Shown piece after piece: positions 1-64,000 of a stretch of DNA of 64,000 nucleotides. The notes under the pieces are model-generated. The model made no database searches. It saw nothing but the letters and a program-made list of their open reading frames with translations, and was not told where the DNA came from. Source of the stretch: Klebsormidium nitens (taxonomy: Eukaryota > Plantae > Klebsormidiophyceae). Each line of letters begins with the position of its first letter. Position 1 is the stretch's first letter. Location: contig DF237456.1 in the NCBI GenBank assembly GCA_000708835.1, forward strand, positions 2,950-66,949. Direction: 5' to 3'. Both the position numbers and the translations under genes were made by a program.

Positions 1-431
1 AAAGTCTGAAGATGTGGGTGTAGGTTTAGATGGGTTGACTGGCTAGCGAGGGGGCTTTGGGTCTGGAATCTTGATCATGTAGAGTGGAAAAGAAGTTTCT
101 GGGTTGGACTGAGCTGGAGAGTTGGATGTCTACCCTCTCGGGAGTCGGTCACCTTGAGTTGGAGACTGTTGGTTGAGGGGATAAAGTACTTGGTGACTAG
201 CTGGTCAACTCGAGGAAAGCTTTCCATGTCTGGCAACATGTAGGCTTCTGAGTTGGCCAGAATGTCTTCAGTCAGAATCTCAGAAGCTCCTCAGCCAGAC
301 GATTATTGAAATGCAAAGCTTGACATTAGAATGACAAAGAATGGGATAACAGGGGGGCCTGGGCTGATAATGCGTCTCATTTGAGCTTCTTCGTTCTCAA
401 TCTTCATTGAGCTTTCGTTTTGACTTCGCAG

Positions 432-2670
432 AGTTCTCCTTAAAGAATTTTGGGGTGCTACAAACTTTCAATCTCCCAGAAAGAGCTTCAATAGTCCCAG
501 ACAAACTTCTGACGTTCCCAGACCGGTTGAGCTGATCTTCTTTGCCTAGTGATGTGACAGATGTTTGGTGAAAGTCGAGCTTGGCCTGGAAAACAGCTGT
601 TCTTCCATACAGTTTTTTCTTTGTTGTTCCTTTGACCAGGCTCCTGACTCTTTTCGGAGGACGAAGTTTGCTAAGTCTAGTGATTGTCTTGTCAAAGGCC
701 AAACAAGGTCTTGTCAAACGTTTGAACCTCTTAACAAAGTCGAAGCTGTTCCATCGTCAAATGTTTGAACCTCTTAACAAAGTCGAAGCTGTTCCATCTC
801 AACAAAACACCTTTCGATTCGACCTTCCTTTTGAATCTTGCTTTTCGATTTGCTTCCAGGATCAAGGCCTTGTTGATAGAGTCGTCGCCGCCATCCAATG
901 CCGCTTCCCCGAGCAGTCCATCCCGTCGATCCGTGCAATAATTGCGCGCTCAATGCGCAAGGCCCGCGAAAAGACCAAGATTGCGACAACCAAGGCGGGC
1001 ACCCCCCTCCAGACGCCCGAAGAAGACCTCCCCCTGTCCTCATTTAAGGCCATGTATGGGCGCAGCACACCCCCCCTGGGAACTCTAGAGCTTCCCCACA
1101 ACGCCTCCCCGATGGTCGACTTCGTGCGCACGGCTAAGCTTCCCCAAATGAGCGACAGCGCGACGAGCTCCGACGGCGGAAAGGCGACCGCCGAGGGGGG
1201 GCGGAAACGCCCCGCGGAGGAGACCCCCTGGACGAAGAAAGTGCGGGTGCGCAACGAGCATCGGAGCCCCCCGGCCTCGGGGTTGACGTCAGACAGCGAC
1301 GAAGCGGTCCCGGGGGCTCTTCCCGGGCACGTAAAGATGCCGTTTGACATTCCCCCCGCCCCTCGCTTCAAGGGCGGCCCCGCCGTCTCCGCGAGGCTGA
1401 GCTACCCCCCCTCAACGAGCTACGCGACCCCGAGCACTCAAACCGACCTCTGGACGCCAGCCAAAAGTGGTCGGCAGGAGGCAGCGGACGACTTTATGGT
1501 CAGGGCTGCGACGGCGACGCCCCCCCGGACGACAGGGCACAATGGAGCTGGCTATGGAATGGCGGTGAGTGAAACTCGTCAGTTGAGGGATAGGCGAAAA
1601 TGTGCTTTCGACAAAACCTGTGATGCAAGTCCAGCTGGTCAGGCAACGAAACTCTACTACTCTTTTGTCTGTGGTCTTACGCATTTTAGCCGTCGTTGTT
1701 TTCGATGGTCGTTGTTAACGAGTATGAGTTTTGGTTTCTCGCTGTTGAGCATAAGCGTGGGTCCTTTTCATTTTTTGTCATCCTCCCAAACCGGGGCAAA
1801 GCTCGAGGTGTCCGGATTCAAAAGTGCTTCTGGTTATCCACTTTTTGGCTGATAATCAGGGTCTTGCCATGTTCTCTCAAGCAACATCTTTCCTTTTCCC
1901 AAACCGCTCATGAAGTGTCATCCCTCTCTTACAGGATGACGTCAAGGACCGCATGCGCGCCCTCGAGCTGCGGGTCGCTCAGCTTCAGGCGCAGCAGTCC
2001 ACTTGGCAGGCGGAGAAGTTGGCCCTCGAGTGGCACGTCCAGAAACTAGAGGGGGGAGAGATGCGCGCGCGAGAAGCGCTCGCGCAGTTCCAGGCGCGGG
2101 CCGAGGGGCTCGAGCGGGAGCTGCACATGAAGGCGCTCGCGAATGCGGACCTGGAGCGCCAGGTGAGGGCCATCGGACGGCTGTGATAAGCCCTCAAGTA
2201 GAATTGAACGGTCTCGTTCGTACGGAAGAAATCGTGAACGTTTTCCGCGAGCTTCGAAAGCGATCGGCCTCATGCTTACCGTCTTTGAGACCATTCCCCT
2301 ATCGTATGTTGCGATTTCAAGGCGCCCGTTCCTGCTCGATCCCATACTTCGCTCCTTGTTCGTTTCAAGCAGCAATGGCAGTCAGTGGACGCTAGATCGT
2401 TCCGCTTCGTTTCCGGTTCCGTTCATGGTTCTGATCCGTTCCTTTTCCCTGCAGGTCCGGACACTCGCGTACGCTCTCCGGGGGTCCGCCGTCGAACTAG
2501 ACTGCGCGCCCGCCGCCCCCGCCTCCCTGTTTCACGACTACTCGCAACAAAGGGAGCAACAGAAGCTGCTCCCCGCTCTGCTCTTGGCGTACCAGAAAAT
2601 GATGCAGGGGGGACACGTGTCAACCGCCCACATGCCCCAGATCGAAGGCGAGGATCAGACACGGCCGTGA
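432..2670 (+). CDS. Hypothetical spliced protein, 5'-partial; possible BEN-like domain, low-complexity middle, coiled-coil C-terminus
   Basis: Phase-compatible exons: 432-525 (VLLKEFWGATNF...PRP, weak donor, least certain), 860-1564 (ttccag|...|gtgagt), 1935-2162 (ttacag|DDVKDRMRALELRVAQLQ...|gtgagg) and 2455-2670 (ctgcag|VRTLAY...TGA). Earlier exons unresolved. Confidence 0.55.
713..798. repeat. 43-bp direct tandem duplication (intronic)
   Basis: gtcaaa(c/t)gtttgaacctcttaacaaagtcgaagctgttccatc occurs twice, at 713-755 and 756-798, with one mismatch. Confidence 0.95.
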
Positions 2671-4351
2671 AAGAAGAAAGCGGGTTTCATGGAATCAGAG
2701 GTGTTGATCCACGTGGCAGCATGTGGTTGGGGTCCGTGAAGTAAGAGAGCGGGTTTTGTGGAATAAAAGGTGTCAGTCCACGTGGCAGCATCTGGTTGGG
2801 GTTAGTGTAGGGCGGGCCTGGCCGGTTTGCCAAAGAAACTGCGTGCTGCAGTAGAATTTCTGCGGCAGCTGAAAGTTTGGAACTTCCAGGACGGAGCTGT
2901 ACTGCGAAAGCGGACTAAAGCTAGGTACGTCGAGCCAGAACGGAATCCGCTGGCGGATTGAGGACTTCGCAAGCAGAAGTGTTTGATTAAACCGCCGATC
3001 AGAATCTTGTACAACGTTTCCGCAGGTCAAACACCTTCTTAGTCAGTTTTCATCGGGCAATTTTTGAGCACGTTGCGAACCCTGTACTATTCAATGTATA
3101 AGCAGAGACTGCGCAAGAGCAGGGATCAAATTAGAAGCTTAGTGCATATGTAGGGTGCGGAGGAGTTAGGTGACTTTGGCAATATCAAGGTAGAATGTTT
3201 TTATAGGCAGGCTGGGGCCCGGACGTTTGCTCGCAATCTTATTCTGCCAGGCGTAAAGCTCGGTAATAATACAACCAGAATTACATATTAAGACTAGATC
3301 TTTTAGCTCTGTTTTTCCATATGATGCAATCATCTAGCCCAAAATGGATCAATTTCATGAGGTTGAGCAAGCGTCACCATCAGTTTGTTGGTCGGATCCA
3401 ACTTGCTGTACTCACTATTCGGCACCGTCACACATGGCCGTGAAATGTAGCAGCATGCCCGTGCGCGCCTCTTTACATGCAGCCCATGACAGTTCATGGA
3501 TGCCGCAATAGACGGTCAGATCGTGAGCCGCGCGGGCCGCCCCCTGTCATTAGGCGGGCTGCTGTATGCAGTGCACACTGACGGGATATTAGTACTGCGT
3601 ATGCATAACGCAATGCAAAACAACCGCCCAGAACGATCGTTGACGTGTATAATTTCGACTGCTGCACCGCGGGCACATCTTCGGATGATTGTTTTGTTAC
3701 GTGCCGGCCATGTGTACGTCAAGCGGATTGTCATGTACATCATGACCGGCGTCACGTTCAATGCATCGCGTCCTCATGCTGCATTGTATCTGGATGTAGG
3801 CCCGGCCTGTAATAGCTATGTGGTCCCACAAATTCAACATAACCCCCACAGATTCAACATGACCAATCAAACATGGTGACGGCATGCAGACTATAGCTTG
3901 CAGTCAGGCAGCCCGCGGGCGCACTCCTGCAGCTTGACTGGCCGGCAGGTTGATAAGGTCGGCATTTTGTAAAAGGACCCATGCCGGCGAGGCAGCGTGG
4001 TGCTTTTTAGCTGCATGGAGCATGCACTGCAAATCAGCGCGTACTGCCCGAGGCTCACAATGACAATCGACCACCCTGCCGGATCTCTATCTCGTCTCGA
4101 GACGGTCCGGATTTTGGACTTCCGATTGCTGTTGCAATCAAGCGCAAGGGGTCCAACTAATCTCACGAGAAATGCTGACAAGTGCTCATGGGCCAGTTGC
4201 TCTGAGCTACCCGAACCGCATCTCAGCTCAGATTCAACAAGGAAGCCGACACAAGCATAGGGTGGCAAGAGATGAGGTTTCGAAAAAACCAATGCTTCGT
4301 TGAATAGAACTCTGTATAATGAAGCAAACACATCCAGAAGAGTCCTTGTGA

Positions 4352-7300
4352 TCATTCTGGGAGCGCTGCTTCTGAGTCCACTCCTTCTCCATCGTCGGTC
4401 TGCGTCTTCGGACCCGGAGCCCCCCCGGCCTGCTTCTTCTTGATGCCGCTCAGGATATCGTCGATCCGGAGTAGCATGCACGCCGCTTCTATCGCAGTCT
4501 TGATCGTCTGTACCTTTACCGCATAAGGCTCCCACACGCCGAGCTCCTTCATGTCCACGATCTCGCCCGTGTTGCCGTTGATGCCGAAGGTCGTGTTGGC
4601 GCCATTGGCGTGCTGCAAAAGAGAAAATGGTTGGATCTTCAGCGCTTCCCTTTGATAGAAACGCTTGTGGCATCCTCGAACTCCCAAACAGATGGTTTCA
4701 AGGACAAATTTCGTCCACTATCTGGCCCGTATGCAAATGCACCAAGAGTTGTGTCGCCGTCATACGCCTGCTGCATAAAAGAAGCTCAAGTATTGAGCAT
4801 TATCAACACAAACAGCGATCAGAACTCCAAAGATTTCGAGACCAACAGTCGCAGAGAACATGGTTTGACGAGATGCCCAGTCGGGTGTTCTGAAACTCAC
4901 GAGTCGTTTTGCTTGTGAGTCACGAACTCCCTACCAAAAGCCTGTCTCACGAGTCTTAGCCTCTTAATGAGTTGGCATTTGCGCCAACTGAGCTGGGCAT
5001 GCCTTGCCTGCCACGCAAGCATCTAAGCATCGACATCGGGTGATGTACTGCCTGTCTGACGCAACGCGGGCTCTTTGATGTTAAGTTCTTCGAGGGTGTC
5101 CTCACCTTGGCTTGCAGCGCCGTCATGACCCTGATGACGTTGACACCGCAGTTCTGCGCGAGCGTTCGGGGGATCACCTCCAGGGCTTGCCCCACCGCCT
5201 TGTACGGGTACTGCACGCCAGCACAGCGAGTGTAGTTTGTTAAGGTTGTCACATCTACGGCTTGCGAACAGTTCGCACTCCCGAAAAGGAAGGTAGGTTA
5301 CGGTAGGGTGTAAAGCTTCTTAGTCACATCACATAAGCTGCAGTAAGCCGAAACTATCGGGCCCGGTCGGGAGGGAAGGATGTCCCGTGAAAGTCGGAAG
5401 GTGCAATCACTTCGACTCTTGAGAACATCTTCTATCGAAGAAATCTTCGATCAGCATGACGTGAAATCCGTTCGGTAAATGCGAAATCGCTACGAGACCA
5501 CCAAAGAAAAAGTTTAGAGGCAATTTTGGGACTCCGAAAGCTGATGTTTCGCCTTCTTGACTCTCGAACTCGCACTCTTTCACGGTCAGACTTCCAGAAT
5601 CTTTGATGTTTTGACGTGACGATGTGACCACTATCAGAAGGGTACCCAGGCGACCACGTAAGTGCTGGATGTGCCGGTCCACGAAAGTATCGACTAAGCA
5701 ACGTCATCCGTAGGCGGCCGCTTCCTCAGAACCTAGATCCATGATTGGTGATATAACAACACGACGTTCCCTTTCCATGCACAAGATTCATCAACGCCGC
5801 GGGACCGTATCGGCTGGACAGTCTCTGCTACAAGTAAGGCGGAGTTGTCTGACCCATACGTCCTTGAGCGGACCTAACAACAAACTAAAACAGACTTCCG
5901 GAGGCGACACAAACATGATCGGCGACACAAAGATGATTAGTAACAATCATGGGAAGACATCGCTAGAACGCACGAAGCGACTGACCAGAGCATCGAAAGT
6001 CAAAACAAAACAGAAGACTGCGCTGATTAAAGACGAGGCTCGTATGCTGAAAATCACCTGCTCGACACCCTCGATGGCCTCCGCCTTTTCTTTGATCTCC
6101 GCAGCCACAGAGAGCTCCACGGCGCCGCCCCCCGGGACGAGCTTCGGATCAATTACCACGTTCCGAGCCACGCCCATGGCGTCCTGCAGCGGCAGTGCAC
6201 ATTTTAGATAGTATGTTTTCTTTCAAAAGCCGGTCACTTTTAGGAACATTGAGACTGCTTTTCGATAATGAACAGCGCACGAAGGTGCCTAGCGACCACT
6301 AGACTTGACGCTCCAGCAGGGGAACATTGGAGGACAATATTCGTGGTTCAGAGGATTTGCTTCAAATCAATGACAGCGTAAGAGACAACTGTGCGGAGTG
6401 GATACATGGGCCTGCTCAACGCCACTTGGTAATGAGCTTCGGCTCTCTTGCAAATACGGGCCCCACATTTTGCTTCCGACCTGCCTGAGCTTCTCCAGTA
6501 CTGTGCCACCCAGACAAGATGAAGTTAGACAACCCCCTGCAATGTTGAACACCGCCCCGTTTCTGTCACTGTGACGAAGTGACATCGGAATTGTCACTCC
6601 CACGACCAACGGAATCCAAGCTGCTGAGATTCCATGCCAAGTAACGTTCAGCGGCGCCTCGTGACTCACGTGCAGATTCCGCTCCACCTCATTAAGCACG
6701 TCCTTGCTGGCGCCCCGCAGCAGGACGGTGCACGCCTTGGGGTTCTCGCAGTCGACGATGAAGGTGAAGTACTCGTCGCCCAGTTTCTGCACCTCGAACA
6801 AGCCCGCGCCCGTGCCAATGTCGCTCTCCTTGAGCTCCTCCGGCCGGTTCACAATCGTCGCGCCTGGTTGCAGAACGTTGGAGAAAATGTTAGTGGAAGC
6901 AATTAGAAGATGTGCACTTTGTGCGATTGTGTCTTGCTGAAGTCAGTGGTAAAAGCGGGCCGCATACAGGGGGTATTAATCTCCGGCAATCGGTTCACGC
7001 TTGTCGCGCCTGGACAGAACTTGCTTCAGGCATGATTACGTTCAACTCGTCCTTACGCAGAATGATTCGACTGATCTAGGTGCTGACGAGTAAGCTCCCT
7101 TTGTTTCTTAAGCCCAGTGTTGCGCTTCTAATGTAAACCCATGAAACGGAGCCACTGGCAACGAAGTGGCTAGACTGTTGCAGAGGAACCAACAAAGCCG
7201 CCATAGCACTAAGTACGACACTATTGCCACTTGCTTTCAAACCAAGATGGCTGCCGGGAATGATCAATCAGTCGGGCAATGACCTTTCGTCGCTCTCAAA

Positions 7301-10300
7301 CTCGCAAGAACCAGAGTCCTTGCTTCTCTGCCTCACCCACGGCCCGAGCGATACGGTTGTTGTCCGTTTTCCGGATGCGGCGGATCGCCGTGATGCCGGC
7401 CTTGCTCAGGAAGTGTGTGGCGAGGTCGCTGAGCCCCTTCTCCGTGATCACCACGTCCGGCTTGAAGCTGGCAATCTGCTTACACGTCTTTTGAATCCAC
7501 TCCTCCTCCATCTGCAGCAGCGTGGCCCTGCACGGAGAAAACAGGCGTTTGTTAATCTGACGTTCTGAACCTTCAGAAGGACATCATGCAGGCTCGCTGA
7601 GACCTGGCCGGCGGACCTAGGTGCGATCTTGGGCTGATTGCAAAACTTGGCCATCTGCGCAGAACTTGGACAATTGGAGTAGTGGCATTGAGTTCATCGA
7701 CGTTTGACGTAATGCGCATCGGGTGGATCTTTGCGTTGGCTCCATTGGACTTGAGTCAGGATGCGCGTAAGGACACGGGCTTGCACCCTCCCAAATCGAT
7801 TTTGCTGAGGCCCGGATCAAACCGTCGACTGCATCCGCTTTTTGAATTAAGAAAGATCGAGAACCAGTGAGTACACCTTGTGAGACATTTTGAAATGGGA
7901 CGCCCATTCGAAAAAAAGTTGAAGTTCCAAACTGACAGGGAAACCCTCTTCGACATCCGAAGACGGCTCTCTGCTGAAGGGGCGCTGGTGGTTGCAACAG
8001 CGCCGACTCAGGTAGCAGATAAACGAGAGATCCTCGCGCTCCTCTGATCCAAACTCCATTTTGTTGTCTACTGCAATTCTCAACGGCCTCTGCATTTTCA
8101 TCCGCAGCCGACAGCCAGAACGGTGCTCTCCAACTTCCAAGGCTCAGCAGTCTTCCACCTCAAATTGAGCTGCAGGTAGGGACTGATTCCTCTGTAATCT
8201 CTCAACAATCAAATTGATGACGAGCATAACGAGAACTATTCTCCTTATCATGCAAACCAGCTTATGCTTACCAGTCCTCCTCCTTGGTTAGCTCGACGTT
8301 CGTCTGGTTCTCCCCCTTCTTGTACTCGAGGGGGCAATCGAGCAGCATGATCCGGGGGTGCTCGATCCGCCGCTTCATCTTGCCGGGGGCCACCACGTCC
8401 TTATTGAACATGACCCCCTTCAGCACGCGGCAGTCCTCGATCCGGCCCCCCGGAATCTTTTCGATCTTGGCATACTTCTTGATGTCGATCTCCCGTTTAC
8501 CGGCCCCTAGGTCCACGGACACTGTTTGGACGGCGTCCAAAGCGAGCTCCTGGAATGCAGCAAGGAGTCAGCCTTGTCTGGAGAGACCCCTGAAGCTTCG
8601 AGAGATATTTTGCGCGAGTCAAATGCCTTTCACGACTCGGACCCAAAGGTCTTTCGGAAGCTGCAAGCTTTGCTGAGGTGCAGCCTTATTCGAGAAAGCT
8701 TATGCAGAGTAGCATCTCAAAGCCCTCAAAAAGCCGAATGGTCGATCAAAGCGGATCAAAAGCGTGTTGCTTGAGATGCAATCCAGCCGAACAATGACCA
8801 ACGCGATTACCACAAAGGAGGGCAAACTCACCGACATCAGAGATCCGAATCTGTTCGTGAACTTCGTCCCTATGCAGCTCTGGATGATGTTGATCATCTG
8901 TTGCCCTGCAATGGACGCAGTCCTCGACTTCAGTCAACTGCATCCGCTCGTTTAGAAGCATCAAAGACAGTCGCCAATGCGGCTGATGTGCAGCAATACT
9001 ACCTCCTCATAAAGTGGACGACTGCCGGCGCAGTAGCGAAAGCAAGCGTGTGCACGGTTCAAACTGCAAATCCAAGGACTTGATTCGTGTGTTCCTTGGA
9101 GAACACAAGAGACAGCCAATCCTGGTGCAAGGAGAGCTCAAGTACCACTGGAGTGATGGGCAAGGGACTCTAAGAGAGGTGCTCACGATCATTTGTATCT
9201 ATTGGGAAGGAGATCCTATCGATTGTTGCGATAGCATCATCGAGAGCCTTTAGGTAGCCTGCACCAGAAGAAACACCACGCATTAGCACATAATACACAG
9301 TGAATAAGCTCGTTCTGGACGCTTGATAAACCGACGGCCTGATCAGTAGGAATGCATGACAGATATGACTGAGTCCTGCTTGCTCATACACAGCCGATAA
9401 TTCTCTTGAAAGTTTCCATCGGTGCGGAACCTTGGAACACTAACCTCGGCATATGACGGTGGGGTGGAAGTTCTTTTCGAGGAGCGGCTCAGCGACATGG
9501 AGCATTTCTCCAGCTGCAGGGAGTAATTGGGGTATGATTAGACACACACATATAGCAGGAAAAACTGATGTTCGTGCACCAAGGCTACTCGAGAATCATA
9601 GGGAGACAAGATCGTGGATTTTCATTTTCGAACTCTTTGCTATACCAAAATTGGCACGACCAATTAAGATGCAAAACATACAAGGAATGTCTAATACAGA
9701 ACTCCTTGCTTTGAACAGGCCTCAGTCTCGAGTGTAGTAGCGACTCACATAGGATGATTACTGATGTGGTCCCATCTCCCACTTGTTCGTCTTGCGTCCT
9801 GCTGAGCTCGATCATTGACTGCGAAGCAAAGTGCACGAGCGCTTGGAACAAGAAAGTGTGTGCAGAAACCTGTTACAACTCCTTATGGCTTGCAACAAAT
9901 GCCGCCAGCGTCTCTGTCAAGTAACTCTTCAGTACTTTCTCCTTCTTCAGCTCAACTGGCACTCTCGCTTTGCCGTCTGCGAGAGACCAGCAATCTCCAA
10001 AAGCATGAAATTCTACTGCCGAACGGAAGAATATGTCAATAGCTCAGATTGGCTGTGCCTACCCTCTCAAAGAAGGACTGAAAGTAAAAGTCCTTACCTT
10101 GGCAGCAGGGTGAGAAACATCGATCTCTCGCAAGATCGCATTCCCGTCGTTTGTGAGGACGATTCCTGCACGAATACGTGGTTGTAAATTTTGATGTCTG
10201 TCAGTCTGAACAATGAAAGATGGATTGCTTTAAGGAAAGTCATCATGGTGGCAGCTAGGCAAGCGTCAGGGCCAGCTTTCTATGTCATAAGATTCTATAA

Positions 10301-10972
10301 CGACTCACCACCAGTGGCATCAAGGAGCATCTTCAACATTGACCGAGGCCCCAAAGTTGTCCTGATGATGTCAGCAACAGCCTGCAGAGGAGTTCAACTT
10401 TTAAGGGAATTCATATCAAGCTAAGATGGCGTGTCCTCAATTGTGGCTGAAACAATTTGAGGACAATATACATTCAGTTGCTGAGTGGTCGAATGCATTC
10501 TTTTCTCTCTGCTAGAGCAGCTGGGGCACGGCAGAACCAGGGAGCAACACAACCAGAGAGGTACAGGAGACTTAGAATTGGAGGTCAATCTTTTGGAGCA
10601 CTTTGAGTATTTGAAGACGACGCGGGTGGTGGCATCTCACCTTGGCGGCTGCAATGTTCCCCAATTGAGCCTTCCTCCCACTTTCCCGCTTCGTGTTTGC
10701 ATCTGCTCGGAAAGTAAAACACAAGATTGAATAAGATGGCAGCGATCGCTTGAGCCCCCAAGAGAAGGCATTTCAGGAGTAAGGACGAGCGGCCCATCAA
10801 TCAAAGGCAGCTCCAGAGCAAAGAGAGAAAGCGTCCCAGTGTTCGCTGGTTGGATTTCCAGAAAGAATACACCACCTTTACCAGCACTAGTAGAACGGGC
10901 AAACGAAAACTATAGAAGAGCGGGAGAATGCAGGAGCTGCAACTTACTGAGCACCATCACAGGGGCCTGCAT
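4352..10972 (-). CDS. CCT3: T-complex protein 1 subunit gamma (chaperonin CCT/TRiC)
   Basis: 14 exons: 10948-10972, 10641-10702, 10309-10381, 10098-10165, 9749-9818, 9445-9513, 9187-9258, 8832-8905, 8272-8549, 7337-7527, 6670-6863, 6058-6183, 5106-5210, 4352-4612. Total 1668 nt = 555 aa + stop. Motifs RTTLGPRSMLKML, TNDGNAIL, GDGTTSV, LLDCPLEYKKGENQTN, TAIEAACMLLRIDD. Confidence 0.98.
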
Positions 10973-11678
10973 GATTGCAGACTGGGCAAAAACAAGGCGG
11001 ATCGCCGCACTGAACCCTGCTCAATGGAGTCCTTTTAAGAGAAGAAGCCTCGAAGGTGCTCTTCAGAACTGTGAGCTGTGAGCTGACAATTCGTCAACAA
11101 GACGCAATCTGATCTGAACCTGCACAGCTTGAACGAGAAGTGAAGCGCCAAACGAAAGCAGAGCGATCAGACTTGCGAAGCGGGTGGTTTTTTCTCGTAT
11201 CCACTGACTTGTGAATGCGCTCCCAAAACGGTTACAAGTCTTCACCGAGGGCAATACTGATTCACCCGGGATTTGAAACGCAACAGCGCTCCCTCTTAGG
11301 AAAGACCGGTAGAAAACCCTCCGAGAGAAGTTGCTTCCTTCTGGAGCGCATGCCCATCCTATCTACCTAGCCTGCCTCGTGATGCTGCGCCAGTCAGAGA
11401 ATCTTCAGGCTTGAAACTGCGGCTCGTGGAAACCGAGTTACCGCAGTTGGGGCGCCGAGCTTCCTTCTTCAGGTATTTTGAATCTGAGCAGCAGCAGCTT
11501 GTATGTGAGGCACACTGCGGGCCATTATTAGAGCCGCTCAGTGTCAACAGAAAAGGAACATTAGATTATGAAAGCTTTCTAGACAATCGCTAGAACGGAC
11601 GTCGGGTTTTTGCAGCAGACAATCAGAGACATATAGTGGTTGAAGCATCTGTTGTTTTCCACCGCAAGGGCGGGCACC
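10973..11678. promoter_or_regulatory. Putative bidirectional promoter shared by CCT3 and SPT6
   Basis: Start codons of CCT3 (-, 10972) and SPT6 (+, 11679) face away from each other ~700 bp apart. Confidence 0.6.
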
Positions 11679-14600
11679 ATGAGCTCAGACGAGGGTGAGT
11701 TGCACAATCTTGCCCATTGCATGCAATAGAAGGTGGCACCGTCCTCAAGCTGAGGCGTCTAACTAGAATGTCTCACGTGGATCCGGCTTGCGGCGATCCT
11801 GCTGCGGCCGAAAAGTGTTGCAGCAAAACCTTTCATGTGTTTTGTCAGTCAACTTCAAAGCCAAATGCTTTTCACGACAAATTTCTGCTGTTGTATCCAT
11901 CATTCAGTGACCTGATGTCGTAAACAAAGAATCGTGCAACTTATGCGAAGGATTGCAGCATTGCCTTGTGCAAGCTTTCTAGTGAATGACTGACGAGGTC
12001 ATGGCTCCAGGATTAGGGTTTATCGTTCCTAAGAAAAAAGTCATCTGAGGACAGCTTTAAAGGCCCCACCTGAAAGATCAATGTCTTTGGAGGTGGTGAA
12101 GTCGTTACATATCATAGGAAGTTTTCTTGCAATATGTCACATAGATGTTCAGATGCCACCATGATTTACATTGCCTTGAAGCAAAACTGCCTCGCTGATC
12201 TTCAAGCTAGCACTAGTAGCTGATTTCCCCAACCGCTGCAAAGTATGTCACTATCTGCAATTGACATTTGCCTGGCATCATTTCAGAGGACGGGCGCGTG
12301 GAAGAGGAGGAGGAGGAGGAGGAAGAAGAGGAAGAAGAAACTTTCTCAAAGAAGAAGAAGGATCTGCAACAACGGAGGCGCCAGGGTCGTGATGATGAAG
12401 CAAGCGAGGATGACGATGATGAAGAGGAAGGTGTGCCCTCAACTGACTCTGCACCGCAAAGACGAAGTCTGATTGCTTGTTTTCGGTCGTTCAATGGTTT
12501 GCGATCTATGTCGGGGGCTTTGGCGTAGAGAATCTTCAGAGAGCAGGGCTTACTGTTCACCAACTTGTGAGTGCTTCCAGTTGTTGTGCTGACAGACAAG
12601 ATGTGGAGTTTGCTTCAGCCCCCAGGTACATTGAGTTATGGGCATTGTACGTTAGCCCCCTGTCCGGTAGAAGTTGGTGCGTCACTGTGACCGCAACCAT
12701 TTGTGGAACATTTGGATTCTATACAATGTTTCTAAAAAGTTCTATTTCTTATACGAACTTCTTTTAGAAACTTCTTCTTTCTTGTTCTTTAGTACTCTTC
12801 TTGTGCCTGCAAACCTCTGGGGTCTGGTGTATGTGTTCAATTGGCTGGGTTAGTTCTTCCGAGCGGGAGAGCAGTCTGCTGCCTGGTTGCCTCGCCACCT
12901 GTCAATTCAACGACTCATCTGGTCTTGACAGATTTCATTCAGATGTAGCGTTTCGGGCAGCAACAGCGCGGGTCTGTTTATCAAGGGGATTGACAACGAA
13001 ATCATTGCAGAGGACGAGGACGCCCCCAATGAGTATGAGAAGGATGATTTCCTGGTCGATGAGGTGGAGGAAGAGGAGGGGGGCGAGGAAGAGGAAGGGG
13101 ATGACGAGGAGAACCGCAAAGAGAGAAAGCGCAGAAAGAGGTGGGCTAACTCTGTGCAGCCCAAGTCAACAGACTTTAGCTGAGGCGCGTTTGCTTTCGG
13201 AGCGTTTTTGAATAATCTGTCAGATTCCAGGTGTTACGCTACTGGAACCTGCAACCAGCTTTACAAGGATGCAGCCAGACAGCTTCTTTGTTTTGTTGAT
13301 TCGAAGTCAGGGAAGAGGGAATTGTGCTCACAAATGATTTGACTTAGACAATTGTGTTCTGAGTACCTGGTGGCCAAGGTTGCCACCCGCGTCCTCAGGC
13401 TTCTCACATGCTTCTCGTTGGGAGACCCCAGGAAACAATGTACAAGGCTCGTGATTAAGTTTAGAGTAGCGCTCTGACAAGAGCATCAATATTAAAATGT
13501 AGCAAGCAACCACAAACGTTTTAGTTACTTTGCTCACCTGTGGGTCGGGGTTCACAGGGAGGAGCTCGAGTTGGACGAAGACGACTATGACCTCATCGCT
13601 GAGGCGAACCCCGACTTCCGGCCCCCGATCAAAAAGGTAAGCACCTGCTCGGACGATTTCTCCACCGTCTAATTCTCTCCTGCGATGTTGCGTGCACGCC
13701 TGCTTCACCTTTGAAGTTCAGAGTAACGTACCTGCTTGGTTTGATTGGAAGTTTTTAGTGACTGCATGACTCCCTTCGCCAAGTTGTCTGCTATTAGAAT
13801 GCTGTTGGAGTTCTGAATCGTCTTGGGGAGAAGTCAGAGGACAGAAGCTATAGCCGGCAGGACTTTCATGCTATTTGAGGAAGGAGCATACCAGCTTCTA
13901 GCCAAGGAGAATCGGGTTACTCATAAACTCAGAAGGAGTCTTTGGGACTCTGCTACCCGGTTCGGGGTTCAACGAACTCTGCATTTTGGAACTTGCACAC
14001 TTCTGGTTCAAGCAGAGGATCTCTACTAAACAACGCTCGGACGTGCCCTTATTGGTAGTGTTCTCTTGACAGGGGTCGGGGCCCAGGTTGAAGCGGCTGA
14101 AGAAGGCTGGCGGTTTGGGGGTTGATGCCGGAGGGGAGGAGGACGGGGGGGCTCGGAGAGCGCGCACGCAGGAGGAGCTACAGCAGGAGCTGTTCGGGGC
14201 AGGTAGGCATCATTTTAGATCGTGAAATTTTCTATTTGTTCTGCCAGCTTCTCTACGAGATGTCGAAATATCTCTCCAAAAGATGTTTTGGAGCAGATGG
14301 GCTGTCCAAATAGCAGGGACTCATTGGTTTTTCACAATAGCCATCACACTAAGCAATGTCGCAATACAGGATGGCGTGGTTGCGGGGGAGACGAGGTGCA
14401 AAGTCGCTATGGTTGTTCTCCCAAGGGTCCATATCATCGGTCTCGAATGAAAGCAACCGCTTACAAGCCGCAAGTCTCGCCAGGGGGAACGAAGGTCGAT
14501 AGGCTGTCGTACAGGACCTGTTGCTGCAACCGCTGTCGGTCGCAGCTAGTGTCGGCATTCTGTTTATTTTCGTTGACGCCATTTCCTGTCTACAAGGTAC

Positions 14601-17600
14601 CGGTTGACGTCAAGGAAAATTGAGCTGCGTGTGGTTGATGCAACCTTGACGCAACTACAAACTTTATCTCCGTGATGAGTATATGAGTGCTTGGAAGAGC
14701 CGGTGGAGGAGGAGCGCCGGGTTGACGTCATGACGGGAGAGCTGCGAGTGGCTGACATCAGCATGACGTAAGCTGACTCCCTGGTTTCTTCTCGCACAGA
14801 CGAGGACGGGGAAGAGCCGGTGGAGGAGGAGCGCCGGCCGGAGGTGGAGGAAGAAGAAGAGGACTTCAGCGAGAACGAGATGGACGGCTTCATCGTTGAC
14901 GAGGAGTTCGACGAGAACGGGAACCTGGTCCCGTGAGTCTTGTCTCCTTGCGACTCGAGTCGAAGTCAGCTTGTGGAACTTTTGATGAAAAGTTGACGAG
15001 AAGTTCGACGAGAATGAGAACCTTATCCCCCGCGAGTCATTATGCTCATGTTCGTTTTCTTTGCGTCCGAAGTAGTTCTCAGCCAATAAAAGGGGCAGTC
15101 GCAAAAGGGGAGCGGCTTCGTGTTTTCAAACGCGGGTTCTCGTCGTGGGGAGGGACTCTGCTCCCCGGTACCAGTTTCTTGTGTGGGTGCGTTAGATCCC
15201 AAGAAAAACAACGGATGAAACAGGTCATCATTGTTAGGCAGACCCAGGCGTCACACCCAAAGGGCACCACCAACCTCTGTAATCTGGTTTTTGAAGACAA
15301 AAGAAGCTCCTCTTGTCAGCAACTCTGCTTCTTGTCAATCTCTGCAGCATTCATTATTAGTACGGCCTTCTTAACGACGAGTTTACGGCTGCCTCACAGG
15401 AAGCGGAAGCAGAAGAAGAACAAGGGCGCGGAGCGACGCGGCGTCGTGGCCAGCTCTGCGGCGCTGCAGGAGGCGCAGGACATTTTCGGGGGGGTGGACG
15501 AGCTGCTGGAGCAGTACAAGAACAGGGAGCGGGAGGGCGAGGATGATGTTGATGAGGTGAGACAAGAGGGATTTAAGTAGGTTGCGTTCTACTTTTAATT
15601 AGCTGTTTTCGGAATCTGTAATAAAGCCCTGAACCAGGCTGGTCGGGGATGAAGAAGCTGCTTGAGCAGTAAGAGAAGAGTACGAGAAAGGCGGAAATAT
15701 CGCGTTTGACGAGAGGTTAAAGAAGGGTGTCGGGCGCCGTCTTTCGACCTCCTCTTCAGATTACATGATGCGGGCAGGAGGCTTAAGGTTCCAAAGATCC
15801 AGACATAGATCCAGGCAATGAACGGTTAGAGAGAGGATGAGAAGGTAAGCAGGAGACAAGGTTGGAACCTGATGATGAGTCCTGATAGCCTTCTAATGCT
15901 AATCCACGTTATTTGATACGGGCTCGCGTGCTACAAATGCCCCTAGTGCTTAAACTGCACGATCCTAGCAACTCATCTTCCGGACGTCCGCAGGGCCTTG
16001 ATGATCCGCAGGATGAGGACGAGGTGAAGGACGTCAGCGATCATTCTAAGTAACGTAGGTCTTCTTTTCCGGGTCCTCGGACACTTAGCTGACAACGTTT
16101 TCAGAACTCAGCTGTCTCAACCGCACTGCTGATTCACTTGCTTTTTGGATCTTCGCAGGGCTTCGACGATCTGCACGTGGACGAGGACGAGATGGAGGAC
16201 GAGGAGGGAGCGCCCCGGGGTCGCCGCGCGAGCAAGGCCTCGAAGCAGGCGATGCGCGCTGCACAGCGCGCGTTCGAGCCGAGCTTGCTGGAGGAGCGGT
16301 TCATGACCGACCGGGACGAGCGGATACGAACCACCGACATTCCTGAGAGGTTCCAGGTACGTACCGAGCAGAGGGGAGCTTTGGAACCTTGCCAGAGGAT
16401 GAGACTATGGGGGTGCCAAGGATCAGCAACGATTGTTTGCTACTCGATTCACGTGCGATGTCGCGGCCGCTATTAATCGATGTAACGACCGACTGGATGA
16501 GCCGCTGTCAATCGATGTAAGGACCGACAGGATCAGCGGTTTGGAGCACCAACATCCCCAAGCGATTCCAAATTGAGATAGTTTTGGTACGGAAGCTTTG
16601 GTAACCTTTTCAGACAACAGTCTTTTGAGGTGGAAAGTTAAAGATGGGATTACTCGACATTTCGGCTTTTTTAGCTTGAATAGAGTCGATGTCAGGACAA
16701 ACAGATACCGACCACCGACATCCGGTTCAAGTACTGGGCGGCATGGAAGTTGTCGAACCGTCCAGAGTAGAATGGTTATGCGTTCGGATTTCAAACGGAT
16801 GTTAATCAGGTCAAGTTTTGGTCAAGTTTGGGTCCATAAGAGCAGTTTGAGCCGATGCCTGGGATAAAGGACGCGAGAAGAGTGGCGACGTGCAGAAGTA
16901 AACAAACCGTTCAGCAGTTGGTCAGATACTTTTTGTTTGTCCTTGACGCACCTTCTACTTGCTCGCTAAGTCATTAACTTTTCTCGTCCCAGGTCTTGGA
17001 GGAACAGTATGGGCCGATGCCTGAGACCGAGGACGCGCGGAGGGAGGCGGAATGGATCTACCAACAGCTGTTCAATATCAAGTACACGATCCTACGCCCG
17101 GAATATATGAACCTGTACGACCCGGATCTGAGGCCGAATGTCGAGGAAGAGCTTCGAAATGTGCTCGTGTTGATGCATGAGGACAAACTAGAGGTGAGTG
17201 GCCGCTGGGTTATTTGATTGTTGTTTGTTTGGGCCTTTCTGTTGGGATTTAAAGTTTGCGATGTCTCAAAGCCTCGTACTTGGTGCCGAGGGTGATCTTG
17301 ACGAGGCCGCTTGTTCGGCTTTTAAGAGTTTGTCGATCCCACGCTTTACAAAGTGTGCAGCAAATCCTCGGCTCTTCAGTGAAAGTAGGTCAAACCTCTT
17401 CAAGAGCCCCCCCATGTCTACCAACTTGAAAAGTGTCTGGCTCCTACTCCAGAAGGCCTCTACGTTTGTATATACGGCAAGGAGAAGCGCAACAATCTAT
17501 TTGAAACTCCCTTACGAGCTGGGTATTTTGATCCGCCGTTCTTTCAGGAATCGTTTCAGGATCTCACCCAAACCTACCCATCCCTCAAGACCCGTCAATC

Positions 17601-20600
17601 AGCATGTGCTGGAAGAAGAAGCGCCACAGTCTTATTAAAACCCTCATATCGAGGTCTGCTTGGCCCTGTCCTTACATCCCGTTCAGAACCTCAAGCGAAG
17701 CAAAATGTCCGCTGCAGATCCCGTACATCGGCATGTACCGCAAGGAGAAGTGTCGCAACCTGCTCGACCGCCTGGCGCCCCCCCCGCAAGGCCGTCCAAA
17801 AGACGAAGAAGACGACGAGAGCCAGTCGCGCCTGCAAAAGTTCGAGCTGCTCTGGTCGGTCGCGGAGCTGGACCGGAAGTGGATGGCGCTGCGCCAGCGG
17901 AAGCGGCGGCTGGAGAAGGCGTACAAGGACCACATCACGCCGTCAATGGAGCGCGGCGGCGAGGACGCCCGGCAGTGGAGCCGGGTGCTGCAGGTGCGTC
18001 CGAATGCGTCCGAGAGCGCCGTCCGAAAGTCTTGATATACTGGAAAGTTGCCGTCGTCCGAGGACGGCGGCGAGGACGTCAGGCAGCGAGCCGGGTGCCG
18101 CAGGTGTGTCCGAAAAGCGTCCGCGAAGCGTCCGAAAACAGCACGCTGCCGTCCAAAAGATCCGCATCTTCTGGGGTATGTCAAAAATGTTGTCTTCAAG
18201 GTATCTGCTATCGTAGGCGTTTTGCCAGTGAACTGTTAAGCACGTCCACTTTCCCCTGTGGGAGAGATAGGCTTGCTGAAGGACGCAACATCTGACGGAG
18301 CGCACGACGTCAATACACACAAGCGCTCGCTGCTTCTTAGTCTCTTGGTCATGAAGCGTTGAAAAAGGTCCTAAATTGAGCGAGCTCGGCAATCCGCTCC
18401 CTCTCCGAAGTTCCAGGAGATCCGGGATCCTGGAAGAGTGACATTCGATTCGATGGGGCACGTCCGCTTCGACTACAGGAGATACAAGGCCACTGAAGGA
18501 TGCAACGTCTGACGAGTCCCTCAACGACGTGGAGGCGCACTGGCGGCTGCAACTTCTTTCGTCATACTTTTTACGTTGGTCATGCCCTTAAAAAACACGG
18601 CCTGAAAAAAGAAAGTACGTCCGAAGTATGTTCTCTCTTTCGAATGTCAAGAATTTGGAAAGTCTCGAAGTAAGCATGGTCCAAAACTTGCTCCCCGTTT
18701 GTCATTGCAGGAGATTCAGACCTTGCTGAAGGAGGCAACGTCGGACGCGGCCCTCGATGACGTGGAGGCGCGTGCGCGGCTGCTGCTGCCGGAGGAAGAC
18801 CCCAGCCTCGCGACAGTGCGGCACAAGCGGCCGCAGCGCGCGTCACTCTACGCCTACTGCAAGAGCCAGGGCCTTGCAGACGTTGCCGCCAAGTTTGGGA
18901 GCGTGCGGCAACTGGGGGCGAACTTGCAGAAAGGCTTTGTGGTGAGGCGGCCTGGTCCTTCTGCTAGACTTTCGAGTTCTAGGATTCTTAGTGTCTGAAA
19001 TTCCAGAAACTAGAGGATTCGAGACACTAGGGCCTCGCGGAGGTTGCCGCCAAGTTTGGCAGCGTGAGGCAGCTGGGGCCGAACCTGCAAAAGGGCTTTG
19101 TGGTAAGTCGTTCGATTTTGGCACATGTGCTACGATGACGAAATGCAGGAGATTGAGGATCTCGGGGCTTGAAGACTGGCCCTTCAAACTTGGGACCTGA
19201 CAGGCGATCGTCACGCTCGACTTTGTCTGTTTGCTTATGCCTCGTGAGAAAAGGTGCTTGCGTCCTTCTGCGGGCCGTTTCAATCTTACATAATCCGGTC
19301 CTGGACAAAATGGTCGACAAAGCTGAACATTATCCACTTTCCCGCCTCCCGCAGGAAACTGAGGTGGAGGATCACCCCGAACCCCCCGAAGCGGTCGCCG
19401 GTTCGTTTGCGGGCCTCGCGTTCAAGAAGCCCGCGGACGTCTTGGACGGCGCCCGGCACATGGCCGCCGTCGAGATCGCCGCGGACCCCGCGGTCCGGGC
19501 CGCTTTCCGCGAGAAGTTCATGCCCCCCGTGAGCAGCGAAGCGGCGGCGCGCCCTGGGGGGGCAGTCGTGAGCACGAAACCGACCCCCCGGGGCATGGAC
19601 GTGATCGACGATTACCACCAGTACGGGGCGGTCAAGTGGTTGTATAGTAAGCCCGTGAGGGAGTTTCAGGACGGGCAGTGGTTGCTGGTGATGAATGCGA
19701 AGGAGGAGGGGCTCATCGAGGTGACGGTGGGGCTGCCGGAGGAGGAGACAAACCAACTGAGAACACTGCTCAGCGTGAGGCTCCTTACTCCTGTGTGATT
19801 CTTCCGTCTTTGACTTCCCTTTCCGCTTTGGCTGAGGGGCAGCTCGGGTTGAGACGGCTGTGATTGCGGGCTTGTGGTTGCTGTTCCGTTCTGTCATCTC
19901 CTCGTCCTCCTCGTGTTTTTGCTGTTTCATAAGGTGTCCCTCCTTCCCTTCACGTTTTTTACCATGTTACTGCGTTATTTCTCTGTCGCCGTCAGTGGGC
20001 TCTTCTGTTCTGGTTTTAGTTCGACTCTTTATTATTTTTGATGTGTGTCCTCCGCTTGCTTATCTGTCACGGCCTGTTTGTCTTTCATCTCACTCGCTCA
20101 GAACCTTCCTGGAAACCTTCAAGGCTCTCCTGACGATTTTATAGTAATTCGACAAGCCTGTTTGAAACCAGAAGTTGTTCACTATGCGTACTGCAAGTGC
20201 ACCGTTCCCTTCCAAGCTGCACCCGCTTTGTCCCCCCTCCAAACAAAGCGCTCCTCGTCTCTCCTTCCAGGAACTGTACCTGAGCCAGAACGTGAGCAAG
20301 AACGCCCAGCTATGGAACGAGCAGCGGCGGCAAATCCTTGCCAAAGCGTTCGACGAGTTTCTAGTTCCCGCCATGGAAGCGGAAGTGCGCGCGACGCTCA
20401 CGCAGCGTGCGCGGCGTCACGTGGTCGGGAAGTGCGAGAAGTCCCTCTGGAAGCTCGCGGCGCGGGCGCCGTTTGCGCGGAAGAAGGTCGACCTGGAGGT
20501 AAGTGCGTCTTCAAGTCAGGCGTGCTTACTTTGTACTTTGATTGAGTGCGATTTAGAAGGCTCGCGACGAGATTTCTGGTGGGTCCACAGTTTCCTGTTG

Positions 20601-23600
20601 GATAATTATAAGGTTTTGGGTTTGAGGGTTGGGGTTTGGTTTTTAAGGTGCGCCGGTCTGGTCTCAGCGGAACCTTAGCTAATTCAGGTTGGATTTGACG
20701 AGTTTCTGGGTCTGCTCTCGAGGAGTCGTTTGAAAGATAGCACTCTGAGGTCTGAGGTCCTCCGTCCATGTTCTATCGTGCATCTTGTAGCCCTCTCTTC
20801 GGATTGCCTCTGCTGAACTCATCCGGTGGAACTCCGGTCCCTTAGCAAACAAGTTGTTAGAAGCCTGAGAGACCTTTCCTGGTAGTGACTTCCCGAAATG
20901 GGGCCTGGGAACGCTATCATTTTCCACCTCTCCAAAAGCCCCTGCTCTCATGAAATCTTTATTGCGAGCAACCTCCAAAAATAACAATCGTTTTCTGCAG
21001 GACGTCAATGAGGACGAGCACGCGTGCCGTGTGCTGGCCGTGTGCTGGGGCCCCGGCCGACCGGCCACGACGATCGTTATGCTCGACGAACGGGGCGAGC
21101 TTATCGACACTCTCTACACGGGATCGCTTGGGTCGAAAGGCATAGGCGGGCCTCGTGCCACGGAAAGGTGGGAGGAGGACAAGCGCAAGCTGGAGGAGTT
21201 CATCAAGGAGCACAAGCCGCACGTGGGGGTCGTGGGAGGGGCGAACCTGCGGTGCAAGAACTTGTTCGATGACGTGAACCAGGTGAGGGAGGGGGAATTA
21301 AGGTTGGCTTCGTCTGAGGTTGTTGGTTGAACATTTTGCGTTTACATGACTTTCATGTTTCACGGTCGAGTGTGACTCCGATTGATGGACTTATGAGTCA
21401 AGGCACGGTACTGGACATTCTTCGTGTTTTGGTGATCAAGCCATCACGGAATGGTTGATGGAGCGTCCTTACTACGCTTAAACGAGAGACGAAAGATGGG
21501 AACGGAAACTTGTGGTCAACATAGAGAGGGGCACTCCGATGCCCGCAGTTGATCTGCACGCAGTGTGAGGGAATGTAATCATCCCAGGGATCCGGGTTCT
21601 GCAATTGGCTAGCCCAATACAAAGCAGAACGAAACAAGATTAGGTAAGAGAATTAGTTGCATAAGATCAAACGAGAATCCGCTGCTTTCTGCAGGTGATC
21701 TACAACATAGTAGAGGTCGAAATCGACCAGCTGGCGGCGGGCCTCGACACCCTGCACGTCTTCTACGCGGACGAGTCCATCCCGCTGCTCTACGAAAAGT
21801 CCAAGGTGTCCGAAACGCAGCTCTCCGGACAGCCCGAGATGGTCCGGCGTGCGGTCGCGCTCGGACGGGCGATCCAAAACCCGCTCGCCGCGTTGGCCGC
21901 GCTGTGCGGGCCCGGACGGGAAGTTGCGCTGTTGCGGATGCACGCGATGCAAGGGTTGGTGTCACAGGAGGAGCTGTGGGGGGCGGTCGAGCGCGTGATG
22001 ACAACGATTACCACGCAGGTGAGAAGGGCAAACTTAGGTGTGGTTTCGCTCCGAATACAGGGTTTTGTCCGTCTGCTTCCTGATCATTACTAGAAACTTC
22101 TGGTGGGGCCAGGCAGTTGCCTTTTTGAGATTCCTCGCAATGTAAGAGCTGGTGTCGCATGAGAGGCTATGGGGGGCGGTCGAGCACGTGATGACGGGCG
22201 ATTACCGCGCAGGTAGGAAGGGTCGACTTGTGCTCGCTCTCTCATTAAATTCTGAACCTCTTTGTAAGTGATTTCCTTTCCAGGTTGACATCGATGTGAA
22301 CACGGTCGATCGTTCTTCACGAGTGACTCTCCTTCAGGATGGTGTGCCGTTTCTGGCACTAGAGCGCAACCATTCTGAAGCTATACTTACGGTCTTGACG
22401 ATCATATTCACAGCAGAAATAAGTCACATCACTTTTGTTCCAGGTGGCCATCGATGTGAATACGGCCATTCACCACGAGTAGCTCTTCGCCTAGCTCCAA
22501 ATTTTTCGTGCTCGCTTATGCACACTCACAAATCGTTCAGACAGCTCTACTGCCTGTATTCACACCTTTCACCCTCTTGAACGCTCCGATTGTTGTTCCA
22601 GGTGGGCATCAATGTGAACAAGGCCATCCACCACGAGTGGCTCTTTGCCCCGCTCCAGTGTCTTCGTGCCCACTCATTCACACTCCAAACCGTCCAGACT
22701 GACAGCTCCACTGCGTGCATTCACACCCACTACCTTTCTGACTGAAAGCTCCGATTCTCCTTCCAGGTGGGCATTGATGTGAATACGGCCATTCACCACG
22801 AGTGGCTCTTTGCCCCGCTCCAGTTTGTCCCTGGTCTCGGCCCCCGCAAAGCACAAGCGCTGCAGCAAGCGCTGGCGGGGCGCGGCCGGCTCACGGTGCG
22901 CAAGGACCTGCTCAACTTCAAGTGGGTCGCCAAGCAGGTCTTCATCAATTCTGCCGGTTCGCTGCGTACGAGGGCAACTGCTGCGGCGGCGCATGCCGAG
23001 GTACGTATTCCAATGGGGTTTTGAGAGTGCGAGGGATCATGATTTTTTCAATGGCGTGTAGTGACAGCTCAAATCTCAAGTGGGTCGCCAAGCAGGTCTT
23101 CTCAATTCTGCCGGTTCGCTGCGTACGCGGGCAACTGCAGCGGCCGCGCATGCTGAGGTAAGCACTGTGTTTCTAGACCTGATTTGGAACGTAAGTCTCA
23201 AAAGAAGTAGAGTGGTTTGAAACGACGGAATGGGTGGGTCGGCAAGAGGGTTTTCGGCTGGGTCACTGCGCACAAGATCCATCGTTTTGGCAGCACAAGC
23301 CGAGCTACGTATTGTCGGGTAGCTCGGCTTGTGCGTGTGCTGACTTGTGTATTAGGGTCTTCGTCACCACTCACGTTGGCTCATATAAACGCGTCTACCA
23401 GTGCCGCGAAATCTTTCCAAACAACGAAAGAAATTGTCAACAACCCTGAACCAGCCCCGAAAACCGCTCGTTATTCCCGACTCCTTACAGCTTATCCTTT
23501 CAGAAATTGTAAGCTAGTCCTCTAAACCCTCTCGATCCCTGCAAACCTTGGATCCTTTAGGATCCTGAAAACTCTTTGTAACCCTTTGTAACCTTTTTAA

Positions 23601-26600
23601 ATTCTAGAACCGACACTCTCAATTCGCGTACTTAACTGGCTCGATCCTCGAACATCCGCAGGACATGGACCCGTTGGACGAGACGCGGATCCATCCTCTC
23701 CAGTACAATGTCGCTACCGCGCTCTGCAAGGCGGCCTGGCTTGCGGAACAGGACCTGACTGCAGAGGAAGCGAATGAGGACGACCTAGAGATGGCAGTCC
23801 AAGAGATCGCAGGTGCGAGTTGGGCTCATTTTATCGTTCCTCGTACCCTTCTTCCTACCTCTCTTGTTCTGTGTTGCTTCTCGCGTCGCTGTCTCCAACC
23901 AAAATAGCCTGGGGAGTTTTGGCTGTGTTCGAAAGCAGAGGCCGTGTATCAGGCACTTTCCGCATTGAGCCGACTTGATACACCCAAACCTTCTATCTGG
24001 AGTTCACGAACGTCGAGCACTTTCGCACTTGCAGAGCGGCCGGACCTGATCAAGAAGGTTGACCTTGAGCGGTTTGCACGGGAACACGAGGCGGAGCATG
24101 GGGACCTCGGCCCCACTCTCCAGCTCATCAAGGTGAACCTTATAGATCTCAAGGTCCAATGCTTGGCAGCTTCTTGATGATGAGAGATAGTCTGAACCGG
24201 CACGGCGCTCCCTCTTGTTCTGTTTTCTGCTCGGTGTTCCCGACTAAGGGGGAACCTTATACTTCGCAGGATACTGTATCGCTCATTTTTTCTCGAGTGT
24301 GTTTTCCAGCGGGTACAAGTTCTTTCCCTCTCTTTGTGCCAGGTTTTTCCCCCTTGAACTGCTTTCGGTTGCTTGGCCATTCTTTCGTGCCCGATTTCTG
24401 CCCCTCGAAAGAATCTCCGGAAGCCGTCTGCAGAGCTGCGGGGCTGTGCAGGATGAACCTCGCTCGAGTACCGATCGTCCTTCCCTGAGGACGAATACCT
24501 CTCCCAATACCTCTCCTCATTTTCTTCCCGATTACTCTTCTCGAACATCTCTCCTCACTATTTGTGCCCGGTTTTCCGTTTCTCGTATCATGATTGAGCC
24601 CCGGTCCTCCTCTTTAGCCTTGCCTTACCACTTTGTGCCCGGTTCTTCCTCCCAGGCGGAGCTCCTTGAGCTGTACGCAGAGTGGCGGGTGCCTGAGTCC
24701 TCTAAGGTCCTGGTTCCTTCCTACAAGACACCCTTCCGAACCTTTCCCTTACAAGCTTCTCCCGGTTTCTCCTCATCTGTACCCAATTTCTCACAATCCG
24801 TGCCCCAGTCCTCACTATCTTTGGCGGGTTCCTTACAATCCAGGCCCGGTTCCTCACAGTTTGTGCAACCATTTCCTCACGATTTGCCCCCGGTTCCTCA
24901 ACATCTGTGGCCGGTTCCTCAACATCTGCAGCCGGTTCCTCACAATCTGTGGCCTGTTCCTCACAGTTCGTGCCCGGTTTTTCACAAACTGTGCCCGGTT
25001 TCTCATTATTTGCGGCCGGTTCCTCACAGTTCGTGCCCGGTTCCTCACGATCTGCAGCCGGTTCCTCAAAATTTGTGCAACCGTTTCCTCACAATCTGCG
25101 GCCGGTTCCTCAGAGCTTGCGGCCAATTCCACACAACTTGTGCCCGGATCCCCATGATTGTGCCCGGTTCCTCACTATTTTTGTGCCCGGTTCTTCCTCC
25201 CAGGCGGAGCTCCTGGAGCCATACGCGGAGTGGCGGGTGCCTTACCGGCAGCCCAACGTGGACGAGCTCTTCTCGCTGCTGACCGGCGAATCGGACGAGA
25301 CCCTGCAAAAGGGCCAAATCGTACAGGTAGGGCGGTTAAACTAACCCTGGTTGAACCGCCCAACATTTCCGCATGCTCGCGTTGGGTTTGGCGTCGATTA
25401 AGAATTGACCTATCCAGTTTCACTGCATTCACGCTTTTGCATCCAAACGGATGAAGTCGAATCTGGCGTCAAGCAGGTTCTTCGAAGCCAAACCCTTGCC
25501 CTAATTAAGCAAAGCATAAACAAACTCTGGTTCCGTATAACCCACGATCTCGTTCTTTGAAATCCCAGCCCTCAACCTCTTCCACACAGGCAACGGTACG
25601 GCGGGTGATGAAGGAACGCATCTTCTGCGCGCTCGAGTCGGGTCTCACGGCGTTCGTCAAGTTCGACGAGCTGTCAGACGATGGCAGCATGGCCGCAGCG
25701 GAGATCGTAGACAAGTTGGCCGAGGGTCAAGTGCTGACTGCGTGGTCAGTCTGGATGCATCTTTGTTTTCTTGTTTCTTCTTTTCCCAGTCTAGTTTTTG
25801 CTTTTTTCAGTGTGCTTGTGCAGAAAGTGGCAAGGAATGTTAAGACAAGCTGGCGGAGGGTCAAGTGCTGACTGCGCGTTGACTTTTCGCCGCTTCTTCT
25901 CTCAGAGTCTGTTATATTTCCATTGCCCTTTTTACTTTCTGGTTCAATCTTTCTTGCGGAGAGTAGAGGGTCAGGTGCTCACTGCGTGGTGGAGTGTCAC
26001 GCTTGCATTTCTAGATTGAAGTTTTCTTTATCTCAAAAGAGTCCTTGTTCTTTTCATCACCCATGCAAAGCGTTGCAAAAAAAGACAAGCGGGCCGAGGG
26101 CCAAGTGCTGACTGTGTGGTGGGTATCACGAGTTTTGCATCTGATGTTTCTCGTTTTCTGTTTTACGCACTAGACGAGCAACCAATTAGCAGAGAGAATC
26201 GAAACATGCAAAAAGTGATTTCATTCAACATTAGTATCATTCACGGCGGAACACTGGCCTGCAGCGTCATAGAAATTGACAAGAAGGAGTTCAAGGTGGA
26301 GCTCTCGTGCAAGGGGTCGTACCTGCGGCGCGAGAAGCACTACCAGAAGCCCAAGTTCACGTGGTCGTATGAGGACCCCACAGTGATCGAGGAGTACGAC
26401 CGGGCCAAGAAGAAGTGAGCACTGCCACGTCAGCACATGCAGGATCGTTTTCTTTCTTATCCCGCGCCCATTTGATCCAACCGGTTCAAAATGTCGTTGC
26501 TGTGCGGAACAACCCCGCGCTTTTTGAAGAGGACGACCGGCCCAAAAGGAAGTGAGCATTGCCACGTCAGCAATTGCCACGTCAGCACGTAGGATACCCG

Positions 26601-29600
26601 TCTTTTCAGGATCGCGGTCAAGCCAACCACTTAAGGACGTTCCTTTCAGCCTGCAGAATGGAGTCCGGGACATGATAGGGCTAAGCGGAATTAGGATGCG
26701 TTGCCTAGGTACTTCAGAAGCGTCAGTGATTATGCAACGGATTCAGGAGCACGATTAAAACGAGGAACTCAAAAGAGAGGGGACGGAAAACCGGCGTTTC
26801 TTAAATGACATACTGGGCCGCAGAAGTTCTGAGAGCTCAGTTGATTGAAGAGAGACTCTCGGTAGCAGTTCCTCTCGACCCAAATCCATCTGAAGTTGGT
26901 TTCAAAAGGCCAATGAGGTTGAGAGGGGTTTTCTTGTTTGGCAAATACTTATTGCAAATCAGGGCGACTGCGAGTCAACAGAATGAGACGTCCCTGCTGC
27001 TCATTTCATGTACCAAGGATTCGATACCCTAAATTCTTGGGCTCCTGTACTAACCGACAGGGCTACTTCTCTTAAGCATTGGCGGATTGCATCCAGTAGA
27101 CAGAGGGGGACTCTCCTGTGTTTCGGTTGTGATTGATCCCGACGTCACAAGTACCTTATTCTTTGTCTGAGCCTTGCCGCTTGCGTCGCCGCAGGAAGGA
27201 GGCGCGGCGGCAGTACCGGCCGCGCATGATTCAGCACCCGCTGTTCAAGAACTGCAACCTCCTGGAAGCCACCGCGATGCTGGACACGCAGGAGATTGGT
27301 GACGTGAGTCAAATCAAAAGATTCACAGGGTTTCCAGGTTTAGGTGGAAAGGATAATGCGCGTGACTTGTGCTTGTCTTGGCGTCTGTTGTCTCGGGGAA
27401 AGATGGAGGGTGTTCCATGTTCTCCCTTCTTCCGGCTTACGCTCTTTTGATTCGATTCAGCAGTCGAATTATGTTTTCAACGGTTTTTGAAGCACTTTCG
27501 GATGCGACTTCCCTTCCTCCATGCTCGGCATACATAACGCTTTCTGTGAGTCTCGGTTTTGATAAGGCCTGACCCAGCTAAGCATCTCGAAAGTAGACCG
27601 AACCCGAACTGCACCCTGTCAATCGGAGCTACTGATTGCTCATAGTTAACGATATTAAATGTTTCCTCAAACTTTCCTTCGTCTTCAGGTGATTCTTCGG
27701 CTGAGCAGCAAAGGCCCAACCCACTTGAGCATCTTTAATATGTAACAAATCCGAGATGCACGCTGTCAAAGCGAAGCTGCTGATCGCTCATATCCAACGT
27801 GATCAAACTTTTCATCAAGATTTCATTCCTCTTCAGGTGATATTTCGGCCGAGCAGCAAAGGCTCGCCGCACCTATGCATCTCGAATGTATAAACGAGTC
27901 TGATTTGCACACTGTCAAATTGAATTTCTGAGATTTTCACATCCAACGTAAACAAGTTTTCGATAGAGTAAATTCCATCTTCAGGTGATCATCCGGCCGA
28001 GCAGCAAAGGCCCGACGCACCTGAGCATGACGATCAAGTTCTACACGGACGTGTACGCGCAGATCGACATCGAGGAGGGGGGCAAGGACAAGGCGGACCC
28101 CACCAGCTTCCTCAAGCTCGGCTCCACGCTCAAGATCGGGGACGAGATTTTCGAAGATCTCGACGAGGTGATTGCCGTTATGTCTTGATCAAATTCTAAA
28201 GTCGTTTATTTGATCTCCTCTTCCGCTTCTGGTTCCATACTAACTCTACTTCCTGTCGCCACTTTGTTTCGTTGGACTATTCTACGCTGTCTTTTCATCC
28301 CCTCTAAATTCCGGAACGAGGTCTTGGAGGACCTCGACGAGGTGACGGCATCGTCTCGACTTTGTATGGACCGCCGCTCTGCTTCCTGCGATATTTGGTG
28401 TCTCCCACTACTCGTTATTATTTGCTGTTCTTGACTATATGCAGTATCACATCTGTCTATGTGGATTCTGCCACTTGGAATAGTTTGATTTTTTGCTGAC
28501 CACTGATGTTGAAAGTTCAACCTCTGCTATACGGTTTTGCAATCAAACCCCCCGATTGCAGAACTTGAACATCCCCTGATACATAAGCGCGCATGTTATC
28601 GCGCACTTGAACATCCCCTGATACATAAGCGCGCATGTTTCGCGCATATGCAGACGATGTCCGAGGAGGAGAACACCCAGAAATAGCGTGTCACTACCTT
28701 CCAGTTTCGTCTCTTGACTCATCATATGCTGCTCAGCCCTACTTCTAAATCCGCAGGTTATGGCGCGCTGCGTCGACCCGTTCGTGGATTTCCTGCGTAA
28801 GATGCTCGAGCACCTCGTATCTGATCAAACCCGCTCCAACCTAGCTTTTTAACCTTGTCTTTTCGACAAGCCCCCGGTCACAGCTACCTACTTCGTGAGG
28901 TAGCTAATAAACCCTACCTTTAACCCCGCAACTTATGGCGCGCTACATCGACCCGTTCGTCGACTTCCTGCGCAAGATGCTTGAGTACCTCGTCTAGAAC
29001 CACACCTGCTCCGAACCAATATTCATCCGGGTCTCCCGAATGAGCCTAGACCCATAAGGAGCCGTGGGAGTACTAATCAAACCTTTTAACCCCGCAGGTT
29101 ATGGCGCGGTATATCGACCCCTTCGTCGACTTCCTCCGCAAGATGCTCGAGTACCGCAAGTTCAAGGCCGGGACCAAAAACGAAGTCGACGAGCTGCTGA
29201 AGCGCGAGAAAGCGCAAAACCCGCAGCGCGTCGCATACGCGATCTCTGTCAGCCAACAACACGCGGGCGCGTTCATGCTGTCATACATTCGGAACCAAAA
29301 CCCGCACCACGAGTACATCTCGATTTCGTCCAAGGGGTATCGCTTCCGGCATCAGCACTTCACGAGGTGAGGGTTGACGAGCTTTTGCGTTCAGCTGTGA
29401 TGCATTTTAGAGGCTTAGGGTTCTTCTGCTCTCCAAATGTCGGGTGTTTGTCTTTGATCTGAAAGGACATATACACAAGACCAGAAGTCGCCCTGCGAGT
29501 ACAGCGTGATTGCGCGCAAGGGAATTGCTTCTGGCAACAGCACTTGACAAATCGAAGCGAGCGTTTGCATTGAGCTGCCACAATTCAGACGGCTTGAGGA

Positions 29601-30661
29601 GCTTAGGGTTTTAATCTGCGTTCAGCATTTTGGGGGCTCATGTGTTGTAGTGTTCAATGACGCGTCAAACCTAGATAACAACGATGTGCACCAGCGATGC
29701 CGCATAGTCCAGCAAAATGCAAAGAGTCTGCCTACTGAAGCTGGTAGCCGTGGCGAAAAACCCGACTTACGGACGTCAGCAACTCTGTTGTGGGGCCAAC
29801 GCCTCCCGGCACCTGCTCTCTACGAGGGGAAATACTGCCCGCTCCTGTTGATACTGACTGTTACTCAGCACGCAATCAAGCGTGGGCCCTTTTCTGAAAC
29901 ACTTCATTTTCCTCTGCAGCCCCGACCGCTTAGTCCAGTACTTCCAGAAGCACATCAACGACCCGGTGGTTCAACAGGAAGCAGCCCCCCCTCGGAGAGC
30001 TCCGGCGTCTGTTGTGCCCCTCCCGTTACAGCGACCCCCCCAGGGACACGCTCAGAAAGCGGGAGGGTGGGATCAAGGCGCACCGCGGCCCCCGCAGCCA
30101 GGTGAGCAGAAAACCCATTTTTTGCTTTTTCTTTGCGGGGGGTACCCGCGTGTGTCCTCTTTACAGGGTTGGTTTTGCTAAGCTGCATAAGAGCCTTTCT
30201 CGACCTTTGAAGAGTTGACAGTAAATGTTTTGCCACGTTTGCTTCGAAGACTCGTTTCGGTAGCCCACGTTTCCCCTCTGAACACCCTCGCAAAGTTCGA
30301 AAACTCACGCAATCAGGGTCTCGGTTCTTCTGTGCTTCGCCGGACTTCGGGCGATACATTGATGCGACTCGCAAATACAACTGTCTTCCAATCTACCTCT
30401 CCAGATTATCACAACGGTCATCAAGACTGGCAGCCAAGTGATTCCAGCCAACCCTACAACACCACATGGGGCTCCGGTTGGTCACAGGGGCAACCCCCGC
30501 CGCCGCCCCCCGGGCCACCGCCGCCCCCTGGAGCGCCGCCCCCGCCACCTCCGGGGGCGCCTCAGTCACAGTCCGCAGAGTGGGCTGGGCACGGAGATTG
30601 GGCCCCCGGGAGTGGGTATGGAGGCCAGCAAGGATACGCGCAGTATTCAGGGGGCCACTAG
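11679..30661 (+). CDS. SPT6: Transcription elongation factor / histone chaperone SPT6 (SPT6L-like)
   Basis: 26 exons: 11679-11694, 12287-12430, 13011-13140, 13558-13636, 14073-14202, 14800-14932, 15400-15556, 16159-16356, 16993-17193, 17718-17993, 18711-18941, 19355-19774, 20271-20498, 21001-21282, 21695-22018, 22767-23000, 23662-23812, 24035-24132, 25204-25326, 25590-25741, 26265-26414, 27195-27303, 27985-28167, 29098-29366, 29920-30101, 30405-30661. Total 4857 nt, ~1618 aa. Acidic N-terminus (YEKDDFLVDE, RLKRLKKA), DIPERFQ, IPYIGMYRKE, YqgF region, HhH (FVPGLGPRKA), LDETRIHP, S1, tandem SH2 (IIRPSSKG, FEDLDEV). Confidence 0.97.
22284..22830 (+). repeat. Three intronic copies of the acceptor plus 5' end of SPT6 exon 22767, followed by the functional copy
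   Basis: ttccag|gt(g/t)g(g/c/a)cat(c/t)(g/a)atgtgaa... starts at 22284, 22444, 22602 and 22767 (spacing 160, 158, 165). Confidence 0.95.
24846..25193. repeat. Intronic ~21-bp minisatellite (consensus ccggttcctcacaatctgtg(g/c)), roughly 16 degenerate units
   Basis: Units are directly visible. The array explains the periodic spurious ORFs 24299-25282, 24633-25157 and 24854-25132. Confidence 0.93.
27689..28030 (+). repeat. Two intronic copies of the acceptor plus 5' end of SPT6 SH2 exon 27985
   Basis: cttcag|gtgat...cggc(c/t)gagcagcaaaggc starts at 27689, 27837 and 27985 (spacing 148, 148). Confidence 0.95.
28563..28645. repeat. ~42-bp direct tandem duplication (intronic)
   Basis: acttgaacatcccctgatacataagcgcgcatgtt(a)tcgcgc twice, with a 1-nt indel. 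Confidence 0.95.
28757..29160 (+). repeat. Two intronic copies of the acceptor plus 5' end of SPT6 exon 29098
   Basis: ttatggcgcg...tcgaccc(g/c)ttcgt...ttcct(g/c)cg(t/c)aagatgct(c/t)gag at 28757, ~28932 (AG lost) and 29098. Confidence 0.95.
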
Positions 30662-32485
30662 TGTCGACTATATTGGGGAACATATTAGAGTTTGGTGCTA
30701 CTGATCTGTGCCAAACTAGGCAGAATTTTGGCAGAGGACGGGACTCTTGGATGGTATTCGAAAATCGGCCCAACTGTTGTATACCATCGCATCGGTTCTT
30801 TATGAGGGTGCTCGAAAGGTACATTTGACATCATGTACCTCGATGCAGTACGTGGTCCGACGGAATGCAGAAATATTGGCGCTAGCTCAAAGGTGTCTCC
30901 TGCATTTTTCCGTGAAGGTTGGAAACGTGGCTGGAAAGAAACTTCTGAGTTGACACGTTGGTGATGAGTTGATCAGGCATGCTTTGTTCAAAAATGCGTG
31001 TTTGCATCTATAGATTAACGCCATGACCGTCATATGTGCTTGCCGCTGACATATACAGACATTGTATAGCGCATGCGTACGAACTGTGTACGGGTCAGAT
31101 CAGGTTACTGCATTTCAATCTGCAGTGCGGACTGTTGGAGTCCGACAAATGAATGTTTGATTGACGGTCAGCGCTGCCTGCCACGGATATCCATGGACTT
31201 GCTCTGATGACGTTTGATAATGATCCAAGTTGAAAGACGGTTAGCAAGCTGCTGTCAGGACCATTAATTAATTGCGGCAAAAAGAATGCGGCCTTCCCGC
31301 GGCAAGTACATGAGCTGACGTAGATTAATCCCGCTCAGTGGGGCAAAATTTTTGGCAGCATGATTCCCACACTTCAATGGTTTAGGCGTGGCCGTGCTTA
31401 AGAAGGCTTCACCATCTCCTTCAAACAGATCTTATTTTGACAGGTTTTTGGAGTCAGATGGCCAGCTAGGCTCGGAATGCGCAGCCGCGCCCTACGTGAC
31501 ATGCTGTAAGCGCGCTATTTTTTTTACCTTTTTCTGCAACGTCAGTGCGTGCTCAATCGAAGCGCAGTATCCTGTACTTCTAACAGAGCGTACCGTTAAC
31601 CGAGCGGCCCGGTGGGTTGAGGCTTGCAAAATACCCGTAAACAAGTACTAGAGGACTAACATAGATTCATTGTACGTCGGACAAGGATTATCTTTCTGAC
31701 CATGGGTGCATGGATGAAGACGTACCTGGCACTTTTGGGCGCGCAGATTGAAGTGATGGAACGATTGTAGGCGTTTCCTTCTTGCGTTCTTGTCTCAGAG
31801 AATCTTTCGGCGCCAGATCATTAAGATGACTAGCTGGCAAATAGTCGATCTAGGTAGCGCGTTCACGAGCTCCTCTGCAGGCGAAGTCTTCACAGAGAGT
31901 AGTCGCACTCACAGAGAGAGCTTCGATCTACCAACGCTCTCAGAGTCCTTAGGCCGACTGGCGAATGCGTCTAGGCGGAGCCCGGCTGCTGTGATATTGG
32001 AAAAAGCGCCATGGAGGGTCATTTTTCAAAGGACCATGGCTCGTCGCCATACTAGTTCGGATACGCGCGGAAGCGGCCCGGCTGCGCAGCGGACCGCGCG
32101 CGCGCTCGTCGTCGGCCTTAACCCGCGGCCGACTAAGCCAGGCTCCTCGAAGCCGCGAAAGCGGGTTTGGGGTTTCGCCCATGAAACCCACCGTGCGCAC
32201 CGCGGCCGCCGAGATCGGTGGCGCCAAGTGCAAGGCGTAGACTCTTCTCATCGAACTATCTGATCAAATGTGATCAACTGGTATTCCACGCATGTAGCCG
32301 CACACCTGCAACTGGAATCTTAGTTTATATTCTTTGTTACTTCTGTTTCATCAGCGAAGTAGCGCGCGCTGCATCAGCTAAAGAACGTCAAGGAGTGCAG
32401 TGAAAAACCCTGCAGCATTAAAACGGAGAAGATCAGCTTTTGTTTTCAGGATAGCGAAGACCGGTGGCTCCGCGAAGCAGGAGAG

Positions 32486-33554
32486 ATGGAGGCCCTAAAC
32501 GCGCACCTCTTCGACTATGTGTTGGGCTTCCTCACGCCAGACGAGGCGTGCAAGGTGGCTGTCGCTTCCAAGACGCTGAGGGGATTGATCAATGAAAGCT
32601 CAATGTGGAAGACCTGGTGCGAGCGTGAATGCCCCTCCCTCACGACCTCTCCAGCAAGTGAGCTTGTGCGCGCACACTATGGCTCAGAACGTGGTGTCAG
32701 CTACAAAACACTGTACGCAAAGTTGGGAAACAACCAGTGTGACAAGTTGACTTCCAGCTCAAGCCAACCTGAATGCACCTGCAGTAACAAGGGAACGACC
32801 ACTTTGGAACAGTCAGAATACGTCATGCTGATGGACGTTCACGTCAGGGGGGAGGCCCGTCTGTTCTCCTCATCGGAGGGCAGCGAGATGGCTCCGAGCT
32901 TCCAAGGCCGCCAGGAAGACTGGGAGTTTGACCTTCTTGGAGATCGCAGATGTGTGGCAGTTGTGGAGGGGATGCACGAACCGGGAGCTCAGGAAACAAA
33001 TCCTCTCCGCTTTTCAGGAGGTCAGTCGAAACCACTGTAAGATGCATTTCACATCTGAGGCCCCCCCAGAGCGGGTGAAGCTGCTCGAACAGGACGTGAT
33101 GCTGTTCTCTTGGAGGCTCATGCGCAAGGCTGACGGGGCGATGCAGGCTTTGCTAGAGAGGGAGCCGGTGACTGTGAAAGATCAAGGCGCACGACCTTCC
33201 CGTATGTGTAGCGCTGGGTGCGCCCGGCGCGAGGCACCCTACCATCTGCGCTTGGAAGCAAAAGCGACCGTGAAGGACAAAGATGGGAGAAAGTTTGACT
33301 CCTTTCAGAGTGTAATGCGCTTGAGATGCTATTTCGAGAATCCTCATGCTGATGGAAGCCTCGAAACCTGGGCTCGTGTGGCTCCCCTGCCGGCGTGGGA
33401 TCCGCCTGTTTCGGAGTCACAGGGGTTTTCGCTGGAAGTAGGGCTTGTCGAGTATAGATGCATAGATCCTTTTAATGATTACCACAACTGGCAATACGTG
33501 GGGGCCTCTGACTTCAACTTTCTTCTCAAAAAATTTCTTCGAAGGTGGTTCTAA
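32486..33554 (+). CDS. F-box protein (N-terminal F-box; one probable 49-nt intron at 33021-33069)
   Basis: F-box LNAHLFDYVLGFLTPDEACKVAVASKTLRGLINESSMWKTWC. Two overlapping ORFs join in frame if gtcagt...cccccccag (49 nt) is spliced out. Confidence 0.75.
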
Positions 33555-34449
33555 GCAACACATCAGACTAAAGACTGGTCATGTCATCATTGTCACTTGT
33601 TTTTCGAAAAGCGGGCGAATTGGGGCGGGCCGCCACATCAGAGGTGTACTTTCTTAAGCTAGCTTACGGAACTGATCCTTAAGTGCGCTCTCCTTATTCT
33701 CAAAGAGCTGGGCTTAGAAGCTCAGACCAGATTCAGAGCTCGTGAACAAACGGCATGCTTGAGTTCACACATGTGCAGAGTTTATGTATATGACTCACTA
33801 GGCTAGCACCCTAAACTTTGGGTGAATGCGCTTTTCAATGAGATCCGCGCCGTCTCGCCAATAAGTCTTGTTCCTGCCGCTCTAGCTAGCTAGCGGCAGA
33901 TTCTCGCGCCTCTAATGAGTGGATTCAAGGACCTGCTAAGTGCATGATTCCAAGATTGTACTTAATCATCATGACGACAGCTCATATTAAGGACACATTG
34001 TAATTCTGTACCAGTGTCCTGCGCCGTGTAAGCCCTTAGGCGGCGCGCCCTCAAACAACTTGCCCATGTGAAGTACACGTACAGCTGGACAAAGCGCTGC
34101 GCGGGAAGGCTCGAGATACACAAAGACAACTGGCAGCGCATAGTACCGAACTTCAATTTCTTCAAACTCAGGACGCTGCGTTCCTCAATCTTGTCCAGCT
34201 GGCACGTTGCAGGCCATTTTGAAAACGGCCTGGCGACTGTACGGAGCTTGCCACGAATAATTCAACTCTGCGAGCTTCGCCGAAGGCATCATCTTTGCCT
34301 TGACGGCAAAAACATGGATGAGAAATTAAGGTTGACGGTATTGATGGCATGCCTTACAGGTTTGCATGGAAATATTTTCCTTTTCTACATACTGTACTGT
34401 GGAGACGCCGGACTCCGTAACCCACTAGCCCTCATCATGCGTGCACAAG

Positions 34450-37400
34450 TCAACTCGTTGTATGAGCGGTCGGAAGGAACCCGCAGGCCCAGCCTTCGCA
34501 TATCATTCTTTTGGGCGCTTCCTGCGCGCCCGGCCACAGCCTCGTCGACACCGGCGGCAGCTTCCGCTCGTCAGTCGCGGGCTTCGCCTTCGCCTCCGCG
34601 CTTGGCTCTTGCCAGTCGCCGATGGGCGTGCAGCCGACCGCCTCGTAGTACTCCTCGAGAGCCGCATTGATCACGTTCATGGCGTCGATCATGTAGATCA
34701 TGCCCTGGAGAGAAAGATTGTCCTTCTTAGTCAAGAGAACGACGTTTAATGGCGACTCTCAGACCTGTGGGGTTCTCAGACGTACGCCGCCTGAGTTCGC
34801 TCTTGTCCAGAACGACTGCTAGAAGCGAACTGGACAGTGACATGTGATAAGCGCGAAAAGAGTTGCTGTCGCTTCTTCTTCATCTGGACCGTCAAGAAGG
34901 CGTCACGAAATCGAAAGCTGCAAACTGACTTGATACAGAGCGCGTTTTCAACTCAGCCCTATTATTGCCCAAATCGTTAAGGCGAACACTGTGGGCACGA
35001 TCCAAGCCGTTGGATCAACGTCAAACTGACAGGTGCACGGCTGGAGAGCTTGTACTACCTCTGGCTTTTGCTTCCAGCGACATTCGAACCCAGGGGAACC
35101 TCAGTATACGCAGTGAGGCGCATCTCCGAACCGAGTGCAAGCAGTAAAAGGTCAAACGCACGCAATTTTGGACTGGACGGCGTGCAAAACATAATGGATT
35201 CTTGAGGAGTACCAATCATATCTGAGCAGACCATCTAAAAGTGCACGGATCGGCTAGATTTGCCAAAGTTCACATGTTCTCTTTCTCTCTAACTAAAGCT
35301 ACGTTTGTCCGGGAAAGAGTCCACAGTTTTGAATCTGAAGCAAAAAGCGTGTTTTGTAATTTATGAACGTACCTGCCGGACGTTCTCGTTGGCTTCCACA
35401 AGGGTCGCTGGGTCCGGCGGCTGCTCGAACAGCCGGCAGTTTCCGAGCAGTTTCCGGGCAAAGTACGGGGCCTTGTCCCAGGCCCAGTTCCCCGCCCCAA
35501 TAGTCAGCGTATAGTGCAACAGCTTCGGAACAAGGCCTCCCGTCTCGGTCCCCACGAACAGTTGCAGGTTAAGGTCGTTGCGAATGTGGTGAATCAGACC
35601 CACCTCCGCCGCCCCGAAAACGTACCCGTACATCTCGAGGATCCAGTGCGGTTTTGAGTCGTCCCCCGAGTCGTGCGCGTATTTCCACCCCTTGGGATTC
35701 GTCCGCATGTCCTCGGTTATGCTCAACCACAGCGGCGCCACTTGCTTCAAGTCCTCGACGTGGAAGAGCAGCGTCCCGCCGACCTTTTGGCACAGGTGCG
35801 GGTTCTTGGTGTACATTGCCGCGAGCTCGTTGTCGCACCCGATGAGGTAATTGTAGTGGCTGGCAGTCGGGCGGCCGCGCCGCGCACCCAACTCCCACGG
35901 GATGATCGGCTCCACGAAGATCATGTCCGTGTCTAAGATAATGATATACTCCGCCTTCGGACGTACGAACTCCAACCAGTGCCGGATTGCCAGCGGCTTA
36001 TTGTAAGGGGGGTACCAATCGCCCGAGTCTGGGTGGACTTTGAACGAGGGGACGACGTGCGTCGGGGCGAGATGGAGGTTGTTGTATTTCGCGAGGTCTT
36101 CGGTGCTACAGGAGAGCAGGCGGGTGATCGGCCCAGGTTGGCCGACGCGGCGGTGGCTGTAGACCAGCGCGAGGGTCTGCCAGTCCATGTAGTCGTTGCA
36201 CTCGGCAGAGAAGATGGTGTGAATCCTGCATACATAGATTTCAAAATTCCGCTTATGCTCTGTTCAATCCTGAGATTTTTGAACCCATGGAGACACTTGA
36301 TATACTGAAGACAATGGTTCGTTATCCATGTCGGTCCACTCGGCGGGAGAGGATGGTATAGATTCTGGGCCTGGTTATGCGAGAAGAGGCCAAATGACAG
36401 TTAGGATCTGGGGGTCAGTGTTGTCAAGAGTTTCTGGAGCGAACGGCAGATAACAATAAATCATCCAATTATATACTTGCAATTCGTGCCATCGTTGCTT
36501 GATGATACAGTTTACTACAGAATCCGTATAGTTTTACCCTTTGTATGGTACCTTAAAATCGAATATCACTGTTGTACGTAAGCACCGCTGGAATGTTTTA
36601 TTATCGCAATCCCTTCCTACTCCCTCTCCAATGCCAGGACCCCAAAACCCAAGACCCGGAAACGAACAAAACAGAGCAGAAAGGGTGGTGCACAACTGAT
36701 AAGGAGTGTTGGATATGGGCGACAGTGGTGAAATTTTGCATGGAATCTAGAGAGGGTGCTTTGCAGAACGTGCGCAACCCCTGTAAGAAAGACTTAGCAG
36801 AGTGAGGATTGGTTTGAAAAACTTGGCAGATTGTGGTCGAAGTCACGATTTTTGTGATTGAGCTTTGCAGCAGAAAGCTGGGGGCATACTTCATATGCGA
36901 TGGTCATGGGCGTCACTTATGACAAAACGTTTCCTTTTACATGTACAAGCTCTTTGTCTGGAAACAGCATATGTTGAGGGGCCAACCGTATCAAAAGTGC
37001 GGTGAGATTTTGAGGGGCCATAGAGAAAGCTAGGTTTTGATACAAGCACTCCAAGATTTCAAAAGCATATACTTGATAGAGCTCAGGCAAGCAACAATCG
37101 GTGCTTTGCATTGCTGTGCTCCATTAACCACTTGCATATCGAGTGCACTGATGTCTCTGAGCTGATTGACAAACACAGCTGAAGGTGTTGAACAATATCA
37201 GTCCAAAGCAATGGAAATTGAAGTGAGCTCTGGCATGTGTACGTCCAACATCACGGTTCTTATACCTCCTTGTAAAAGAACGAAGCTGAACGGAGAGCTC
37301 AAGACAGAGAGGCGCAAAATATGTGCAGCTGCGAAAAGCTCACCTGTCATCATACTTGCGCTCTCTGATGGCCCCCTGAACCCTGCCAACCAGCAGCCCT

Positions 37401-37474
37401 ATGCAGAGCAGGACGAAGGGCATCCGCCAAAGAGCTACTCTAGCTGCCACAGGGCAGAGCCTAAGGCGATCCAT
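34450..37474 (-). CDS. Peptidyl-serine alpha-galactosyltransferase (SERGT1/SGT1)-like glycosyltransferase with a single catalytic domain
   Basis: Exons 37344-37474 (hydrophobic signal/anchor), 35373-36225 and 34450-34704. Motifs IHTIFSAECNDYMDWQ, GQPGPITRLLSC, GDWYP..NKP, DXD (ILDTDM), IIPWELGA.RGRP, YLIGCDN, KVGG, EMYGY.FGAAE. Confidence 0.85.
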
Positions 37475-37610
37475 TGTTCCCGCCACAAGTGCCCTGGCAC
37501 TGCGCGAGCTGAAACCTGCTAAGCAGAGCAACTGAGAAGTGGTCAACTCTGTCAACTCCTGGGCCCTACTAAAGCTTGGAGCTCCTCTTTGGCTGCTGCT
37601 GGCACCACCT

Positions 37611-37716
37611 GTACAGACTGTACTAAGTACAATCAGGTACATATCAAATGCAGGTGTACAGCACCTAGCTAGGTAGGTACCTAGTTAATGCGTAACTTAT
37701 GGAAGCTGCGTGGTAC
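37611..37716. promoter_or_regulatory. GTAC-dense cluster upstream of the glycosyltransferase gene
   Basis: GTAC at 37611, 37620, 37627, 37637, 37656, 37677 and 37713 (7 in 106 bp). Function inferred only. Confidence 0.4.
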
Positions 37717-37726
37717 ACAGAAACAT

Positions 37727-38177
37727 NNNNNNNNNNNNNNNNNNNNNNNNNNNNNNNNNNNNNNNNNNNNNNNNNNNNNNNNNNNNNNNNNNNNNNNNNN
37801 NNNNNNNNNNNNNNNNNNNNNNNNNNNNNNNNNNNNNNNNNNNNNNNNNNNNNNNNNNNNNNNNNNNNNNNNNNNNNNNNNNNNNNNNNNNNNNNNNNNN
37901 NNNNNNNNNNNNNNNNNNNNNNNNNNNNNNNNNNNNNNNNNNNNNNNNNNNNNNNNNNNNNNNNNNNNNNNNNNNNNNNNNNNNNNNNNNNNNNNNNNNN
38001 NNNNNNNNNNNNNNNNNNNNNNNNNNNNNNNNNNNNNNNNNNNNNNNNNNNNNNNNNNNNNNNNNNNNNNNNNNNNNNNNNNNNNNNNNNNNNNNNNNNN
38101 NNNNNNNNNNNNNNNNNNNNNNNNNNNNNNNNNNNNNNNNNNNNNNNNNNNNNNNNNNNNNNNNNNNNNNNNNNNNN
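37727..38177. other. Assembly gap (N run)
   Basis: 451 consecutive N. Confidence 1.
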
Positions 38178-38510
38178 ATAGAAACAACCTTCAAGTTCGA
38201 AAACCTGTGCTCAGAGTCCAGACTCAGAGGTGGTTGAGAATTGAAACCGACCTTTATGAAAGCGCCCACGACGACGTCAGAAGCCAGTGTCAATATCTAC
38301 CGGAGCGCTACACTGCGGCTTGATTGACACTGGTGATGCTTTCTTTGCCAGGCTTGGCACCTACCGTACCTATCTGACTCTGACTCTCCCAGTCCGTCTG
38401 AGCTGATGCTTGGATTTGCACTCTGCAGGGCTCACATTATCCCCTGGAAGCGAAAAGGCGCGTCCAGCTTCCTCCTCTTGCTGTCGGTACTTCAGACTAT
38501 TAAGGAGAAC

Positions 38511-38949
38511 ATGAGACGGCAAAGCAATGCTCCAAGGCGCCCCAATCTCTTGACACGTGCGGTGGAGGGCGTGTTTGATCTTGTGCGCCTGGCAGAGTTT
38601 GAGATTCTCTTTGTGGTCTTCCTGGTGATAGTCCTGCTCCTTATCAAGGACCTGGTGAGTACAAGGCCAGAAGACCTACATCTATTTGACGGGAGCACAA
38701 AGCGTTTCCCTCTGTACATCTGAGGATCTGTGGGAATAGGGGAATGTAATTCAGAAGTGCAGAGAAAGCCAATAGAGGAGTAAGTCTCCTGATCAAACTC
38801 TAGGGTTGAGCATCTGCTGCCTGGAGCAAACATTTATCTGCCGATAATCCAAGGACATTTATCTCTACTTTTAACCTCTGTTGCAGACTGCCCGACCACA
38901 ATACAACCAGATATTCACGAGAAGCATCCCGGATCAGTTGAGGCAATAG
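38511..38949 (+). CDS. Spliced 68-aa single-pass membrane microprotein immediately upstream of CFAP20 (uORF or first cistron)
   Basis: Exon 38511-38654 (MRRQSNAPRRPNLLTRAVEGVFDLVRLAEFEILFVVFLVIVLLLIKDL|gtgagt) plus exon 38887-38949 (ttgcag|TARPQYNQIFTRSIPDQLRQ*). Both junctions phase 0, strong splice sites, one TM helix. Confidence 0.8.
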
Positions 38950-38996
38950 GATAGTGGCAAGGGAATAGCAAGCGGCGTGACTGGAAAGCCGCGAAA

Positions 38997-41879
38997 ATGT
39001 TTAAGAACACGTTCCAGTCCGGGTTCCTCTCCATACTGTACAGCATAGGGTAAGCACGCCGTACTTTATTCGAGCCTTCTCACCTGTGGAACTTCCACCA
39101 TCTGAATGCAACTTGTGCAGAATAGTACAAGTGGAAGGGCCAAGGGGGCAAAAAAAGGGCCCCTTGCTTTGTGGGGCTGACTCTACCTAACCAGGGTTTG
39201 TAAAATAGTCCGCTAATTTCTTTTGGGGCAGGACTCAGCTTGCAGGATCACAGTTTTGCTTGGCTTCAGGTTGGGGTTTGCAGAGGGTCTGGGCAGCGAC
39301 TGATGCTCTGTTCCTCTGTCGCAGGAGCAAGCCCCTCCAAATTTGGGACAAACAAGGTGAGGTGTTGACCAGTGATTCAAGCCGATCTGTTCGATTGTTT
39401 TTTGGCAACAAATACCATGTTTCTGACAACATACAACAGTCTTGCTTTCTTGAGCTGTCGTCATCAAGAACAAAGATGAATGGAAAGGGTGTTATGAAGG
39501 TGAAGGGCTGGGAAGGGGCGATTGGATGGAAAATGCAGATTCGACCTGTTGAGTTGTTAAGCGGTTCCGATACTCCTCAGCGTGCACAAATTGCACCAGC
39601 ATCACAATCAAACCACGAGACCCAACAGAACGCAAGCTCTTGCTAGGTTCCCCTTCTTAGAGTGCGCGCATTCTAGACGGGCAATGGGTGCAAGTCTTTG
39701 AGCTGACAGTGAAGTCTGCACATTAACAGGGCAGAAGAGCTGTTTATTTTCTTGAGAATCGGTTGTGAAAGAGTACACAATGTTACTTTTCCAACCTGCA
39801 AGTCTCTCAAGAACCGGTGGAATCAAAGGGTTGAACAGAATTGAAAGGGCCCTTTACAATGCTCCCAGTCGGTCATATCTACAGTGCGGACGGAGTCGGT
39901 CACCCTAAGCACCGCCTTCGATAGTTCCAGAAAGAAAGTCAATTGACGATTAAGACACCATACATGCACTTGAAAGATCAAAACTAGAACCTCTAGTCAG
40001 TTAATGAGCTGAGGAAGGGACGCAGTCTGGGCAATCATTGTCCACTCTCCTCTAGCACCCCTAGCTGAGTAGACCGTCTTCTACCGGAAGTGCGTACATC
40101 AAATGCAGCGCGTTCAAGCTCAACTTTTCTTGCCCCTCTGCAGAAGAGACTGATCACATCAGGCGTGCAGCTCGCCAATCTTTGAACTTTCTCCTGTCCA
40201 CGCAGTTAAGAAATGGGCGCATCAAGCGCGTCACTTGCCAACATCTCAAGTGCTCTTTCCCACAGCAATAAAGCATGGCACTCATTAACGCATTTCATTT
40301 TTCACTTTATTTTGTAATCAAGAATGGGCACATTAAGCACACTGCTTGCTTAGGCACATTCTTCATTCTCCCTCTGCTGTCAAGAATGGGCACATTTAGC
40401 GCAACACGGACGGCGACATCGAGAGCAGCGTCCTGGAGATCATTTACACTAACGTCAGCACCAACTTCATGACAATCATGGCATCGCTCGCTAAAAATTC
40501 AACTTCGCTCCTATCCACGCAGTCAAGAATGGGCACATCAAACGCATCACAGATGGCGACATCCAGAGCAGCGTCCTGGAGATCATGGGCACCAACGTCA
40601 GCACCAACTTCATCACATGCCCTGCGGACCCGCAGGCCACGCTGGGGATCAAGCTCCCGTTCCTGGTCATGATTATCAAGAACCTCAAGAAGTACTTCAC
40701 GTTCGAGGTCCAGGTGCTCGACGACAAGAATGTGCGCCGCCGGTTCCGGGCGTCCAACTATCAGGTGCGGTTTCGTCGGCGTTGTGCATCTATGCTTTGG
40801 TTGTCCTGTTCTCCGCAGAAGCTGAGTCGGTTGGAACATCGAGTGCGCTTGGAATCTAGATACCCGTTTGGACAAAGACGAGGATCGGTTTCGGGCTCTT
40901 GGGGTCTTCAAGGGCGGATCAATCTGTTCTCATTTTTGATTGATCAGAAGCTGCGGTTGATTTGAGTTGCGATACTGGCTGCCTGGACCGTCTCATCCGC
41001 CGAATAGGTCACTCACTGATCAATCTTTGATTTCCATTTTTACATTGAAAGCAAAGCCAGCGACGCTTTGAGATGTTCTAATCTTGAAAAACGAAAGCTA
41101 GGCCGTGGGACACCAGAAAACGTGGGGTACGTGTCACAAATATGCCTCAAAGACCGAGCAATTTAAACTCCTGAACTTGCATTTTCAAAGCTAGTCCGTT
41201 ACACGGCACCGCTTTAATCTTGTTAGATGGTCAGAAAGTCTTAAAGTCCTTGCTTCCCACACTATACTCTCTGTCTCACGTCGGCGTCCTGAGCTTCCAA
41301 CTGCAAACCTGGCCCCCAAAATCCCTAGCTTCGATCTTTTAACGCTTCTGACAGTCAGCTGCGTGCAAAGCGTTCCCTCTGCATCGTGCCTCTTCGCCCG
41401 GACCACATCTAGCTCACTTTGAAGCAGCTGGAAACGGCCCCGACTTCGGACTGTGTAAAAGAACGCACAGCCTTCTGTGGTGTTCCTCACTGCAGTCGAA
41501 GACGCACGTGAAGCCCTTACATCCGCAGGATATCCATGCGAGTAGGATATCAAATATGTTTTGCATGCCGGGCTTCCGCAGAGCATCGAAAGTACTGTCA
41601 AATGCTAACTTCTATCGACTCGCACTGCTTTTCCTCCCACAGTCGACCACGCGGGTGAAGCCGTTCATCTGCACGATGCCCATGCGGCTGGACGAGGGCT
41701 GGAACCAGATCCAGTTCAACCTGAGCGACTTCACGCGGCGCGCGTACGGCACCAACTACATCGAGACGCTGCGCGTGCAGATCCACGCCAACTGCCGCAT
41801 CCGTCGCATCTACTTCTCCGACCGGCTCTACTCCGAGGAGGAGCTGCCGCCGGAGTTCAAACTCTTCCTGCCCATCCAG
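38997..41879 (+). CDS. CFAP20: Cilia- and flagella-associated protein 20 (BUG22); short last exon not resolved
   Basis: Exons 38997-39049 ([18 protein letters not shown]), 39325-39356 ([10 protein letters not shown]), 40523-40764 (VKNGHIKR...[10 protein letters not shown]) and 41643-41879 ([27 protein letters not shown]...FKLFLPIQ). Confidence 0.97.
40206..40620 (+). repeat. Three intronic degenerate copies of the start of CFAP20 exon 3
   Basis: t(c/t)aaga(a)atgggc(a/g)cat at ~40206 (with a ccacgcag acceptor), ~40318 and ~40381 (extends ~90 nt); functional copy at 40523. Confidence 0.9.
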
Positions 41880-43761
41880 GTAGGTTAAGGACCTCGAGTT
41901 TGGACATGGTTTGGATTCTGCCAGGGTTTACATTCATAGTTAAGCAGCCGTGCTTGGTGTTCACCGCTTTCTGGAACTTTGCTGATTCCAAGGACGAACT
42001 ACCGCTAGAGTCCAAGCTTTTCCTGCCTACCCAGGTGGGTCAAGAAACCAAAAAAAACCGAACATGGAAGTTTTCAGTTTGTCGGTGATGACGGAGTGGA
42101 TCTTTTGGTTCAGCAGAACGTTTATGGCAGATATGGCTGTGAATAAGGATGAAAGCATCTCAGGAAAGCTCTGATGTCGAGTGCGCAACGCTTTGCTTTT
42201 ACATCAAGTCTCGACCAGAACGTGGGGAGCCGCTGCTCTGCTTTTGTCCTGCTCACTGTTGGCTTGGTAACAGAAGATGTCTGCGCACTCAGCAACTCGA
42301 AAAGGACGGAGAGTCAGAGCTGATAGGATTTCTAGATCGAACCCATAGGCAATTGCCTTTCAAGGCTAGAAAAGACGAGTGACTCGCACCTCTTTTGAAC
42401 AACCCCTTGTTGTCATAACCTGCGCTCATGAGTTGCATTTTGGCTCGGTTGTTGGGCTCTGCCCGATATAGAGAGCCGATCACGGGAATAAAGGGCCAAG
42501 GTTTGTCGATGGTCAAAGCAGTCCCCGCATCGGACCCTTTCGAACCCTCTTTGGTTTGCTGCTTTGAATCAGTCCATTCGGGTCTGCCCGAACCGCATGT
42601 CCTTCGAGAATGAAGTATTTGTCAGCTTTTGAAAACGTCTTGTTTCCAAACGGGTGTGAAACCAGAAGCGAGCCTGCTACGTATCAATATTATTGCGATA
42701 TGCAACCGCTCATTGGGCGGTCCAGAAGGATGGATGATCTGACGTTCTCTCTTGCTTGTGTAGAAAACGTCATGAAGGGCAGGCGCTCGCAGCTCATAGG
42801 TTAGGATCGAACTATCGGAACATGCAACCGAGGTGGATAGGCCATGCTTGAAGAATGATTGGAAGCCGGTTTTGAAAACATCCTTGAAACGCTCTAGTGC
42901 AAGGAGGCTGAAAGCAGCGTTTGCTTCGAGCTCCATGCGTGATGTACATTCAGCAATTGCAACGGATCTCGGCGGATGAGGCCTTCAAATCCGAGCCTTG
43001 AAAATCAGTTGCAACCGCCAAAACGCAATCTTGGGAACCGTCAAGCAAGCTCGTAATATTCTGCAGTAGTCAGTACTGCACTTCTCAGGGGACGAAAAGC
43101 TCCCCTCGGTGGTTTTCCCTTTCATTTAGTGACCAACATGACGGTCACAAAAATGTTGGCGGCTTCAAGCTGATTGCAACCTTGTTTAAATTGTTGTCTC
43201 TCTCAAAAGCTGTCTTTAGCACGGCCCAGAGTGCTCGAGTTTTATCTGAGGAACTCAAGGCATGACGGACGGTTGTTGCAATCTAAAATAATATGCTGTC
43301 ACGACTAAGGAAAAACCCAAAATTTCCCAATTCCATGATCCGTGTGCTATAATCGTCATCAAATGTGCACTATAGTATAGCTGCCTAGGCTTAAAGGCTT
43401 CCGCAACAATGATGACCTCCGGCCATCCAATCGCTTTCATCTGTTCGATTTTAACTCTGGGGGCGGCCCTATACCGTAACCATTGTGACAGCTGACAAAG
43501 CGGAGAGCCCCGGATCCCCTGTCTGCATGTTTTAACCAACGCAGGGGTAACCGCTAACGCGGTTATATATAGCGCGTACTGCAACCGTAAACCACCCAAA
43601 AGCCAGTTAACCCTATCGTTTTAAGATGCTGCTCGGCGCTCGCGCACATGCGGCGGGTTACAGAAAGCGCGGCTGAATCAAACATGTGCATGCTGACTTT
43701 GTTCGATTCACTTCCGTTCCAAGGTTTTGTGTTCAGAACTTGAACTTGAACTTGAAGCAGC

Positions 43762-45762
43762 TTGCGCCAGCTTCGGAAGGCAGAAGGGCCGGACAGGGCC
43801 GCGAATCAGAGGCAAGAGGTGGCTATGGAGGGCGCTGTGCCACCTTGCCAGCAGCTCCCGCTCGCGCCAGTCATCCCCCAGCATCTCTCACAGGTTAGCA
43901 TTTCATCGTTGCCAGAGGTGCTCCTGCACAGCATCATAGCCTCCACTAGCAGTCTTCTGGACAGGAATAACGTGGCGCTAACATGCAAGGGATTCCGGGA
44001 CGTGGAGCGTGCTACAAGGGTGACACTACGAGTGCGGCAGTCCCCCCCAAAGTTCCTGCCAAAGTTAGGGTTTGCAGGGTTCCGGAATGTAACTGAGCTT
44101 GACCTGTCCGCCTTGGACCTGAGAGCCCATGAGCGTGCTGACTTCGGGTTTTCGAATAAGCATAGGGAGACTGTCGCAAGGGTTCTTAGAGAGGGTCTGC
44201 CCAACGTGAAGTCGCTCAGGGTGCGCCAAGAATCCTTCATGACGAGGTGTGCTGTCCAAGCTTGGCCCTGCATGGAAAAGCTTGAGATCCAGGAGTGTCC
44301 AAGAGGTACCGAGGATCCTTTCTGGATAGACCTTGATTGGGTGCATGTACTAGGCAAGCTGAGTTGCCTGGTGGAGCTCTCATTTATTCCCAAACCTTGG
44401 GCAAAAGGCATAAGGAGTATAAGGGAGCCTTTTGAGGGTTTCATTGTGAGTCTAGGACAGTCACCCAGGCAGTACCCGTCTCTCACTGCGCTCCGAAGCT
44501 GCTTCTTTGCAACAGACAAGGTGCTTTCAGTCATTGGGAAGGCGATGCCGAACCTCACTTCTCTGGACCTGATCAACAACCTGCTGGATGTCTACTATAA
44601 TGGCAATGCCATACTGACGAACGAGGGTATAAAGCACCTGAGCACTGATTACCCGCTTCTGACGGAATTGAAAATTGGTGGGGATGTTCCTTCACACACG
44701 GCGCTGGACTTAAAGGCAGTTAATCTAGACGTAGTTGGCAAAACGGCTTTGCGGGCTTTTTGCCAATCTCAATTGAGCTCGCTGTGCTTGGAAGGACCTA
44801 TGTCTTTGCAACTTGGCGTGATGGTGGACCATTTGATTTCTAGCCGACAGAAGAAGCTACATCTTCATTGGTCGGGCTGGCGTTTAGAGGAGTCCAAGGA
44901 TTCTGAGAAACTGAGTAGTGTGACGAATCTGACGGATGTGTCCCTTGGATACTTAGCTGAGAAAGAAGTGAACTTGGAGAGGCTTAGAGAGTTGGTGCTC
45001 ACAAACAAACGTCTGTCGCAACTGGAGCTTGTAATTCATCCAGGGGGCTATTGGAGAAACTCCTTATGGAGGGACACCTTGGGGTTTGTAGTCACGAATG
45101 CAAGGAGCCTGGTTTCGTTCACTTTCGCATCGGATACAAGTGGGCCAACCATCCTAGAAGTAGTGTCGAAGTTGTCGCCTGCGCGAATGCGGTTACAGGC
45201 TTTGAAGCTGCGACTGTGGGGCGTAGGGGTCGTCGTGCACAGTCAAGAAGACTGGCCAGCATTGAGAAATCTGAGCTTGGAGTTCCATGATGATTGCATT
45301 GAGCAGCAAAACCTGGGGTGCTGGCTGCAGACTTGTTCCGACTTGACCAGTCTCAGATACCAGTGCATCACAAGGTCGTTGAGCAAATACTCCGCTCTGC
45401 CTTTCCTGGTCAGTCTGCAAAGCCTTCGCCATCTCGAGGTGGGGACGTTTACTACCAATAAGTGCATCGAACATATATTGGTCCTTCCACAGTTGAGGAG
45501 CATCGTCCTTTGTGATCCATTCGATAGAGTTCCAAAGAAGTTTGGTGACCTGCGTAGACACCCTAACTTGCAGAGCATAGCACTCAAGTGCGACTTGACC
45601 TTTGAAAATTTCTCCCCTTACTCGGATCATGTAGAGAAATCAAAGATAGCTCCTCTTTTGGAGCCTCTTCTAGAGAGCAAGAGTTTGCAGCAAGTGAAGA
45701 GCAACTTCGACATTCTAAATCTGAGCAGCGAATTTAGGAGAAGATTGTACGTTGCGCCGTGA
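43762..45762 (+). CDS. Intronless F-box/LRR protein, MAX2/D3-like
   Basis: 666-aa uninterrupted ORF (true start may be the later MEGAVP). F-box ISSLPEVLLHSII...DRNNVALTCKGFRDVERATRVTLRVR, FRNVTELDLS, then degenerate LRRs. Confidence 0.7.
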   Translation: MRQLRKAEGPDRAANQRQEVAMEGAVPPCQQLPLAPVIPQHLSQVSISSLPEVLLHSIIASTSSLLDRNNVALTCKGFRDVERATRVTLRVRQSPPKFLPKLGFAGFRNVTELDLSALDLRAHERADFGFSNKHRETVARVLREGLPNVKSLRVRQESFMTRCAVQAWPCMEKLEIQECPRGTEDPFWIDLDWVHVLGKLSCLVELSFIPKPWAKGIRSIREPFEGFIVSLGQSPRQYPSLTALRSCFFATDKVLSVIGKAMPNLTSLDLINNLLDVYYNGNAILTNEGIKHLSTDYPLLTELKIGGDVPSHTALDLKAVNLDVVGKTALRAFCQSQLSSLCLEGPMSLQLGVMVDHLISSRQKKLHLHWSGWRLEESKDSEKLSSVTNLTDVSLGYLAEKEVNLERLRELVLTNKRLSQLELVIHPGGYWRNSLWRDTLGFVVTNARSLVSFTFASDTSGPTILEVVSKLSPARMRLQALKLRLWGVGVVVHSQEDWPALRNLSLEFHDDCIEQQNLGCWLQTCSDLTSLRYQCITRSLSKYSALPFLVSLQSLRHLEVGTFTTNKCIEHILVLPQLRSIVLCDPFDRVPKKFGDLRRHPNLQSIALKCDLTFENFSPYSDHVEKSKIAPLLEPLLESKSLQQVKSNFDILNLSSEFRRRLYVAP

Positions 45763-46606
45763 CAAAAAAAACTGAATGCTGACCCTTGTAGGTTGCAAGG
45801 CTGTGAGTTCAGTCCTTTTAATGATTGTTCCTACCTTCTGTCAACGACATTCAAACACATGCATGTGGTTGAGCAGATTGCCCGGCGACATGGTTGACTC
45901 TCCCGCGCCTTAGTACCTTTAGTGTGACAATTTTTAAAACATTAAACTGCCCGCGTGCCTATCATGAGAGCATGGGATCATGAGCGCCGGGTACCCTGGC
46001 CGGCTCTTCGAAGATCAAGTGACCTAGATCTCATGCACACATGAACATCGCATGGAAAGCAATCGCGCCATCTTGAGCTCCAGGATTGAACATGCAGATC
46101 GTATGCAAAGGCGCCATCGCGCGCATGTCACATGCATATATGCAATATATGAGCTAGCACAAATCTTTCACAAATTGACCAATAAAAGCTGCCGCAAGTC
46201 CTGAGCGGCAAAGCTAGTGCGGCCTTGGCCGCCTATAGCTCAATCTTATACGTACTGTGTAGGTATTAGATCTAATCATCTATGCGATACAGTAACGGCT
46301 TACTCTGTTGAACTGAGAGACCTGCAGAGAGTCCGGCTCCTCCGATTTGTCAATTTGTGTCGATCATCTTATTCTAATATAACATACTTTGGATGATCTG
46401 CGCTGACATGTACATATGCTGCTTAATGCATGGCCGGACTCAATCAGCCATGCATACATGCAATCGAGTTGCATGCTACTCCAAATATTCATAACGTCAT
46501 GTATAGTTGAAGCGGAATGTTTTCTGTCAGCCCCGAGGGACAGATATTCATGTTGAATGGTCATCACAGCGCAGGAAGTTGCTCGAATCTTTTGCATCAC
46601 AGGACT

Positions 46607-49600
46607 TTAAACCTCGTCCCACTCATGACTTCCAAAACGTACGCCGTAGCATGTTCTGTGCATCAGAGCTCTCGCCAACTCGTCTGAGAGGTCTACGTCT
46701 AAGAGGTGCGGGCGGACTGCCCTGTCACTCCTTCGCAGACCCTCTTCGCTATGCTGTCTCTCCGCCTCAAGAGTGAGCATCTTTCCAAGAAAGCCTGAGT
46801 ACTCAACATGTGCCATCTGACAGTTGAGGCCCGCAATGCGCCGCGCCGCTGCCTCGCGGTGAGAAAACTCCCGCAAACTATCATCGACGGTTCTCCTGTT
46901 CGCAAAAGTACAGCGATTGATAAGAGCGGACAGAAATCACCCTCCAAGGACTTGCGAATGCCTCCAGATCACGAACCAAGACCAACAGGACAGAAGCGGA
47001 ACTCATTCCGACTCCTCACTGCTCAAGAACAGACGACATCAGTCTTCTGAAAGCAAGCCTTCTGTCCTCCCCTCTCTTACTCACACTCTATATTCGTCGT
47101 CTACGCACCCAGTGGATGACTCTAAGCACTCAACGTATGACGCAGCAAGGACATCAAACCCAAACGCCGTGGAGTAGGGTCGCCTATCGTCCTTTCTGTA
47201 CACAGGAGTGTCCTTTGAACTTGAGCATGCCAAAAAGAAGAGCAGGTCGCTAAAGCGGACAGCCGATGTCTAACCTGACTCACCTTTCTAGCTTTTGCTG
47301 CTCCGCGGTTGCTCCCGTGCGCAAACGCAGCCACGCGCGCTCCCCGGCCCCCCCTCTTCCCGATAGGAAGCCGCACAGCGCCGCCTCGTCACCTGCTGCG
47401 GCCAACAGCTGCCGGCCCCCCGGCTCTAGTTCTCCCTCGCTCTTCGCCCCGGGTACAGTCACGATGCTGTTCAACTCCACGTCAGAAGCGCCCCCTTTTG
47501 GACCAACTGCACCGTGACACGTGTCCAATTTCCAGCGTAGGCTCGCGTAAGCCAGGCAGGCCGCTGCCTGCCGAGGCACCCCGAGATCCAGCTCGTCGCA
47601 GGGGGGGGCGTCCGCTGCAGTTTCACCCCCCCCGGACTGGGACATGAGCTCGCTGGCCGATAAGTCGTCTGCCAGGCCCCATACGGCAGCGGCGGTTGTT
47701 ACCGCCTCTCGAGACTCTGCTGACACCAGCACGCGCATCTCGTCTCGTCGAAGTGGCTCGATCTCCGCCAGTCGCTGCTCAGCTAAAGACGGATAGTCAG
47801 GATCACTGGGCATTTCGGACTTTGCCGGCGGCGCTTCGCTCGCGCCCGCGACTCCGACGCTAGCTTCGGCTGCATCAACCGGCGCATCGGAAGGAGCACA
47901 ATCCGCAACAGGCTGGTTACATTCGGCTTGCCAAATCAGCCCGCCGGCGTTTCTCGACGCCTGCGGTTCCGGCGGAAGAGCATCCCTCGCCGCAGCAACC
48001 CGCACGCCCCCCACGATTACGGCAGCAACGCCCTTCGGCTGGGAGCACCGTTCGACCGGACACTCGACTTTGATCGAAGATCCCCCTCCAGATGCACCGA
48101 CTCTTGCCCCTTCTGCCCCTCCGTCGGATTTACCCCCCTGCCTGTTTTGTGGTGCTGTCTGCTCAATGAGGCCCTCCCGCAATTCCTCCTCAATACCCGG
48201 GTGCCCCTCCGTCGGCCCAGTCCCTGCTCGCCCGCTTCGCGCCTCATCTTCGGGTCCCGGCATCTCTACCCGTACGTCAGGCCCCCCTGTTTCTCCTGGC
48301 TCTCGCTCTCCCCTGGGAGTTTCGTCTCCTTTTGCGGCGCTCATAATGGACACATCCACTGGGTCCCCCGGCAACTGCTCCTCTTTCTTCCACTTGCTCG
48401 CCAGCCGCTTCCCTACGTCTCCCCTTTCCGCAGATCGCTCTTCTTTCCCTTTCCCTCCTGCAGACGGCTCTTTCACCGGCCCTCCTTCTGCCCTCGTCTG
48501 CTCGTCCCCACCGTCTGGTTCCTCCTCTCCTCTCGGACCACCCCCAAGCCGCGCCTCTCCTTCTCTACCTCTTCCCGCAAAATTCACTTCCATTCCCTCT
48601 TTTGGCGGCCCTTCTGGCGCCCCTCTTCCAGCAACGCTCCGCCTAACTTCGTCCTCCCTTCCCTCCAAACAATCGGCACAGAACCAGTCCCCCTCCGGGA
48701 CCTCCGCCAAGGGGGGGTCCGCGCAGTACATGTGGAGGGCCCCCTGGCACCCCCCCCCATCACACAGCAGCATCGCGTCTTCCCCATCTGTGCTGCCGCA
48801 GACCCCGCAAGCTTGATCGACCTGAGACTCTTCCAAAGCTTGAGCTAAACTCTCCGTACGTCCGGTAATCGCCTCAGGCTCCGGAGCTGGACCGTCCGCC
48901 GGCGTGACGTCACAGGGCCCTCCGCTGACGTCATCGTCCTCCTCGATCGCCCGCCGGCGGCCCCTGCGCCCCTTCCGCGCCCCAGGCACGTGTGTATTTT
49001 CCAATAGAACCCCAGCCTCGTTACCGCAAAACGACAGCCTCCCAATCGGAACGTCCTCCAGATCGTCGAGCAACGCCCCGTCTCCGAAAATTTCCCCAAC
49101 CTCGTTCTCCGTTTCTGCTGACCTTCGCGCAGCCCGCTTGGCCTCCCGCGCAAGCCGCCGCCTCTCCGCTACCTCCGCCTTCTCCGTGGCTTTTGCCGCC
49201 GCTTTCGCCTCCTGAATCTCTTTCCGGATGCGCGCCGCAGACGCCTCTTCAGCGTCCAAAACCCCGTAAACCCTCGCCGCCAGAACGGCGGCCGCCCGTT
49301 CCGCGACTTGCGCCGCCCGCAGGGTTTGGAGGGTTTGGTGGGCGTCAACGGCGGCCGCCAGCTGGCAGGGCAGTGCCACGTCAGCGAGCGCGGGCAGGGA
49401 CCGGTGCCCCGCGTCTAGTTGCAGCTCACGGACCGTACTCGTCGGCCACAGACTACGCGGATGCGTAGGTCGTGGACACGTGTCCCGCTCAGGATGACCG
49501 TTTTCGCTCGAGCTGCCCACTCTCTGGACCGCCGTTTGGGCCTCCAACCCCATGCTTGCAACCCCGACCGTCCGTTTTGGAGCTTCCGCAACGCTCTTGA

Positions 49601-52600
49601 GTTCATCCGTCCTTCTGTGAACGCCCGCCGACGCATCTCTTTTGGCAGTTCCACCAACGGGGGGATCTGGGAGCGCCGCTGTCGCGTGCACGTCCGTCGG
49701 CGTCGGCTCCCGGGACCACAGCTGCGCTTGGAGGAGCACCTTGCGCATGTCGCCTTTGGTTACGCGGACTAACCGCTCCATAACCCAGGGGTCGACCGGA
49801 GAGCCTTCGGAGGCCGCGACCTGGCGGAGGAGAACAAAATGATGTTTGCCAAAGACATTTGCAAGCTAGGACCAAGGCTCGGATAAAGTCTCTGGCTTTG
49901 CGGAGCATCACCATAGTTGAGGGTAGGTAGGACGCTTGCGGGGTCGCCAAGAACTATAAGCCGCTCTTGTTCCGCAGCTTGCAGCGATTGCAGCAAGAAT
50001 GTTCCAATTTTGTGGTTTCGCGTGCTCTTAACAAATCGATTCGGCTTCTGGCTGAGCTGCAGAGGTTGGCCCGGAGTCTCCGCCCGGGCACTCGGATTCA
50101 GCAGGATACGTTAGCCGGGTGTAATGATCCGAGCACACATGAGCAGCGCGGCTGTTCAACGGATTCGGTGCAGCACACGATACGCAGCAACATTTTGCGG
50201 ACAGAGGTGATGCGATCTGCAGCATTACCGCCCTTGCGGTGCTCCACATTCAACGTTCGAGTGTGCAAAGGTGTCGCACATGCGAACAGCAGGAAAGTGC
50301 GCGCGCTTCCCTTACCAGGCAGCCGTGCACCGTCAGATCCAACACCGGCGGCGCAGCGAAGTCGACGGAGAGCTTGCGGAAGTCACATCCGGGAGGGATC
50401 TCAAGCGAGTCTGGAAAGAGAACACGAATGTGAGCTCAAAGTCAACTTCAGATTCTCAGAATATGAAACCAAGCTGCGTAAGCTGTCCCTTTCAACGATA
50501 AAGCAAGGCCGGGGCCTATGAAGTAGCTGAAAAGGGTGCTTCATTACCGGCCCGGCCGACGGGAAACCTTTCAGCATACCCAGGACAATAGACGGAAAGC
50601 AGCCAAGGACAACAGACGTACAGCAGTCGACAATCAAACAACCATTGGACTCAACCTGATCAGAAGCTGTCTGCAGCATACAGGGGAAGCTTAGCCAAAC
50701 TTCACTAAAGTGATTCGTTGCAATTGGGCTGTGTTTCAAAGGCCTTCTGCTCAAAGTGCTGTTGACGAACACTTTCCAGGGCAAACAATTTTTTGGCAGC
50801 GCCCAAAGCGTTTTGGAAACTCAAGAAGCCGGGGTTCGAAGATCGTACCATTGCACGTGAGGATCATCGGCCGCTTCGTGCTCGCCGCCAGCGTGGCAAT
50901 CGCCGACAGGAACCCCTTGTCCTCCTCAAACTGCTGCTCCACCTCCTCGAACAGCAACAAAGCCTTGCTGCTGCCGGATCCCCCTTTCGACGGGCCCTTT
51001 CCCCCCACATCTGCGTTAACCCCCGCCGGAACAGGGCCTCCTCCTTTTATTGCAGCCGTGCCCTTCGCTCCTTTGTCCATGCTCGATCGCCTCTTCCCAA
51101 CCCTCTTTCGCACGGGCCCTTTTTCGGCCGTGTCAATCTCGACCAAAACAGGGCCTCCCGGAACGACGCTCAGAGGGCCCTGTTCTCCGTCTGGCGAGCA
51201 GGGCCTTGTGCGGACCTTCGACAGCACCGCCGGGCTCCCGAAGCTGCGGCGCTTCTTCACGGGGGGCGACCCTTCCGAGAGCTTCCCGCTTCTTCTCCTT
51301 CGGACGCCGTCCGGTTTCCGCTTCCGCCCGTCGGAATCCGTAGGGACACCAGCGGAGATACCAGCGGCTATCGGCTCCGCTTCGATCGCATCGTTGCCGG
51401 TGTGCCCAGCAATTTCCGATTCCTCTGCCATTCCGGGTCTATCATCCGCGGCCGTCGTGACATTTGCTACCTGCCTGCCTCCTCTCTTAACCTCATCGCC
51501 TATAGCCCCGTCTGCCAGCCTATCTGCAAATACCGACGCCCCGGCAACTTTGCCCCCTGGCGCACTCTCCTTACCCGTCTCTCCTCTTTGCCTACGCTGA
51601 TACGCCGGAGGAAACGCTCCAGACTCCGCTGCGGCTTTCTCTCCTTTCGGCACATCTCGCTCCTCATTCGGCTCCGCTGAAGCCTCCTCTAGTTGTTCCT
51701 TCGCCAGTCCCCCATCTCCACTCATTGGCACAGGGATCCCCCGCTCGACGCCGGTTGCCGGAACATTGCTTCCGCCCCCGTCAGGCCCCGCGTCTCTCGT
51801 CCCATTTGGACTTGCGCCTTCTGCTGCGGGTGCCCCCGCCACGTCAGCATCTTCCAGAGTCCCATCTGCTACCACGTGTCCACCTTCAGCCGCCCGCTGG
51901 GCTGCCACGTGTCTCCCTTGGGACGTCTGCTCAGGGGCCTCTGCAATTCCCTCGGACTCGCTCTTCCCAAGCCCCACAAAAGCGACCGTCTTCCGCCGTT
52001 TGCGCGGCCGCTTCGCTCCCCCCAACTCCCCAACCCCGGCTTCCGTTCCATTCGCCGCCTCCTCAACCCTCCCGGTTTGAAATTGCGGCTCAGCATCGAC
52101 CACCGGGTTCTCTCCACCGGTCGCATTCTGGGCAAACTTCCCTTTTCTTCGACGCTTGCGACCCTTCCCCCGTGCACCAAAACTACCGCTGCTTTCCGAA
52201 CCCACAAATGCGCTGACCTCCGAGTCGCTTAACCCTGCTCTTCCGTTGCTAGCGGCAAAAGGACCGCCAGTGACGTTCGGCCGCTTTCTGGTGTTCCTCT
52301 TCGCAGTCGCCGCCTTGGGCTGGCGAGCAACGGCCGTTGCGGTGGCGGACTTGCGCAAGGTCTCGAGGAGCGCGTTTGAAATTTTGGCGGGGTCAGTCTT
52401 CCCCGCAAGTGCAACGTTCCTGCGCGCAAAATGGACAGGCTGTCAGCAAAGAGCATGACTCTCGGGGAAGGCGAGAGAGGGATGCTGGCTTGGCTGCAAA
52501 CTGAGGAGAAAGCTTTTTGTTCAAATGAAAAAAGGGTCAAAGGTCGCCTTCAAGCGAGCTTCTTGGCCTGTGGCCGAAAACAATACAACATACGTCGTCT

Positions 52601-55600
52601 GCCCAGCAGCTCTTCTCAAGCAAATTGCGGAAGAGGGGCGGGATCAAAGCCACAATGTTCAGAACGGAGTTCAGACCGTGGGAAGGCAATATATCGATTG
52701 TGCTGACACACACCTACGCGGCAAGAAAGCCGAGCTTGAGAACGACAAGAGCTGCATGTGAGCAGATCAGATGCGATCGCGTTGGCACCTCTTTCCAACC
52801 GTTTCAAGGCACCGGGTCAGTCATTGCCAAACTCGGTTGAGAAACGCTTACCCTTTTATGAGTCCCTTCGACTCTGTGGCCTCTCCGAAGCGTTGCAGGA
52901 TGGTGGCTCGGCTGCGCTTCTCGGACGGGTTGCTCTGCAAACGTCACATACATTATGCGCAGAGCTTCAGAATCCTCTCAAACCTTTATTTTTGAATCTT
53001 CCATAATGGCAGGGTCCTCATCAGGCCAGATCCGACTCTTGAAGCCTCCCGACAGGATTGCTGCGATCTCAACTGAAAGCGAAGACAACGGCAGAGCTTT
53101 CAATGTAGCACGACTGCGAGCCTTTTGTTGATCCCTATTACTCGGGGACGCCACATCAGCTCCAATCGATTTACAAGAACGATGCAATGAATAGGTTTAT
53201 CATCCGACCTGGAGACATTTCGGCGTCTGGCTGTTCGAGCGACTTCGCATCAGCAGAGAACTCGTCGTTAGTAATTGAGGAGCAATTGCGACCGCTTACC
53301 TCCAAAATGTGGAACTCGAGCTCCTCAGCCAGTGCGTACACAGTTGCCGTTTTTCCGACCTGCGTGTGAGAGACAATCATTATTCAGCGCCTTCAAAGAT
53401 CTTCAAAGCCGGCTCATCCATTTCGAGGCTGCCGACGGATTTGGTCCCCTCCTCAGGCGTTCTTTTGAGTATCAATGATATCCAACATATTAATCCGTAC
53501 CAATCAACCCCGCTTCATGCTGTGAAGAGAAACGCGACCGTTGACAGCCGAGCAACATCGAAGGCGGACACGGACTGGATCTGTTATGCCCGAGTGGCCA
53601 GCCCACCGAACTATAACCTTACTCAAGTCGGAGAACTTTTGCAGAAGGTAAAGCATCCCTTCACAAGGTCCGAACGAGGCGCACGTCAGCTTGCCAAACG
53701 AAAGCAGCAATCACATCGAAACTACCGTTACGGCGTTCTTAAGCGTCTGATATTCTTTCTGACGTACATATGCAAACTTCATGTGAAGAAGCTCACGGCC
53801 CGGGAACTAGGAGCAGAAATTTTGCGAGCCCGCTCCACGACACAGAAACCCGTAAATCGAAGTCCTCGCAACAGCTAGATCAGAGACTTGCAACTTGACC
53901 GGTGTTGAAAAGTCACCCCATGGATCTGCTCTGGGAAGCCCGAACTCGAATCTTCACAACGCCAGAGCATAAAGAAGCAACTAGAACGAGGAAGCTGGCA
54001 GAATGGTGTGGAAAAGTCACCCTCGTGGGTGCGCTCAGGAGCAGCGCGTTCGCGAGCCTATTCTCATCATCTCTTGTCTTTCTTGGAAGCCGAAGATCGA
54101 AGACCTCACAATGTCAGTTCAGAAAGACGCAACGAGAACGGAAAAGCTGGCAATCAGTAGAAAAGACTCACCCATCCTCATCGTCTCTCGTTTTTCTCGG
54201 AAGCCCGGGATCGAAGACCGGACAACACTTGAAAAATACAGGCAACAAAAATCGGAAACTGTAAGCATGTGTCCGGAAATTACCCCTGTGGGTCCGCTCA
54301 AGAGGAGCACGTTCGCGAGCCCATCCTCATCGTCCCTCAGATCGCTGTCGCTCGCCCCTCCGCTGACGAGCCAGTCGCTGCTCTCCTCCGACGCCTGCCA
54401 CTTCTTGGCGGACGCCTTGGGCTTCGGGGGCGGCGGTGACGTCAGCAGCTTCTTCCTCTGCTCGCGCGCAATCCTGGCCGTCCATTCGGCGAGCCAGTCG
54501 CGGATGAAGGTCACACCGTCGGGGTTCCCGCAGACCTGCAAGATGGGTTTTTAGAATAGTACGATAATTGGTTCTTATGGTGTGTCGCAATAAAGTGGAA
54601 AGCCAGAATGCACGAGCTACGTTGGGACATGTCCCAACGTTTCTGGACTGGCCAAGCCTTTTGTCCCAAGATCAGATTTTAGGACCTTTGGTGTCAGGTG
54701 AAATGGTCGGAGAAGCCTAGATCATCAGAACCATCACAGCAGGGGAAGAGACACCTGGCAATATAACTTGGGCAGCTAAGTTGCTAATCTTTCTTAACAA
54801 GACTTCGGTTGAACAGTGGCCCACCTCTTGGCTTGACAAAGGCCGGTACTTGTAACACCACAGCGCATCCGTCAGGGGCGCTCCGCTGACGTCCGGGCTG
54901 ACGCTCTCAGGGCCGAGCTCTGCCTCGTCTGGCTGCGCCTGAACTGCTCGCGCCTTGTACCACTCAAATCTGCAAGACGTTGAGCCCTTGTTGGATCGTA
55001 TCGAACAATGTGTATCAGTTGTATCGTCTCGTATGCCAATCAATGTGGTGGCCACGATGTCGGGAATGGGACGTGCTTTGGCGCATGTCACTTCAATTTA
55101 GGTAAAGTAAGCTCTTGGTATAGTAAGCTCCCAGCCTAACACTAAAAACCTAACCCTCAAAATCACCCGCTCCGCACCCGAACCCACCCTAACCCCCACC
55201 CTAACCCCACCCGTCCCAAGCTGCTTGGCTTACTTTACCTGAAGCTTACTTTACCTAGACGCTTCAGTAAGATTGCGCGACCCCGCGGCCGTCAATCTCG
55301 AGTTGGCCCTCACTCTCAGCGGCGTTTGCTCAAGCTTTCAATCAACAAGCACGCAGCGTTCCCAACCTGATCGGAAATCTTTGGGAGCCAGTCGACAAGA
55401 GGTTTCAGAAGCTTGATTCGGCAAACGTACCACTATCATGTTCACTGTTTGCACTCCGCAATGAAGAGATGCAAGTGGGGACGAACATAAACGTATATCC
55501 ACAAAATCCGAAAAATATATTTTTTTGTTTTTGCCACTCTAAACATTTTGACTTCCATCCAAAGACGGCTTCTTAAGCCAGCAAGCACCAATGATCTCCG

Positions 55601-58600
55601 CTTGGCGGACACAAACGGATAAACGAAACGCTCAAATCTTAGCGCCTAACATTGATTTCTGGAACAAATACACACGTGAGGGGGTATTTACAGATTGAAA
55701 CGTAGGCTATAAAGCAGATAAACGGTCCTACCTCCGTCTCAGCGCCTCCTCGGTGGTCAGTTGCCGGACGGCTTCGGACGCATCCCCCGAGTCCTCGCCA
55801 TGACTCTTCGCCTGCTTGGAAAAATGACATCACAATCGGCATCTCGATAACTTAATAAGGAGAACCAGTATTTTATGGGACAAACACGCTGCTGCTGTAA
55901 AGCGAGGAGGACGGCAAAGCGAAACGTAACTGGCCGCTTATTAGTCTTCAAAACGCTTCAAAATCATTGGTGGTTCCTTTTGGATGGAGTGCGCTTGAGA
56001 ACTGACTGAGCGTGGTTGGAAACAGCTACTTCCATCGCACTTGAAAGTCCGAAGTGTTGAGGGAGCTTCCTGTCAAGGTGACCCTTTTACATACAACCTT
56101 GGAAGTTTTCCGTTCTCCAGATTACTCCGTCACAAAGTGGCGAATAATTGGTTGGACTGCAAACACACCTGTATGAAATCAAGAAGGGCCCCAAGTGCCC
56201 TGTCCTGTCGCTGCGCAAGATTCAGCTGGGTCTCACAGCCTGGCACCCTTGATCGGCTGGTTGAGGGGTGGGCTGGTTCCAGAAGCCTAACTGGAGCGTG
56301 CGTTTCTAAGCGAGCGTTGGACGGAGACGCTGCGGGCGATTGCAACTGGCGCTCGGGCCACGGCAGAGGAGGCGCGTCCTCCTGCAGAGAGAGTGAGGTT
56401 GCGAGGATTGACGTCAGCAAGTGACGTCAGCTAGTGATTTGTGTATTCGCAATGCTGCAGGTGCCCTTCTTAACCTGTGCAATGGCATTCTGTCTTTATC
56501 GGAGGCCCTGATCCGGGTGTGGAGTGATGGACCGAGATGCCTTACGTATCATGCAATCATCAAAAATCCTGATTCCAGGCTGGCTTGCAAAAGTCGTTAA
56601 GAACGAAAAGGGGTTGGCTGACGGACAGAGCAACAGTCGGATCCATCTGCTCACTACACTCTCCGGTGCGCTGCAAAACAGGTTGCAGGTTCCCTCTTCA
56701 CTTTCGCAAGCAAACAAGTAACTTACGGCAGCTCTGAACACCTTCGAGTCTCATCCCACTCTCGGCCACTTCTTAAGGTGACCTTTCACAGAGCTCACCT
56801 CGTGACGTTGGGTGACGTGAAATGGGTCCAGTGGTGCAAGGGAGGGCTTTGACTCCTTAGCTGGCGCTGCCTCTGTTGACGCAGGTGTGACGTCATCCGC
56901 CGGCGGTCCCTGCTTCCGCTTGAAGAAGGGGTGGGTGGCCTTGCCGGCATTCAGCTTGGCGTGGGCCTACCAGAAGAAGTAGAACGAGTAACTCTCGTAT
57001 CTCTAGTGTGCCCTAACCGCAGAGTGCCTTAAGGAAGACGCCCAGGGGACGGGTGGGGTTGGCCTGGTGGTTAGGGTGGGTTGGGGTGCGGAGCGCATAC
57101 GTTTTGGGTTAGGCTGTTTAGTTTGGTGTCTCGGGGTCCCCGAACTGTTAGGGGCACACAGCTGTTAAGGCACAAAAGAGTTACCAGTATGAACGAGTCA
57201 CTGCCATATCCCGTCTGAGCGAAGACTGTTCCAAAATCCGGCTTGCTTCTGTAATTTCAATTGTCGCGAGCTTCGAAACCGCTGTAACGAGGATTTAAAG
57301 ATGAGGGAAAGCTGTCGTAGAAGGAGGGACGAGCATAGCAAGGAACAAACTGATCTATCAGGAGTAGACTTCAGTTTCTGATTTCGAGTCGCTCTCCTGC
57401 GCCACACTGATCGCGTAAGGAAAACCACATGCATGAGACATCCGGAGTTCTCATAGCAAACAACATTCTTGAATTTGGAGTCAAACGGAGCACCTACGAA
57501 GTATCCAAAGCTTAGCCTTAAGAGAAGGATAGAACCTCGTAACCATTCAGCAGCAGATGATCGCCACAGGGAACACAGGGAAAAGCAAGAACCCCTACCT
57601 CTTGGCTCTCCCTGATCGACGCCCTCAGATCCTCTTGCCTTTTGCGCATGGTGTCTAGCAGGCTTGGCGGCTTCTGCGTCTCTTCCCTCTCACTCCCACT
57701 CAGCACCACCACAACTTCCGTCCCATGTCCCGTCTCCATCTTTGCCTTCCGAACTCGTCCCCTCTTCTTCTTAGCTGGCGTGCCCCCTTCTGCAGCTTCA
57801 GCGCTTGCATCATGCCCATTCTCCATCTCGCTTACACCCTCCGCACTTGAGGCACCCCGTCTCTTCTCCTTGCTAGCCTTCAGCTTCCTCTCTTCTGCCC
57901 CCTTGGCCCGTTCTTCCCTAGCTAAGCGCTTCTTCTCGTCAGCCTGCTTTGCTTTCTCCTCCCGGGCCCGCTGCCGCTTCTCCTCAGTCTCCCGCTTCTT
58001 GTCTTCTTTGGCCTTTACAAGAAGGGCCTCTTTCTCAAGCTTTGCTTGTTCGGCGGCGGCGGCGGCCTCCTCTTGGAACCTCTTCTCCTCCTTCTTGGCC
58101 TCCTGAAGGCGCCGCTTGCGCTCGTTGGCTGTTAGGAAGATGTCCGGCACTGCACAAATACAAGTGCATTCTTGTAAACTTCCAGAGACTATTCTACAGA
58201 GTGACAAGACCGGTGCTAGAGACGAGCAATTTGATTTGCAAACATTTTGCGGGTTCAGGACGGCCCGAAAAGTGCCGCAGGAGAGTGATTGGAAGTGGAA
58301 GGTCTTGAATATGCCAAGCATGAGAGACTTTCGATATCTCTACAAGAGATGAGGGCGTCAATCAATCCACTGCTGCATCAGCCTCTGCAACTGACATCGA
58401 CAGGCAAAGCAAAAGATGGTGAAGCTTCCAGCGTAAGAACGCCACTGGTGGAACGAAAACGTCGGATGCGAGAGTTATGTTCCTTTCTTTGATTGGATGC
58501 AAGGTCTGTATTCTAGTGAATGGGAGCTTTCCTGGATTTGAAGAATATTCTGATGGACACAGAAATTGCAGATAATTGTTTGGATAGCTAAAGAGACCTG

Positions 58601-60103
58601 GGCGCAATTTTAGCACGCCGTACGGACGTCAATTCAATCATAAGCTCCCGGCCAGCAAAAATGATAAGTGACCTTGAACCCTTGAAGTGTGTTGCAAGAG
58701 TTTTTGCCAGCTCGAGAGCAGAGCCTACCTTTCATCACAGTCTGCTGAGTACCGGCATCTACTGCAGCCTTGGCGCTCGGGCCGGCGCCTTGCAGCAGTG
58801 CAGAAGAAAGCTGCTTCTCAACCTGTTGCATGCCGCCAGCAAGTCCGCCTTGATTCTCCTGCTTCTCAAAGGAGGCACTTTGAGAAGGCAATTGTGTCTC
58901 GGTCATAGGAGGGCGCATTTCGCTGTCGGGGTCAGCTTCCACTTGTCGCTGAAAAGAAACTGGCTCTGCCTGTTCCTCGTCGGCTTGCCCTTGCGATTTC
59001 GCATCCTTGCTTAGAGCTGCAGCATCACATTTGCCCCTTCCCAGCCTTTCAGAGGCGCCCTTTCCCCTATTCGGGGCCTCGCTCAGGGTGGCTTTTCTGG
59101 ACCTCCCACGCTTCCGTTTCGCTGGCGTCAGGGGCTCAGCTGCCCGAACTCCTTCGATCACCCCTGCTGATCCTTCCCTCCTGCTGGCTTCCTTCCCTGT
59201 CGACTTCTCTGCCGCTGCATCTTCTAGAATCCCCTCCTCTCCTGCCGCGTTCAAGGGCTTCTCCTCTTGCACATACCCTCCCATATCCTGTATGTTTCCA
59301 ACAACCACCGTCTCCATCTTGCTCTTCACCCCGCCTACAAAAACGGTCTCAGATTGTAGAAGCCCCCCCCGACCATCCGGCTCAGCAACCCCTCCTAGTT
59401 TGGCGTCCACAGTTTGATTACTCGGCAGTTTCAAGCTCCCAATCTGCAGCTCCCTTTCAACCTCTCCGTAGTTCCGGGGGGGCTCCTTGTTCTCCAGCCC
59501 AACAAGCACCGCTTCTCCCTTCTCAACCCTCTTCCTCTTTGACCCCTTCCCTGCGCCGAGCGGCCCCGCATTCGCAGGGTTTTCCTGTGTCCCCTGCGAC
59601 TTGGAGAAAGACTTCTCCTTTGGGACTCGAGTCTTTTTCGGAAGAAAGAGCGGCGCCAGTTTCGAAGAAGGATCCCCATCTCCTGCTTTGACCACTGCAG
59701 CTGCTTTGAGTGCTCTCATTTCATTCACTGTCTCCATTTGGTTGTAAGTTAGATCCTCCCTGCACGGCGTCCCTTCCTTCGCAGGCGCTCCTTCTCCTTT
59801 ATCAAACTCAGGTTGCCCATCAACATCTGCCACCACCTGCGATTCCTCCTTTCGCCTCCGGCGCTGCTCCTTGCTCAGGAAGATTGAAGCAACCGCGAGT
59901 GGCGGCCTTACTACAACTGAGTTAGCGGCCGCTCTCCGCTGCTCTGGGCCCTGGTCATCATGTCTCTTCCATGCGGAGCTTTCCACGAGACTCTTCTTGC
60001 CTATCTCTCCAGTGCTTGCTTCTTTTGAGTCAGGTGCTATTTGTTTATGATCAGGCCCCGCAAACCCCCCAGATTGTGCATCAATCGCCTTTGCTGCATC
60101 CAT
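46607..60103 (-). CDS. ATAD5: ATAD5/ELG1-like RFC-family PCNA unloader with an inserted PHD finger
   Basis: Exons approx.: 58729-60103 (start uncertain), 57599-58149, 56799-56966, 56169-56381, 55732-55814, 54825-54969 (LWCYKYRP), 54284-54535 and 53300-53359 (Walker A LLLSGPTG|VGKTATVYALAEEL), 52852-52934 (RFGEATES), 50849-52419 (LLLFEEVE..FEEDKGFLSAI...STKRPMILTCN), 50316-50410, 47284-49820 (GDMRK..QAQLW; PHD), an uncertain exon near 47100-47200, and last exon ~46607-46850. Confidence 0.88.
55168..55217 (+). repeat. C-rich telomere-like 50-bp element, copy 1 of an inverted pair
   Basis: cgctccgcacccgaacccaccctaacccccaccctaaccccacccgtccc; 45/50 identical to the reverse complement of 57046-57095. 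Confidence 0.9.
57046..57095 (-). repeat. G-rich telomere-like 50-bp element, copy 2 of an inverted pair
   Basis: Reverse complement is cgctccgcaccccaacccaccctaaccaccaggccaaccccacccgtccc. Confidence 0.9.
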
Positions 60104-60578
60104 CACCACCGGACCTTGTGCGCTCTGATCGAATACCAATCCGTCATCTCAAAGATGCAAAGTCTGGCCTGATACTACCCACTGCACAGCGGCAGACTCC
60201 TTCCTGGAAGATTTCCATGAAACACAAGTTGGACCCTTAATGGCCGTGTAGCTCACTAGTGCTGCCCCAATTCGAAGGGACTGTCTCAAGAAAACGGAGC
60301 TCGGAGAGAGTTGTTGTAACTTGTATTAGGTACTACCTATTAGGTAGGCAACTGTCACCGAGCAAAGGACCCGAGCAAAGTGACGTGCTTCAAAAACTCT
60401 ACCGAATGCAAGTCAAAAGGACGAAGTCAGCCTTAATATGTAAATGAGGCATGCATACAGCGAAGCATTGGGGGTGGAAGACTAGCTAGGTACCTACTCA
60501 TTTGACATCATTGTGAGCAGATTTTTGCGCCTTTTCAAAAGGCTCGAACTTCAAGTTCAAGGTCAAATTTTAAAGTGA

Positions 60579-60590
60579 TTCCCGCGAAAA
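60579..60590 (-). promoter_or_regulatory. E2F-type site upstream of ATAD5
   Basis: ttcccgcgaaaa (reverse TTTTCGCGGGAA) resembles the E2F consensus TTTSSCGC. A telo-box-like aaaccctaa lies at ~60637. Confidence 0.55.
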
Positions 60591-60671
60591 AAACTCCAAA
60601 CCCTACCTAGGTATCTGCCTGTAGCAGGCCTGAGAAACCCTAAACCAGTAAAAAGGCCACCGGAGAAAATA

Positions 60672-60771
60672 GTACCTGGCAGGTACGTACCGGTAGATTC
60701 ACAAGGTACGCCGGCGGCCCCGTATGTACTGTACACTGGAGTCTACTATCGGTAAGTAGGTACCCAGGTAC
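60672..60771. promoter_or_regulatory. GTAC-dense cluster upstream of ATAD5
   Basis: GTAC at 60672, 60683, 60687, 60706, 60726, 60731, 60760 and 60768 (8 in 100 bp), plus 60490 and 60868. Confidence 0.4.
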
Positions 60772-61433
60772 CTGGCAACGGAAGTGTTCGAACTTCTGTG
60801 AACATCCAGAAGCGCCGGGCACATCAATTTAGAACCCCTAACCTGCAAACGTTCATGCTGGCGCTCAGTACCTCTACCCACCCTAACCACCAGACTAAAC
60901 CTACCCGTCTCCCGGGTGCTACCCTGGCAACTCCGTTTTAACATGGTAAAGCCGTCTGACGACGGCCACGGCTTGCCTCTTCTGACAATTGAAATCGGTG
61001 GAATGCGTGTGATCCGTCAAGCTGTCAGGTCCGGTAACTGAGCATATAATTTGTGAGCTAGCACTCATCAGTGAGCGGAATGGGAATGTTTCCTAGGGAA
61101 GTCTTGGAATCTCTCAGGCACCACTTGCCCGCCGTAATATGTACTTTTCATTCTAGGAGTTGCTAGGTCTATTGTGTTTGTCGTGTGAGCGTTTATAAGG
61201 TGTTCTTTCGTCACACCGTAGCTTTACATAGCCATCTGATAGCAATTGTAAGTAGCTCTTTCTAATTCAAATTGTTCGTTTCCTTGCGGTATCATTTCCA
61301 AAATTAAAACCTTGCACACTTGACGGTTTGGTAAGGCATCGTTTCTTACAGCACACAGAAGTCTGCTACTTAGCTGCCCACTGGATGTTATGACATGTTG
61401 GATCTACTCGCTCGCAGTCTACTACTGGTTCTT

Positions 61434-63310
61434 TTATGCTCGCCAGGACTTCACATTCACAAATACCATTGCTCTCTGCCCAGAGCTCAATGTTCGTATT
61501 TCAAAACGGGTCAGCGTCTTGAATCTGAGTGCACTTGTCTGGTTATCTACTTCGCATATTCTACGATTGCAACTACCGTCGTGGTTTGACATTGCAAGGC
61601 TGCTTGAATGCGTCCCTGGTTTGACGGCTTCGTGCAAGATGTTGAGCTTGTCGTCGTGCTAGAATCGCGTTCGATGAATTGCCGGGCATAGCACACAAAT
61701 TGTGCTGAGCAGGTCCTCTGCCTACAGAGCATACGGCATGAGAAATCATTAGAAGCTCTCCAGGATTCCGCAATACCGTGGGCGTCGCAATCGGCAAGCA
61801 CGGAAGGCGCTTATGTCTAACGAAAACTGTCTCAGCGAAGGATGCTGTGAATGCAGTCTTCTGAGTTCTTTGCTAGGAATTTCAGCAATGAGGAAATAGG
61901 CCTTCTGCATATCTTAGGGTGACCCTCGGTAGGGACTCTTACCTCCAGCTGTCCTAATTGCTGCAGTTGCGCACCCTCGATGCCGAACAGGTCGTACAGT
62001 TGCCTGAGTACCTTGAATGAAACGTCGCAGCCTTGTCCTTCACGTAGCGGATTAGGTAATGTTGATCGTACAGCATGTCGTAATCGTACCCTGGAGGATT
62101 CCACGTGCGTGAAATTTCGCGGAGAAGACCTGCAAGGTGTGAGTAGAATCAACTGGGTCAATTCTTGCTACTCTTTTGTCTGACTTCTCCACTTGCTCTG
62201 ACGGGTATGAGACGAGCTGCTTCTACCGGTTCTTTCTTTATAGAAATGGGAAATTCAATCTCTGCTTTCCTTCCTTCTTAAGCAAGCTTCTCTGTAAGGA
62301 ATCCTTAGCCAGGCTGGTTAGCAGACGTGTTTGTCATGTGATTGGACAAAGAACCGGTATCTAGCCTTCGTCAGGGCTCTTTGCTGCCTAACTTTGATTG
62401 TTGGACAACTAGCCGTTTTTTAATCAGCCCGTAGTTTTCACGGTTAAGGGCTTAAAAGTGCTGTGCTTCATTCATATGCGATGATAGAGCTGCAGCACCA
62501 CAGAGGTTCGACCATGCAATTCAGCTCACCGTCAGCGACTTCCTGCGGTTCGTTGGCATTGCGTGTCGCTTGGAAAGCTCGCACCTTTGCGCGCGCATCG
62601 GCGATGAATGCTCGGAGTTCCTGTTTGCTCCGTCGGCACTTCGCGCACGAACTTGGTCCCGGCGGCCTCCATTGCGTGCAGAGATTTTTCGAAGCGCGGC
62701 GAAGTTGGTCTAGATGAAAGCGATGTCTGCTGAGGTTTGAGAATGTTTCTGTTTGCGAGAGCGTAAGAAGAGAGCTTGTTCTCCGAAAGTAGGTTGCGTT
62801 TGAGAGGGATTGTAAGAAGTTGGTCTTGCTGGTGTCCGTAAGCTGCGCAGAAGTTTGCTAACCGGTGCAGAAGAGGTTTGCTCATGCACGAAGTAGAAGA
62901 AAGCGAAGAAGTCGAAAGACACAGATGGCGTCGGCGTTCTGTGTGAATTTCTGAGTGCGTAACATACGAGGTGAAGTCATACGAGAAGGTGTCAATTTTC
63001 GAGGAAGTCGTAAGACCCAGAAGATTGGCTGACGATAAATTCATAATCTTCCGTACAACATGATTCGAAAGTACGACGCGATCGCTGGCGCGCGCATCGG
63101 ATTGCTCATTTTCGGAACGAGGCGCATGCACGTGCGTCATTAACTTCGCCTGACAGCTCGACAGCGCATTCTGACGTTCGCGCACAACTAGGCTGGCGAC
63201 AAGTGCTGATGAGGAACAGCCTGCTCAACAGAATCGGTTTGCTAGTGAAACACAACATTATTGCAGAAACTTACCCGTCGGTTTTGCTGGACTAGCTTCT
63301 TGTGGAGTCA
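61434..63310 (-). pseudogene. Degenerate spliced coding remnant downstream of the endonuclease ORF
   Basis: Phase-compatible candidate exons: one ending at 63275 (|gtaag), 62530-62709, 61943-62129 (internal frameshift) and one from 61721 (in-frame TAG). Confidence 0.35.
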
Positions 63311-64000
63311 ACTGTAGCAGCAACCATTGAAAGGAAGGCGGAGCTGAACGTGTAACGGAGAGTGGTCGCTCCAGTACGCCTCTAAATTTCGTGCTGTTCC
63401 TGCAGACATAAGACTGCGCGAAAGCCATACATGATCAAGCAAGGATCCCTGATTTGTGGTAGCAATCGAATTGACCAAATGACAATCGCAAGTGCGCATT
63501 AGACGTACTAGTTGATCGGATGCACTATTGCTTTCTAGCAGATTGATATTGAAGTCGCCGGCAATCAGGAGCCGAGGATCTGACTGCAATGATCGTTGTC
63601 TAACCTCTAGAATCGACTGATGTAAGTGGCACAAGAAATCCGCTACATCTGTTTCAGACGGTGATCGATACAAAGCAATAGCATAGAAATCTAGCCCCTG
63701 CTGGCCGCGGACGTGCAAGGATAGAATCTGAGTTCTCAGTTTGCTCACGGCTGACAGCAAGCTTACGCACGAACAGAAGACGTCGTTTTTGACGAACACC
63801 AGAACGTTGTCAAAACCGTCTCGCACTGAGCAATTAGCATCAGCGCGAATAACCTTGAAATCTGCTTCTTCTAGAATGCTCAAAGGTAAAGCCGGAGACG
63901 ACCGTGTTTCTGTCAGAATGAGAAGTTGTGCACGACAGAAATTTGGGTCGGCAAACACGTCAGCAGAATGCAAGCGAAATGACCGGACGTTGAAACGTTC
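63308..64000 (-). mobile_element. APE-like (EEP) endonuclease ORF, open at the window edge; likely C-terminal EN of a Helentron/Helitron2 Rep-Hel-EN protein
   Basis: Motifs FNVRSF..H..D, LTET, YRSP, IAGDFNIN, TTNQGSLLDHVW and YWSDH, followed by a stop; no reverse transcriptase downstream. Confidence 0.7.

Follow-up and report, generated by a model that had tools for sequence, protein, structure and literature searches.

The locus described here raises the question of whether a short open reading frame (ORF1), which in the charophyte alga Klebsormidium nitens ends just before the start codon of CFAP20, is a gene in its own right, whether it shares an mRNA with CFAP20, and, if it does, how ribosomes reach the second start codon. 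CFAP20/BUG22 is an inner-junction protein of ciliary doublet microtubules. All coordinates of the locus are positions in the window, the whole 64,000-nt stretch of DNA that was analysed (contig DF237456.1, assembly GCA_000708835.1, forward strand). A preliminary description of this DNA reported a two-exon ORF of 68 amino acids with splice sites and a TAG stop, followed by the CFAP20 start (MFKNTFQSG) in another frame of the same exon. All parts of the small ORF are present at the positions that it gave, and the CFAP20 start is confirmed by the sequence and by an exon joined in RNA-derived contigs. The features of the locus are the following.

37727..38177, no strand: assembly gap of 451 N inside the divergent promoter region that separates the HPAT gene from the microprotein–CFAP20 unit
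38348..38510, forward strand: 5' UTR, as far as RNA-derived contigs reach
38406..38408, forward strand: upstream in-frame ATG in a weak context (C at -3, C at +4), which would add 35 residues to ORF1
38511..38654, forward strand: coding part of ORF1 exon 1 (KFL_005070050), 48 codons, encoding a basic N-terminus, an amphipathic helix and a predicted transmembrane helix
38527..38553, forward strand: out-of-frame ATG with an ORF of 8 codons including the stop codon, the sole other ATG between both starts in the spliced mRNA
38655..38886, forward strand: ORF1 intron, GT..AG, phase 0, after the K-D-L codons (RNA contig joints)
38887..39049, forward strand: shared internal exon of 163 nt, spliced on both sides (RNA contigs)
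38887..38949, forward strand: ORF1 exon 2, the C-terminal 20 codons plus TAG (38947-38949), inside the shared exon
38950..38996, forward strand: inter-ORF spacer of 47 nt, inside the shared exon
38997..39049, forward strand: CFAP20 coding exon 1, the first 53 nt of the CDS, inside the shared exon, with a GTAAGC donor at 39050
39325..39356, forward strand: CFAP20 coding exon 2 (RNA contigs)
40523..40764, forward strand: CFAP20 coding exon 3 (RNA contigs)
41643..41879, forward strand: CFAP20 coding exon 4 (RNA contigs)
42764..42900, forward strand: last CFAP20 exon, in which the CDS ends at 42775 (TGA) and is followed by a 3' UTR that continues past 42900 (RNA contigs)

ORF1 starts at 38511 (context gagaacATGa) and is spliced to 207 nt, or 68 amino acids; its intron has the donor CTG/GTGAGT and the acceptor ...TCTGTTGCAG/ACT, with the exon boundary at the slash. 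The CFAP20 frame (ORF2; ATG at 38997, 47 nt past the ORF1 stop) comprises 576 nt and 191 amino acids, is intact and free of stops, and extends past 41879 into a fifth coding exon (42764-42775). Both ORFs are already annotated in GenBank as separate CDSs, and the CFAP20 product carries PF05018 (CFA20_dom). CFAP20 loci of plants and algae were matched by local tblastn at 57-100% identity, and Rfam gave no match within 38178-43800. The upstream neighbour, the HPAT gene, lies on the minus strand, so that the promoter region is divergent; the assembly gap within it ends 334 nt upstream of the ORF1 ATG. The 5'-most contigs start at 38348 (run X11), 38451 (X10) and about 38494 (X2). The in-frame ATG at 38406 is without counterpart in relatives: the Klebsormidium-like genome L002, Marchantia, Ceratopteris and L012 have an in-frame stop, and no ATG, ahead of the conserved MRRQ start.

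In order to characterize ORF1 as a protein we examined its homologs, domains and predicted structure. It matches K. nitens KFL_005070050 at 100% identity and angiosperm proteins of 67-99 amino acids at 57-67%. Homologs are found in angiosperms, Marchantia, Ceratodon, Ceratopteris, Closterium and Pyramimonas, and a profile search yielded 107 representatives of the family. In the alignments the core R-L-A-E-F-E-I-L-F-V and K-D-L..R-P.Y-N is invariant; the likeness to a land-plant small protein, which the preliminary description had noted, is real. ORF1 bears the marks of this family, namely A-E-F-E where the transmembrane helix begins, the K-D-L / R-P-x-Y-N motif, and a K-D-L followed by a phase-0 intron, whose position is common to K. 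nitens, Marchantia, Ceratodon and Ceratopteris. Many read-through gene models of the family end just past K-D-L. Its members are annotated in databases as 'uncharacterized' or, in Brassicaceae, as 'GRIP/coiled-coil protein'. A Pfam search of the microprotein returned no family (a chance match to NOT1_connector, E=0.14, was the only one), and a look-up in the ESM Atlas returned only its own streptophyte cluster and meaningless helical structure matches. The one transmembrane helix that had been proposed agrees with the best 19-residue hydrophobic window (residues 27-45, mean Kyte-Doolittle 2.96) and with an AlphaFold2 model in which residues 13-50 form one long helix. The ORF1 product is thus a predicted single-pass membrane protein that is strongly conserved in green plants.

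Comparison with L002 shows 25 synonymous and 7 non-synonymous codon changes in ORF1, whose exons are 81-83% identical between the two genomes, versus 55-58% for introns and flanks (introns being saturated at this distance). This comparison indicates that ORF1 is a conserved protein-coding gene under purifying selection. Together with whole-length conservation and a stand-alone gene in angiosperm-like contigs, it upholds the earlier view of a real gene rather than a chance upstream ORF (uORF). One could still suppose that ORF1 is mainly a regulatory uORF that throttles CFAP20 translation, and that the peptide it encodes has no function of its own in Klebsormidium. ORF1 sits where a uORF would, and any translated uORF lowers downstream initiation; in addition, the sampled cultures contain abundant transcript, although presumably flagellate cells alone require CFAP20. 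We consider this very unlikely, because the peptide is conserved over its whole length with a core that is invariant from Klebsormidium to angiosperms, the intron position is kept, the codon changes indicate purifying selection, the product is a predicted membrane protein, and the gene stands alone, with an mRNA of its own, in grass-like and Brassicaceae-like contigs. ORF1 resembles plant CPuORFs in encoding a conserved peptide ahead of a main ORF on what is probably the same mRNA. CPuORF peptides exert their effect in cis, on the ribosome that translates them, and are not known as free-standing genes. In contrast, the ORF1 peptide is a predicted transmembrane protein, and it is conserved beyond the uORF position, with its own monocistronic gene in angiosperm-like contigs. 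A regulatory role may coexist with a functional ORF1 peptide but cannot replace it.

Evidence for a shared transcript comes from contigs of four public RNA runs belonging to four studies. These are de Bruijn assemblies, which may chain two overlapping transcripts and from which starts, ends and strand are not readable. All five GT..AG introns (the ORF1 intron and the four CFAP20 introns) are seen as contig joints across the four runs. In run X10 a single 878-nt contig (38451-38653, 38886-39048, 39324-39354, 40521-40761 and 41640-41879; depth 116) starts 60 nt before the ORF1 ATG and spans both ORF1 exons and four CFAP20 exons. Three separate contigs of run X2 have depths of 270 (ORF1 exon 1), 268 (ORF1 joint) and 268 (CFAP20 exons). 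Judging from the contigs, the ORF1–CFAP20 transcript is abundant in the cultures sampled. At the level of contigs ORF1 and CFAP20 are co-transcribed, and individual mRNA molecules probably carry both; the co-expression that had been proposed for the pair is supported by RNA-derived contigs that join them at equal depth. Additionally, the last codons of ORF1 and the first codons of CFAP20 share an internal exon, which leaves no room for a poly(A) site and promoter of their own. The earlier argument that space for these is lacking between the ORFs holds, given the shared spliced exon and the 47-nt spacer.

Contigs, however, cannot prove single molecules, and they might merely chain two overlapping but separate transcription units. 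The microprotein mRNA would then end in the shared exon or in CFAP20 intron 1, and CFAP20 would have its promoter within either the ORF1 intron or the exon that both ORFs share. Retention is indeed higher for the ORF1 intron than for the rest: in X1 and X2 the retained form amounts to 16-22% of the spliced depth (42-60 vs ~270) and to 5-10 times the depth of CFAP20 introns. Internal starts could contribute to this, and a start in the ORF1 intron or shared exon could give a CFAP20-only mRNA, for example in flagellate cells. The ORF1 introns of land plants are long (789-2685 nt) and could house a promoter, and an ATG-free shared exon would equally suit a plain CFAP20 5' UTR. Against separate units stand the equal depths in X2 and the continuous contig in X10. 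CFAP20 intron 1 has a depth of 0-5 versus 84-268, which speaks against any major poly(A) site in that intron, and the retained-intron contig (38625-38915) reaches back into ORF1 exon 1 and so reads as intron retention, not as an internal start. In Marchantia, mosses and the fern, where the gaps are 2-8 nt, a poly(A) signal would have to fall within the coding sequence of CFAP20. Moreover, the ATG depletion described below reaches into ORF1 exon 1, which a CFAP20-only mRNA starting downstream would not explain. We regard separate units as quite unlikely; the microprotein and CFAP20 appear to be encoded in tandem on a single spliced mRNA.

The preliminary description had also raised the position of the microprotein gene relative to CFAP20 in other plants. 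The gene lies directly upstream of CFAP20, in the same order, on the same strand and with a shared exon, in L002 (inter-ORF gap of 31 nt), Marchantia (3 nt), Ceratodon (7 nt; present in two assemblies) and Ceratopteris (2 nt). Intron-free contigs from three further organisms contain both complete ORFs (L012, gap of 91 nt; L013/L014, 7 nt; L020, 8 nt), and a colinear pair is also found in L011, where the spacer has 263 nt and two ATGs. Spacer lengths vary (2, 3, 7, 8, 31, 47, 91 and 263 nt), and the spacer sequence has 47% identity between the two Klebsormidium genomes. In land plants the stop and start codons are 2-8 nt apart, as in TAGACATG or, in Marchantia, TGAGAAATG. The microprotein gene occurs without CFAP20, as stand-alone spliced mRNAs or genomic loci, in grass-like (L030, L031, L040-L043) and Brassicaceae-like contigs (L022, L032-L035); the unlinked status in angiosperms thus rests on metagenome contigs assigned to these groups by sequence. 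It also occurs without CFAP20 nearby in a second moss-like gene group (L021, L024-L028, L034, L036-L039) and in L019, and the chlorophyte-like contig L007 has no CFAP20 within 1.9 kb of it. By these sequences, Klebsormidium, a liverwort, mosses and a fern have all kept the pairing. The arrangement was very probably present in the common ancestor of Klebsormidium and land plants, if not earlier, and was broken up in flowering plants, a judgement that belongs jointly to the whole explanation favoured below.

Angiosperms keep CFAP20; its loss from them was considered as a candidate and is wrong, as sequence matches and published work (PMC3268115) agree. Two candidate microprotein–CFAP20 fusions were rejected, P0132 (375 aa) being an unrelated acyltransferase and P0127 (307 aa) a Closterium model extended at the N-terminus. 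In a CFAP20 tree of 26 rows, under-sampled and mostly unresolved, linked copies group with non-plant CFAP20s, apart from the angiosperm group (support 89/99).

Between the ORF1 and CFAP20 starts of K. nitens there is one extra ATG versus 5.3 expected (P=0.003-0.007), namely that of the 8-codon out-of-frame ORF at +16 of ORF1, which has an ATG at the equal position in L002. All linked loci pooled have 6 ATGs versus 24.7 expected (ratio 0.24), and unlinked copies of the microprotein gene have 16 versus 20.0 (ratio 0.80); combining six lineages by Fisher's method gives P=0.0026. The start contexts, read as letters alone and not against a species-specific consensus, are A at -3 and A at +4 for ORF1 of K. 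nitens and L002, and T at -3 and C at +4 for ORF1 of Marchantia, Ceratodon, L013 and L020; the CFAP20 start has A or G at -3 in all loci compared. ATG depletion is the signature reported for chlorophyte bicistrons that are translated by leaky scanning (PMC11892635). A stronger ORF1 context there lowers ORF2 output and a weaker one raises it, which argues against reinitiation in those loci (PMC11892635). In the present locus the depletion points to leaky scanning, by which both ORFs would be translated and ORF2 reached. The question of ribosome access to CFAP20, raised in the preliminary description, is thereby answered in part: depletion favours leaky scanning, but with A at -3 the ORF1 ATG of K. 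nitens is not obviously weak.

CFAP20 could instead be reached on the same bicistronic mRNA by termination and reinitiation, after ORF1 or after the 8-codon ORF at +16. The spacing of 2-8 nt between stop and start in land plants resembles stop-start coupling, the A at -3 of the K. nitens ORF1 AUG is in keeping with this route, and the +16 ATG opens a very short ORF in both Klebsormidium genomes; short ORFs permit reinitiation. On the other hand, an ORF of 68 codons is long for efficient reinitiation, neither the length (2-263 nt) nor the sequence of the spacer is conserved, and leaky scanning predicts a shortage of ATGs inside ORF1, which reinitiation does not require. The context changes in chlorophyte bicistrons also argue against it there (PMC11892635), and we consider this route unlikely.

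The explanation that we hold to be highly probable is a single bicistronic mRNA for the ORF1 microprotein and CFAP20, with leaky scanning to ORF2. One promoter region, divergent from the HPAT gene and partly hidden in the assembly gap, would drive a single spliced mRNA with two independent ORFs, the first for the 68-residue membrane microprotein and the second for CFAP20/BUG22. Some scanning 40S subunits would start at the ORF1 AUG; others would pass it and start at the CFAP20 AUG, which would be the next usable one because the intervening 254 nt are kept almost AUG-free. The central proposal of the preliminary description, that CFAP20 and a genuine microprotein gene belong to a single bicistronic unit, gains support from selection, contigs, equal depth and conserved adjacency.

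Two known systems invite comparison. According to PMC11892635, which cites Lorenzo-Orts et al., CDC26_TTM3 is a bicistronic locus found in land plants and green algae. The two loci are alike in having a short upstream ORF for a genuine conserved small protein ahead of a longer ORF on one mRNA, as is probable here, in an arrangement that the green lineage has maintained across very long evolutionary distances, and an ORF1 stop that precedes exon junctions or a long 3' region, which makes interplay with nonsense-mediated decay plausible. They differ in that ORF1 here is a predicted membrane protein and ORF2 is CFAP20/BUG22, in that our pair is known from sequence and contigs, and in that it is split up in those grass-like and Brassicaceae-like contigs that were examined. 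Chlorophyte bicistronic loci include TOM22-like/SDHAF3-like, REX1S/REX1B and OST4, and published median inter-ORF spacers are 40-183 nt (Gallaher 2021 PMC7896298, Duenas 2025 PMC11892635). These loci share with ours a small ORF1 (here 207 nt), often encoding a tiny membrane protein, ahead of a larger ORF2 (here 576 nt), a short spacer (here 47 nt; 2-8 nt in land plants), ATG depletion before ORF2 and colinearity across species; the T at -3 of ORF1 in Marchantia and mosses may likewise be a weak context of the kind seen there. Unlike them, the microprotein–CFAP20 locus belongs to Streptophyta, outside the survey of PMC7896298 and PMC11892635, its ORFs share one internal exon flanked by introns, the ORF1 context in K. 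nitens is not weak at -3, and the evidence for the pair consists of sequence and contigs.

The main text of neither study (PMC7896298, PMC11892635) mentions FAP20. A literature search (bicistronic/polycistronic, CFAP20/FAP20/Bug22, streptophytes, Marchantia/Physcomitrium), covering Gallaher 2021 by its main text, found no report of the pairing. The suggestion of an undescribed two-gene unit can be kept for the proposed shared mRNA; that mRNA alone would be new, since GenBank already lists both genes as separate CDSs. The pair appears to be a new, anciently conserved two-protein mRNA of the plant lineage, of a kind already known (e.g. CDC26_TTM3).

The preliminary description had cast CFAP20 as a ciliary factor, which is correct for the inner-junction protein, but a cilia-only framing is too narrow. 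Flowering plants, which are without cilia, retain CFAP20/BUG22 (PMC3268115), and they keep the microprotein as well, unlinked. It is possible, though doubtful, that the microprotein and CFAP20/BUG22 have been functional partners on one mRNA since before land plants, whether as membrane anchor, as assembly factor or in a shared pathway. If so, the bicistron would set the ratio of both proteins or their site of synthesis, and a shared non-ciliary role could help explain the presence of both genes in cilia-less flowering plants.

Well-documented nuclear bicistrons of the green lineage are mostly chlorophyte, CDC26_TTM3 being the deeply conserved plant case named in PMC11892635. The present locus would add to these a bicistron that is kept in lineages from a charophyte alga to ferns, and would extend the chlorophyte rules (small ORF1, short spacer, ATG depletion) to streptophytes. 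It also carries a lesson for annotation, as shared transcripts are hidden by CDS-only gene models. The pairing ties a very conserved, predicted membrane microprotein of green plants to a well-studied partner, which would be its first functional lead, and the puzzle of BUG22/CFAP20 in cilia-less plants (PMC3268115) becomes testable. Since Marchantia is transformable and has the tight arrangement (TGAGAAATG), the idea can be tested there directly.

The spliced 68-aa ORF (ORF1) is 100% identical to the "hypothetical protein KFL_005070050 [Klebsormidium nitens]", encoded in record GCA_000708835.1 DF237456.1 (38511 in the window is position 6001 of L001, the window's own locus). The preliminary description gave the ORF1 coordinates, the splice sites and the position and frame of the CFAP20 ATG exactly, as checked on the sequence; in ending CFAP20 at 41879, it missed a 12-nt terminal coding exon. 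The rebuilt CFAP20 CDS is 576 nt long and translates into 191 aa with zero stops. Two separate CDSs of 68 aa and 191 aa are already annotated at the locus in GenBank, the 191-aa product with PF05018. The features are as follows.

34450-37423, minus strand: HPAT-domain gene (PF23452), head-to-head upstream of the unit
37727-38177: assembly gap of 451 N, 334 nt upstream of the ORF1 ATG
38511, plus strand: ORF1 ATG, from sequence
38511-38654, plus strand: ORF1 exon 1 CDS, from sequence
38655-38886, plus strand: ORF1 intron, GTGAGT...TTGCAG, from sequence
38887-38949, plus strand: ORF1 exon 2 CDS with TAG at its end, from sequence
38997, plus strand: CFAP20 ATG, in a frame different from that of ORF1, from sequence
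38997-39049, 39325-39356, 40523-40764, 41643-41879 and 42764-42775, plus strand: five CFAP20 coding exons, from the rebuilt CDS

The HPAT gene also lies head-to-head upstream of the unit in L002, a Klebsormidium-like metagenome contig (3101-3982). Because this arrangement is present in both Klebsormidium genomes, the promoter region between the HPAT gene and the unit, partly masked by the N gap in the window, may be bidirectional. Within CFAP20 intron 2, 40380-40474 is a diverged duplicate of the beginning of exon 3: it matches the exon's first 95 nt at 83 of 95 positions, contains an in-frame stop and lies 48 nt before the real exon begins at 40523. RNA joints use the real exon only, and similar weak "echo" matches are found beside exons of L002.

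We examined four RNA runs from four studies (X1, X2, X10 and X11), among 20 public runs (7 studies) containing the stretch, and read them as Logan contigs labelled "RNA?". Five exact GT..AG joints are present in all four runs, and therefore the contigs derive from RNA. The segment 38887-39049 is an internal exon: its 5' side is joined to ORF1 exon 1 and its 3' side to CFAP20 exon 2. A single 878-nt contig in X10 (38451-38653, 38886-39048, 39324-39354, 40521-40761, 41640-41879) contains the two ORF1 exons in full and, after them, four CFAP20 exons. Depths of distinct contigs in X2 are 270 for ORF1 exon 1, 268 for the ORF1 joint and 268 for the CFAP20 exons; the corresponding depths in X11 are 58-77, 107 and 84. 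The contig depth of 0-5 in CFAP20 intron 1 argues against a major poly(A) site there giving ORF1 its own mRNA. The joints, the spanning contig and the similar depths thus favor the shared mRNA that had been proposed. Since a contig over two genes does not establish a single molecule, co-transcription of ORF1 and CFAP20 in K. nitens is strongly supported, not proven. Transcript starts and ends are not readable from contigs as such; the leftmost contig starts differ (38348 in X11, 38451 in X10, about 38494 in X2), and so the length of the 5' UTR may vary between about 17 nt and 163 nt.

Two introns are also seen in unspliced form. The ORF1 intron is retained in a contig (38625-38915) with a depth of 42-60 versus about 270 for the spliced form in X1 and X2, where CFAP20 introns 1-3 reach an unspliced depth of only 0-10. 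Slow splicing of this intron or regulation of its retention may account for the contig; transcription starting internally is a less likely source. A contig keeping the last CFAP20 intron (41880-42763) occurs in three of the four runs (41850-42791), and X11 has a shorter one (41850-42581); their depth is roughly 10-30% of that of the spliced form. The kept form, which would end in ...LPIQVG* and not in ...LPIQKTS*, could be explained by a retained intron or by an alternative 3' end.

That the small ORF is a real gene, which the preliminary description had considered probable, is borne out: it has homologues across green plants, an invariant core and mostly synonymous changes relative to L002. 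An exhaustive profile search (E<=0.001) yielded 107 representative homologues, including Marchantia polymorpha Mp_2g17220, Ceratodon purpureus, Ceratopteris richardii, Closterium and Pyramimonas, as well as Arabidopsis lyrata, Brassica and Linum; identity is 57-84% in angiosperms and uncultured relatives. The invariant core (T-R, V, V-F, R-L-A-E-F-E-I-L-F-V, F, K-D-L, R-P, Y-N) spans the predicted splice junction, and the spliced reading is therefore correct. Many homologue gene models run on into the intron straight after K-D-L, which indicates that the intron position is old. In our selection test of the window against L002, identity is 81-83% in the ORF1 exons and 55-58% in flanks and introns, with 25 synonymous and 7 non-synonymous codon changes. 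The protein is strongly hydrophobic in a single stretch, residues 27-45, and net positive on its N-terminal side; its AlphaFold2 model consists of one helix (residues 13-50; core pLDDT 84-93). Pfam and Atlas look-ups of the microprotein gave no functional lead. In L002, Ceratopteris, Marchantia and L012 (a spliced contig) an in-frame stop and no ATG precede the MRRQ methionine, which is the conserved start; the K. nitens ATG at 38406, in weak context, is accordingly a species-specific upstream ATG. Mosses (L004 10001-10159, L013, L020; proteins P0039, P0109, P0111) show a semi-conserved in-frame N-terminal extension, MYVRE..., before an MRRRQ start; this may lengthen their microprotein or represent an overlapping upstream start.

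The most informative result is the conservation of the microprotein-CFAP20 pair. In L002 to L006 and L011 the microprotein gene immediately precedes CFAP20 in the same orientation, with the CFAP20 start codon included in its last exon, and fully spliced, intron-free contigs from three more organisms contain both complete ORFs. The gaps from ORF1 stop to CFAP20 ATG are as follows.

L002, Klebsormidium-like metagenome contig: 31 nt
L003, Marchantia polymorpha: 3 nt (TGAGAAATG)
L004 and L005, Ceratodon purpureus, two assemblies: 7 nt
L006, Ceratopteris richardii: 2 nt (TAGACATG)
L011: 263 nt
L012, spliced contig: 91 nt, between a 65-aa ORF and a 190-aa CFAP20
L013/L014, moss-like spliced contigs: 7 nt
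L020, moss-like spliced contig: 8 nt

Neither the length nor the sequence of the spacer is conserved (47% identity between the two Klebsormidium genomes), which speaks against a conserved internal ribosome entry element. Leaky scanning was shown to translate chlorophyte bicistrons by Duenas et al. 2025 (PMC11892635); as reported there, ORF1 is small and in weak context, spacers and 5' UTRs are short, and AUGs are depleted ahead of ORF2. In K. nitens the spliced sequence between the two start codons (254 nt, counted from the ORF1 ATG) contains one further ATG versus 5.3 expected from dinucleotide shuffles (P=0.003-0.007). Across nine linked loci, 6 ATGs are observed and 24.7 expected (ratio 0.24), versus 16 and 20.0 (ratio 0.80) in seven unlinked copies of the microprotein gene; Fisher's combined P for six distinct linked lineages is 0.0026. 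The depletion extends into ORF1 exon 1, as leaky scanning predicts; neither reinitiation after ORF1 nor a CFAP20-only transcript with a downstream start requires depletion there. CFAP20 is thus probably reached by leaky scanning past the ORF1 AUG. Position -3 of CFAP20 is A or G in every linked locus compared, and that of ORF1 is T in Marchantia and mosses. It is A in both Klebsormidium genomes, so the concern raised earlier over the K. nitens ORF1 context stands. Out of frame, a further ATG lies 16 nt into ORF1 and starts an ORF of 8 codons (38527-38553); L002 has an ATG at the same position (6017), made from different codons (N-A in K. nitens versus H-V in L002). Speculatively, bypass of the ORF1 AUG might be helped by this conserved ORF or, under certain conditions, by a short 5' UTR.

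The pairing is not universal. Spliced microprotein mRNAs without CFAP20 were found in grass-like (L030, L031) and Brassicaceae-like (L022) sequences and in L019 and L021. Nor was CFAP20 found in up to about 4 kb of sequence downstream of the microprotein gene in Brassicaceae-like genomic contigs L032-L035, in the chlorophyte-like genomic contig L007, or in genomic contigs L024-L028 and L036-L039 of a second moss-like microprotein group. This group (MRRQQRGPPASL...RNAEFEILF; L021, L024-L028, L034, L036-L039) comprises JGI metagenome contigs with a GC content of about 0.40; L034 is listed under both it and the Brassicaceae-like contigs, and the mRNA of L021 is monocistronic. It is either a paralogue that escaped pairing or a lineage that lost it. 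We rejected absence of CFAP20 from angiosperms, as the L012 CFAP20 query matched Brassica, Eutrema, Oryza, Salix, Malus and many other angiosperm proteins. That plants lacking cilia retain BUG22 has been documented before (PMC3268115; PMC10179502). Flowering plants therefore keep both genes, unlinked in the lineages examined, with contigs assigned by sequence likeness only. In a quick, under-sampled CFAP20 tree, which supports no conclusion, the linked copies grouped with sequences from outside plants and separately from the angiosperms.

Among known systems, the CDC26_TTM3 bicistron and the bicistronic loci of chlorophytes (PMC7896298, PMC11892635) come closest. The main texts of these two papers contain neither a mention of FAP20 nor a streptophyte survey, and our full-text literature search retrieved no report tying CFAP20/BUG22/FAP20 to bicistronic or polycistronic mRNA in plants or algae; the supplementary tables of Gallaher 2021 (PMC7896298) may contain a Chlamydomonas entry. 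Interplay with nonsense-mediated decay is described for CDC26_TTM3 and is plausible for the microprotein-CFAP20 mRNA, because four exon junctions follow the ORF1 stop. Both genes are already annotated, separately; what appears to be new is that they share an mRNA and that this arrangement has been conserved between Klebsormidium and ferns.
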